A stretch of DNA of 62,055 bases, counting the filler, from Sphacelaria rigidula (taxonomy: Eukaryota), in the NCBI GenBank assembly GCA_964200075.2. It is 3 parts of 3 records of this genome, joined end to end, with 100 filler letters (N's around TTAATTAATTAA, not from the genome) between each part and the next. Parts side by side here need not be neighbours in the genome. Positions count along the whole stretch, not along the records: positions 1 to 20,629 come from CAXNAA020000507.1; 2 more parts are not named here. One strand, given 5' to 3'. Of the stretch, positions 1 to 62,055 are shown one piece after another. Position 1 is the stretch's first letter, and each line of letters starts with the position of its first letter. A program made the position numbers and the translations under genes. The notes under the pieces were generated by a model. The model had not been told where the DNA came from. It did not search any database and saw only the letters and a program-made list of their open reading frames with translations.

Positions 1-299
1 GACCCAATCCGCGAGACCAAAATGAAAGGCGCGTCCCGGGGTAGAGATGGGTTGATCCCTTGAGACCACGGACTCATCTCGAGGAAGAGGAGGGGTTCAA
101 GGTGTGGAGAAAAAAATATATGTGTATATGCCTCATGTTTCTACCCAGAACCGGACCCATGGGTCTTGTCCATGGGAAACTTCTAGCCATGAGAAACGTT
201 CCTCGGGTGTTGGCTGTACCGCTCTAGAAGACCTGTCGAACAGTCTGTGCACTTTGGGAGCCACGGAGCTATGTGTACGCTCCAAGCTCAAAGGTAACG

Positions 300-1090
300 C
301 ACACAATGCCATCAAGCTCAGATCTGTGAGCTTGGCTGTGCACCACACCACAAGCATATCCTGTGAGCTCGACTGGCTTGTGGCCTGTCTTTTGTCCGAG
401 ACACGGTGCGAGTCTGCACTGCTCGCCCCCCATCTCTCACTCTACTTCCCAGTCCACTTCTGGGACCTTCACTGTCAGCTCTCCGGAGCATTGTCCGGTC
501 CTCAACGCACCGTCATAGCTTGATCGATAGAGCACTCTGCTGTCGCATGGAGGCGAGGGCTCATAACCCTCTGGCAGTATTCTACTGTTGTGTACTAAAC
601 CATAGAAGCAACTCAAACTGAAAAGACAAAACCCCCGTGTTGGCCTTCCTCCTGTGCGACCCCGGCGGGTGCGCCCACATGTATCGAAAGGTGTAGACCG
701 GCGTTCAGGATAGATGGAATGACAACATATCGCGCCCAGGCCGCGGTTGTGATGGCTTCTCTTTCGCTGTCTGGGAGCTCAAGCTGTATATGGGGCATCT
801 GATGGATACCAGATGCCCTGTGGGTGTTGTGTGCCCCTATATACGTCTCGATGTTCTCCTGACTCGTGTTCCGGACAAGGTGCAGGGTCGATCGAACAGT
901 AGCTGGAAAGCAGTATATGATGACCAACAGCGACATCCGATATAGCGTAGACCGTAGATCCGCCTCCCTGCTCCAGCATCAACAGAGTGCAATGGCGTGG
1001 TACCGGTGGCAGAAGTTTCAAGGACGGTCCGGAGCTGAGTTGGCCTTGAACGTCAATTGAGATGATCGCTCACGTATCCATGGACCAACT
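300..1090 (+). mobile_element. very degenerate Ty1/copia reverse-transcriptase remnant, interrupted by a SINE fragment
   Basis: Across frameshifts, copia RT-like motifs appear in the expected order: DWLVAC..E (W..A...E), EAR-LIT (KARLV), KLYMG/DGYQMPCGCCVPL (YM..P.G....V.L), LALNVN*D (LYVDD). Heavily decayed. Confidence 0.3.
590..729 (+). mobile_element. 5'-truncated copy of tRNA-derived SINE (family S)
   Basis: gtgttggccttcctcctgtgcgaccccggcgggtgcgcccacat...gatagatggaatgacaaca matches the 3' half of the full copies at 2865-3224 and 54283-54650. Confidence 0.75.
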
Positions 1091-2179
1091 TTCAAATTTC
1101 GCAAAAGCTTGGGGTCCAAAACACGTGTTCGATTGATACGTCGAAGTAAGAGCGCGCTGTAGTGTTAGCTATGCTAATCTGAGCCCGAAAAGCGTCCGGG
1201 TTGTTCGACGGCACCATACCTACCAGAGACAAGTAATCTTTTCTCCCTATTTCTTCTGGAATGTTCCGCCCGGGTACGCTTACTTTTAGGGTCCAACCTC
1301 CTCACGGGAGAGCCGCGCGTTCAGACGACGCCCTCCCAGCTCACGCACGACATACCTCTTTACCACCCACATACACCCTAAAGCACTGGCCGTGTCCTAG
1401 TGCTTTGAACCCGTACCCTTAAAACCTGAGAAATATATAAATCCGGATAATCGTGCTGACCGCGGGAGTTTCCCGGAGAATGACGAGCGCTGTATGATGC
1501 ATTCGGGTCTGAAGCACCCAATGCAAACATCAGTCCTCAAATCGCGCACGTAGCCGTGGGGAACGGGCCGGAAAAGGTCGAATCCCTGATGAAGTATCCT
1601 CAGCAAGCCCCCGTTCCCAAAAATTGCAAACGATGAATAACCACGGGCAGGAGGCTGGGGGAGAAACGTCGGACGAGAAGTGTGAGGAGTAGTACCTTTG
1701 TTCCGGTGCGCGCGTGTGTCCATGTGTGAAGAACTCCCTCATACCATGTTGGGAAAAGCGCCACCATTCGTGTACCTAGCTGCACAGGCCACCCTAAGAT
1801 AAGGAGCACGGCTTGTACTGTACTAAAACTACAGCATCGTGGTGACTGAGTTATGCCCCTCTCTTGGTTTGTTGTGTTCATTATATCGGTACCGCAATGT
1901 GCGCCGTACCGTCTCTACAGCCTCCGTCCTCTACGACTTGAGTTTCTACCTCGGGAACACACGGAATAGTATCATTCACCGTAGAATCGGTCATATTTTG
2001 CATCGGAATACTTTTCACTCGGAAAAAAAACGCCAAAACCCAGATGATCTACCCTCGCGGTCGAAGGGTTTCACTTTGAAGCCAGTGCAGGAAAGGTTTC
2101 CTCTCCGGAGATTTTGACTCGAAAAGTGAGTGTACGGCGCAGATGGTCCACCCTGGTGATCAAGAGTCGCTTTTTAATA

Positions 2180-2590
2180 CAGCTGGCAGGGGGAAAGAGG
2201 TGACGCTCTCAAATTGAGTAATCCGATACTTGGTGATATCCATAGAAGGACGGAAGGAACGCAGGGTGGGGGGGCAAAAGAAGACAACGCTATTCTGTAC
2301 TGTACTGTGCTGTGCGGTGCACTCTGCGGCTTTGTCATTCCATACAGATAACAGCCACCCTCAAGGTATGAGTCACTTGTGGAGCATGGGCCTGATTTTT
2401 CAAAACTAAGTGCAAGACAGAGATGGCGATCCAAGGGTTTCAGTTTGCAACTAGCTGGCAGCAGGAAGAGGTGACGCCCTCGAAGGGTTTGGTGTCACCT
2501 GATTCTTGGTGAAACCTATAGACAAGGGGAGCGAATGCAGCGGGGAAGAGAGAGAAGACAAGACCGTACTGTAGCATACACCATTGCACT
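2180..2590 (+). repeat. diverged direct duplication (~140-bp block, ~272 bp apart)
   Basis: agctggcag..gaaagaggtgacgctctc..cttggtga...agaagacaa..gtactgta occurs at ~2181 and again at ~2453. Confidence 0.6.
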
Positions 2591-2864
2591 ACGAAACTGA
2601 GGATTGTAGATCGGGGTTGTCGCGACTTTGGCAGTCACCCCCAGGGTGGGTAACCTGTGTTGCATTGGCACATTTTTGACGTGAAAATGAAGGACGACCA
2701 GACCGTTCGGGCGATGCAATGCGACAAGGAGATGTACGTACCATGGGTGCAGAAAGCCTTCTGTGCTTCTTTTCCGACCGATCGGAAGGGTCACTCCCAT
2801 TCTTCAGCTTGCGGGATTTTTTTGAAAAAATTCCTAGGCCAAATCAGGATAGCTAACGTTCGCT

Positions 2865-3224
2865 CGTGTGTGCGTGTGTGTGTTGTCGTCCCATCTATTC
2901 TGGACCCCGGTCTACACTTTCGGGTATATGTGGGCGCACCAGGCTGGGTCACACAGGAGGAAGGTCAACACAGGAGTTCTTTTATGTTCGTTTCTGGTAC
3001 TCCACCTTCCTTCTGCGGTGCCTGCCTTTTTTTATCGCGAGAGGGGTTTGGTAGTCCCTTCCCGTCGTCGATCATTAAGTCGAGTTTTGTGTCTCCTAGC
3101 CATAGTCACCCTCCACCGTTGGGCATGGTGTGAGAAAAATTCCTAGATCGCTCCGAGATTTGAACCATCGACCCAACCGTCAGAAGGTTTCGGGGTTACC
3201 AACTGAGCCACCGGGGCGACCGGC
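2865..3224 (-). mobile_element. full-length tRNA-derived SINE (family S), ~360 bp
   Basis: The minus strand starts gccggtcgccccggTGGCTCAGTTGGtaa (A box) ... GGTTCAAATC (B box), continues through the family body and ends in a (CA)n-type tail (gacaacacacacacgcacacacg). Confidence 0.85.
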
Positions 3225-3379
3225 AAGATCTAGAGTACGGTGCATGTATCTGTGCGGGATACCGTACTGTCTAGATCTGTGCAGGATCGACCCACTTTCC
3301 CTCATCATCCCGCCACGTGCACTGCTGCTGATTCCAATAGCTAGACCAGCGCTATCATACTAGCCTACTCATGCTCACC

Positions 3380-4000
3380 AATATGCTTACGACGATCACT
3401 ATGGAACGTAGGTGACTGACGGCTGACGGAGATGGAGGCATTGACAAGCTACTAACCCCCCATCAACGACTTGCAACAGTAGCTTCGCCTGCCTGTCGGT
3501 CGCCGTTTATTTCTCCTTGCATCGCTAACTTGGCAGCAGACACGCAACTGGAGGCGTATTATAATCGTGTAATAACGACTTGCTGATGGAGATACTGCAC
3601 TGTAGGGTGATGCGTGGATGCTCGATGATCCAACTCAAGCCACACCAGCACGTTTAGAACATGTATGGATGTAAAGTTGACTCCGATCTCCTGCATGTGA
3701 TGCACGTGTACTGTCTGTAATGGCACGAGATATTGCGCCATCAGAAGCTTTCTGCTCAACGTATATTGTTCACTTGCCTACAGCTCAGGTGTTCTTCCAT
3801 GAATATTAGCAAACCTTGCAGGCGTGCGAGATGGCATTGCCGGGACCCCATTGCTGTCATCTTTTACAGGAAGGGGCCGTGACGTGTATACAACAAGCTC
3901 ATCCCGTGCACAAGCTATGATTATTGCGGGCCTCGCACAGTAGCGAAGTAGTTCGTTTTTAGCCGGAAGCAAGACGATGATGTTGTTCGGTTGGCTGGAC
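3380..4000 (-). mobile_element. degenerate Ty1/copia RT remnant
   Basis: Minus-strand motifs in order across frameshifts: MGSRQC (GF.QC), TIYVEQ (IYVDD), HMQEIG...WLEL...QYLHQQ (M.DLG..LG.EI..LHQ..Y), SLMGG**LVN (SLIGSL.YL). Confidence 0.4.
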
Positions 4001-4117
4001 TTCTAGGGACGTCTTGTAGCCTTACCTTTCGTTTCGATATGGAGTACAGCACAGGTGGAATGTGCTAGTCAGGAGGGGAAAGCTTATGCACGAGTAAAAT
4101 TGTGTTTGTCGTGCACA

Positions 4118-4294
4118 TGACTGAACAGTCGACGAGGGAAAGGGACTGCTGAACTCCACTCGCGATAAAAAGTAAAGGCAAGCACCGCAGAAGGAAGTTG
4201 GAGTACTAAAACAAATAAAGAAGAAAAAACTCCCGTGTTGACCTTCCTCCTGTGTGACCCGGGCTGGAGATGGGATGACAACACACAACACACA
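4118..4294 (+). mobile_element. 5'-truncated, internally deleted SINE (family S)
   Basis: gtcgacgagggaaagggact...gcaccgcagaaggaag...gtgttgaccttcctcctgtgtgaccc...agatgggatgacaacacacaacacaca. Confidence 0.8.
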
Positions 4295-5469
4295 TGCCTC
4301 GCGTGCTTACTCAGCGGTCTATGCTCTGAAACTAATGGAGTGTGACATCGGGTCCTTCCTACTTGACGAAGTGTTATTTAGTGAAGTTGTTGCCTCTCGA
4401 CGATCAGCAGGCTCGAGTAGTGGGGTCGGACGTTTAAGAAAAACGATTACTTGGTGGTATTTATGAATGACCACCCCAACCGGACTGGCTACATTATTTC
4501 GCGCGATCCCTATTCGTCAGACATATTTGAGTTATCCATGGGGTGTTGTTGTCTTGTTCGGGGTGGAAGGTCAGCGCTGCTGGGTGGGTATGGTCCTGAA
4601 TCAACCCAACACTGATGGTGCGGTTTGTACACGTGTCACTCCGATAACCGTTGTTTGCAAAGAAGGTCACTCACGCCATGAGAACGGGGCGGCGTTGCAA
4701 ACCCCAATGAAAAAAACATGTTTCCACGTAGCCTGAGAATGGTGAGCATGGCATAATTATGGATATCTAACAGGTTTCCAAGTCGGTACTTCTCACGGCT
4801 CAAACAGACACTTCCAAAACCTATGGCTCGATAATACTGATTCGATTTGAAGAGTGTTGCAAGGTCGTCCTCGAGTACGGTGTTTGGAGGAGGATCGCAC
4901 TGTACGGTACAGTACAGTACTTGATCTTGGCGGTATGACTGCGGCAAGGGGTGATGCCGTTTTCACTTGGTCCAGCTCGACGCACAGCATGTGGTTCTTC
5001 GAAACTGCAGTGCCTTATAGTACGGGACCAAAACGACGAATGCACCTGCAGCGACAAATGCAGTCCTCAGCATACCGTACCTTCCAGGGTACTGCATGCA
5101 TTGGTGTACACCTTGCAGGTCAGACGATTGGTTGAACAATCCCAACTTCGGTAGTCATTGCGGAGGTACAGAAAGGGACTCAGAAAGTGACGCCCTCCGC
5201 AACGCAGGAACGGTGCAACTGACGGCTCTATTGTGGTGCCACATTTCCTAGCAAGTACCGTCCGAGTACTTGGGGGTGAACTTGAAATAGGGAATGACAA
5301 AACAAACCTACCCATTATCGAGCTACACGGCTCGCCGCACACAAGAGTTCGATTCACTATCGCAACTCTTTTGTCACATCGATCGTTGGACAGGAAAATA
5401 GCGGAAGAGTCCACACCGACGACGGCACCCACCCCGTCGAGAAAAAAGACGAAAACCGCCGTAAGACAA

Positions 5470-6560
5470 GGAAGTTGGAAGCGGACAATACGAGAGAGAT
5501 ACGAAAGCACCACAGCAGTATTTTGTTTTTTTACTACTCATGGAAAAGGTATTTGATCCTTTGCGATTGCTCGAACCCGCTGTCGCTAGCTTTGAACCAT
5601 GATTTATGCACATGTATTGAGCGAGAGATATGGCGGCAGGAACCACTTCTCTGGGGAATCATTACTTTTACACGTAGGCTTTCGTCACAGAAAAGTAAGC
5701 AGAAAGAAACGGCGTAGCAGTGATCCTCGCCCCAAACTCGGTCCATCTTGAAGCTTTGTTGCGGAAGTCGGAACCTTTTCCCGTTCAGGCTTGCTGCGGA
5801 CCAGGGAAGTCCCGTGCAGATTTTGAGCTCCATATACCGGGTGCCCTGCAGCGCTGTAGGGGAAGTTAGCGAGGAACATACGCTGCAACCTCATTTGTCC
5901 AATACGAAGCAAATCGTCAAGTGTTTTGGAGCTCGTTATTTGGGAATGCACAGACGGTCACGCCTGCGTTGGAAACCCCTTGGGAAAAGCGTTGATTTCA
6001 TTCGGGCTATGTACGGATGGCTCGTCACTCCACATGGGTGAACAACCAGGGACTGTCTCACGATTACATTGATTTTCTTCACATCGTTTCAACATGATAC
6101 ATGATGTGAGGTACTACGGTCTAACGCGTTCGACGTTGTATGGGTCTCATGAGCTCGGAGCACTGCCCCACGTGTCACGACAACAATCCTTGCTTCGGAT
6201 CAGTATCCTCAAGCCGCAATGTTTCTGAGAAGTGCCTGTTGATGCCAAAAAGAATGCCGACCTACAAAAAATGCTTTTCGTAGCCTCGCTCTTCAGGGTA
6301 TAGGCCGTAAGATCACACACTTCTACCGTCATTCATTTTGTGTATCTGTACTCCAGGTCACCACGAAACTTTCCGACAACGGGGTTTTTCAATTTCTTAC
6401 ATTTTGCCGGTTGTCGGGGGTCGAAGGGTTCTGGGAGATACGGGGGCGATCACGTGACGTTCGGGGACCCCCGAAAACCGGCGAATAAGAAAACCGGTAA
6501 GCACCATCTTCAGAGAGTCGTAATGCCGTAAAGTACATGTGCTCGATTTCCAGAGTCTAA
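5470..6560 (+). repeat. left arm of a large diverged inverted repeat (partner 9958-11450)
   Basis: Collinear reverse-complement match, e.g. gtagcagtgatcctcgccccaaa (5713) vs tttggggcgaggatcactgctac (11186), and cttcagggtataggccgtaagatcacac (6291) vs gtgtgatcttacggcctataccctgaag (10313). Confidence 0.9.
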
Positions 6561-6724
6561 CTCTAAACCCTCCGTAACATTTCGGGCATATTTGCGCTAA
6601 AGTGTCTCGTGTCCGATACAACCTCTTAACTTAATTGATTTGAGTATATGACGGTATTTTTGACGTGAAATAACCCGGTTTTTATCAGTTTGTCAGGTTT
6701 CGCAACGAAATTGTACCAATCGTG

Positions 6725-7301
6725 TAAGGTCAGGTCGAGTAGAGTATAGTCAATACTCGGTAGTTTCGAAAAGTCATACTCGTAGAACTCAGATTTTGAG
6801 TGAGGTATCTGAGGTCGTACTCAATCTACCTACACGTTGAGTGGAGTATTTGAAGTCATACTAAATTCACCCAAAATTCAAGTGGAGTATTGAGGTCACA
6901 CCCAAGCAATACTCTATATTCCAAGTATTACTGAGAGTACTTACCCAGAATTTGAGTGGAGTATTTAAGGTCGTACTCAATCTACCCAAAGTCTGAGTAG
7001 AGTATTATGATCATACCCAAGTGCTTCTCCATACTCCGAGTATTGCTCAAAGTACTTCCCAAACATTTGAGAAGAGTATTTGAGGTCCTACGCAATCTAC
7101 CCAAAATCTGAGTAGATTTTTTCAGGTTATACTCGATGTACCCAAAATTTGAGTAGAGTGTTTAAGGCCGTACTCAATCTACCGAAAACTTGAGTAGAGG
7201 TTTTGAGGTGATTCTCAATCTACCCAAAGTTTGAGTAGAGTAGATACTCGGTATGTTCACCCGAGTATTCAAGAGTACATGCTTTATTCGAACTGCCCTT
7301 G
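6725..7301. mobile_element. MITE-like element with ~26-bp TIRs, filled with 41-bp tandem repeats
   Basis: The left end taaggtcaggtcgagtagagtat is inverse to the right end atgctttattcgaactgcccttg. The internal unit is approximately gagtagagtatttgaggtcgtactcaatctacccaaaattt. The flanks caatcgtg / cactgtg may be a decayed target-site duplication. Confidence 0.75.
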
Positions 7302-7669
7302 CACTGTGTCCCCCGCTGGGTTTCCCATAGAGGAGTCAGATGTGCGGCCAGTAGAGTCGCTCATTTTGATTATACCTACCCGTCTACTCGATTACTGAAT
7401 GATGATGAGGAGCGCTTTGTACTGAAACTGACATCGAAGAGGTTGCGAGGTATCAAGTATGTACTGCCGTGGGTGGGGGCAGGTGAGCTGGGGCAGGTGG
7501 GTTCATTCACCTGCGCGTTTGTTTAGTTTTTGGATGGCCATCATCCGCTCGTTCTCATTGCAGCTCGTGACGTAACGTCACTCATCTCATTGATGACCAT
7601 CGTTACGCCCATGAATTCAGCATAGTCCGTGAAGTGACGTCACGAAGCCGCCGACAGTCACGGTTACTC

Positions 7670-8035
7670 ATCACACCCAAATGATACTCTATACCTGAGT
7701 ATTTCTGAGAGAGCTCACCCAATATTTGCGTAGAGTATTTGAAGTTATACTAAATCTACCCGAACTTTGAGTAAAGTATCTGAGGTCGTACTCACGTGAT
7801 ACTCTAAACCCAACTACTGCTGAGAGTGCTTACCCAAAATTTGAGTCAAGTATTTGAGGTCGTAACTGAATCTACCCAAATCTTGAGTAGATCATTTGAG
7901 GCCGTACTCGATCTACCCAAATATTGCATAAAGTATTTGAGGCCGAACTCGATCTACCCGAAATTTGAGTAAAGTAATTACTCGGGTATTTTACTCGAGT
8001 ATTCAAAACTACATACTCTACTCGACCTGTCCTTG
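7670..8035. mobile_element. second, left-truncated copy of the 41-bp-repeat MITE
   Basis: Same 41-bp unit. It ends in atactctactcgacctgtccttg, a close reverse complement of the 6725 terminus. Confidence 0.75.
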
Positions 8036-8714
8036 AAATAATTGTTTGACTACCCCGGGACGAATAAATATATATTTTTTGTTTTGAGGCATTTTATGCC
8101 GGCTCCCGGGGGTTTCGACGCCTGAACCCGCGGAAGCCCGTGTGAGCGGGGCAGCTTCGAAATATTTTCAACGACCAATTTATTTTCTTCGGTTGGAGCA
8201 CCAATACGCAACGAACTACCAAGTTTGAGTATAATCATAGCCGTTCCACGACAGATATAAGCGAAACTGTCCAGAAGCCTTCTGGGTCTTTGATGCAGAT
8301 CATCAGTAGGAATCCGACGACGCCCAAACCTCACATCATGAAGATTCTACCGGTTTGGGTATTCGACCCCATAGTAAGCGTTTTCAAATGTTTTTTTTTG
8401 CAGTCGGATTACTAAGCTGATGGTGGATACTACAAACTGAAGCACATGAAAAGTGTGTGATTTTTTTTTTTTTATTATTACTCGTTATTTTACTTGTCGC
8501 ACTCCAAACGCCTCCCCTTACTCGGTACGAGTCCGTGGTCTCAAGGGATCAACCAATATCGCTCCTGCTCATGCCTTGCCATTTGATCTCGCGGAATTGG
8601 GACAGCGCTCCCGCATTGCGTCAACTCCCGTCAAACAAACTCAGTGCTCTACTTTTTGCTGACTCAGGTACCCTCGCTTCCGACGGTGGAAATCAGATAC
8701 ATGAAGAAAAAGAT

Positions 8715-8788
8715 ACAACGCATGGGGAATCGAACCCATGATCTGCCCACCTTAGCGGTGACAGTCGGACCATTGCACCACGGGGTCG
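8715..8788 (-). other. degenerate tRNA-like sequence (pseudo-tRNA or head of a second SINE family)
   Basis: Minus strand: gcgaccccgTGGTGCAATGGtccg...atgGGTTCGATTCCcc, followed by a T5 run. A and B boxes are present but the cloverleaf is imperfect. The same 5' motif recurs at 11741. Confidence 0.45.
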
Positions 8789-8819
8789 CAGCGGCTGGTT
8801 AAAAACTTCGTATATTTGA

Positions 8820-8992
8820 TATCAGAACAGCTTGAGCGCCGCTGATTGGTCGAGGGGCATTTCGCCCCCTAGCGCAACCACTACGGCCTTGAACAAAACT
8901 CCGGCTATGTCAATTTATCAATTTGTCCATGGGCAGTATGATGCTATGTATGCGATTTTTCGGTGAGTGCTGTGAAAGGGATATGGTGATGA
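8820..8992 (+). repeat. dispersed repeat containing GCTGATTGGTCGA (CCAAT box on the minus strand)
   Basis: Aligns over ~170 bp with 25065-25240, and partly in reverse with 19400-19460. Confidence 0.7.
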
Positions 8993-9957
8993 GTGTATTT
9001 GGGCTGTTCATCTTGAACCGGCCTGCACGGCTAATAATGTTCACTAGGCCTCGCTAACCACAAATGTTTTGCTTTCTCTTCGAAGCGGTTTTGAAATACT
9101 ATCCCGTCTACATGGTGCAAGCGAATCGAGCACCTCACGTGTCGTGGTGCTCTCTGTTTGACAGTGGCACTTGCAGTCATAAGTGTGCACGTGGCAGCGC
9201 GTGTTTTATCTAGTATGTTCTCACCAACCGGTATTCCCCCCACTCCAGACACAGTAGTCCGCAATAGCATCTGAAACATGTCTCGAGACAGGAGCTACGT
9301 GGAAAGAACAGGCACCAATCAAAATTGGAATGGTCGTAGGTGCGGACATATTGATAAACGTCCCGTGGTCATCCCAACACCAGTATCTGTTGGAATATAT
9401 ATGGCTATCGTGGCTTGTGCATACAATACACAACCTTCAACTGTCAACCTTACGGGAAGATTCGGTTCACCACGTGAGCCCAGCTCTGACAAGAGAGCTC
9501 GCAGAGGCTGCACAGTGTTGTTTAACACTTGCTTGTGCAATGGAAGACGAAATATATATTTCAAGCTTAGCTCCTGATCCGGTCGATTATACACAATAAA
9601 GCACTTGGTTTCTTATAAACGCAAAAACCAATAACCAGCTGATATGCTTGGTTGAGTGGAGAAAAATAGAGAGGGACCACGAGGTGGCATCCCAGAAAAG
9701 TGTCTTATCTCAACAAAACCTTACGCCCTTGAAACTGTACGATTTGAACCATATAGCCATGAACTCTACATACATCAACTCTTGATACTAAAAACTTCTC
9801 GTCTCAAGCTCTTCACTATTCTGACATCAACAGTTCGACCTATCCATTCATCAATCCTACGCAACGATTAGGTCAAAACCCGTTCGTACTGTGTATTCTA
9901 CGTTCTACGTATGTTGCTGTTGATGTTGTACCGTCGCTTCATCCACCGCTAAAGTTG

Positions 9958-11450
9958 TTTAGGCTCTGAAAATCGATCACATGTACTTTACGTCATTACG
10001 ACTTTCTGAAGACGGGGTTTTCCTATGTTTACACTCGCCGGTTGTCGGGGGTCCCAGAACGTGACGTGATCACCTCAAATCCACCAGAAGCCTAGGACTC
10101 CCTTTCACCGGCGAAATGAAAGAAATCGAACAACCCCATCCTCCAAAAGGATCGTAGTGACCTGAAGTACAGATGTACAAATTCTTGGACTCTCACTCTA
10201 AACCCTGCGGGAAGGTTTGCGATGAGTGTAGTTGGGTGTTCACCGTGAATCAGATTGTATCTAGCAGCGGTTTCTGTGACCAAAGCGGGTAAAGGTGAAT
10301 GACTGTATAACTGTGTGATCTTACGGCCTATACCCTGAAGAGCAAGGCTACGAAAAGTATCCTTTTTAGGTCGATATTATTTCTGGCACCAACAGGCACT
10401 TCTCAGAAACACTGCGGCTTGAGGATACTGATCCGAAACAAGGATTGTTGTTGTGACACGTTGGGCAGTGCTCCGAGCTCACAAGACCGATACAAGGTCT
10501 AACGCGTTAGATCGTATCATATGCCATCTCATATTTTGAAGCAATGTGAAGAAAATGAATTTCCTCGTGAGACAGTCCCTGGTTGTTCACCCATATGGAG
10601 TGACGAGGCACCCGTACATAGCCCGTGTGAAATTAATGCTTTTCCCAAGGGGTTTCCAACGCAGGCATGATCACCTCTGTTTTTCTCAGATGAAGGGCTC
10701 CAAAACACGTCATGACTCATCTCATAACAGAAAAATGAGGTTGTAGCTGCCTTCTCGACTTCTACTACGAAGGCACACGTGGCATCGGCGTCGGCGCAAT
10801 ATCTGGGAGTAGAGCTTCATACTTGTCACGTGTTCTAATTCGTCATTCCACACGACCTACAAAACTAAACCACATGGCATGTCGGTTGTGCGTCATCACC
10901 TATTTAGCCAGTATCTCCTTCACGAGGTGAAATTCTGCTGTTGAGACGGCACAAGGCTCTTGAAACGCATGCCGGGCGGTGAAATCGTGGGCTGACGCAC
11001 GTGGGAAGCGTGTTCTAGGATGCACAAACGGAATACTGAATCCTGTTCCTCGCCAACGTCTCTGCAGTGCTGCAGGGCAAGCGGGAAATGGAGCTTGCAA
11101 CCCGCAGTGGGACTTCTCCGACCCGCAGCAGTCCTGAACGGGAAAAGGTTCCGAATTTCGCAAAAAGGTTTCAATGTAGACCGAATTTGGGGCGAGGATC
11201 ACTGCTACTTAATTTCCTGTTGCTCACTCTCCCATGACGAAAGCTTACGCGCGGAAGCAATTTTTTCGGGAAAGTGGTTTCGTCCACCGCATCTCTCACT
11301 CCGTACGTCAGCACACTTCGGTGTTCAAACCTTAGGGCAGGGGGTTCGATATGTTGCAGAGTACCCAATACCTGTGCTACGAGTAGTGTAACAAAACAAA
11401 ATCCTGCTCTGGTGCTTTCAAATCTTCTCGTATTGTACACTCCCAACATT
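9958..11450 (-). repeat. right arm of the large inverted repeat, with extra segments at ~10180-10295 and ~10748-11043
   Basis: Reverse-complement alignment to 5470-6560 with two insertions. Its 9958-10200 part is itself an imperfect hairpin. Confidence 0.9.
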
Positions 11451-11669
11451 TCAACACCAGTATCCGGGACTGCTATAGTAGTCGCCGGAATGTACCACCT
11501 CCATGAAGCCGTGGTTCTTGAACGGAGTCATCGGTATGCAGCGAGTAGGACTGGGTATATCTTTCCAGACGTTTGAAAGCATGATGTGCTTCATCGGCAC
11601 TCAAAGTACGTACACGGCACATGTGATTGTAGTCGTGCATTGACCCCGCCTTCGTGATGGGGGCAAATG

Positions 11670-11900
11670 ACACATGAGGGTTTGAGGTTTTCACAGTCAA
11701 ACCTTGTTTACTGTATGTGCCATTGCCAGATACATGACAAGCGCCCCGGTGGTGTAATGGTCCGCGGAGGTGAGCAGCAGTGATCCTCACCTCCAGTACC
11801 CGTATATACCTTCGGGATGAGGGAAAATCACACATGAGGGTTTGAGGTCTTCACACTAAAACCTTGTTTACTGTATGTGCCGTTGCCAGGCACATGCCAA
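11670..11900 (+). repeat. pair of ~71-bp direct repeats flanking a ~90-bp spacer
   Basis: acacatgagggtttgaggt.ttcaca...aaaccttgtttactgtatgtgcc.ttgccag..acatg.caa at 11670 and at 11830. Confidence 0.85.
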
Positions 11901-13182
11901 TGATCAAATGCTAGACTATGCGTGATGGACAGGTTTTCATATGGCCAGCATTTCATGTGTGTTATTCTCACGCGTTCACGTTCCTCAAGCGGTGCAACGA
12001 TGGCTCTGTGAGATGTTCACTTTTGCCGTCCGGTTCACAGACGGTCACTCGAGGCCTGTGTCCGGCTGAGGGATGGTCACGTGAGAGCTTGCCATGCGCG
12101 TCACATGGATTCATTGTTACAATGCATCTCGATGTGTCATTGGGCACACTCGAAATTCGCTCAAGGGGAAGAGCCCAGACGCAACAGAGCGTTATGTTGT
12201 CGATAGAACAGCACAGTACACAGCTTGGCACACGCAGGTGAGCATTGGTAGCAAGCGTCTCTGCAAACGATCGTGTTTGACCCATGTGTCCTTACAAGTG
12301 TACGCTATCTAGTGTTCCGAGAGTATGCCTACCACAGTTTCCCCTTCACTCAAGACCCTGGAGCACCATATACCGGTCGTGCTGCCAGGGTGCATATTTC
12401 GACCTTGAAGACACAGCTGCCCCGGACCACATATGAATCGAATGCAGGGTACATGGTTGTGTTTTACCTGACCGCGGGTCTGGGTTTGCGGTTTCCCACG
12501 GTAGAAGCCGACCATTGACAAGCGTGCGCAGGCGCACTGCTCATTAATTATGCACATCTTTGCACATGACATGCTGGCGCACACTTGAAGGGTCCTTGAA
12601 GGGTAATGGGATGTTCGTTTGACTAGTATGATGGAGGAGACAAGTTCATCATGTCACAGAAATATGGAATGGAATCAGATGTCACAGTGTCAGCGAATGA
12701 ACGGCAAGTCGTTGCCCCTGCTCAGGCCTTTTGTCGTCAGCTGGCACCAAACATTTACAGTCGCCCTCGAAGCACCACCACCCCAGTGCCATACGCATTG
12801 CGCAGAACGGAACATGAAACATTCCCTTGCTTGAGAACGCATGTGCTACACATGTGTACAGTGCCTGTTTTGTTCACAACGTTAGTGCCCAACTAACGTA
12901 GCATAGCCGTTCATGTAGCACTCATTTTCGCGGGATACGCGAAATGGGTGCTCATTCCAAAAGGCATGTGTTTAATGCGGGTAGAAAGGTACTCCCTCTG
13001 ATCGCGAATATAAGCTAGGTGAAGGAAATTCGTAATATGAGCGAGGTTTGTACTATATGATCCAAAGGAGGCCATGTAGGCATCGTTGGGCGTCGGATAA
13101 AGTTTATATGTACAACCCGATAATGGAAGAAAACAACAACAAAGGAAACGGGCGGGGATGATTCGTTATCATTCCCTGGTTG

Positions 13183-13203
13183 CCTAACCCTAACCCCAAC
13201 CCT
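13183..13203 (+). repeat. short interstitial telomere-like (CCCTAA) tract
   Basis: cctaaccctaaccccaaccct. A similar tract lies at ~59666-59688. Confidence 0.5.
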
Positions 13204-14602
13204 GAGCTGCCGGCAAGGAGGTACCGTATCACTTCGTATTTCTCAGAATTGTTGACTTTCTTGCGCTTTGGCCCTTGGGCTGCACTCCCAGCAGCAGGCA
13301 TGTCTCATCAAACGATGGGGAGGCTTTGTCCGGAGCCTCAAAAAGAGGGTGGTGATTCCGAGCTACTTCTGATAGGGTTGGATAACCGTTTTCAGAGGGG
13401 AATTTGAGGGAGACCGGTCCTTGTTGTTCGGCAAGAACGCGGAGAAATTGTAAAAAAACGGTTCGCGGAACCCTATCCTGGGCCCGAGTGGGACCGCGTT
13501 TTGTCCTCACGTTGCCTATATTCGCGAGCAGGGGGGAAATGTTCACCGTATGAGCTGGACCGGCCAACAGTGATTTTTGAACAAAGAGTAGAGATGCGGT
13601 TAGCAACTCTAGGAGTTAGGCGCTGAAAGTTTGACACGACATTTCTGTCATCAATCCACGCAACCCTATAGGTAGAGTAGAGGAAAAAAACAAACAGGAA
13701 GTTAGGGCGAGTTGAAGTTTCAGCAAAAACAGGGAACATGCTATAACTTCCTTCAAAATTCATGAAAACCATGACAACAGTCCACAACGGGCACTCGCGT
13801 CAACCACATCCTGGTAACGTTTCAGCCAGGAGTACCTCAAGTTGGGCTTCGCGCCGCATTTTCCGTGTAACACGGCTGCGCTCCGCTGGTCAAACTGATA
13901 CAGCAGCCTCAAATTACGCAGGTCACGATTTCGAATCCCGACACGACAAAAACGTTTTGTGTTCATAATCTCTCGTACCTCCGGGTTGTGAAGGGTCTCG
14001 AAATTTTGGTGACGGTCTTGCTTTTGGATGAGGGTATAGCGCAGTTTCCAGTAGTATCTCTCCGTCGTGCAGTGATATACGACAGTTAGCTCGGAGGTTC
14101 TCTCTCCTGGCGGAGCTCATGACGAGCTTGATACCATCTTGCAGCACTGCCAGTGTGCTCTAACCTGGGCATGTCGGGTGTTCGTGTACCTTCGCGGCGC
14201 AACGGTCTATCGTAATTCCACTGCATTCTGTGAAACGAAACGTCTCCAGACACGCTGTCACGCAACTAAAAGAGACGTACCCGACACTCAATGCAGTTCA
14301 ATAACATCATCGCCAAAACTGCGGCAATCAAGCAGCGGCGGTGCAGTGTGTTACCAGGTAGATCTGCAGTTTACAGCGATATGGTCAAGTCGCGCTTATT
14401 TGGGAAACTTGAAAAGTTGTGGTGTGGAGAGACAATGTGGGATTTACTGCCGGCCCAGCTCGTATGATGTGTGTCTGATACAGGCGGGATGATACATGAT
14501 CAGGCTAAATAGCACGTTCAACAATGCTGATATTCTGGTAGTCTACAAGGCGTTTCCCCAACGAATGGCCAGATATGGGTGCGTTCCGAATATTTTACCC
14601 TT

Positions 14603-15247
14603 GAAGACGGGATTTTACGAATGGAGATGGAATTTTTGGGGTGATGGACAAGGTCAAAAGTTGGACCGACTATTCGGGGGTATCCGTACAGACCGCCATG
14701 TATTGTAAGCGGATTGGTAGTTGCACGTTGGGTTTCAATCCATCCGAACATCGAACAGAACACAAATAATCATGTATATCCGTGATTTCATACCCTTCAG
14801 TAGTTTCCATGAGCCCCACAATATCCCAAGCAGATCGAACGGCGAGTGTAACATTAAATTAATATAGAAAATGATCTGCGTTCACCATTAAAAGCGAGTG
14901 TTACACGGATGCAACGGACGTTTTGCATTTGTGCGATCCGGTCGGATCGCAAATACAAACGATGTCCTCCCACGGACACTTTTAATTCAATACGTCGATG
15001 TGGTCTCAGCCTCCCCATATCTTACAGTCAACACCCACCATGGTGGTTGCTCCGCGGCCCGGCATTGACTCGCGCCGCTGCCCCCACCGCCGCCGCTGAA
15101 CGCCCTCCGAAAGCTCGGGCGACCTATCCGAGAAGTGAAAAAAACAACAACATTTCCAAATAATTTTTTTTGCACTTTTCGTTCCAACTTTTGACCTTGT
15201 CCATTTCCCCCCAAACATCCATCTCCCATTTGTAGAATATCGTCTTC
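14603..15247. mobile_element. MITE with ~65-bp terminal inverted repeats
   Basis: atggacaaggtcaaaagttgga (14644) is inverse to tccaacttttgaccttgtccat (15183). The match extends outward to gaagacg / cgtcttc. Confidence 0.7.
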
Positions 15248-15639
15248 TTGTCAGGCGTCTTCCGGTTTCCACAAGGGCTGTAAAGGAAACGACCTTTACG
15301 GCGACGATTATCGTAATGTCGGCGTCATCTTGAATGTTTGCACCAATCGTGTACAGTCGTAACATACTCATCCAACAGATGTGCAGTGCGCTGTACTCAA
15401 AGCCTCGTTGTGTCTCCCAACAGCCTTTCGCTCTGCTCAACTTCTGGTGTTTTCCTGACATGACACTCTGACCCTGGCGACAACAAGCATGTACTACCAT
15501 GCACACCATGTACACGCGATACGAGCCGTGAATTATGACGCAGGAGTGACTAAAGTAAATGTCAGGTAACCCGACATGTGAACTCACTTGGGGTTGAAGT
15601 GGAAACCAGAGCAATACATCACTGTTGGTTTTGATCATA

Positions 15640-15755
15640 TCCAATATGACAAAAGAGACGGAGATATTCAAGCATGGAAGCACATGTTCGCACATGTTCA
15701 CGGTACCCGATATGAGAAAAGAGAGAGATATTCAAGCATGGGAGCACATGTGCCC
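15640..15755 (+). repeat. short tandem duplication
   Basis: atatga.aaaagaga..gagatattcaagcatgg.agcacatgt occurs twice. Confidence 0.7.
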
Positions 15756-16451
15756 GTGTGATGATATTCGGCAAATATGTATGTATTTTTGCGCGTGTGC
15801 GCATCCCAAGTTCGTTATCAAGATTGATATAATTGCTTTCGACGGTCGCGTGTACCGGTGTTGAGAACAAATCACATCCCCGTTCTATTTATATTTTGTA
15901 GCAGTGGAACAGAACAGGGTCAAACCAGGCCAGTAGCTCGGAACGTGATCAGGTATCTTCGAGTTCAGGACGATTTCCTCTAACTTTGTTGGTGTATATG
16001 ATCTCCCCCAACGTTGTCAGATATTCTGCCAGTGTAGAGCAGCTGCCCAAAACGTTGGCACGTGTTCTACAATCTCTGAATTGTGTAATACTACATGTAT
16101 TAAGTCCGGTGGATCACGACATGGTATTATGCGTTCAAGCTTGTCTGCTTTCATTTATCTGTTGTATCCTTTCAATGCTATTTGTACTTCAGATCCATAC
16201 CGCCGTACTGGTGCGAAAGTTCCATTCATTCAAATCACCTTGGGCACTCGAGTTGTAGTCGTGGCGATCGGTTTATGCAAAGCGTTATTTCAGTAAGTGC
16301 AGATAGCGCCTCTTCTTCCCGTTGGAGTGCGACGATAGCGTTTTTTTCAAGTCGCTTTCTCCTGCAGCTGACAGAAGGACCCTCCGTTGTTTTGCCAATT
16401 GTGCTACCGTGAAACGTCATTTCTCTTCAGAAACACCACGCGACAGAGCTG

Positions 16452-18839
16452 ATGGCCAGCGGGGCAAAACCAGAGTGCATCAACGAGGGCTGCTCAAAGC
16501 GGCCATCGTATGGTGTACCGGGCTACAAAGCGGAGTTTTGCTTGAAGCATGCCAGGGTGGGAATGGTGGATGTGGTGAACAAGAAATGTGGCGACGTGGG
16601 CTGCTCTACAAGGCCGTTGTATGGTGTAGCGGGAAGCAAGAAGGCGGAGTTCTGCTTTCAGCATGCCGAGACGGGAATGGTGAACGTGGCGAAGAGGACG
16701 TGCGGCGACGAGGGCTGCTCGAAGCAACCGTCGTATGGTGTAGCGGGAAGCCAGAAGGCGAAGTTCTGCTCTCGGCATGCCAAGGCGGGAATGGTGGATG
16801 TGGTGACGAAGAAATGCGGCGACAAGGGCTGCTCGAAGCAGCCATCGTATGGTGTAGCGGGAAGCCAGAAGGCGAAGTTCTGCTCTCAGCATGCCGAGGC
16901 GAGAATGGTAAATGTGGTAAAGAGGACGTGCGGCGACGAGGGCTGCTCAAAGAAGCCGTCGTATGGTGTAGCGGGAAGCAAGAAGGCGGAGTTCTGCTCT
17001 CAGCATGCCAAGGTAGGAATGATGGATGTGGTGCACAAGAGGTGTGGCGACCAGGGCTGCTCCAAGTTGTCGTCGTTTGGCGTAGCGGGAAGCAAGAAGG
17101 CGGAGTTCTGCTCGAAGCATGCCGAGGCGGGAATGGTGAACGTGGTAAAGAGGACATGCGGCGACGAGGGCTGCTGAGGGAGGCCGTCGTATGGTGTAGC
17201 GGGAAGCAAGAAGGCGAAGTTCTGCTCGAAGCATGCCAGGGCGGGAATGGTGGATGTGGTGGCGAAGAAATGCAGCGACAAGGGCTGCTCGAAGCAGCCA
17301 TCGCATGGTGTAGCGGGAAGCAAGAAGGCGGAATTCTGCTCTCAGCATGCCGAGGCGGGAATGGTGAACGTGGTGAAGAGGACGTGCGGCGACGACGGCT
17401 GCTCTAAAAGGCCGTCGTATGGTGTAGCGGGAAGCAAGAAGGCGGAGTTCTGCTCTCAGCATGCCAGAGCGGGAATGGTGTATGTGGTGAAGAAGGCGTG
17501 CGGCGACGAGGGCTGCTCGAAGCAGCCGTCGTATGGTGTAGCGGGAAGCAAGAAGGCGGAATTCTGCTCTCAGCATGCCAGGGCGGGAATGGTGTATGTG
17601 GTTAAGAAGGCGTGCGGCGACGAGGGCTCCTCGACAAGGCCGTCGTATGGCGTAGCGGCAAGCAAGAAGGTGGAGTTGAGCTCTCAGCATGCCAGGGCAG
17701 GAATGGAGCATGCCAAGGCGGGGATGGTGGATGTGGTGACGAAGAAATGCGGCGACGAGGGCTGCTCGAAGCAGCCGTCGTATGGTGTAGCGGGAAGCAA
17801 GAAGGCGGAGTTCGGCCCTGAGCATGCCAGGGCGGGAATGGTGGATGTGGTGACCAAGAAATGTGGCCACCAGGGCTGCCCCATGCGCCCATTTTGTGGT
17901 GTGGCGGGAAGCAAGAAGGCGGAGTTCTGCTCGAAGCATGCCAGGGAGGAAATGGCGGATGTGCATAAGAGTTGTGGCGAAGAGGGCTGCTCGAAGTATC
18001 CATCAATCGGCGTGGCGGGAAGCCACACGCCGGAGTTCCGCTCCAAGCATGCCAGGGCAGGAACGGTGGATGTGGTGACCAAGAAGCGCGGTGGTGATGG
18101 CTGCTGCAAAAGGCCGTCGTATGGTATAGCGGGAAGCAAGAAGGCGGAATTTTGCTCTCACTATGCCAAGGCGGGCGTCGTTCGTGTGGTGAGCTACAAG
18201 GCTTGCAAAGAGGGACGCTTAAAAACGGGTATTCTCAAGAGCGACCACCTTGGTAAGACAATGTTGTGCCGGCAGCATCCCACTGCGCATGAAGCAGCTA
18301 CAGTATACGACGTGGAATACCTCAGCACTGGGGAGGCCACCTCCACCCGCAACACAACCGACGATGGTGGAGGAAACGTCGCTGGCGTGCGAGGAACAAA
18401 ACGCAAGTGGGTACCATGCTTGTGCTCTAGTACAAGCGACGTTGTTGATGCTCGACGTGGTGTGCCCCCTGTTGCCAGGCGTGGTGGTGTAACACCACTG
18501 TTACTTGCGGGCCAGCTACCCTCAGGGGCTGATGGTGAGGTGTCTTCCGTGCCAGGGGTAGGAGCAGGAATTAAGGTAGAGGTGTCAGCTCCTTCTCCTA
18601 CTGACGGTGACGCTATTATGGGAGAGTGTAGCAAGCATGCTGCCCCTTTGAGGGTTTGGAGCCGTGCAGGTGGTGAAAGTAGCTCCGGCAGCAACAGTTG
18701 TGGTGTGAGCGCAGGACGGCTTTATGGCTCGCCGGCAGTTGTATGTGGATCTTTTGTCCGGTTCGTTGGTGTGGAATCAGTAGAGACGTTGAAGGGTTCA
18801 AGCGTGAAGTTGGAGCTAGGAGTGGCGTCCGACAGATGA
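16452..18839 (+). pseudogene. EsV-1-7 cysteine-rich repeat protein gene (about 15 x 38-aa C-x4-C-x16-C-x2-H repeats) with one in-frame TGA at 17175-17177; a pseudogene or a truncated 6-repeat allele
   Basis: ORFs 16452-17177 and 17247-18839 are in the same frame, and the 23 codons between them continue the repeat (GC*GRPSYGVAGSKKAKFCSKHARAG). The consensus KKCGDEGCSKQPSYGVAGSKKAEFCSQHAKAGMVDVV is the EsV-1-7 motif. A possible in-frame splice acceptor ttctcttcag ends at 16430. Confidence 0.92.
16476..18200 (+). repeat. coding 114-bp tandem repeat array with a partial 228-bp A/B higher-order period
   Basis: Units KKCG...HAEAGMVNVVK alternate with RTCG...HA(K/R)AGMVDVV over repeats 2-9. Confidence 0.9.
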
Positions 18840-20629
18840 TGGATGATGCTATTCCTTGTACTGATTCTGTTTAGATTACACGGGGAGTATGCCGGACGCT
18901 AGCTTGCACGACCCGACCCCTCAAACGGAAAGTGGCTGGTACGGATTGGTTTGCTACCTCGATGCGGAGGAGACCGTAAGGTTACGGGGCCCTGATATCC
19001 CAATGCTATGTTCCACCAGTGTGTCGTGGACCCTTGATTTGTACAGTTGTGATCGCCATGTGTCTTGTAGTCATGTGCCGAGAGCTGCCCCAAGGTAGAT
19101 GCACTGTGGAAATCGGCCACCGAATGAAACGTGACACTGCTGTTGACGTTCAACTCATGCAGCAATTATGTCCAGCTTTCTCTGGATAATGCTGTGCGAT
19201 TTCGAGGTGCATGCCTCTAGCACCATGATAAAGGCACGGAGACGGAGACGGGCGTTCAACTTGTCACCCTCGTTCATCTCACACCTGCATGTGTATCCAA
19301 AACCAGAGCGCACGTAGTGTCTCACATTTTTGTACAGACACTATCGCCGTAAGCAAAGCTACAGTAGGGGTGCACTTTTCGCGCAAAAGCTTGTCTGGTT
19401 GAGGCGCTAAATGCGAAAAAGTATATCGACCAATCAGCGCCCGTCGAATTGTTCCGAGGTCAAAAATTCTCCGAGGCACTTGGGGCTGAAAAGGCTTCTA
19501 CTGAACCAAAATTGAAAAGGTTTTCGTCCTGCCCCCTATCCTATTCGTCCGGACCTTACGAAGCTCCGAAGCACGCAAGTTTTTTTCCCGAAGTGATTCG
19601 AAGCCGCGCTGTGCGAAAACAACCATCCCATCGTTCTTCAAACAAACATGAATCGTGACGCCCTCAACAAGTTTCAGCTTCATTGGTGCTCATGGCGTTG
19701 TGTTTCGCTTCCGTCTCTGGGCGCACTCGAGTGTTGGAATAGCTCGTGTTGAGCGGCACTGTCGTCAAGAAATGCCAACCACGTATTCAGCGAATAGTGG
19801 TCTATGCAGAGGGTGCACCAGTGATCGTCAGATCACTTGCTTCTGCAGCATAGATAAAAACAGTTGAAGGAGATGGCTGTTGGGCTCTTCATCAGGCCAA
19901 GGCAAAATAGAATGCACAGTTCCTCCGGAAAGCAGTAACTGGAGGTGATGGAATAGGGAGAGAGAGCATGGGCGATCGAGGTGACCGAGTCCAAGCTCCT
20001 CGATTCCTGGAACAAAAACAAATCGCTATACGTACGTAGCAAAAAGGCTTCCACGTCACTTGCGTGGCGTAGCGCCAGCTCATACACAACAGGATATACT
20101 GCAAGCTGTGCTACCCACCTACTTCTACAGCATACTATTGTGTAACAATCCCTGGCAGCACACTGTCATTATTGAAACCTCACGTGGCAACAAGATACCA
20201 TGTACTGTAACGGCGAGAAACTGTAAATACGCCGTTTGGCGTGAGCGGAGTGAACCGTAACCAACTACGCCGCTATTTGCCACAGAGTTTGAACTCATAG
20301 ATAGAACAAGCAGCTGGGGTACAGGCTGCGTAGAATTCCAACATCCCCTCATGAGTTGAACGTTGTGGAAAATCAACTCCCAATCAAACTGCAAATCAGG
20401 TATACAAACAGGAGAAACGACAAGGTACACCTTACTGATGTGTGGGCATTAGTCTGCATGAAAATTGCATATCTACCTCGTCAACAGACGCTAGTATAAA
20501 ACTCGCTACACTTCTAAGGTTGGCAGTATGTACTCCCTTTCTTCTTTATTCTTTATCTCTGTTTGCTTGTACCGCGTTTTGTGAGTTTTTCACTCTGGAT
20601 CTACTTTATTTTATTTTGGTTTCTTCTGC

Positions 20630-20729
20630 NNNNNNNNNNNNNNNNNNNNNNNNNNNNNNNNNNNNNNNNNNNNTTAATTAATTAANNNNNNNNNNNNNNN
20701 NNNNNNNNNNNNNNNNNNNNNNNNNNNNN
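20630..20729. other. assembly gap with artificial TTAATTAATTAA linker
   Basis: N44-TTAATTAATTAA-N44. Confidence 0.98.
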
Positions 20730-20744
20730 GCTTCCGCCGGTGTG

Positions 20745-20830
20745 CGTGTGCCTACTCATCTGTTGCTTGTCTGTGTCAGGTGACCATTGACCACGCATCC
20801 CTTTCGAGACGGAGCATGGGGGGGGGGGTA
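20745..20830 (+). repeat. dispersed G-tract-associated module (family G)
   Basis: tactcat.tgttgcttg...gaccattgaccacgcatccctttcgagacggagca. Also at 41460-41580 (-), 59715-59895 and 60405-60800. Confidence 0.8.
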
Positions 20831-21387
20831 CCCCCCTGATCAATGGATGATGGCGATAGTACTTACTGTGTGTGTGCGCATCGGTCTTAGAACTCACATC
20901 CATGTATCTGAAATATGTTGCTTGCTGCTGTGTTCGACATTGCGTATCAACCGCAGCGTGACGCCTTTGGCGGTACTATCCACTCACTACACAGCGGCAG
21001 GGTGCAGGGTGACAAAGCACACCGCAGAATGTCACATCGTTAGCCTGTCCCTGTCCTGCATTAATTTTGCGCTGTCCTTTTTTTTTTTTCTTGATGGAAG
21101 GAGGAAACCCAACCCAACACTTTCCTCGCTGGCGACCGAAACGATCGCGAGCGAGTTCGTGTGCTGTGCGCTGTCCTATCCAGTTCGCCAACTCATGAAC
21201 GCAGTCGCCTGTACGTGCGGTCAACGTGTACGCGGGATGACACCCCTCGCTACGCGCTATATCGCTACACCACATTTTGGAAAGCTGCCCGTGTTGCAGC
21301 TACAGCGTGCGGTTGCCCCAGGTGGTGCACGCAGCGGTCAAAGACCGCCTACGCCGTTGTAATGGCTGCCTACCGAGGAAAACTGCT

Positions 21388-21489
21388 ATGCTGACCACCC
21401 TCCTGTGTGACCCCGGCTGGTGCGCCCACATATAACGAAAGGTCGAGACTGGCATCCAGAACAGATGGGGCGACAACACACACAACACG
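21388..21489 (+). mobile_element. 5'-truncated SINE (family S)
   Basis: cctcctgtgtgaccccggctggtgcgcccacatata...agatggggcgacaacacacacaacac. Confidence 0.8.
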
Positions 21490-24089
21490 CTGTGCGCAGT
21501 ACACTTTTTAATTCGTGTTCGTACTGATTGTAGAAATCTTCATCTATGGTCTGGTCCGTTTCCACATATAGTGCAGGGTCTGGTACATTTCCACATGTAT
21601 GTAATGTTACTCTGTGGGGTCATGAAAAACTTCGTACCATCTGGGCAAACTGCAGGTGAAGCAATCGCCGAAATATTCATCTGCAAACGCTGCTGCAGTG
21701 CACTGTTTTATCGCTAGAAGGATACGCTAGCGTTGCTACTGTCTGTACAGGGATGTTGCTCCCTTGTCGAGTACGTGGGAAAGGCTCCTTGGCAGAACGC
21801 AGTGGTCGCGTCAAGCAGCTGTACGCTGGGCGTTCTCACTCAAGGCTTCGATTTGGAGGATGATACTAGGTAGGCAGCAGCAACTGCGGTATGTCCAGGT
21901 GCCCCTTCGAGCAAGATGCGTTTGGTTTCTGTTCAACAAAGTTTCCCCCCGAAAACGAAATCAATAGGGGTTTTAGAGTGGAGAGATATTGCAAAGAACC
22001 GAGTCGCAAAAAATGGTCAGTCGAAATTTTTTCCCGGAGCAGAAACCAAATTTACTTCGTGAAATTGGAATGTTCATGACAGAATTCGGAAGTAACTCAG
22101 AAACCGCGACTAGGAACGGTCCAGTAAGGGAGTGGCGCCACGGCAGGGGTGCGCAAAACAATTCTCAGGTTCGAAATGTTCGGACCCCTCCATCTTATCG
22201 GAAGAAAAATTATGGTATTGCTTCTTACTTCAGGGACCCCTAAATGAGAATATCTAGGCCAAAATGTGTAACCCTACCGCGGCAATACTCAAAATCAATG
22301 GGGATGAAATATCAATATTCGAGGTTTCGAGAGGCAACTACGAGAAGTCACGAATGCACCGCGAGCCCTTCCATCTCTCATTCTTTGTATTTTCAAATGT
22401 TAATTTTGATTCCAATAATCGATTGCTTTGTACCGTTGTTGGTCACAATATACCCAGCATTGGCAGCCGAACACCTACCAGCTTCAGCCTTTCGCAGTCG
22501 CCTCTGGGTGCATATGTACATCCGCGATACTATTCGTACCACAAAGTGTCTCCAAGCACGCGACTGAGACTTAAACACTACAGAAGCAATGCCAGATCAG
22601 CTGATATCTCCGTCTGTTGCGTAGGGTGCCTTCCCTCCCAGCGCACATCTCAAGGGTAGTAAAAGGCTGTGCAGAGCTTGTCGGGCATCTTCCGTTCGTT
22701 TTGCCGCAAAACGGTACACGAGCCCGCTGCACCATCCGCCGTACCCGCCGCGTAATCTACTTACCGAGGACAGACATCGTTCGCCGTTTTGTGCATGATT
22801 TGTCCCATGACAACCTCCACCGGGTCGCAAGCCTCTCGGCAGAGATGATCGCTGCCTAGCTTCCTCTGCTAACAACGGAGACGTGACATCTTCCACGCGT
22901 GGGCCAAGAAGTACTACTACACCTACCACCTGCAGTATACGGCGCAGGGCATCGAGCAGGGAGATCTTCGTGAACCAAAAAACATTATATTCGGGAAACT
23001 GCAACACTGTTGAAAGTAAGTTGTGCCGCTATAGGCTCCCTGAGGCCCGCATGTACCCAACAGAGGAACATACGTGCGACAGGAGAGGTGCCCGCGCAGT
23101 AGGTGGTCGACGCTGACCGCCGAGGTGGGTCATCGGGTATCATCTTATGAACTCATCAAGCGAAATGATGCCAATTCAACATATGGGATAACCTGGTGGC
23201 CAAAGAGCAGCCCTTCGACCGCCAGGGTGGATCATCTGGTTCACGTATTACTATTCCAAGGGACAGCGATGCCAATCTAACAGATGAGCTACCACTGTCG
23301 CAAACAGGTGAGCCCTCAACCGCTAGGCTGGGTCATGTTGGATCGGCATCATTTCACATACGAAACGATTTTGATACCCTGATGACCCATCCCAACGGTC
23401 AATGGATTGGAACTGGTACCCCGTCGTCCACTCACTACAAACAGATATATTTCTCCTGTTATACGTATATTCCTCTGTTGAACATATGTGCGAGTTTTCC
23501 GCCAGGACAGCTCAAGACATCCGGCTACTACGACGAGTGACACATATGACCACGCATGCACACCTTTGCGCAAAAAGCTAACAGCTTGCGCCATGCTCAC
23601 TTTCCGAGAAGAACCGCCCGGTGTCAATCAAGGTAGGTTGACACCACCACAAATACAGTGTACCATTTTAAATACACAACGCCTCACAGACGTGCACTTT
23701 CGGTGACTCACGTTCATTCCCAACATCCTTTCGCGAATGGAGAGGTCCGGTAGTTCCTCGAGAACGAGAGAGTCCAACATCAAAGGCTCCCAACGGCTTT
23801 CTTCCTCATCCCTGTTCGGAGAAGTCTGAGAACGCGATACAACATTGGGCATGAATATTCATGCTGTGACGGCATGGAAAATGCGCCTTATTGAGACAGA
23901 CAACAGAAATAGCACACCGTAGCACGATTACTGTGCAGCATTTTATGCGATTGGTCATAGTATTCGTTGCCAGAAAATCTCCTCCCAACAGTGCCAACCA
24001 GTGATATTTGCAAGCGAAGGACCAAATCCCGGTCTACCATTGTTAGATAAGGGTACAGGCTGGCTCAAGGGAAAAAAAAAACACTCATC

Positions 24090-24830
24090 GGCAAAACTTC
24101 ACGCCGTTTCGAGAAGTTCGACCCTGAATTTATGCACAAGTGTTCTATGGGTCATTATGCAACTTTCCAAGGTCGAGATTTTTTCACTTTTTGATTTTGT
24201 TCACCCTTTTTCCGGGGTCCCAGTTTTTTCGGCGAAACTTCGATCCAGTCGGACCCCGTAAAAGGGTAAAGGAATAAAATCAAAGACCTCGTCCATCCAG
24301 AGTTGCGCAATGACCCATAGCACACCTGTGCAAAATTTTAGGACCTGACTCCTCCAAACAGCGTGAAGATTTTCGCGTTTGTACGATGAACCTTGCCGTG
24401 CAACGGTGGAACGGAAAACTACTAGATTTTAGTATGAAAATGACGCTTTTGGGCCTTCTTTGAAGTGAACATGAAACTTCAAGCACCACTTAATCGAGTT
24501 TGGCCACGAAACGTTGTGGAGTTCTTCCTTGGGTTTTGCGGCGACAGAGCGTTCGCGAACAAAATGAAAAAAAAAACGTGGTGCCGGTTTTCCAGGGTCC
24601 CAGAATGGACGACTTCGAAAAACGACTTGGATCCCGTCGGACCCCTGAAAAACGGTAACAATTCAAGAATTAGAAACCCCTCGTTGATCCAAACTTGCAT
24701 AATGATTCATAGCACATTTGTGCAGAATTTCAAGGTCTAACTCCTAATAAATGCGTGAAAATTTGCGCGTTTGTGCGAGGATGTGAGCTTAAAACGTGCA
24801 AACTCCTCACTACTTGGTTTTAGTATAAAA
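24090..24830. mobile_element. foldback element (hairpin 24091-24378) plus a direct partial copy (24585-24830)
   Basis: tgcacaagtgttctatgggtcatt.tgcaact is inverse to agttgcgcaatgacccatagcacacctgtgca, and that right arm recurs at ~24690. It shares ccgg...gggtc / gaccc...ccgg cores with 6336-6560 and 9958-10200. Confidence 0.7.
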
Positions 24831-25064
24831 CATCGTTCAGGGAAATTATCACGAGTCTCCCTGAGTCTTTCCTGCGTATCATGAGTGGAAATTAGACGAC
24901 GCAAACCTCCACATCACCGAAACATTACGGTTTCGGGTATAATTCGACCCTGTTGAAACCGTTTTCAAATCCATTTCTCCCGTTAGATTCTTGAGGTGAT
25001 GACGGTAACTACGATTTGAAGCATGTGGAGATTCGGTGGAAATTGGACTTGGAATTCGTATTTT

Positions 25065-25240
25065 CAATGTCGGAACAGTTTGAAAGGCGCTGATTGGTCG
25101 AGACACACTTTTGTCCATAGCGCCACCGCTATAGCCTTCAACAAAAATCCGGCTATGTCACCCTCTTTGCCCGTTCATTGCGGTCAGTATGATACCATGT
25201 ATGCGACTATTGGGTGTATTGCGGAAGGCATTTGTTGATG
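25065..25240 (+). repeat. dispersed CCAAT-containing repeat (copy of 8820-8992)
   Basis: gcgctgattggtcgag...aacaaaa.tccggctatgtca...cagtatgat..atgtatgcga. Confidence 0.7.
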
Positions 25241-28200
25241 ACAAAAATTGGGGGGGGGTTCCGTGATCCGTCCTGTAGTTGCATCGTGACAGGGAGAAGC
25301 GGGCTCGCACACACAACAATCGGGGATAGAGTTAATGGATGGAACGGTATATCGATAGCGTACCTGGACCATAATCTCGTTTCGAGACTCGAGGCGGGTG
25401 AAATCCCACCCTTCGCCGCGCGACATACGCCCGCTCGTCAGCCAGTCGACGAGCACAAGACTAGCCCCTTGCTCCAACATAAACCGTTGATGCTGCTTGG
25501 GACGGCATGGGAAGCGTATGACGACACAACGATGCATGGTGCTCAAACCTACCCCCTGGGCACTCTTCCTACCGTAACATTAGCTGCAGTAGTGAATGAT
25601 GCCTACTTTCTGTTTTTCTACATTGTTGTTCGCTTCAGGTGTAAAGATCAACCAGAAAAGGTACGGGGCACGATAAATATCGTATTTTCGCGTCGCGGAG
25701 TATGCTCTTGTTGCGGGCCAGCGTCCAGTGCATAGACGACCTGTCCGAAAAATTATGGAAGGAGGCATTATTTGCTTCGACGGTACCAACAGCGAGGTTT
25801 TCCTTTCGCGCAAGCTGCCACCCACTCCAACTATGGCGCAGCAGCAGAGGGTTAGAAATGTCTAGGCCCGAGCTCACGATATTAGACGGGAAACACCACA
25901 TGCGAATCATGTGAGATCTGCTGTTGTCGCGAAAAGCACAGGCAAACCTGCTTAAAGCTGGCGTCCTTGAAGCAAGTGATGGGGTCAGGAACCATGGCGA
26001 TCATGCCGCCTTTCATGACGCAACAGTGCACCGACTGCGCGGCTCGACGAATGGTCGACTCGTCCGCAGCTTTGGGGTTGCTCTGGCTTGTCTTTTGACT
26101 CCCGCGCTTGTACACCTAGAACCAACCGCGAAGATGTATTGGTTGCCCATGCAAAAACGGATAGACAACATCCCAAGTGCCATAATTAAACGTGAACTTG
26201 CATTTATTCGGCCATCAAAAAGTGAAATATGAATTCATCACGGTAATTTGACTGGAACCGGAACACTCGTATTCAGTATATTGCATCTAAAATACTGGCT
26301 ACAATTCGAGCTACTTTGTCATTCCCTTCTTCCTTTCATGTGTTTCCGACCAAAGCATATGGTGTACTAGACTATCGCTGTGGTCATGGTCGATCCTCGA
26401 ACTGCGTCCCCCACCCTACGTTTCTTCGCTACCTGGTTTTGCGATCGGCGGATCATTTTCTCCACGTTGTTATACCTTTGTGGAGCCTTGTGTGGTGACT
26501 GCCGTGGTACACCCCTCGCCCACTATGCAAGAGATGGAAACATGGTCGCCACAAACGGCACCTCCCCCGTAACCTAACGCATACTGCACAATGAACAAGA
26601 ACATCGGGGTGGAAAATACGATCGAAGCGATGTTGGTGTGCATGAAACAAAAGCTGGATGCCGCGAAGTCGTCGGAGCCTAGTTGCACGCGCAGATGGCG
26701 AAGAAATTATGCAACCACTGGATGAGAAGACAAGAATCCGATAGCAACGCGATCGCTTTGTCTTCGTTCGGGCCTCAATTCAATGAGCGGGTACGCACAC
26801 ACGAAAATATGTACGACTCGTCACGAATGCTGGTTACGTGGCCTGTTCTGAAACCAGTGGCGAGGCGATGTTGGACATGCGCTGTACGTCGGCAACTGAT
26901 GCAGTACGCGAACTTGGTACGTGTTTCCCGACTCACCACCCATGCGCAATTTCTATCTGCGGCTCTTGTTGCAGACACGAACTTTAGTGGGTACCTGGAT
27001 GCAAGGGAGGCAAAACAGAACATGGGAACGAAAAAGGGAAAGTAGTGGCATTATGAACTTCAGCAGTTCGAAAGCGTAGCAGAAACACGGCACCGGCAAC
27101 CCAAAACGCAGTAGACCTCTATACAGCGCACAGGGCAGTGCTGCAGCACAAGCAATCGAGTAAGTAGACATGGAATGACTGAGTCTAGAGTGCGTGCGAC
27201 TGCAGTGCTTGTACTGTCTGTAGCTGCTCTCGAGATGCCTCGTTTCGAGTCGCGTGTTCCCATACTGTAATCGTCACGCGAGCAAGCACCAGTGGTTTCA
27301 GCGTTCTTGCTGCAAGAGCACAGAGAAGTCCAAAGCTGTACTTTGTAGTATTTAACATGTGCTATCACCTCGCGTAGGATGTCGTTACCACTGTTTTCCC
27401 CCGTATATATTCGAGCGTTAGCTTGCCCGTGGGCAACTCGTCGCTCGCAAGCATGGGGGTGGTATCGAGATCGGACATCTGCACATTGAAAGTCTTGCAA
27501 TGGAAAATAACTATAAAAACATTGGTTGGATAATGGTGTTTACTTCGCGGTATATCCTTGGCTGTGATGATATGTATCGTTTTGGCGGCGACACGAATGC
27601 ACAGGTTTGCATTAGGAGCGTTGCCGTGCTACATTGCTTGTTTTGTCTAGAGTTCATTGTTCACTGCTGCAAACCCTGACATCAGGACGTGGCGAAGTTA
27701 TGCGTGTATGAAGCGAGACCGCTTCAGGAACACGGTCGGCCACTATCTCTAAGTTCTAGCGCAGCACCCGCGAGAGCGGCAGTTGCAGCCCTCGAGTACC
27801 GTCGGGAAGGGTAAGAACTGATGAAGCACCGCGTGGCCCTTGTCGGATCCAGCGGCGGAGGAGCTGCCGCTTTGGGGTGAGAATAGTGAAAAAAAAAAGT
27901 CGCCTGCCGGACGTCTGACAGTGATTCCCCAAGGTTGCGATCTAGCGGTCATTCGAGGGTCTCCACCTGTTACCGACTGCGGCTGGCAGCGTAGTGCAGA
28001 CAGTACCCCCATTTTGAGCGAGGTATTTCGCAAGTGTTTTGGAATGGCGAAAGTCAAGTTAAACATGAAAATACTGTTTCTGCAGAACAAGCAGACAGTG
28101 TTACGCCGATAGAAGATAAAAATAAAAATGGAAGAGAATCTCACCTTTCGTCTCACCGGCACACGCTGCTGCAAGGCCCCACGACAGATTCAGCGATGTG

Positions 28201-28945
28201 GGGTAGTTTGCTGTGGTTATGGTGACATGTGGGCGAAGTTTCAGCGACTCGCAGCACCCACAGCGTGCGTGCTGCCGTGTTTCCCGAATTGAGCACCTCT
28301 ACAGACAATACCCACCGGCGTTTCGCACTAATTGTCATTATCCAGCGGGTGTTCCAGTTTAGATCAACATTCGTTTCTCCTCGCAGCGCCGCCCCACGTT
28401 TAGATTACGTCGAAGTAAGTGGACGAGTACCTTCACATATGTGTTTCCTGACGGTGCATGCATTTCTGGGCAGCGGGGCGGTCGACTAGAGTGTGTTTTA
28501 CGGGATTTGCAGAATTTCGGAATTCGCGTCCTTCCCGATGCCCCACGCACCGGTGGCGTTGGCACCCGGGGGACATGCTATTTGTGATGTGCCCGAGAAG
28601 TGCTCCAAGTTTCACTCACTGACACGAAGTCGATGTGAAGAAATCCACTTTCGACCATGCGTACAAAATGCAGGAAAAAACCCTGGTCAATCGTGGCAAG
28701 ATACATGAGGTGAGATTGCGCCGCATATCCTACGTACGGCAACGTCCTTGCTGCATATGTGCTTTCCTGGGCAACACGGCATAACTCGAGAGATTTGCAC
28801 AAGAAAACATGACAGCGTGACCGTAGAGGTTTTGCACATGGCCCTTTGACCCGGTACGGTTGTAGTGGTATCCGCTGAATCGTTCGATGCAAACAGAGGT
28901 GTTGTACGGGTGGAAAACTGGAGCAACACTGACGGTGGATGTGTC

Positions 28946-29566
28946 CAGGGGGCAGCGCGTAGAGAAATTTCGGACACGTAACCGCCGCCCCCGCTCCCCA
29001 GGAGGACACGATTCCAAAAACTGCCAAAAAAAAAATTTCAACTGGTTGCAAAAAATTGATCATTGAAGAATCAATCAATCAAGACTGTTCTGATTTTTTT
29101 CTGTCAACTTTGTTGCAAGAAATTGATGAAAAAGCGCTGACGAAAACCGAAAAGTCTGGTGGGCTTCGCGGGGTTGATGATATATGTGATGCGGCTCCTT
29201 GCTCCCTCTGTACCGATGACCTCGGATGTCGGAAGGTATACTTTTCGAAAACCTGTTGATTGTTTTCCCCCCCGTTAATTGTTTTGTGAGAAATTGATCA
29301 ATGAATACTGGCAAAAACCGGAAAGTCTGGTGGGTTTTGCGTGGTTGATATTTTCGCTTCTGCTCCTCATCCGCTCTGTCCCGATGGCATCAGGTGTCCA
29401 TGCCAACGATATCTGTCCACGGCAGCTGACCGCATCCGCCAGCGCTTTGGCAATAAACCAGGGTACGGGCGGCTGGGTGCCACCCCCCCCCCCCCCCCCC
29501 CTCAAAATATACAATTTGCGATCTTGGGGCCCACGTGTCCCGAATTTGTTTTTACTCTACCCCCTG
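28946..29566. mobile_element. non-autonomous hAT-like element with CAGGGG...CCCCTG ends and an internal ~85-bp duplication
   Basis: cagggggcagcgcgtagagaaatttcggacacgt is inverse to acgtgtcccgaatttgtttttactctaccccctg. Both flanks contain gtgtc (partial TSD). aaaaccg.aaagtctggtggg is repeated at ~29144 and ~29313. Confidence 0.55.
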
Positions 29567-31599
29567 GGGTGTCTAGGAATATTTTGTCGACTGACACGAG
29601 GTTCACGACGGCACATTTTTGTTTCACATGTTTCGCAAGCTCGCCGGTGGCTCCGGCTCCCCCATTGGATCTGGGCCTTCGCTTGAAATATGAAGCGCCT
29701 CGAGGGATTAGAGAAGGAGATTGTATCTCGGGATATGTTACAAGCCACGAATGCTGGCTCCGGTGTAGCCAATGCCCACCGCCATGTCCTGCGGCATCCC
29801 CAATCATACAATTTATCCTCGAAGAAGACTCACACTAATGCTGCAACTCATGTGTGGGAGACGAATATGAGCAAAAGTATCGCCCGCCTACAGTATTGAG
29901 TCACACAGATATTTGTGAAGATGGTGTCCCCTGGCAAATACGCGGAAAGGGGGGAAATATTTTGATGGGTTACGCCGCACACTCCCATGTACGTCGAACA
30001 TTCCAGTCCGGTCCTTTGCCGGAGCATGGAGGCGCGCTCCGATCACGCCAACGGTGGTTCGAAAGACGATTTGCCAGTGAAAATATTTCTTATTTTTTCC
30101 CTTTGTAAGCACCATGAATGAAGACAATATCTCTACAGACAATGTCTCTACAGAGCACTCCCTGACGAAGTCAACCCCATGTGCTGCCTTGACCGTCGCC
30201 AGTGAGGACCTGACCCCCCAACTTATCTCCACATAGCCCTCAAACCGTAGCCATGACAAAAACAACTGCGAACTAAAATTCAAGTGGTGACGCCACGATG
30301 GATTCCGCTCCGGCGTCGATCGATGGCGGGCTATGGCGTGCGCCTGCGACCGCATAATAGCACGACAGAGGACACCCAGTAGACCGTTGGGCACCGACAC
30401 CGTCACAAAAGTCGCAGAAATCTACATCCAGTGCCGTAACCACCACTTCAAACACGGGTGACCACTTCGCTCAGCATAGTTGGGAACGAACACTGTACCC
30501 CGCCTGGCGCCATTCTGCGCTCATGTACATCATCCGCGACACCCCTCGGCGCCCATCCCTGCGGTCACCTGACGGGAAAGGCACGACTGACGGCAAGCAT
30601 GGGACAAAGCAGTCGAACGATGGAACGAGTGTTGTCTCGTCTTTCAATAATGCATAACGGATGTCACACAAGAGGAGGGGGTACCGACATGGTTAAAAGA
30701 GAGGCGGAGTTTACACGTCGGGATGAGACCCTCGGCTCCTGTTGGAGTTTTACAACACAGAAGCATCCCCCAGTGGCAGCAGTTGTGTTTTTCCCAAACC
30801 AGCTGTCTTGTCCAGAGACGGTCAAGTCTACCAAAACAACTGGCGATATTTTCTAGATTCAAATGTTCGTGATCATCCTTCAACAAAAATGCATTTTTGT
30901 GCACAGAAAAAGAAAACCGGCAACCGCTAAACGCCCAAGACATCGTGAAACCGCGTCTAAGAGTAGAGCTTGTAAATCTAACGCGTCGAACTTCGCCAAC
31001 CTCTCTTTTTAGGCCGTCAATTGGCGCAGAACGATTAAAAAAAAAACAGTTGTAAAGAACTTCGTTTTTGCTTGCGGTAAGGTACAATCTCCTGGCATCT
31101 TTTTGGCCGACACCACAGTTCCAGAAGCAAGCAAGAGGGTTTTTACGGCTTGAGCACCACCGATGCGTTGATACTCCTCTTTTTTCAGGCTTGAGCGCTA
31201 CCGATGCGTGGATAATCCCGAACTACATCAACGGAACCTCGTCTGCTGACACCGAGCCAACATCTGGGGAGTAATTGGACACAGCACCCCTACGGATGCG
31301 ATACCGACATCAAGATACAAATACAGCAAATGCTACTTGGCCGATGATGGGGAGTTTGCCACCTTGCAGCCGAGATTTCGACCCTGCGGTATTCTCGGTC
31401 GATCGAGCCTGTCCCAATCGTATTCGAGAAACAATTTATGTAGCAATGTACGGGTTTGTTTATTTGAGTTTGTAAGTACTCATCGCACCACAGTCGAACA
31501 GCTGTGTTTCACGGTCAGTAACACCCTCCAGAGAGTAACGAGGTTTCTACTCGTATCCCCCGATTACACCATACCACACTAGCAACAATCTTGTCGTTA

Positions 31600-31875
31600 C
31601 TTTTGAGAGTGGCGCATCGATTGAGAGTGGGTTCGATCATTCGCTTGAACTTGACCAAATCCTCGTTCTGAGTGTGATTTTCTTCACTGGCGTGCGCTTA
31701 TAGCTACACACCGATATCATACTCAAGGATATCGAGGGCTTCAGTGGTGAGAAACTGCAGGTAGCATATCAGGCCCCATGGAGGGGCATCTCGGAACTGA
31801 GCCTGTCCATTCCGTAATTTACCGCTTATCATTCTCAATCGCATCCTCCACTTTGAATCTCACGAAAACGCTGTT
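31600..31875 (+). mobile_element. ~300-bp MITE (family B), left end decayed
   Basis: gattgagagtgg...ggaggggcat.tcggaactga...ctcaatcgcatcc...aatctcacgaaaacgctgtt. Confidence 0.7.
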
Positions 31876-33780
31876 CATTTCGGGCACTGTGTTTTGAGGA
31901 TAATCTGTAGATTCATTAACATATACCGACGCAAGCACTCTACAGTTATATCAAAGGGGACCATGCTATAAAACCATAAAAATAACCCCAAACACTTCAG
32001 GCGTCCACTACTGTATAGTTGTCAACATATTAGGTAAGAGCCCATGATGTTGGAGGGAATACCGTGGCAACCACGGTGTGCCCCCTTTTCGACATAATAT
32101 CACACGCGGCGACAGACCATGAAAGGTATCTTTTGATTGTCGAGAAGGGGGCGTTTCTCACCGAAGTGGCAGCGCCATGTACCTCGTCTTCGGGTGAGTA
32201 CTGCCCTCTCCGGCGAGGTTCCTCGCACGGCGTCTTCATGTTGACAAACCTGGAGGCAAGTTGCGAACGCCAGCGGGTGAGGAGGTGCCATGAAGCTTCC
32301 AACAGTCGGGGCCGTCTACCGTTGGGTTCACTACGGCAATGGCCAACACCCTGGCGTACCTTGTTACGGAATCCAGCCATATCGTACACTGCAGGACAGT
32401 ACTGTTGTAATGGAAAGCACAAAACAGTACAGTACAGGATACAAGTGCACATGGTGATGCCAAACAGTACATGATAGTGGATCGTCCACGCCACTTCACA
32501 GTACGGTGCAGCGAAGTAGAAAGCAGTCCGGTGCACTACAGAATAACAGAGGGCAGCACCGTAGCGTACGGTTCGCGATCGTTTTCAGTACACATCACCG
32601 GAGGGGATTAAGGTCGAGTGCTGCACCCAACGCTGTCGTGCAGCACGATGCAGCGTGTTCTCTGTTGTCATCGCACACGACCCCGCTCGTGATTGCGGAC
32701 CACCCTCATCAATACAGGATAGCACATTACGATACAATCGAGTGCCGCAGACAACGGCACACCGCTCCACAGCAGATCGTGTTGTGTACTGTCTGTCGCC
32801 CAAAACTGCACCGCACCGGACGTGCAGTTGGCATTTCAGTGCATCACATGACGGTACACCACATGACACTCGAGTGCCGACACAGCAGCACAGCCCAGCA
32901 CGCAACAGTGCCGTGTGTGTCGCCATCCCGTAACATACCGTACTGGACCGTGCACAAGGCGTGTACTATTTTGCGGTACACTCTGCAATACTGTAACATT
33001 CAAGTACAGTACACATCATGACAGGGCTGTGCGGTTAATCATGGACTTTTATACTGGATTTTATATGCAGTTTGCAGCCCCAGCCCAACATCAGATATGC
33101 TTGCAGTCAATCGCCTCTTGTGTGATGCCCCACACACGAATCGAGATAGTTTTTTCTCAGATGGATTCTATGCGCCATAGACTACCCCATGCACATCGCG
33201 CAGCTTCCCAACTCCTAGCTTGGCCGCCACCAGTCTGCGTACCATCACGTGACATTGCGGCCACGAGGAACCCATACAGAGCAACACCGTTAAGACCGGC
33301 CAACTCGGGAACTAATCATATTCTCACCCGAAAACTGGCACGGACACTCCGCCTTGAACAACACTTCCCACCGGTACCGCCTGTTGGACATGTGCTCCTT
33401 CCTGTAGGGTTGGCCACCCGTGCGATATGCGACTACTTTGCAGTTGGTGCTAGCTCATTCCGTGTACAGTGATTCTTGTATGCAGGCTGGTTCGGAAAAA
33501 AATGTTTTTTTTCTATCGGCGTAACACTGAAAGCAGTATGCGTTACGCGGAAGGGGGGTCATCATCTGAGTGCTACGCTCTCGATTCAGGAGAAGCTCAC
33601 CACAACAGTGTGAGGGAGGCTTGAGGAGGGAGGTTTACCCCGTGGATACCATAGATAATGACAATAGTTAGTACCGTACAGAACAACGGTACAGATACTG
33701 GGAGTCCTGCTTCGGAATCATTCATCACAAGTCCGAGCCACTGTACCGTATCAAGCAAGTGCACGACATCGCAGGTCCCG

Positions 33781-34262
33781 CTTAGACCGACTCTAACGGG
33801 AGCCGCTCAAACTTCCTGTTTCAAACTGCCTTTTTGGCCCTTCTCCGTCGTTTTACGCCTGAACAGCGGGCCAGGCGGATGTTGACGCCTTGGAATGACT
33901 TGCTCTACTCATCAAGACAGTTCCACAGCAACTTTGCATTTTCCGCTGGCCGCACTTTTATTTTTTGCCACACACGGATTTTCATTTAAAAAAAACGGTC
34001 AAGCGGTCAAAGTACAGAGGGAAATTTTGATCACCTGATCGTGTTTTACTGAAATTCCGTGTTTGGCCTGATTGGCCAAAAACAAAAGTGCGGCCAGCGG
34101 GAAAAGCAAAGGTGCCCTAGAACGGTCTCGACGAGTAGAGCAAGTCATCACAAGGCGTTAACATATGCCTAGCCCTCTTTTCGGGCGTAAATCAACGGAG
34201 AAGGGCCCAAAAGGCAGTTTTCGACAGGAATTTTGAACGGCTCCCATTAGAGTTGGCCTCAG
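33781..34262. mobile_element. 482-bp foldback MITE (almost entirely one imperfect palindrome)
   Basis: actctaacgggagccg / cggctcccattagagt; tgacttgctctactc / gagtagagcaagtca; ccgctggccgcactttt / aaaagtgcggccagcgg. Confidence 0.9.
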
Positions 34263-34590
34263 AAGCTCGTTGTTTTGACTCGTATTAGATCAATCCATGT
34301 TACAAAATTTCGAGAAATCTGGAGATCGTCATCCAATTCAAATGAACACGAGAGAGGTACACAAGTACAGCGCTGGATGAACTGAGTGAACACGGCGATA
34401 CCGCGATACTGAAACATCACCAGCAAGCACAACTCGACCGAACCACAGACTCTTTTCGGTCACACACGAAACTCCATATGACTGCGCACCTGTCTGTTTG
34501 TACTGACTGCTGAATTTTGCGTTGCTGTTAGGGAAAACGGCGCGCTGCACTGCTGTCTGGAGCTTTTGTTCACAAGAAACAACAACAAAG

Positions 34591-35575
34591 ACATATTTCA
34601 GTGAGATTTAAGAGTTCAGCGTTGATCGAGGGTGAGTTTTATTATTCGCTCTAATTTGGTCAATGTTTCGCTTTGTGTGTGTTTTTCTTTGCCTGTAACT
34701 CTGTCGAGTGCTTACAGCTACACGTCAGGATAAAGGATTGAGTGGCAAGCTACCACAGAAAGTGTATCGCGCCTCGTGGAGGGGCATTTCGCAACTGAAA
34801 ATTTCTTTCATTGACCCTTTTGGTACCGGCAATGGAAGAGTGCTGATTTCGAGGTTCTGTTTTTCAACATGTTGACTGTTTGCAGCTTCCACGCAGCACG
34901 ACTTGCCCAAGGCGTGTTTATCAGACCCGCGGCCGCTTCTAACTGGCGGCGAATTGCGTAAATACTGTATCGCACCTCACTCCCTCCACGTCTGATGAGG
35001 GGAGTTCTGTGTGCGCGGCCATACTACTCTATTTTCGTGATGTGGCAAAGTACACTTGCACAGTGTTGGGCGGGTACGACCTCCGGACTGCAGCACATTA
35101 CTCCGGCGGGATGCGTAACCGATATAAACGTGTTGCAATCAGCTAATGTGAAATAATCAATCAATCAATCAATAAACGTGTGCCCCAGTGCCACACGGGA
35201 CTCAGTATCGAAGAAAAAACACAGGTGGTGCTGATTTTTGTTGTATGAAATCTAGAGGCCGCGGTTCTGGTTTTTGCTGTGTGCACAAAGTTGAACACAC
35301 TTGACCCGTTGCGTCCCCTCATTGGATAAATCTAATCCGACCGCACCGGGGCGACCGTTTTGGTGCGAACATTACGTATGTCCGTGGATTCTTCTGTGGC
35401 TTTCCGCCGTAAAAATGGCTGTTATTATTTTTTCTCTTCCCATATTTTTTCTGCCAGCGCTTAAAATAATGAGGCGTCTGGACCAGGGACACGAGGGGAG
35501 GGTTCCCGAAGGGTTGGTTGCCCACTTCTCTCTCTCAATCGCATCCTGGAATCTCAATCTCGCGAAAACATTGTT
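34591..35575 (+). mobile_element. family B MITE split by a ~700-bp insertion
   Basis: The family B body (to gtggaggggcatttcgcaactgaaa...attgacc, ~34817) resumes at ~35530 with ctctcaatcgcatcc...atctcgcgaaaacattgtt. Confidence 0.6.
35095..35172 (+). mobile_element. 3' tail of a non-LTR retroelement ending in (AATC)n
   Basis: atcagctaatgtgaaataatcaatcaatcaatcaat resembles the tails at 51060-51092 and 51797-51840. Confidence 0.5.
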
Positions 35576-38500
35576 TTAAGTGGGTGCAAGCAGCTGCAAC
35601 CAAGGGGCTCTATGTACTTAACCCGTTGACGTCTGTTCACACATGTGTGCGTTTTTTTGGTCTGTGGACGCAGATAAACAAGTGGGGAAAAAATCATTTT
35701 TTTTCAAGTAACTGCACTGTTGCAATGCCGGTTCCTATGGTATTCTCGAGCGATTGTTTGCCCATGTGTTCTCCAACATCTCAGGCCAATGAAAATCGTG
35801 CAGATGCTGCACCCCTTCATTATGCTCTTGCCACGCCATCTGCAAAGGCATGTCTGGAATCACCCCATGCTCCCGCTCGCCATCGTCGAGGTTTGACGTT
35901 TCCGATACGATGATGGTACATTCCAACCCGCGGTCAGCCGACACGCCATATCTTCTCGTTTTTTTTAATGTATACGATTCGAAACCCGTGTGGTTTAGCA
36001 TCGACTTGTCTCGGCGAAAACGATGGCGGCTTTTCACGGAAAGGGAGGCGCCCGCCCGCGCAACAGTTGCCATACCTTATTTGGTGTACGAAGCAGCGGC
36101 GGCGGTGCTCGTCCGTCTGTTGTCCTCCGACGCATGCTGCACAGTTTCAGTGCTTGCATATACGCTACTCTACTCAACTATACAGTGCTCTACTGTACAT
36201 GGACCATGCAGTACGGGACAGTTGTTTATGCGTGTATTCATCACAGCCGTGTGCTCCAGCGGTGTCGAGCCTGTACTGTCGCACAGCGATACTAACTACA
36301 TTGCACTGCTACAGCACCGCACATTGCGTGCGCCGTCTGCTACGTGTAGCTGTACTTCGCTTATGTTTTATCTGAACAGCTAGCTGCGGCGTACTTGATG
36401 GGGAGCATTTTTTATATATCCCATTTTCGACAGACTTCGATCTCCGGAGGGAAAAGTGTGTTTTTTCTCGATGAAATGCATGGTAACCTTTTTTGAAAAA
36501 GCCCCCCATCTCAGAGAACCTGTCTCCAGGAATTATACGAAACAGTTTCAATTGAATGCGACAGTAACGACTCCCTCAACATTTTCCACACTGAACTTGT
36601 TGGGATAGCAAGAAACTGCCACAGTCTGCGTCTTGACTAGTGCAAAACATATTTTATCGGAAAAGTGCCGTGTTAACCCTTCCGCAATATTTCGAGGAGA
36701 GCGCTCGGTGGGCTCTGCCCCTCCAAAAAGCTTGTATCACTCTCCGAGAGGATTCCGGCACGGTTACGCAATTCCCGGTGCGTGCAGTTTAATCTTGGAG
36801 CAATTGAGGTTCCCCGCGTAGCGGACATTAAATGTCACATGCGCGGAAAATTACCAAATAATCGCAGGTTTTCAGCACTGTCTGTCCAAGATAGTGAGCA
36901 TCTGATCACAAACTATGCACCGGAAAATGCATGATGCCCGGCAACCCTGTCAAGGAGCACAGCCAGTCATGTCAAGGTCTCAGAATTGACTAGCTCTCCT
37001 CTCAAGCTGAAAACGACGCGAAAGAGCTGAACAGACACGTTTCCCTGATATGTATATGTTGTTTAGGAAATCGAACATTCGTACATGAAGGAGGCTGCCA
37101 ACCCCAACGTTGCACACAGGCACTTCTCCCTTGATACGCTTTATTGAAAATTTGACGTTCGAATCTCAAGGGGGCTGCCGAATCCCAGAGCTACACAACT
37201 GGCGCCGACTTGAGCTCCACCAACGCATTCTGTGCCAAGGGCGTCGGCTGGACCGCCTGTCTTCTGAATGTTCTTGGTCGGCGAAAAGTTGACGTTGGGA
37301 TTTGGGCTGGTACAGATCATTTCAAACTACGAATTACTTGACGAATTCACGTTAATTCATCATTTCCGTGCGCAGGCAATTCGATGCCGTGTCACTGTTG
37401 AACCTTGCGGAAAGCGAGCTTGGCGAGGCTGGGCTAGAATTGACGGCCGTGCAATTTGTGGCGTGTAGTGAACCCCTCGACACCGCTAAGCAGGACGCGC
37501 CCACCACGCTTTGGGTGCTAAACCGAGACCATAGCCTTGTCGTGTCTGCCCGAGGTGAGATGTGAGGAGGGCGTCACGTCGCAAATTTTGAATTTTCTGT
37601 GCAGTCAAAGACGCATGCAGGGGCGTGGTGTATTTCTTCTTAGCTTGCTCAAAAATGTTTCCAGCAGCGTTTGCCTCGGTCCTCAGTATGTATCCGAAGT
37701 AAAATTAGGTGACGAGCGGGATCGACTACTAGGGCTCTCGGTCATCTTCCGCTGCAAAATTGCATTATAGCAGTGGTTCTAGCAGGTGCACATGAATCGC
37801 AATGTCAGGAGATATCTTCGCCAGACTCCACTTATTCGCGGGGTTCGATCCTCTTTCCTTTCGATCGACGAGTATGAATTTCCCGTCGAAACAATCGTCG
37901 AACAGGGACCCTGTCTGAGGTAAACGCCGCAGCGCAAAAGCAGGATGTGAAAATCGCAGCAGCACTGCGGTGTGACAATGAAGAGCACAACAGCATTTCG
38001 GCAAGAAATGGCAATCTTGGGGACGGTGATGGGCAAGCGTCGTTGCTGCCGCTGCATGCGTTGGTCGCGATATCGTGCGACATACGAGGAGTGAACAGGT
38101 GTGTTGGCATACCCGATGCATGCATGCATATCATAGTCGTCTTCGTCTCAAGCGTATGTCCCATCCCAACAATTTCCACTTTTCGTATACCTGTGCATTA
38201 AATGTCATGTAAAACTTCCAGAGTTCTCTGTACTGCTACCTCACAAAAGGATTTTAAGGTCCTCAAGAAAATAACCTATTTTCGGACACGATGGTGACTC
38301 GACTGAAGCTCAAGTATATGTCACTGTGTTGTACGTTTTCTAGTACGACAACACCCCGCACCAGTCCCGTGCAGCCCCTGGAGGAAACCAACACGCCTAC
38401 GGTCTACAAGCTCCGGCAATCCACCTCAACCTTCACCCGATCACCGCCAGGCAAACATTTACTGCTGCTCGAGACTGTAGAGCGCCGATTGTAGGCACGG

Positions 38501-39785
38501 GGGGAAGCTCTTTGGGCGAAGCCATAGCGATGGGCTGCCTGCTGGTGGGGTCAAGTGGCGGGTCGGTGGCGACTACCCACAAGTCCAAGGTGAAGCCCCT
38601 CTGACCTCCAAGTGTACAAGCAAGGCGGCGGAGTGGGGGGAATGGGGGGAAACCCGCACAACGGGTCAAGGAAATAGTGAAAAAAAAAATGAACATAAGG
38701 CACCTGTGCAACACCCGGCGGGGTGGACGGGGGCAGACAAAACTTTACAAATGACTCGAGTATATGTACACATTAGACAAAACGGTATATCGAAGATAAA
38801 GCAGGAGGTAAATACAGATGTTCGGGAGGATATGGTGCGGAAAAAATGCGAGACCGCCTTGTCTAAATTTCGAATCCCGAATGGTACTATCATAATGAAG
38901 GTCCAGACTCATGTGGGGCAAGCATGATCGCTATACCTTTGAGGAAAAGAGCGGGACATCGGTGTATTACTCTTGGCAAAAAACTAGTGGTCGTAGACTC
39001 AAAGAGCGCTGCTGGCTTTTGCACGCCAGGCTGCGTACCCGCTCGTGCTTTAAAAAGTATGAGCACGTCGAAGATATTCTTCACAACCCCGCACCCTCAA
39101 TCATCGTTCACACGCTTGCTTGGTTCAGGTCGTGTCATACGCCGCAGGGCTGGCGAACCATTTCGGAATCCGTTACGATGCCGGGAAAGCATTGTCTCTT
39201 CCCTTGGCCCCTGCCGCGACCTTCGGAGGATGTGTACCCTCATACGTTGGAGTGCTGGTGTTGTCTGGGGTAGTGGAGCGCGCGAAACAGCAGGGCGTGC
39301 TGATGCGTCCACCGCATGACGAGGGATTTTTTTCGGAGGAAGATGTGGATCATGTGATTGCTTCGGTGCTCCTGGCCCTGCCCGCTGTGGCCGGAGCCGT
39401 AGCGGCGCGGCAAGTCTGCACCACGGGAGACATGGCAATGGTTGCCGGTGAGGTGTTATGTTTTGTTTTGTATTTCCACCCGTTCGCCCTGTTTGTTGAA
39501 GTGACCTCTTTTCACTTGTTCACCATGAAGCCGCGGTTCAAAAGTTTAGTGTACGACCAAATTCAACGAACACCAGGTGGAGGTGAAATATGATGGGCAG
39601 CCGGAGACACACTCGGAGAAGTTGTGACTGAATACCTTTCTTCAACAAATGAACAAGCGAGAAACGACCCCGTCACAGGAATGTTTTTCCGTCCGAAATG
39701 GTTTATCCCCTGCTTACGGGTGTCACCACCGTTAATGTTCGTCGTGGCCGGGATACAAAGGGAGTGGACAGTCCGTTAATTGTTT

Positions 39786-41101
39786 AGGGCCAGAGACAAG
39801 AGTGGGTCGACTCACGCCCTCTCCAGCTAAAAATGGGTCTTGGCAATACACAGGTACGCTCCCTCCGTACTCCTCTGAAATCGATCCAAATTCAATCCTG
39901 ACGCAAAGGTGAGTCGACCACGGCCTAGGCAGGGCACGGGCGTCGATTTTCATGAACTTGCCGGCGCACATACGAACCAAACACAGCCGCGGGCGACAAG
40001 GGCTGCGCAGTAGTCCTCCTACAGTCCGAGAACGGGGTGGGACGACCCACCACCACCTGCTACTTGAAACATAGGCCCTCCTTTTTGCCATGGTTAGACC
40101 CCTTTTTGCCAAGGTAGACCCTCTTGTGACCACTCTCCGCCTATGAAAAGTCACCCTCCACGCCACCGCACGGGAGAACATCACAGGACCTACAACATCT
40201 CCAGAGAATCTTCCCGTAACCTGAAGAAATCCCCCGCGCACAAACCAGACCTCATCGGGATGTCTAGCTGGTCGCTTCCTCACGGAACAACAGTAATGGC
40301 CGACAATGATCGATCTCTCACACAGTATTGTTCTGCAACAGTTGCAGAGACCCTAACGGAACCCAACGGATCGAAGCCCCGAAGATTATGGCGAAATAAT
40401 TTTGCTGGGGGCGTGACTTCTCTGGGCGAAGAGTTTGACGTCTTCACCAGACGAATCCTGGCACAGTTTTGGACCGTTACTGCTTCTCTCGGAATATGAT
40501 ATGTGAGGACAGCTTTCTTGTCGCGGGCGCGACCGGTTGGGTTCCGTGGGGATCTCTGCAAACTGTTGCCGAATAATAACACGTGAGAGATCAATCAGTG
40601 TCCGCCATTATTGTCGTTCCGTGAGGAAGCGACCACCTAGACATCCCGATGGGGTCTGGTTTGTGTGCGGGGAATTTCTTCAAATGCGGCGGGGATGTTG
40701 TAGGTCTTGGGATGCTCTCCCGTGCGGTGGCGTGGAGGGTGAGTTTTGACAGGCGGAGAGTTGTCACCAGAGGGTCTACTTTAGCAAAAATGGGGTCTAA
40801 CCATGGTGAAAAAGGGGGTCTAGGATTCAAATAGCAGATGACAATGGGTCGTCTCACCCCGTTCTCGGACTAAAAGAGGCCTTCTGCGCAGCTCTTGGCA
40901 CTGTTCGGTCTGTGGGCGCGCCGACAACTTCGTGAAAATCGATTACCGTGCTCTGCCGAGGCCGTGGTCGACTCGCCTTCGCGTCAGGATTGGATTCGGA
41001 TGAATTTCAGAGGAGCACGGACAGAGCTCGTACCTGTGGTTTGTCAAGACCTCTTTTTGGCTGAAAAGGGCGTGGGTCGACACCCGTTTGCCGACGGCCC
41101 T
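39786..41101. mobile_element. 1.3-kb foldback element: ~590-bp inverted arms and a ~130-bp loop
   Basis: caccctccacgccaccgcacgggaga (40152) / tctcccgtgcggtggcgtggagggtg (40716); atcgggatgtctag / ctagacatcccgat; ends agggcc / ggccct. Confidence 0.92.
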
Positions 41102-41276
41102 TCATTTTTTAAACTCTGTCTGCCGTGTGTAACTCACTCTGTATCCGGCTGTAAAGAACTTCGGGTGTGTTCCTTTTGGAACTGTGTTGTTCAAGACTAT
41201 CATGTTATGTCTGAAGGTTTTTTCAAGAACAGCGACCATGGTGTGAGCATCTGGATTAGAAACGCTATGCTGGGCA

Positions 41277-41343
41277 CGTGTGTGTTGTCCCATTTATTCT
41301 GGGCGCCAGTCTACCCCTTTCGAGATATGTGGGCGCATCAGCC
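41277..41343 (-). mobile_element. SINE (family S) 3' end running into the assembly gap
   Basis: cgtgtgtgttgtcccatttattctgggcgccagtctacc...tatgtgggcgca. Confidence 0.75.
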
Positions 41344-41443
41344 NNNNNNNNNNNNNNNNNNNNNNNNNNNNNNNNNNNNNNNNNNNNTTAATTAATTAAN
41401 NNNNNNNNNNNNNNNNNNNNNNNNNNNNNNNNNNNNNNNNNNN
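41344..41443. other. assembly gap with artificial TTAATTAATTAA linker
   Basis: N44-TTAATTAATTAA-N44. Confidence 0.98.
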
Positions 41444-43778
41444 ATCTCACGAAAACACTGTTATAAGTACTTTCCCACCCCCCCCCGCCCCTATTTTAGT
41501 ATGCTCTGTCTCGAAAGGGATGCGTGTTCAATGATCAAACGACCAAGGCAAGCAACAACAATTGAGTACCCCCCTCCCTTCTATTTTAGTCTATCAATCC
41601 ATCATATCGCACGTCCATTATATATAGTTCATGTATTATGTCCCTGCAGCCCCGTGCTCTGACTCTTTTTTGTCACCTGCCCTACAATAGTATCTGTATC
41701 AATACTCCAGCGTCGTGCCGTGTGTGCGGAAAACAGTACAAACATCACCCGTGCCCACCCGTCAGCCCCGTTTCGCCTCCGCCGATACCGCACATGCCAG
41801 TCTTCTGCGTCGTGGCTGCTCTAGCACTACGGAGAGACCAACAAAGATACTCCGACAACGACGCCGTGCGCGACTTCGGCTTAAATTCAACGCCGAGATA
41901 TAGTAGTGCCTGCGACCATGATCCTGATCGACCAGGGATGCTGGGTAAAGGGTCGCGGGGGACGGAAGACTGTGGTACGGGGGTTGTAGGCGTCGACGGG
42001 GTGCTGCCTTCTTCGTCTTCAGGGGTGCCGCTGTTGCAGGGAGGGGCTGCTCCTGGCGGTGCTGCTCAAGGAGAGCTCTCGGAATTTACTAGAGATGAGG
42101 ACCAACCAGAGGGCTGGAACAATCCCTTTTCAGTGTAATTTTTTCAGCCAAGGCTTTCATCGTCCGGGTCACTTGGGCCGTCAACGGACGGGCGGGGGAA
42201 CTTGGGATTACGGACGTGGCCCTCTGTCCGCAATTGTGGCGCCCCTGGCCTCCTGGTCCGAGAGTCCAACCTCTTGACAGTCCCATCCGTGTTCGGAGGG
42301 TGATCACAGTGTAGGGGTAGATGGTCGTCAGTAGACTGGGCGAGCGTTGAAATGAATCCCTCGCGGGCTTCACCTTGTTACACGTGACTCATGAGGAATC
42401 AGCTGTCTGCATGTCAAAGCCCCCGAAACCGACCGAGGTCGCTTTGCCTTCCCCGACTCGCAACGCCACGATTTCCCGCTTGGGCAGCGGGGAATTTGTG
42501 AGAAGGACAAGCTCATCTCTGGGATTGCATGTCCGTTTCCTGTGTGTATCCACTTGCTGTGATCATACTCCTCGGTTAGCTGGGGGCGGGAGGACTGTCG
42601 CTCACCTTGGGCACAGGGTTAACCCTTCACCCCAACAAAATTGCACATGTCCCCTGCCGCACGTTGAATTTTACCGTGTACGCCACGACTCGGGAGCTTT
42701 TCGCCGCCGCCTGACGGTGCACAGGGTGATTTCCATGTAGTTCTGGGAGGATTGATTCTTCTTAGTGGGTGGACAGTCTTTTCACGAGACAGTAGTAAGA
42801 TATTCGCTTCGTTATACTTTCGCACCTTCCTCCCTCTACAGAGGGGGGGATGAGTGCCCTACTGGTCCGATCACAGTGAGCTGAAAACCCGCCCACTAAT
42901 GAAATGTCATGCTCTTTACGAGTATCGTGCTGCATGACAGTGGCGAGGTGACAGACACAGATTATGTCTCACGGGTAGCGGACTTAAGGCATGTTACTAA
43001 TTCAACGTTGCGTACATCATGCCCAGAACCGTCCCTACTTACCAACGTGACTTGGGTACGACCCGGTTCAGCCTACAAGCGGATTCAAGTGTTGCACGTC
43101 CCCCTCGTCTCGCTTTCAAGGGATTCCCTTCAAAATCGGGCATGAGAAATGACGCTTTTTTTTAATAGAAAAAAAGTGCCTTGCTGTTTTTTCCTCGTGG
43201 ATCAGGCTGCTTCATGCTTGAGAAGGTGAAATTCCCCCGTGTGTACGATGCCGAATGGCCACGAGAAAACATTTGCACCGTCCTGGTAACCGTTGCCTTC
43301 GAAACACAACATCCGCGCCTCTCATTTATCTTGTATCAACCCAGGGACACTCTCTCAAATTCACAAGTGGCTGAAATCTTCGTGCACGTGGATGGGGTGC
43401 CCCCTCCGTTCTCCCTCGTGCCCGTGGTGCCTTGTTGGTTGTCACGTGCAGTACGACAGAGATCCTATAGGCTGAGTTGCTTTATACGCGGACAAGAACG
43501 TGCACAGGCGATCCTGCGGCTCAATTCTGGATCGCCTGGTACAAAATTATGACACGATATACACGAACAGTACATCTTCTACACTTCTTCCCATTTTTTT
43601 TCCGGGAGTCGTCTACGATTGTTTCAAAATGAACTGTTGTGAACTGTTGGGTCGATGACACACGAAGATGTAATGGAGTTTTCGCACATACATCGTGTAC
43701 ATCGTTTCAAAATTTTATACAACTCGAAGATGCAGAATTGAGATGCTACATCGCGTAGTCGGGTCTGTGACGGTTTAA

Positions 43779-43876
43779 CCCTTAGACCGCGAGGTTAGTC
43801 TGCTGTTGGATCGGTATCAATTTCAAGTGAAAAAAAGTATGCATGGTCCGGAATGGCTAATCTCGCGATCTACGGG
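43779..43876 (+). mobile_element. 98-bp piggyBac-like MITE (TTAA target, CCC...GGG ends)
   Basis: ttaa|cccttagaccgcgaggttag...ctaatctcgcgatctacggg|ttag. Confidence 0.8.
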
Positions 43877-44014
43877 TTAGGGGACAACCAACTAGACTGC
43901 TGACCAGTCAGTATCCTACATCGCGTAGTCGGGGCTGTGTGGTTTAAGAGACAACCGACTAGACTACTGGTGCGACTAGACTACTGACCAGTGGTATAGT
44001 TGGTTGTCTCTTAA

Positions 44015-44112
44015 CCCGTAGACCGCGAGATTAATATTTCTGGATTATGCATAACTTTCTTCACTTGAATTTGATGCCGATTCAACAGGAGACTAACCTC
44101 GCAATCTGAGGG
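44015..44112 (-). mobile_element. inverted second copy of the 98-bp piggyBac-like MITE
   Basis: ttaa|cccgtagaccgcgagattaa...ctaacctcgcaatctgaggg|ttaa. Confidence 0.85.
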
Positions 44113-44260
44113 TTAAACCGTCACAAAAGTGAGTCGTGTGGGTTTAATCCCCCTTTTTTTTAATCCGAGGAGGACGACTCCCTTCGCCTGCCCCAAAGTG
44201 GAGGGCGAATATGTCGTGGGATCACAAAAGTCGACGTGGTGGACTAAAGAATCACAAATT

Positions 44261-44535
44261 ACAGTATTTTCGTGAGATTGAGAGTGGCTTTGATTATTCG
44301 CTTCAAATGAGACATCTTTTCCTTTCATGTGTGCTCTTCTTTACCTCTCATCACTTGCGTGTGCTTACAGCTCCATGTCAATATCCTACCCACGGGTACC
44401 AAGGGCCTCAGTGACCAGGTATTGTTGCAGAAAGCTCGTGGCGCGTCGTGGAAGTGCATTGCGGAACTGAAACGAGTTATTCACGCCGCCCTTCACTCTC
44501 AATTGTACCATCTACTCAATTTCGAAAACACTGTT
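44261..44535 (+). mobile_element. MITE family B
   Basis: acagtattttcgtgagattgagagt ... tctactcaatttcgaaaacactgtt. Confidence 0.75.
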
Positions 44536-45079
44536 GGATGCATCTAGAGCTCCTGTGCTGACTCTTCTCTTACATGATCATAGCTGGTGGTCCAAGATTC
44601 TCCAAACGATGGCCCTGCATCCAGAATAGGTGGGACAACACACCATGCTGACCTGAAATGTGTGATGAATATTTGGCACGGGCTAGATCAGTCGAGCAGC
44701 GATTTTGAGGTGTGCAAACCCGTTTCACCACTCCGATATTTGATTCGGGCAATGATAAATGTGAGAAGAAAATACTGGTGCACACAAATATTTCCTTCCA
44801 TTAGTTTAACATTTAGCTCATATCTGAAAAATTTGTAACATTCCTTAGCCCGATTGCTAGTGGACAAATTGTTCGCCCGCGAATAGTTCACTTTGGGGAC
44901 GTGTGACCCATCTTTCGACACTTTGATAATATAGCCTGCCGTCTTTCAGATTTGCTTGGCTCCGCGGTTTCGAGATAGACCGCTGAACAAAAGTTTGTGC
45001 TCACGATCCTGTCCTTCCCGATCCACATATGATTGGGCATGCTAGCGGGGGTTGGCGAGCACCGTTTGTGATGCACGGT

Positions 45080-46330
45080 TTTTTTTTCGGCGGCCAACCT
45101 CGAAACCTCGGAGATGAGCGAATCTGAAGAGCAGCAGGCTGGGGTGATGTACAGTGTCCGAGACGTGTTAGCGAATTTCCATGTTTGGGGAGTTAAAAGG
45201 TGGGTCAAACATCGCAAAAGTGGACAATCTGTGGGCCACAACACTGCCATTGCATCTGGCGTTGACTCATGAGAAAGGTTTTACATTATAAGCTTCATGG
45301 TGCAGTTGCGGTTCTCCATACAAAGTTGTTTAGCTGCATAGCTTGAAAACTAAAGCGATCGCCCGGGTCAAATAATCTAGCGCATTTGCTCACAGAGTAC
45401 TGATTTTGGGATGGAAACTCATATGCGCATGTCGGTAGATTATGAATTAGTTGGTAGGCAAGCGTATCCACCGTTTCTGCATGCTCCAGGCAGATTCAGC
45501 ATCAGATACGCGTCATCCGCCTTCTGGTACAGACGCCATCTCACTTGGATATGAGAGTTACTGAACATGGGGTTCAATCAACGAGAAATCAGAAGTCCAA
45601 AATTGTCAGTATGTGGGCACCTCCCCCTCGGTTACGATGCGCGGAGCATGGCCCGGCTCGTCTGTGTCGACGAGATACTGCCAAGAGAGCTCAAATCCGA
45701 GTCAAGACTAGCCATGCATTTATAAGGTTGTGCCATGGGGATCATGTACATAGTTTTGAAACTCGTCCCTCACTCGACACTTTCGCCGCAGCGAATCTCA
45801 CGTACCTTGTGGGCGACATGGAGGTCACAAGGGAAAGGGGGTCTGGCACCTTCCTGTTTTCCCATTCATCCCCTACATCATTACTAGCCTTTTGTCGGAC
45901 AAGGATGATGACTTGGTCGCGACACGAGCGACTTCACTCGGCGGCCGCGGCATGAGCGACTCGACCCGTGAAAGCAATATTCGTTTCTCTTTCGACTTCA
46001 CCGCACATGCCACCCTTAACTCTCAGCACCTCGGAGCTGGCTACAGTTTGTTATTTCGTTTGATATACTCGTCAGATTACAGGGCTACCTCAGGTTGAGG
46101 ACGCGGGTCAATCTATACATCACCATCTGGGAGGCACAGCTCGCGATAGATCATCAGTTAGAACCGACTAAAATCAAGTCCGCTACTTATGCCAATCCTA
46201 CACGGTGCTTGCTTTCTTGCAAGCGTTTCATCCCAACCATCAGGTCAAAAATTGGGGCCTGGCCCTCATCAAACTTTGAATCACAGTACTCGCTCAGCAC
46301 ATGCGTCCCCTACGCGCGTATGCGTTCTCC
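45080..46330 (+). mobile_element. ancient Ty1/copia RT-RNase H remnant
   Basis: Ordered decayed motifs: GVKRWVKHRK, GVDS*ERF (GVDY.ETF), SAFAH, ETHMRM, FSIRYASSAFWY (YGLKQA...WY), LLNMGFNQ, LVCVDEIL (LVYVDDIL), SLGG...TRESNIRF (TRPDI.F), SLSTC. Confidence 0.6.
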
Positions 46331-47469
46331 AGCATCCACGGCAACTGTGCCTCTGGCGTACAGGGGACTTCCGGCGCCCAGGCCCGCGTCGGCGCCTGCG
46401 CGAACGATAATTTGACCCAAGTCGGCGGATTTTTCCTTCTTGTCAGAAGACCGAGATGGAAAGCCCACCGCCGCAACGTTACTGCAGATGGCACATGAAC
46501 GGTGAGTTCCCACTACGACACTCGCCGGAGACGCCCCTAAGGTGGGGCTGACTTCCACGTGGCTCCCAGCATGGTCCTGGAAGTAGCAGGAGGTGGGGTG
46601 GGAGAAAGGGGTGTGATTGAAGTGACCAGCATCCTGTTTCGATGTACCATCCTTCATATGGGGCGTGCGTATGTTCATGTCGCGGGGGTATCCAGCCTCC
46701 CCTGTTTTTTTCTGCGATTTTCACGTTTTTCGCCGCGATTTCGCGTGTTCCCGGATCCCCCATGCTTCCTGGGGCAGAGTGCGAAAAATTGCCGTTTTCA
46801 GGCTGCCCTACTTCTTCTCGATCGTGAGACTGCACGCGACACATCACGACAGGTTCTAGCATGTCCACGATCATATTCCTACGGCGAAGATATAAAAAAA
46901 TGGGATCGCCGTCATCCAGTCATTCACACACAATCCGACTGAATTCACCCTCAGTAATCAAACGGCAGAAGGACGGGTCAGTGTAACTATGACGTAAAGC
47001 CCGGCATCGTCCCGCACTCCAGGTACTGGAGCGAGGTGGGACTCCAGGAGAATTAATCGTCATCATTCCCGCCACTTTCCAGAAGTCTCCAACGTAACGC
47101 CTACTCGAATACCTTGATCCCACTGGGGCGGGGCCCACGATGCAGCCAGCTTCAACGGAGGGTCAGTGAACTTTGAAGACTGTAGTTTTCGGATGTCATC
47201 ATACGTTGATATGAAAGTTCAGCTCATCATTCCCCTCGTACTGGATCTTCGTGGGTCTTCGGAAGACCCACATGTCTGCTCATGTGTTCATGTTCATGTT
47301 CAAATAGATTCAAGGCCAAGGATGTTCCAAGTCGGAGTAGACCATCTCGTGTGATAGTCACAACAACGAGTGTGCGCTGATCGAGGGACCTCAGATCCGG
47401 GGAGACCTGCCATGGGACCCATTTCTCTGGGGACAAGGTCAGGTATACGGTTACCAAGACCCACCGCGG

Positions 47470-47813
47470 GTCGTCTCATCTGTTTTGGACGCCAGTGTAC
47501 ACCTTTCGGTATTCAGGGGCGCACCTCTCGGTACTTAGCGGCGCACCAGCCGGGGTTACACAGGGGAAGGTCAACCCAGGAGCTTCTTCTCATGTTTTTA
47601 GTGGGCCACCTTCCTTCCGCGGTGCTCGCATCACATCCTCCATTGCGGAGGGGATCAGCACCCCCTTCCCTCGTCAACCGTCAAGTCGAATTTCATGTAC
47701 CCTCGACATTGTCGCTCTCCACTGATGGGCATGAGGTGAGAAAAAACCCAGATCGCTGAGATGTGAAGCCACGAACCAACCGTCAGAAGATTTCGACGTA
47801 GCCAACTGAGCCA
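47470..47813 (-). mobile_element. near full-length SINE (family S)
   Basis: The minus strand begins tggctcagttggct...cttctgacggttgg, and the body matches family S. Confidence 0.8.
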
Positions 47814-47959
47814 ATAAACCGAGAGACACTTCACCTGGCAAAAGTGTTGGGGGCTGCCGTCATGAAATATCGCGACGGCCTCATGTTCCCCGAGTGAGTG
47901 ATGGCGAGAGTCGTCAAATCATTCCTGCGAGGTAGACGGTGGAGACGATTGTGAGATCA

Positions 47960-48900
47960 CAGCGCACGCTTCGAAAGTCTGGAGGAGAAATCTGAATCTG
48001 CTCATTGCTCGAAGTGGCATCGACAGACCTGAAATTTCCACAACAGTATCCTACTGACGTCGGTACATACCACGAGACACCCAACGTTCGCCGTGCGCTC
48101 CACAACAGGACGGTGCGGCCGACAAGCTCCATCGGGAACTCAGGGTGGATGTCATTTCCGACATTGCACATCCTCTAGTTGTCACTCGAACCAAGCCATA
48201 TTTCCTCGACAGCCCGAGGAGCTGTGCGACTCACAATATTATACGGGCTCACCCCGAATCGCGTGTTTGCACCTGCAGCAAACATTGGGCTAGTTCCAGG
48301 TGGTCTACAAGTGTCGACACCGATTCAATGTGGTCGAAACGTTCTTTCATCACCTTTCTCAGGTATACCGGACATGAAACATCGGCAACCCCAACTATTT
48401 GCTTCCCGAGGTTGGGTGGTTCCCATGCTTGCAAGATTTCTCACGAACTCTCCTGACGAATGACCAGAGAGGAATACGTCTTCGATCTTTGATTCCGTTT
48501 GACATCAACTTTTTCACAGACACGCCGGCTCATTCAAGCGCTGATCACCATGAAGATGGTATGACGGGTAAACGGCTAAGTTTTGCTGGAGTAAAATCAT
48601 CGCCGCGTGCTGTTTCGAGTCGCCTCGTGTGTATAAATGTATCAAGTACAAGAAAACAAACTACCCAAATCGCATCGCAATGCCGATGGAACGGCACAAG
48701 TCATACAAATATCGCCTTATTCGACACCAACGTGGTTGTGTAGCGGATACAAATATCTTCGGATCCGCAGTATGTTGATCGGTGGCGTTAAGGAAAATCA
48801 TCAATGACTACAACGTTGCAAAATGAGTAGTTGGACACTCCCTGTATTCCATCTCGCGTTGTAGTCAGGACATCGTTGTCCAGTGTACAACGCAATATGT
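47960..48900 (+). mobile_element. degenerate Ty1/copia integrase core plus RNase H-like remnant
   Basis: RTLRKSGGEI (LRTDNGGEF), QQYPTDVGTYHET (GI.HET), SPCAPQQDGAADKLHREL (PYTPQQNGVAER.NRTL), then STRKQTTQIA (S.KQTTVA). Confidence 0.55.
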
Positions 48901-49149
48901 GGCGCGATTTTTTTCCCAGTGGCGATGCACGATGCATGATACATGATGGACTGCCGCAACGCAAGTTTCAAGGCCGTCCATGACTCGACGCAGAAAGCTT
49001 TCCTAGATTACACGATCTGAAGAAGGGATCTACACATCGCGTGCGCTCCACTCATGAGCCGGTCCGGAGGCAACGGCCGATACCCCCGTCCTGTGTGAGC
49101 TCCACAAGAGAGGGCACCATCTCACGTCGGGGTATGAAGGTTCGGTTAC

Positions 49150-50180
49150 ACGAGCACATCATCCTTAGCATGGACGCTGAAATAAGCCATGACATGGAAG
49201 TACTGCGTGCAGTCAACACCACAACTGTTGTTTTCGGTCCAACTTTGAACCCTGTCCCTGGAGACTCAACATGTGGTCCAAGGTGACTCCAGTTTGGCGG
49301 TCTCCGACTCGACTCGAACGCAACCCATGTTATATTTCATCACTCACTCACGCGGTCGGCCCTGTGCCGAAATATCGACCGTGGCTCCTCAGCGCACGCT
49401 TGGGTTCAAGACAAAGTGGAATCTACGGGCAAGCCAAGGGTCCAAGCACGGACAGTATTTGTGGCTGTAGCTGAGGTGTGCCGTATTTCCAGTGCAGTGT
49501 ATTACAGCTCCATGTACTTGCTGCCCTTTACGCTCTTCCCTCATTTCCTGAAGGCAGCACAAGACATGACGAGGCAACTCACTTTCAACTTGCTGGTGGT
49601 GGGACGACAAGGAGGTGATCCAGGTCCATGCAAACCCCATCGCTGCAGAGTTGACTCCACTTGTGAACGCAGACGCCGCGCGTCCTTGGTTGGTCGTCGG
49701 AGCAGCAGTCAGGACGGCCACACGTTGAGGACCCTGTTGCATCGGTCATGCGTCCAACCAACTCATGAGTCAACTTCGACGCAACTACTGTGCATTAGAA
49801 GCGTACACAGTGCTCTTAAATGATATGGTAGCACTTTCACTCGATGCCCCCGCACTCGTGAAGTGGAAGCGGCACACAGAAATCGCTCGGTGACGGTGGC
49901 ATGCTTGTGTTTCGGGTGGGGCGATGTTGGGTGATGGAAATTCAAGACAGGTAGATGTTGCTTCACCATTCGCCTCGAACCGAGTACCTCAGGCCCGCGA
50001 CCACTACTTAAGTTACGGTTCACTTGAAACCGTCACTTTGTACCGACATGTGCTGTCGTGATCCGCCGCGTCTTCGAGTCAAAGATCGCACAGCGCATGA
50101 TGATCTTTGCGACTGATAGATTTGATCTCCTGTCGACATCGGAGAGAGGAGCACGAGCATTCCCGATGAAGAGAGATACA
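49150..50180 (-). mobile_element. degenerate Ty1/copia pol remnant (integrase C-terminal region into RT)
   Basis: Minus strand: LFIGN..IFDSKTRRI (FIGY..YD..TRRI), SGVN..FA, AAF...KYMEL, FVLNPSVR* (YGLKQS.R.W). Confidence 0.4.
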
Positions 50181-50520
50181 ATATGAAACAAATCTATGGG
50201 TACTCCCGTACTACTGAGCTGCACTCCTGTACATGTAGTTTCTTGACCAGCCTCATATTTCATATTTCCACTGCTGAGGTCTTGAGGTCTCTATTATATG
50301 ACAAGATGGACTGCTTCTCCTTCTCTGTTCTCTCTCTCCCCAACGCTGTCTCTGTTTACGCATTTCTTTCGTCCCGATGTAAGCAAGTCGCAGTTTGGTG
50401 CCTTCCTTCCGTAGGGGGGTTCATGGGTGAGAGTACATTCCCAAAATTCGCTATGTAGTGCGGCTGTAGTAGATGAGCCGTCTGTTCCCACGGCTGTCAT
50501 TTTTTCTTTGATTGGGTATG

Positions 50521-50818
50521 AACAACGTTTTCGTGAGATTGAGAGTAGAGCGCGGATTGAGGGTTCCTTTGATTATTCCTTATGGCTTAGCCTTTTTTCT
50601 TTCCATGTGTGCTTTTCTTTGCCTCATTTACTGTTGTATGCGTACAGCTACATGTCGATATCCTCCTCAGGGATATTAAGGGGCCCAGAGGCAAGCTACT
50701 ACAGAAATAATATCGGCGTCGTGGAGGGGCATTTCGGAACTGAAATGATTCATTCACTAATTGACCGTTTTTCACTCTCAATCGTACCCTCTACTCTCAG
50801 TCTTACGAAAACATTGTT
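50521..50818 (+). mobile_element. MITE family B, best-preserved copy (~30-bp TIRs)
   Basis: aacaacgttttcgtgagattgagagtagag ... ctctactctcagtcttacgaaaacattgtt. Confidence 0.85.
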
Positions 50819-50869
50819 TTGTGCTGTTGTGCAAGACCTTTTCCACCTGAAGCCCGGTTACAGAGGCCG

Positions 50870-51092
50870 GCCATATCTAGTTGTTGTTTTTATTTATTTA
50901 TTTTTACATTTTTATTTATTTGTGTCTGTCTTTCTTTTTCAGTTTACTCTTTGTGTTTGTTCCATCTTTTTTTTTTCACTTTATTTACTTCAGCGAGTGT
51001 ATTCGTTTTGTTCGTCCTCGGGTACGTCTATCACGTAAGCACGGCTGGATACCTAGGGGATCATTAGTTGATGTGCGACAATCAATTAATCT
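50870..51092 (+). mobile_element. 3' end of a non-LTR retroelement (T-rich body, gtgcgacaatcaat tail)
   Basis: gggtacgtctatca...ggat.cc...gtgcgacaatcaat. An inverted homologue lies at 51797-52000. Confidence 0.6.
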
Positions 51093-51322
51093 ACCAAACG
51101 GAATCAATCCACGCTGAAACAAATACTTGGGACTTACACCATCCCACCGTCACCGTTTTTATTCAGATGGCCTGTAACTGATGGCTCCTCCTCGTACGGA
51201 TCACAATAATACATGGCACCACCGCCATACCACATTCAAACCACTGTAGTGTTAGAATTCGATGAGAGACAAAAGAAACGCTATTTTCCGTGAGCACCCA
51301 TCCAAGAGTATCAACCACAACC

Positions 51323-51618
51323 AACAATGTTTGCGTGGGATTGAGAGTAGAGGAGGATACGATTGAGAGTCAAAAGCGGTCAATAAATTGTGAAGAGTTT
51401 CAGTTCTGAAATGCCTCTCCACGAGGTCCGATCGCTTCCTGCAGTAGCTTTCCACTGAAGTCATTGATATCCCTGAGTAGGATACATCGATGTGTAGCTT
51501 AAAGCACACGCCAGTGTTACAGGCGAGGAAAAGCACACAATGAAAAAATGGCCAAGTTAAAGCGAATGATGGAACCCACTCTCGATCCACGCTCTACTCT
51601 CAATCTCACGAAACCATT
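51323..51618 (-). mobile_element. MITE family B, reverse orientation
   Basis: aacaatgtttgcgtgggattgagagtagag ... ctctactctcaatctcacgaaacc, with internal tttcagttctgaaatgcctctccac. Confidence 0.8.
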
Positions 51619-51796
51619 AATAACCCCAGGACGGAACGACGCCGCCTGGCCATGCCCGAAAGCTCCATCCAGCACGGAGGACCAAATAACTTGATAAAAA
51701 CCACGAGTCAGAAGAATGAATGCACAGCAGCTCCAGTACAACAAGCAATCGGCGTAGCTAGCGCGACTAAACTTTGTGGGGATCCACATCTGTGGT

Positions 51797-52000
51797 TGAT
51801 TGATTGATTGATTGATTGATTGTCGCACTTTAGCTGACCACCTATGGATCCTGCCAATGTCGCATGATAGACGTACCCAATAAAAGCAAAACTGAAACAT
51901 TCGCTAAAGAAAAAAAGGAACAGAAAAAGGTAAAACAGAACGACATAGTAGACCAAGACGTGAAAAAAAAAACACGGGAATACCGGGTTGCTCGCTTCAT
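51797..52000 (-). mobile_element. 3' end of a non-LTR retroelement with (AATC)n tail
   Basis: (gatt)n-gtcgcac...tgatagacgtaccc. Confidence 0.65.
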
Positions 52001-52029
52001 ACATTTACAATATATATATGTCACCTTGA

Positions 52030-53060
52030 CCAGTACCGCCCCTCAACTCGCGAGGACCGAGCGGCGACGTCTCACGTGGGCCGAAGAGTTGCCGACACCA
52101 AGGACGGGGTGCACTGTGAGCCAAACTCGTGAAGCCAAAGGGTCGGCGCACACACACGGCGAGACGCCGATTGCTAGCGAAGGGGAGAAGAACAGAGAAG
52201 AAGCGGAGACGACGTCGGCGGGGATAGCGGACGACAAATGGTCAGCAGTGGAGATGATCACCGCGGCAGCAGGACAGATGGCAGGAAAAGACGCAATCGT
52301 CTCGATCCAGAACAAGATGACCGACATAGAGGTTTTCTGTTTTGTTACTGAAACCGAGGAAGACAGAGTAGGACAGCCCGAATTTGCGTTCAACAGTTGG
52401 CCTGCACGTAAGCGAAGTAGAGGCAGCACCCACCAGTATCGACGACGTTGAAAATCAGAGTTGCGAGAGGCATGGCTTGGCGCGATACAGGCAGAACTGG
52501 GAGATCACAAAGAGGCAGAAATTTTTTCGATTGGTTCAGTGCCGGAAGGAGTATACGTGATTGCAGCAAAATGTGTTTTCAGTGGGAAAACCGACGCCGA
52601 TGGCTCCATAACGAAGGTGAAGGCTAGGCTGGTAGCGCGAGGATTTGGACAACGTTTCGCCGTCGACTATTTCGAGACTTTTGCGGCCATGGCCTCCATG
52701 GCCTCCATTAAATTGGTCATGACAGTGGCAGTTCAGGAAGAGTGCCCGTTGTATCACTTTGACGTAACACAGGCTTTTGTTCAAGCGAATATGGACACTG
52801 ACGTGTACATGAGGCTGCCTGAAGGATGCTACGCTTTGATAGACATTATCGTGAAGCTCGAAAAATCCATTTATGGGATCAAGCAAGCAGGCAGGCAGTG
52901 ATCACGTCCTCTGTGCCAAACTTTATAGGAGGATGTCGGGATGGTGCAGTGTGAGGCCGAGTCTTCTGTTTCAAGGTGAAGGATGAAGGAGACGTGCGTG
53001 TGGTTGTCCGTGTAGATAACATTTTGATCAGTGGTGCTGAGGAAAATGTGCGAAAGCACA
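52030..53060 (+). mobile_element. Ty1/copia pol fragment, reverse transcriptase (RVT_2), disrupted
   Basis: W..AIQAEL, KARLVARGFGQ..VDYFETFA, FDVTQAFVQA, VYMRLPEG, LEKSIYGIKQAGRQ*, then stops and a frameshift, and VRVDNILISG (YVDD box). Confidence 0.95.
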
Positions 53061-54282
53061 TTTTTAGACCTTGGTTTTTGCTATGCATTTATGCGCATCT
53101 TAAGTTGAACCACCCACACTACTTTGAGAGGAATGGGTTTTGTAATCTTACGGCGTTTCCAAATATGACGTATACCCCCCTTGACTGGCGTCCATGGATT
53201 ATCTAGATGGAGCACAAGAAGTTGGGGGAAGGGTTTTTTGCTCGTGGCCGAGTTCCCTCCTTTCTTTGGAAGAGAGAGAGATAGCCATGATGACACATGT
53301 ACCAGTTCAGAGGAGGTGTTCATGTGGACAGGTACAGATAAGTGAAATGCGCATGTATTCATGCTGACGCGCGGGTACTAATAGTCGAGTATGCGTGACT
53401 GCGGCATCATGCTTCGGCTGGCAGCAGACGCTGCCGCATGCTCTCACTCTTCGTCTGATCCAAGTCTGATCCCTACTACTGAGATTTCACTTCGTCACAG
53501 CACTCCAACAAAACAAATATCGAACCATCCATCCTTCGCCACGGGCCACGGAATAACCTGATTACTGGTCAGAGATGTACACGTACGTGTAAAGGTTGCA
53601 AAAGTGCTCAGGAAGGAGGACGATACTACTATAGGTACTCCAGATTTTCTGAGGACTTCCAGTACTTCATACGTTCATGTGTCAGTGGGCTAGCCTCCGT
53701 ACAAATGGGAGACAGAATCATCGAATACATCAATGCTTGCCTGTCATCACCGTCCAGCGAAAAAAAGTCATGCTTTCCACTCGCTTCGGTGCTAAGTTCA
53801 ATGTTTTGCCTTCAGGAGCACGCCTCCGTGCGCGTTTTTGTTGTCGGGTCTAGAGGTGACCACCAAATCATCAGTGCAGCGAAGCAGTGCAGCCCAGGGC
53901 GACGAACACTATCATACCCAGGCACCACGGTTAGTGAATCGAAGGTACACTAAACGGAATAAGGTGTGGCTGGGGTATTTAAAAATTGAGGTGTTCAGGG
54001 TATATTTTCAGTGACGGCAGTGCTCACTCTCCCGACTGGTATCATGCTTTACATTGCCTCAAGTTTCGACTCCCACAAAGCAGAAACTACAGTATATCGT
54101 CGAGTAGAGTTCCTTAAAATGAACGACGTACGTCATCCCAAGCCCGTCAACGCGTCGAAACTAGAATTACGCACTTTGCCATTTTTGCGACGGCTACCGA
54201 GCATCGTCGAACAAAAAAGGGTTAATATAATAGTGTCCGGTCGTACGTTCGGCATCCCCTGGCATTTTTTCCTACCAACATG

Positions 54283-54650
54283 CCGGTCGCCGCAGTGGCT
54301 CAGGTGGTAACCTCGAAATCTTCTGACGGTTGGGTTGTGAGCTCAAATCTCGGAGCGATCTGGGATTTTTTCATACAACATGCCCAACATTGGAAAGCGA
54401 CGATGCCGAGGGTACACAAAATTCGACGTAACGGTCGACGAGGGAAATGGAATGCTGGACCCCTCTCGCGATAAAAAGGAGAGGTAAGCACCGCAGAAGG
54501 AAGGTGGGGTACTAAAAACGAAAAAGGAATAACAACTCCTGTGTTGACCCTCCTCCTGTGTGACCCCGGCCGGTGCACCACGTATACCGAGAGGTATAGA
54601 CCGGCGTCCAGAATAAATGGGACGATAACACAGCACACAACACACACAAC
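54283..54650 (+). mobile_element. full-length tRNA-derived SINE (family S)
   Basis: ccggtcgccgcagTGGCTCAGGTGGtaa...gagctcaaatc...gtgttgaccctcctcctgtgtgaccc...gggacgataacacagcacacaacacacacaac. Confidence 0.85.
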
Positions 54651-56141
54651 GTGCACATGGTATTTCAGCGAAAGGCACCCTTCCACCGTTCGGACGAATC
54701 ATCGTCGGTTCGAATAACCAAATCCACGATTTTCCAGGCCTGATTGCTCAACAAAGAAAACACAACAGAGTTGACCGCTGGTCAAGAAGATCTTAACGCA
54801 GCTTTTGCGCCATTCCACGTGCCTGGGCTGCGCGTACCTGGGTTGCAACGCTGAAATCGAAGCCCAAGGATCGGTTCGTATGGTGCGAATCACACCAAAT
54901 CAAGTAATTTCCTGACGAATCATTCATTCGTCCGACCCTTGCACCCTTCCGGCACCACGCTTTCGTGGCCAAACACAGACAACGACCGTTCAGCGAGGAA
55001 TTCCCCGTCCCGATCTATCGACAGTAGTAGAAGTATTGCGTCCACCCTATCGTCAGCGGCGATAGGATCGTCAGTCAGATGTCGATAACCACATCAACAT
55101 TGATTCAGCACCGACGACACCAAAGTGCGTTTTACTCGAAAGGCAGACATTTGCTCATCGTCTCGAAGCTTTAGCCAGATGGAAGCACGACCGCAGCCGG
55201 TTACCTAGGGACAACTTGAAGGATGCAGCGCAAATGAAGAACCCGACACAAATGTAGGACGTGGGCAGACATAACGCCAGAGTGCAGCGCACAAGAGCAC
55301 GCTTGTAAAAAATCATAGTAAAAGGGCTTTTCGTAACGTGTTTTCATTGGAGTCGAGAGCTACTACTGCACTTATTGCATCTATTTTCGGTTCCACATCC
55401 ATGATTTCGCGCTATTCCACGAGAAAAAATCTTAACGCGACAAAAAAAAGGGGGGTAAAAAAACATTTACATGCCGTTCGATAGCCCACAATTATCTGTA
55501 ACACACGTATAATACCACACACGCACTGGTTCAGGTGTTGTGCGAAATTCGTCTCGACGGCAGTTTGTCGCGCGGCACTAGTAGAACAATGAAGGCCACC
55601 GCTCGTGCAGCAAAGAAGTGGCCAACAAAACAGAAAACGCATCGCTTTCCATGAACTCAAAAATATACATATAAAACCAAAAAGATACCTGAGAGAAATC
55701 GTTCAACGTGTTCCGGGCAGACTCCCATTCCCCTTTGGCGAAACACTTCACGTCTCACCCGCGATGCCGGCTTTTGTCACCCCCGGCACTGCAACTTCAA
55801 GGACAACCATCAGCGCGAAAAAAAGGGAAAAAAACACTACACAAACAGAAAAACGGTACCGCGATCACGACTAACCCATCTGGAGTCCCCCCCCCCCACA
55901 CCAAATGAGTACGCCCCCCCCCCACCTACACACAGCTTTTTACCAGGGGTTTATTTCACAAAAGTACCGACACCACGAGACACAACACAAAGCGGCTCAA
56001 GAATTATGGGAGTGAGGGAACCACAAATATCAGTAAAATAGGGGGGGGGGAAGCAGCGACCGGCTGGCAAACGAAAAAACAAATAACGACAACGATCAAC
56101 GCGCAGCCCGTTGCTATGAATATCTTCGTGTTTCGTTTCAA

Positions 56142-56333
56142 TCAGTAACCCTGAGGTAGCACCATGTTGATGCCTTCTCTGCCCCCCAGTGACATCATCT
56201 CGAAGGCATTTTCTGGTCGCTGCACTTCCTGGTACCCCATTCCTTCCCGATTCCTACGCGCCTTGCACATGGTGTACACCGAAGAGAGGGCTATCGCGCT
56301 CAGCATGAAACACACGATCGTAATCGCCACAGC
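56142..56333 (-). CDS. candidate terminal exon encoding a transmembrane helix and short cytosolic tail
   Basis: Acceptor tctctcatttatgcag|, then AVAITIVCFMLSAIALSSVYTMC-KARRNR-EGMGYQEV...QGY* (hydrophobic stretch, basic stop-transfer cluster, YxxV motif). No upstream exons identified. Confidence 0.4.
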   Translation of the reverse strand, partial: AVAITIVCFMLSAIALSSVYTMCKARRNREGMGYQEVQRPENAFEMMSLGGREGINMVLPQGY

Positions 56334-56592
56334 CTGCATAAATGAGAGACAGCCCCGCGCGGCAGGGAGAGGCGGACGGAGAGGCGGGGGGGCGCAGAAA
56401 ATCATCATTAGTACAGGCAATGACCTCACCCAGGACATGCTCGGAAAAATACATATATCAAGTCCAGTAGTTGAAGAGACCAGTTTTAACCCTTCTGGAA
56501 CTCTTTGACGAATTTTATTTTTGTGGATCAGCATAATTTTCAGTCATTTTCAAGTCAAAGTGATGCCGATTCATAAAATCAAACATCGTCAA

Positions 56593-57535
56593 TCAAGGGG
56601 TTCCCCAAGGGTTAATAGCAGAGATAACTTCTGCAGCTCGGACATATAAATTCGAGGCGAGAATTGATGCACGAGTTTCATCACTCTTGCTCAGAGCTCC
56701 GATACTTCGCATTCTCTGCGCGATTCGACGGCGAACCTCCTCGAACCTATGAAGTTAAGCAGAGATGAGGAGTGTAGAGGATGAATGAGTCATCCTGCGG
56801 AAAGTGACTGTTTCCACACACACACTTCGCTCGAAAATTGCGCCGGAGGCCACAACCTCGATTGCGACCAAGTCACCGGAAGCCATTGTTCTGATGCGTA
56901 GATTCGCTCGACGGGATCTCTTGGGGGGGAGACGATGTACCTTGGAATTGCAGGGAATTGCTTCTAGACGAGTCCACGGTTGCAATACTTGTCACCGGGA
57001 CGATATATGCGGCGACCCCGTCGTGCTCATGACATCGCTCTTCGTAGATATTATCGACCACACATTTTCGTGTCCAAAAATGCCGCAGAGAGTTAGCAAC
57101 ATCTCTACTCACACAACAGTAGTACCTACTGGTGCAACTCCACTTGCTCTACATGGGGAAGGCGCACAGGTGCTGCAAATGAAAAGGCTGAGTCAAGAAG
57201 AAACTACGACCAGCAAAAAAACACAATGGTGTGTGAGGCTATGGGCACCACCTTGGACTTCAACGATGGTTGCTACAATGGCTGCTATAATAGCGGGCCG
57301 TGCTTGTGTATGCAGTGACAGCATAAGTTAGGCAGCACCGCGTGAGTTTTGCGCGATCGGGTTCTAGATGCCAGGGAGGAGAATGACACCAGGAGTATAC
57401 AAAAAGCGCATCCTCTGTGTCAGCTGCTGGAGGTATATCCATCACCAGTTTGCGAGCTGTGGTGAGTACAATTGAGCCAGACTTCTTGTACAAGATGTAA
57501 TGAACCCTTGTGCTACAAGCCCCATCTCGGACCAG
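56593..57535 (-). pseudogene. possible sulfotransferase-like gene remnant (three exon-like blocks)
   Basis: After AG acceptors, in order: HYILYKKSGS (5'-PSB-like), RYIVSPPRDPVERIYAS (3'-PB-like RDP..R..S), (R)FEE...NPWGTP* (RYED-like). The frames are not cleanly joinable. Confidence 0.3.
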
Positions 57536-59714
57536 CTGCGAGGATTGACAGTCTAGACACATGAAAGAGCTTCTAGTGGGCGGAAGGTGGTTTCCGAGTA
57601 GGAGGGGGGTGCCTGTTCCTAGATCAACCAAAAAGCTCACGGAGTCAACGATGGGTGTCCGGGAGTTTCCAAAAAAGGGTTCGACGTCGGGCAATGAGCC
57701 CGAAGGGGAGGCAACGGTCATTTTGATAGCTTGGGTCAATTTGGTCATGACGCTATCCTTAAGAACGCACGAAGATTGCCGACCTCCTCCTCTAGCCTTA
57801 GTTGACCATTTGGGTACCGACCACGTAACCATCGAAGAACGAAAAAAAATAGGTGCGTATAGTTCACTTCGTAGCCCGTGCCCCCTGTAGTGTGGTTAAG
57901 GCGCACCACGCAGGAGAGAGCGCAGAAAATTGCGTGCAGCAAGGGGGCGATGGCACGCCGGCTGCTTTACATCGCTGAGGTCAGCCGCTGGTGGAAATAG
58001 TTTATATGTGCAATACAACACCAACAGCAGGTACAGACAGTATAAAAGTACACTTAAGACGATACGGCACGCAGGCAAGATCAAACTATGCTCGAGGTGT
58101 GCTAGTACTGCCCCAAGACTATCAAGACTGCAAAACTATAGGAAGCGAGCACAAAAACTGTTCGCATTTGTCGCATTGGAAGGCAGTGGCTGCCAGTGCG
58201 CATCACTTGCTGCGCATGAAAGCATCTACCGCACGAGAACGCCTCAGCAAAGATATGCATCAATGCACGTGCCTTCTGACTCAAAACCGGTCACGAGTTA
58301 TCTAGAACTAATTCCCATATAAACGCTCAACATTCACGTATTGATGAAAATAGAAATGCTGTCACCTGAAAAACAAAGAGTTTGAACCCTAAATGTGCCG
58401 TAGGGCATTTTGAGAAAATCTGTGGGGGGGGTCTTCGGCTCAGGGCTTGTCATCGTACACGTCATTGAGTCGGTTCACTGCACGCGTGTCTTGCTTCTAG
58501 ACGGTTGGTGATAAACGTGACACTGAATAAGGCGAAACACCTCGAGTTATCTAAATTTTTGGGCTCACAGCTAAGTGTTACGAGATGAGGCCTTCGTCAG
58601 CCCCACAAGGTTTTGGAGGACAGACACCCTAGGCGTAGACGAGCGCCAGTAGGACGGTTGGGCGCGTAAGCGAGTGGCTCGCGAGTTCAATAAGATTACA
58701 ACAGACCAGGCTGCATATTTTTGAGCGGACAAATCATCTTTTTTTGCACTAGAAGATCAAAAGACAACACGCTGACCGAGGGCTATTTCCCTTCCCCACC
58801 TCTCAACGCAACGAGCTTATGCTTGGGCAGCAGCGGTCTGAGGGGGACAAGCTCACCGCTGCGCTTCGATGCGCCTTGCTTGTGTGTGTCGACTTGTGTT
58901 CGTAATCCTCAGTTCGCGGCGGCATGTTCATTAATAAGCCTTGGGCACCAAGACACGACCCAACGACACCCGCACGCGCCGCCGGCAGCACGCACTTCCC
59001 CACCAAATGCGCCACGCCATTCGATCTCTAGCAACAATTGTGTGTGCTGACCCAGAAACATATGTAACTTGTTGTCGCCGTGGTGATCGTTACTGCAACG
59101 TCTGAAGGTTTACTGCTGCCCTGAGGGCCACGAAGCACTCGTTATCGTGTCTGGTGCATGAATGACCATGACGCGCGGCACAGACACATCGACGGCCTCC
59201 ATCATATAGGCATTGCTTTTCCCATTAAAAACAGCTGTGCCAAACTCCCGATAAAAGCTCGGGCAACTAGCGCGACCAACAAGGAGGTCTGGGCGCCTGG
59301 AGGCGCAACCCCTCTGATCGTCTGGGCGTGTTCATCCGTTGAATCGCCATTATAATGACATGAAAAATGTGTGTCAGGGTCGGGTGTACATCTGCGGGCA
59401 CCGAAAGGGCCAACATCAGGCGTCGTTGAACGTGATCGCACAGAGGACAAAATCACTGAATAAAGTACCTGAATATCACGGCCACAGGGAACAGAATCAA
59501 CAACAGCCAAAAGTTATGGGTCAAATCTTGACATTATTGTGGGCGTTGCGGGTGGCCAATGACATGCGGGCATTTGTGCGAATAAGCCGCCCTGCCTTCC
59601 ACGTCTCAGCTGAACAACTCTTGACCTGAACATAATATTATTCTTCCAAATCCTGAGGATCATCCGAACCCTAACCCGAACCCCAACCAAAGGCAGACGG
59701 AGAACGCTAGGGAG

Positions 59715-59895
59715 AGGGGGAGGGGGAGGGTGTACTTATTTTTATTTGCCCTTCTCGTTTGACTTTTGATCACCCATCCCCTTCGAGACGGAGCAAGGGA
59801 GGGGGGGGGCGTACTCATTTGTTGCTTGCCTTAGTCGTTCGACCATTGACCACGCATCCCTCTCGAGACGGAGCAAGGGGGGCGGGGGGGGAAGG
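59715..59895 (+). repeat. tandem pair of the family G module
   Basis: G-tract + tact.attt...catccc.tcgagacggagcaaggg occurs twice. Confidence 0.75.
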
Positions 59896-60404
59896 GGAGA
59901 AGTATTTTTCTGCCTCTTCATACCTGCCCCATTCGGGCGGGAACTGACTGGTGTTTTTTCATCGTCTGAATATGGACGACTTTCATGGTCCCCATGATAT
60001 CGAAAATGAATCACGTTTTTGATGACCCAAAGCGTGCACATTTTGTGTTTCCCACGCTTAGGAGTACTTTTTACGTTTTCAAAATGTGATCCATTGTGTG
60101 AAGTTTTGCTGTCCCCGCAATGAAGAATGAAACTTCACAGTTTGTCTTGAAACTTTACAATAACGTGTAAGCTTCCCTGCCCGCGTCTCCAAATTAAAAC
60201 GTACACCTTATCATTCTTGGAACCCAGCAAACTTTGCGCGTTTTTGCCGCCCTAAGACACTGCGCTGAATCTCCCATTTTCAAAACTACTGTATACGTTG
60301 GTGAGCTTTTCACGTAGACCTCGGAAGCGAGTTTCACGGACAGGGCAAACCATAAAGGTCGCGGTGCTGATCTTTCGGCGTTCAGAGTAAACTTAGGGCG
60401 AGGA

Positions 60405-60800
60405 AAGGAGGGAGGGGGTGGGGAGGATACTCATTAGTTACTTGCCTTAGTCGTTTGACCACTGACCACGCATCCCTTTCGAGACGCAACACCGTACCTA
60501 CTCTTAATAGAAACACCCCCCCATATTTGGGTGCTCATCACGTCTCTTCCATACATTACACAAAAACCTTTTACATTTGTTCTCCCCGTCCTGTTTCGGG
60601 AGGGGGGGAGGGCTTACTCATTTGTTGCTTGCCTTAGTCGTTTGAGCATTGACCACGCATCCCTTTCGAGACGCAACACCGTACCTACTCCTACTAAAAA
60701 CACCCGCAATACTTGGGTGCTCATTACGTTTCTTCCATACATTACACAAAACCTTTTGCATATGTTCTCTCCGCCCTGTTTCGGGAGGGGGGGGGGGGGG
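60405..60800 (+). repeat. tandem duplication, ~187-bp unit starting with the family G module
   Basis: tgaccacgcatccctttcgagacgcaacaccgtacctactc...ccatacattacacaaaa...ctgtttcgggaggggggg occurs twice. Confidence 0.9.
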
Positions 60801-61446
60801 TTAACAAAAACGAATACATGTAGATGGTTGCTCTAAATGTCGAGATTAGTCTCGCCGACGCGTCACGCGGCCTTATCACTCGATTACCTTAGCGAAGTCC
60901 CAGACGTGGGGGCGGCCAACGGAAGACTACAGCAGCTTTCCGTCCCCCCCGCAGTTTTTTTGTCTTATTTTCTCTTTTTGTCTGTAGACTTGTGCACACA
61001 GCTTCAGCATGGCATGTGTGAACAAAGTCCGTCTTTTTTCGTTATCCAACCATACTTGCCATTTTTACCGATATTTGTGGCTGGTCATGTCTGTTGAAGG
61101 GCTCCTCGCTCTTTGTTGGTGTTGTTGTGTCATCATACATGTGCTTAAGGCTCTCGTCTTCTCTTTCGCCGCACGTGTGGAAACCTTGTCACGTGCACCA
61201 GCTTTTGTTCCGCCGTTTTCCCGATTGCGGCACGTTGTAGCGGGTCTTCCAGCGTTCTCGGTGTAATTTTTAAAACTTTTGGTCGAGAAATGCTTTATGA
61301 TCATTTCCTTTTTTTCACACTGTCAGCGATTGATGACGCATATCAACCACCGGGACGAAGGCGGTATCCTGATAATCTCAGAATTTCCGCAAACGAGTGG
61401 TTTGTCTCGAGGTGTGTCCAATTATCTCATGGTTCAATATCTTACC

Positions 61447-61487
<41 letters not shown>
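61447..61487 (+). repeat. (GCA)n microsatellite, ~13 units
   Basis: Perfect trinucleotide run. Confidence 0.95.
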
Positions 61488-61488
<1 letters not shown>

Positions 61489-61974
61489 CAATTCCATCTG
61501 TCGAAGTACTGTACTGCGCACGTCGAAATCTCGCGAGCAGCTGCGAGTTTCAAAATTCTGAAACGATCCCACTTTTGGTTTCGATCCAGGGTTTTCTCAT
61601 GGAACTGGTTCTATGCGCTGATCATGAAAACAGGGCTGTCGAGTAGATCATACACACCGTCACCCTGTTGTGGTGCACTTGTCCTGGTAAACTTCGTCAC
61701 GAGCGCAGCACGTACTTACAGTGCACACAACGTCAAGCCTCGGGCAGAGAGTATCTTCATCTTTTCAACGGTGCCAGCCATCATGCTCGCCTCAAAGGGT
61801 GCTCCCAAAAGCACTTATTTTTCTTTCTTCTACGCGATGCAAAGACGAATAAAAAAACTGCGGGAGAGATTTTTCCAGGGGTGAGTTTGGTCTTGCCTAC
61901 TAGGTTTACGAGCGTAGTTTTGGAGTCCACCCCACCAACGTATTATCGAAACGCGATTCGTGTCGCACGCCCCC

Positions 61975-62007
<33 letters not shown>

Positions 62008-62055
62008 GCCGGCCCCCAAGGCAAGCGACCGCGACGACAGCAGCCAACAACACAA

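What the first reader, a model, noticed from the sequence alone, without database searches (positions are those of the whole stretch)
16476..18200. EsV-1-7 array with one hypervariable residue per repeat: candidate TALE-like modular nucleic-acid reader
Seen: 15 near-identical 38-aa C-x4-C-x16-C-x2-H units. The residue just before the conserved Pro (a Ser in repeat 6) reads R,R,Q,Q,K,L,R,Q,R,Q,R,Q,R,Y,R, and the residue before it is K, T, G or M. The common codons CAG (Q) and AGG (R) differ at two bases while the neighbouring codons are almost invariant. Established: EsV-1-7 motifs are shared between Ectocarpus siliculosus virus 1 and an expanded brown-algal gene family that includes the developmental regulator IMMEDIATE UPRIGHT; to my knowledge their ligand is not known. 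Arg, Gln and Lys are typical base-contacting residues. Inference: this may be a zinc-finger array with a repeat-variable code, where shuffling repeats reprograms DNA/RNA specificity, for example against viruses or transposons.
Basis: partly seen in the sequence, partly recalled or inferred. Interest (0 to 1): 0.75.

Follow-up and report, generated by a model that had tools for sequence, protein, structure and literature searches.

The report
Broken EsV-1-7 zinc-repeat gene, one specificity-type residue
This is a 15-unit member of the brown-algal EsV-1-7 zinc-repeat family that looks partly broken, and the flagged residue is not uniquely variable here but is, across the family, the residue that differs most between repeats while staying fixed between species.

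Summary
The array is real: 15 EsV-1-7 (PF19114) units at 16470-18194, + strand.

Three parts of the observation do not hold or were missed:
- The units are only 50-89% identical to each other.
- The flagged position ranks 4th of 38 by entropy and carries 5.8% of all differences.

The locus is therefore probably a decaying paralogue of intact Sphacelaria genes.

At family level the idea gains partial support:
- In 88 homologous arrays this position differs most between repeats (0.80 against 0.63 for the next).
- It changes between orthologues in only 5 of 134 repeat instances.
- It is almost never acidic (2 of 532).
- In giant-virus proteins, EsV-1-7 arrays are fused to a Vsr-like nuclease fold. 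There, positions 13 and 11 vary most.
- A published Ectocarpus mariner transposase also carries the domain.

DNA binding is therefore plausible but unproven. A TALE-like one-residue code is not supported. This scan had already noted EsV-1-7-nuclease fusions on other DNA.

The parts
16452..17177 (+). ORF from ATG to the in-frame TGA: 241 aa, units 1-6 plus the start of unit 7
   Evidence: PF19114, 6 stretches, E 8.4e-96
16470..18194 (+). whole EsV-1-7 array of 15 units. The flagged codon ('position 11') is bases 31-33 of each unit.
16470..16580 (+). unit 1 (37 aa, x15 spacing), position 11 = R, ligands intact
16581..16694 (+). unit 2, position 11 = R, ligands intact
16695..16808 (+). unit 3, position 11 = Q, ligands intact
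16809..16922 (+). unit 4, position 11 = Q, ligands intact
16923..17036 (+). unit 5, position 11 = K, ligands intact
17037..17150 (+). unit 6, position 11 = L, Pro replaced by Ser, ligands intact
17151..17264 (+). unit 7, position 11 = R, ligands intact, stop codon at its position 9
17175..17177 (+). in-frame TGA. Four of the six bases across codons 9-10 differ from the other units.
   Evidence: No other letter was listed here in the laid contigs, but cover there comes mostly from multi-copy unitigs.
17247..18839 (+). downstream ORF of 530 aa from an internal ATG, covering units 7 (part) to 15 plus the tail. The frame is open from 17178.
17265..17378 (+). unit 8, position 11 = Q, ligands intact
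17379..17492 (+). unit 9, position 11 = R, ligands intact
17493..17606 (+). unit 10, position 11 = Q. It is 5.7% from unit 9 outside codons 9-11, yet differs from it by 3 bases in codons 10-11.
17607..17741 (+). unit 11 (45 aa), position 11 = R, second and third Cys replaced by Ser
17686..17727 (+). 21-nt tandem duplication inside unit 11
   Evidence: period 21, 2.0 copies
17742..17855 (+). unit 12, position 11 = Q, third Cys replaced by Gly
17856..17966 (+). unit 13 (37 aa), position 11 = R, ligands intact
17967..18080 (+). unit 14, position 11 = Y, third Cys replaced by Arg
18081..18194 (+). unit 15, position 11 = R, first Cys replaced by Arg and His replaced by Tyr
18195..18839 (+). 214-aa C-terminal tail plus stop. 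No Pfam family. Colinear with the tail of a Sphacelaria rigidula paralogue.
   Evidence: 66% identity over 214 aa with no gaps to P0001 residues 271-484; no Pfam hit; no likeness to the viral nuclease domain

Best explanation
The locus is a paralogue of a Sphacelaria-type subfamily of EsV-1-7 zinc-repeat genes. These genes have an N-terminal array and a conserved tail of about 214 aa. Here the array was expanded to 15 units by unequal exchange between repeats.

The gene is now decaying. It has a premature TGA in unit 7, and six zinc ligands are lost in units 11-15. As it stands it can make at most a six-finger 241-aa product, or a product started internally.

Inferred mechanism for the family:
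- Each 38-aa unit holds one zinc through Cys3, Cys8, Cys25 and His28.
- The unit folds into a small helix-free module with three short strands.
- The units line up as a basic rod.
- The residue between the conserved Lys and Pro just after the first zinc knuckle (position 11, joined by position 13 in viral arrays) is chosen separately for each repeat and then kept by purifying selection.
- It therefore acts as a repeat-specific contact residue, most likely to DNA.

Shown here: the anatomy, the breaks, the variability and conservation statistics, and the domain fusions. Inferred: zinc binding, exposure of position 11, and DNA as the ligand.
For: Identity of the array: PF19114 with 15 stretches.

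Paralogy:
- The best hits are Sphacelaria rigidula proteins at 67% and 65% identity with the same N-terminus and tail.
- The listed paralogue P0001 has 7 units, all with intact ligands.

Decay:
- In-frame TGA.
- 6 of 60 ligand positions are lost, against 47 of 2128 in the family (binomial p 0.002).
- All six lie in units 11-15: 6 of 20 there against 0 of 40 in units 1-10 (Fisher p 0.0008).
- Overall pN/pS between units is 0.58.

Specificity-type position:
- Pooled entropy is 3.46 bits, rank 1 of 38, in 532 repeats from 120 homologues.
- Within-array mean pairwise difference is 0.80 against 0.63 for the next position, in 88 arrays. It ranked first in 2000 of 2000 bootstraps.
- Between orthologues or near-homologues (23 groups) it varies in 5 of 134 repeat instances. 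The eight other most repeat-variable positions vary in 111 of 1039 (Fisher p 0.008). Regression on the other positions predicts 10.8% (binomial p 0.003).
- Acidic residues occur in 2 of 532 repeats. R, K and H make 41% and Q and N 24%.
- Coupling to other positions is weak: z at most 3.3 within a repeat, against a median of 4.4 and a top of 10.9 among other variable positions.
- In the window, the Q or R state does not follow the similarity of the rest of the repeat (permutation p 0.97).

DNA as ligand:
- 395 proteins share the C-terminal domain of an Aureococcus anophagefferens virus protein. All 120 listed carry PF19114.
- That domain's model has pLDDT 73.9.
- Its matches are PD-(D/E)xK nucleases. 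By Foldseek the best is McrC, E 9.8e-4. By VIA-align they are Vsr (Z 7.5, 125 residues aligned) and the I-Bth0305I catalytic domain (Z 6.9, 96 of 98 aligned).
- An invariant E-x-D-E-x-Q-H and R-x-N-P-D run through its alignment.
- In 83 such arrays, positions 13 (0.76) and 11 (0.70) vary most; the next is 0.48.
- A published Ectocarpus Tc1/mariner transposase has an N-terminal EsV-1-7 domain (PMC12477816, passage read).
- Repeats carry a mean net charge of +2.84, and the window's array has pI 9.36.
Against: Against decay:
- The frame after the TGA stays open for 553 codons.
- The tail aligns to the paralogue without a gap.
- So the stop may be recent, polymorphic or an assembly error, or the downstream part may still be translated.
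- The laid contigs could not settle this.

Against a special role for position 11:
- Against all other positions pooled (340 of 4680), its orthologue rate is not significantly lower (Fisher p 0.13).
- Positions 6, 22, 26 and 35 show a milder form of the same pattern, so position 11 is the extreme of a continuum.
- It carries only 5-7% of within-array differences.
- Repeats and proteins in these counts are related to each other, and the homologue set is biased towards brown algae.

Against DNA binding:
- There is no direct evidence.
- The array model matched no solved DNA-binding fold.
- The nuclease-fold Z-scores are below 8, a range the tool calls common.
Confidence: 0.55

Rival explanations
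1. One reading: a working TALE-like array in which one hypervariable residue per repeat reads one base of DNA or RNA, and repeat shuffling reprograms it, for example against viruses or transposons.
For: - Position 11 is the family's most repeat-variable site and is rich in R, Q, H, K and Y.
- Repeat number differs among near-identical viral nuclease genes.
- In the window, the codon 10-11 variants are shuffled among otherwise similar units.
Against: - Units are only 50-89% identical, and position 11 holds 5.8% of the differences. In TALEs nearly all differences sit at the two variable residues (recalled knowledge).
- The model has no helices.
- In viral arrays positions 11 and 13 combine almost freely (MI 0.30, rank 92 of 595 pairs), so there is no small set of 'letters'.
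- The locus has a premature stop and four damaged fingers.
- Nothing found links it to defence.
Confidence: 0.07
2. Position 11 is only a tolerant surface-loop residue. Its variety reflects old repeat subtypes spread by duplication and short-tract gene conversion, with no role in recognition.
For: - In the window the two main states are multi-base haplotypes: AAG-CAG against A(C/A)A-AGG. They are distributed as a mosaic.
- pS at codon 11 is as high as pN.
- Several other positions are equally variable in this array.
- Against all other positions pooled, the orthologue rate is not significantly lower (p 0.13).
Against: - A tolerant site should also change fastest between orthologues. It changes in 5 of 134 instances, against 10.7% at comparable positions.
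- Acidic residues are almost excluded (2 of 532).
- The same position is at the top in an independent viral set.
Confidence: 0.2
3. The arrays are protein-binding scaffolds, like LIM or PHD zinc modules, and position 11 tunes partner choice rather than reading nucleic acid.
For: - The weak Foldseek rows for the array model are zinc modules of PHD/PZP, LIM and RING type, all with E above 1.
- No solved DNA-binding fold matched.
- Repeat-specific, orthologue-conserved residues are equally expected on a protein-binding surface.
Against: - The enzymes the arrays are fused to act on DNA: a Vsr-like nuclease fold and a mariner transposase.
- The repeats are strongly basic.
- Position 11 avoids acidic residues.
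Confidence: 0.18
4. The locus is an intact working gene. The TGA would then be an assembly error, a strain polymorphism or read through, or the locus makes two products from the ATGs at 16452 and 17247.
For: - The frame is open for 553 codons after the stop, and the tail is gap-free against the paralogue.
- Units 7-10 keep all their ligands.
Against: - No alternative letter was listed at 17175-17177 in the four runs laid, though cover there is dominated by multi-copy unitigs.
- Four fingers downstream have lost ligands, at a rate far above the family's.
- No protein identical to the window's product appears in the protein collection.
Confidence: 0.3

Closest known systems
EsV-1-7 cysteine-rich repeat family (Pfam PF19114; Ectocarpus IMMEDIATE UPRIGHT; EsV-1 gene 7)
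   Same: - The same C-x4-C-x16-C-x2-H motif in tandem 38-aa units, matched far above the Pfam cut-off.
- Brown-algal relatives number in the hundreds per genome and often lie in tandem (bioRxiv 10.1101/2024.02.19.579948, passages read).
   Different: - This copy has 15 units against 7 in its closest listed paralogue, and it carries a premature stop and decayed fingers.
- The passages read call the domain a possible new zinc-finger class of unknown function. They do not describe a repeat-specific residue.
Giant-virus EsV-1-7 array fused to a Vsr-like / EDxHD-type nuclease fold (for example Aureococcus anophagefferens virus gp236, gp226, gp190)
   Same: The same repeat family by Pfam, and position 11 is again among the two most variable positions within arrays.
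   Different: - The viral proteins end in a PD-(D/E)xK-like domain. The window's tail shows no likeness to it.
- Some viral units have C-x2-C knuckles.
- In the viral clusters positions 13 and 11 also differ among close relatives. In host genes position 11 is conserved.
TAL effector repeats
   Same: Tandem repeats of similar length, with a preferred site of between-repeat variation.
   Different: - TALE repeats are helical and near-identical outside two residues (recalled knowledge).
- Here there are no helices, a zinc site, 50-89% identity, and variation spread over many positions.
C2H2 zinc-finger arrays (for example KRAB-ZNF 'fingerprint' residues)
   Same: - Tandem zinc modules.
- A few positions differ between fingers but are kept between orthologues (for this family; recalled knowledge for C2H2).
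- Arrays grow and decay by unequal exchange.
   Different: - The ligand set is C2CH with other spacing.
- The model has no recognition helix.
- There is no sequence or fold match to solved structures.

Membership tests
EsV-1-7 cysteine-rich repeat (PF19114) | Match to the Pfam model above its gathering score (25 bits) | tested here: met
   313.9 and 386.4 bits, 6 + 9 stretches
EsV-1-7 cysteine-rich repeat (PF19114) | C-x4-C-x16-C-x2-H ligand pattern in each unit | tested here: met
   All four ligands are present in 11 of 15 units. Units 11, 12, 14 and 15 have lost one or two. Unit 1 has x15 spacing.
EsV-1-7 cysteine-rich repeat (PF19114) | Zinc binding by the motif | not testable with these tools
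   Inferred from the ligand pattern alone. [quoted passage not shown]
TALE-like repeat-variable-residue arrays | Near-identical repeats whose differences concentrate at one or two residues | tested here: not met
   Position 11 ranks 4th of 38 and holds 74 of 1286 differences. Mean pairwise identity is 0.67. In the family it holds 5-7% of differences.
TALE-like repeat-variable-residue arrays | Two-helix repeat forming a superhelix | tested here: not met
   The AlphaFold2 model of units 2-6 (pLDDT 90.4) has short strands only and no helix. pTM is 0.53, so the overall path of the array is uncertain.
TALE-like repeat-variable-residue arrays | One repeat reads one base | not testable with these tools
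   No nucleic-acid co-folding or binding data were available.
Modular zinc-finger DNA readers (functional class, for example C2H2 arrays) | Positions that differ between fingers but are conserved between orthologues | tested here: met
   Position 11: 0.80 between repeats and 5 of 134 between orthologues, against 111 of 1039 at comparable positions.
Modular zinc-finger DNA readers (functional class, for example C2H2 arrays) | Fold or sequence likeness to a solved DNA-binding zinc finger | tested here: inconclusive
   No Foldseek match at E <= 0.001, no VIA-align match at Z >= 2, and no PDB sequence match.
Giant-virus EsV-1-7-nuclease fusions | C-terminal PD-(D/E)xK / Vsr-like domain after the array | tested here: not met
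   The window's tail against the nuclease-domain profile gives probability 0.2%, and it has no Pfam family.

The most novel reading that the evidence does not exclude
EsV-1-7 arrays are a so far unrecognised class of modular, sequence-specific DNA-reading zinc domain. In this reading the residues flanking the conserved Pro after the first knuckle (position 11, plus position 13 in viral arrays) set each repeat's contribution to the target. Giant viruses would use the arrays to aim homing-type nucleases. A mariner transposon would use one to find its ends. Brown algae would have expanded them into a lineage-specific family of transcription-factor-like regulators that includes IMMEDIATE UPRIGHT. 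The window's locus would be a dead or dying member of that family.
Probability: 0.3. Interest if true: 0.8.

Novelty: new member of a known kind. Interest (0 to 1): 0.5.

Why it matters
The EsV-1-7 domain defines one of the largest gene families of brown algae and includes the developmental regulator IMM. Every passage I could read calls its molecular function unknown.

This work turns that question into defined experiments. One position differs between repeats but is kept between species. The arrays are also fused to a nuclease-like domain and to a transposase. Together these suggest mutating or swapping positions 11 and 13 and looking for shifted DNA targets.

The locus in this window is itself an ordinary, probably decaying family member. 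It matters mainly as an example of how these arrays grow and break down.

Tried and rejected
- **Whole genome:** none is held for this window.
- **Sequencing runs:** no RNA holder is listed.
- **Laid contigs:** four runs of short Logan contigs were laid.
  - Unique pieces of the locus (17573-17726, 18128-18406, 18535-18685) recur without differences in all four runs.
  - Two small runs of unknown or guessed kind have almost no depth in 16000-16427 and 19103-19200, where two larger runs continue. Because the kinds are guesses, I draw nothing about transcription from this.
  - No joint has GT..AG ends, so nothing suggests an intron across the TGA.
  - No other letter is listed at the TGA, but cover there is mostly multi-copy unitigs.
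- **Array model:** Foldseek against PDB gave no match at E <= 0.001 and VIA-align wide gave none at Z >= 2.
- **PDB sequence search** with the repeat profile: only a chance hit, E 0.85.
- **ESM Atlas:** no usable hit once PF19114 clusters were left out.
- **The search for related loci** with the wide alignment A2 failed for lack of a conserved stretch. It was repeated with the single-repeat alignment A1.
- **Neighbouring ORFs:** Pfam on 15 other long frames of the window and on the tail found no family. Nothing viral was recognised around the gene.
- **Macaisne et al. 2017** (recalled; the paper that defined the family) is not held. It may show a motif logo that already marks the variable positions.
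- **Supplements:** Table S17 of bioRxiv 10.1101/2024.02.19.579948 lists EsV-1-7 genes but could not be seen.
- **Viral close relatives**: positions 13 and 11 vary most among cluster members. Repeat numbers also differ within those clusters, so non-orthologous repeats may be aligned. I do not count this as evidence of diversifying selection.
- **A small discrete code:** rejected for lack of coupling between positions 11 and 13.
- **Earlier findings** by place for this genome: none.
Full report
**What is in the sequence**

Tandem Repeats Finder reports a 114-nt period with 14.7 copies over 16483-18175. A three-unit period of 342 nt scores slightly higher.

[quoted passage not shown] Pfam PF19114 matches 6 stretches in the first ORF (E 8.4e-96) and 9 in the second (E 1.9e-118). 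A profile built from the units finds them only at 16470-18194 on the + strand, and nowhere else in the window's six frames.

So are the K/T/G/M before it and the Ser in unit 6. The common codons CAG and AGG do differ at two bases.

The units are not near-identical. Pairwise identity runs from 0.50 to 0.89, with mean 0.67.

The flagged position (position 11 in my numbering, three residues after the second Cys) is not uniquely variable:
- Its entropy is 1.82 bits, rank 4 of 38. Positions 2 and 38 (2.21) and 6 (1.91) are higher, and position 27 ties.
- It holds 74 of 1286 pairwise differences, 5.8%.
- At the codon level pN is 0.48, second to codon 38 at 0.52. pS is 0.77, so there is no excess of replacement changes.
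- Codon 10 co-varies with it: CAG always follows AAG, while AGG follows ACA, AAA or GGG.

The frame is also broken. Unit 7 has an in-frame TGA at 17175-17177. This leaves a 241-aa ORF (16452-17177) and a frame that is open from 17178 to 18839.

Six zinc ligands are replaced, all in units 11, 12, 14 and 15. Unit 11 carries a 21-nt duplication, and units 1 and 13 each lack one residue. The ligand loss is 6 of 60 positions, against 47 of 2128 in homologues (binomial p 0.002). It is confined to units 11-15: 6 of 20 there against 0 of 40 in units 1-10 (Fisher p 0.0008).

**What the gene is**

A protein search found 169 relatives at E <= 0.001 among the 8000 candidates scored. The 120 listed all carry PF19114. 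The best are unnamed Sphacelaria rigidula proteins at 67% and 65% identity.

The top hit has the same N-terminus, 7 units with intact ligands, and the same C-terminal tail. The window's tail aligns to it at 66% identity over 214 residues without a gap.

The tail has no Pfam family. No protein identical to the window's product is in the collection.

I read the locus as a paralogue whose array grew to 15 units and is now decaying. Against this, the frame stays open for 553 codons after the stop. The stop could therefore be recent, polymorphic or an error. The laid contigs were too short and too repetitive to decide.

**How the array evolved**

Outside codons 9-11, units with the same state at position 11 are no closer to each other than units with different states (permutation p 0.97). 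Units 9 (R) and 10 (Q) differ by 5.7% elsewhere, yet by three bases in codons 10-11.

So the multi-base variants are shuffled among otherwise similar units. This fits unequal exchange and short-tract conversion. It does not by itself show selection.

**The family-level test**

I extracted 532 near-complete repeats (of 755 hits) from the 120 listed homologues.

Variation between repeats:
- Position 11 has the highest pooled entropy, 3.46 bits.
- It has the highest mean pairwise difference within arrays: 0.80 against 0.63 for the next, in the 88 proteins with at least 4 kept repeats.
- It is the most or joint-most variable position in 37 of those 88.
- Bootstrapping over proteins kept it first in 2000 of 2000 draws. 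Its lead was 0.155 (0.099-0.207).
- Even so, it accounts for only 5-7% of within-array differences.

Composition is skewed. Acidic residues occur in 2 of 532 repeats. R, K and H make 41% and Q and N 24%. Other variable positions carry 2-45% acidic residues.

Conservation between orthologues is the discriminating test. I compared 23 groups of orthologues or near-homologues, made of 90%-identity cluster members and pairs at 70-86% identity:
- Position 11 varies in 5 of 134 repeat instances (3.7%).
- The overall rate is 7.2%.
- The eight other most repeat-variable positions vary in 111 of 1039 (10.7%; Fisher p 0.008).
- Regression on the other positions predicts 10.8% (binomial p 0.003).
- Against all other positions pooled the difference is not significant (p 0.13).
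- Positions 6, 22, 26 and 35 show a weaker form of the same pattern.

Position 11 is also only weakly coupled to other positions, in its own repeat or the neighbouring ones. Its z is at most 3.3 within a repeat. Other variable positions have a median of 4.4 and a top of 10.9.

Taken together, the residue is chosen separately for each repeat and then kept. That is the behaviour of a specificity determinant, not of a free loop residue.

**What the ligand might be**

A scan of viral contigs with the repeat profile returned five loci. Two of their array-bearing ORFs were read in full (Pfam):
- L001: 745 aa, 15 PF19114 stretches.
- L002: 418 aa, 4 stretches. This is Aureococcus anophagefferens virus gp236 by the source's name.

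Each ends in a shared C-terminal domain that Pfam does not know.

That domain has these properties:
- It has 395 relatives at E <= 0.001 among 673 candidates, and all 120 listed carry PF19114. UniRef names two of them 'Endonuclease'.
- Its alignment has an invariant E-x-D-E-x-Q-H and R-x-N-P-D.
- Its model has pLDDT 73.9 and pTM 0.71.
- The model matches PD-(D/E)xK nucleases. By Foldseek these are McrC (E 9.8e-4), then R2 endonuclease and restriction-like folds. By VIA-align they are a FASTKD4 RAP module (Z 7.6), Vsr (Z 7.5, 125 residues aligned, rmsd 4.0) and the I-Bth0305I catalytic domain (Z 6.9, 96 of 98 residues).
- These Z-scores are below 8, a range the tool warns is common. The fold assignment therefore rests on the consistency of the hit list together with the motif.

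In 83 of these viral arrays with at least 3 repeats, positions 13 (0.76) and 11 (0.70) are the most variable; the next is 0.48. The two positions combine almost freely.

The three paralogues in the Aureococcus virus have flanks that are about 90% identical around arrays of 3 or 4 units.

Other pointers:
- A published passage reports an Ectocarpus Tc1/mariner transposase with an N-terminal EsV-1-7 domain (PMC12477816).
- Repeats are basic, with a mean net charge of +2.84. The window's array has pI 9.36.
- Earlier notes of this scan had reported EsV-1-7-nuclease fusions on other DNA. I treated them as leads and checked the point on loci of my own.

These fusions make DNA the most likely ligand. 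No binding has been shown.

**Structure**

The AlphaFold2 model of units 2-6 has pLDDT 90.4 and pTM 0.53. Each unit shows three short strands, at positions 14-16, 24 and 33-35, and no helix.

The model has no match in the PDB by Foldseek, VIA-align or sequence. Coordinates are not returned, so I could not measure where position 11 points.

**What is in print**

I searched 'EsV-1-7' (11 papers), 'EsV-1-7' with 'endonuclease' (1 paper), 'PF19114' (1 paper) and 'IMMEDIATE UPRIGHT' with 'cysteine-rich' (19 papers).

The passages read describe a large, tandemly clustered family, possibly of viral origin. [quoted passage not shown] I found no description of a repeat-specific residue or of the nuclease fusion.

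The founding paper (Macaisne et al. 2017, recalled) is not held, and preprint supplements are closed. Either could hold relevant logos or gene lists.

**Verdict**

The locus is an ordinary, probably decaying member of a known family. The useful product of the follow-up is a testable hypothesis: positions 11 and 13 are the specificity positions of a DNA-directed zinc-repeat array.

Noticed in passing
window 20630-20673, 20686-20729, 41344-41387, 41400-41443: Two pairs of 44-base N runs. Each pair is split by 12 bases, and the pairs lie about 20.7 kb apart. They may be masked stretches or gaps.
   Followed up: no
window 5661-11261: Nested long inverted repeats: 221 nt at 90% (6115-6335 with 10296-10516), plus arms of 147, 153 and 116 nt around them. 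Together they bound a segment of about 5.6 kb. This could be a DNA transposon or a large palindrome.
   Followed up: no
window 39858-41027: A cluster of four nested inverted repeats with arms of 104-131 nt at 81-88%, forming a palindromic block of about 1.2 kb just upstream of an N run.
   Followed up: no
window 20739-20828 and 59718-60690: A G-run-flanked element of about 90 nt, present in five dispersed or clustered copies at 62-81% identity. It may be a small mobile element.
   Followed up: no
window 6773-7976: Short tandem and dispersed repeats with 41-nt and 115-nt spacing (families D2 and D6).
   Followed up: no
L002, L003, L005 (one 370,920-base viral contig) and P0178-P0180: Three paralogous EsV-1-7-nuclease genes in the Aureococcus anophagefferens virus genome. 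Their N-terminal leader and nuclease domain are about 90% identical, but their arrays have 3 or 4 units with different residues at positions 11 and 13.
   Followed up: partly
viral protein clusters around P0239, P0185, P0219 and P0272: Members clustered at 90% identity carry very different numbers of EsV-1-7 units, from 0 to 7 within one cluster. Arrays are therefore gained, lost or resized on a nearly constant nuclease domain. Some short members may be gene fragments.
   Followed up: partly
window 18195-18839 and P0001, P0002: The conserved tail of the intact paralogues holds a short basic K-R-K-R patch that reads K-R-K-W in the window's copy. This may be a nuclear-localisation signal, degraded here. 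The motif reading is from recall and was not tested.
   Followed up: no
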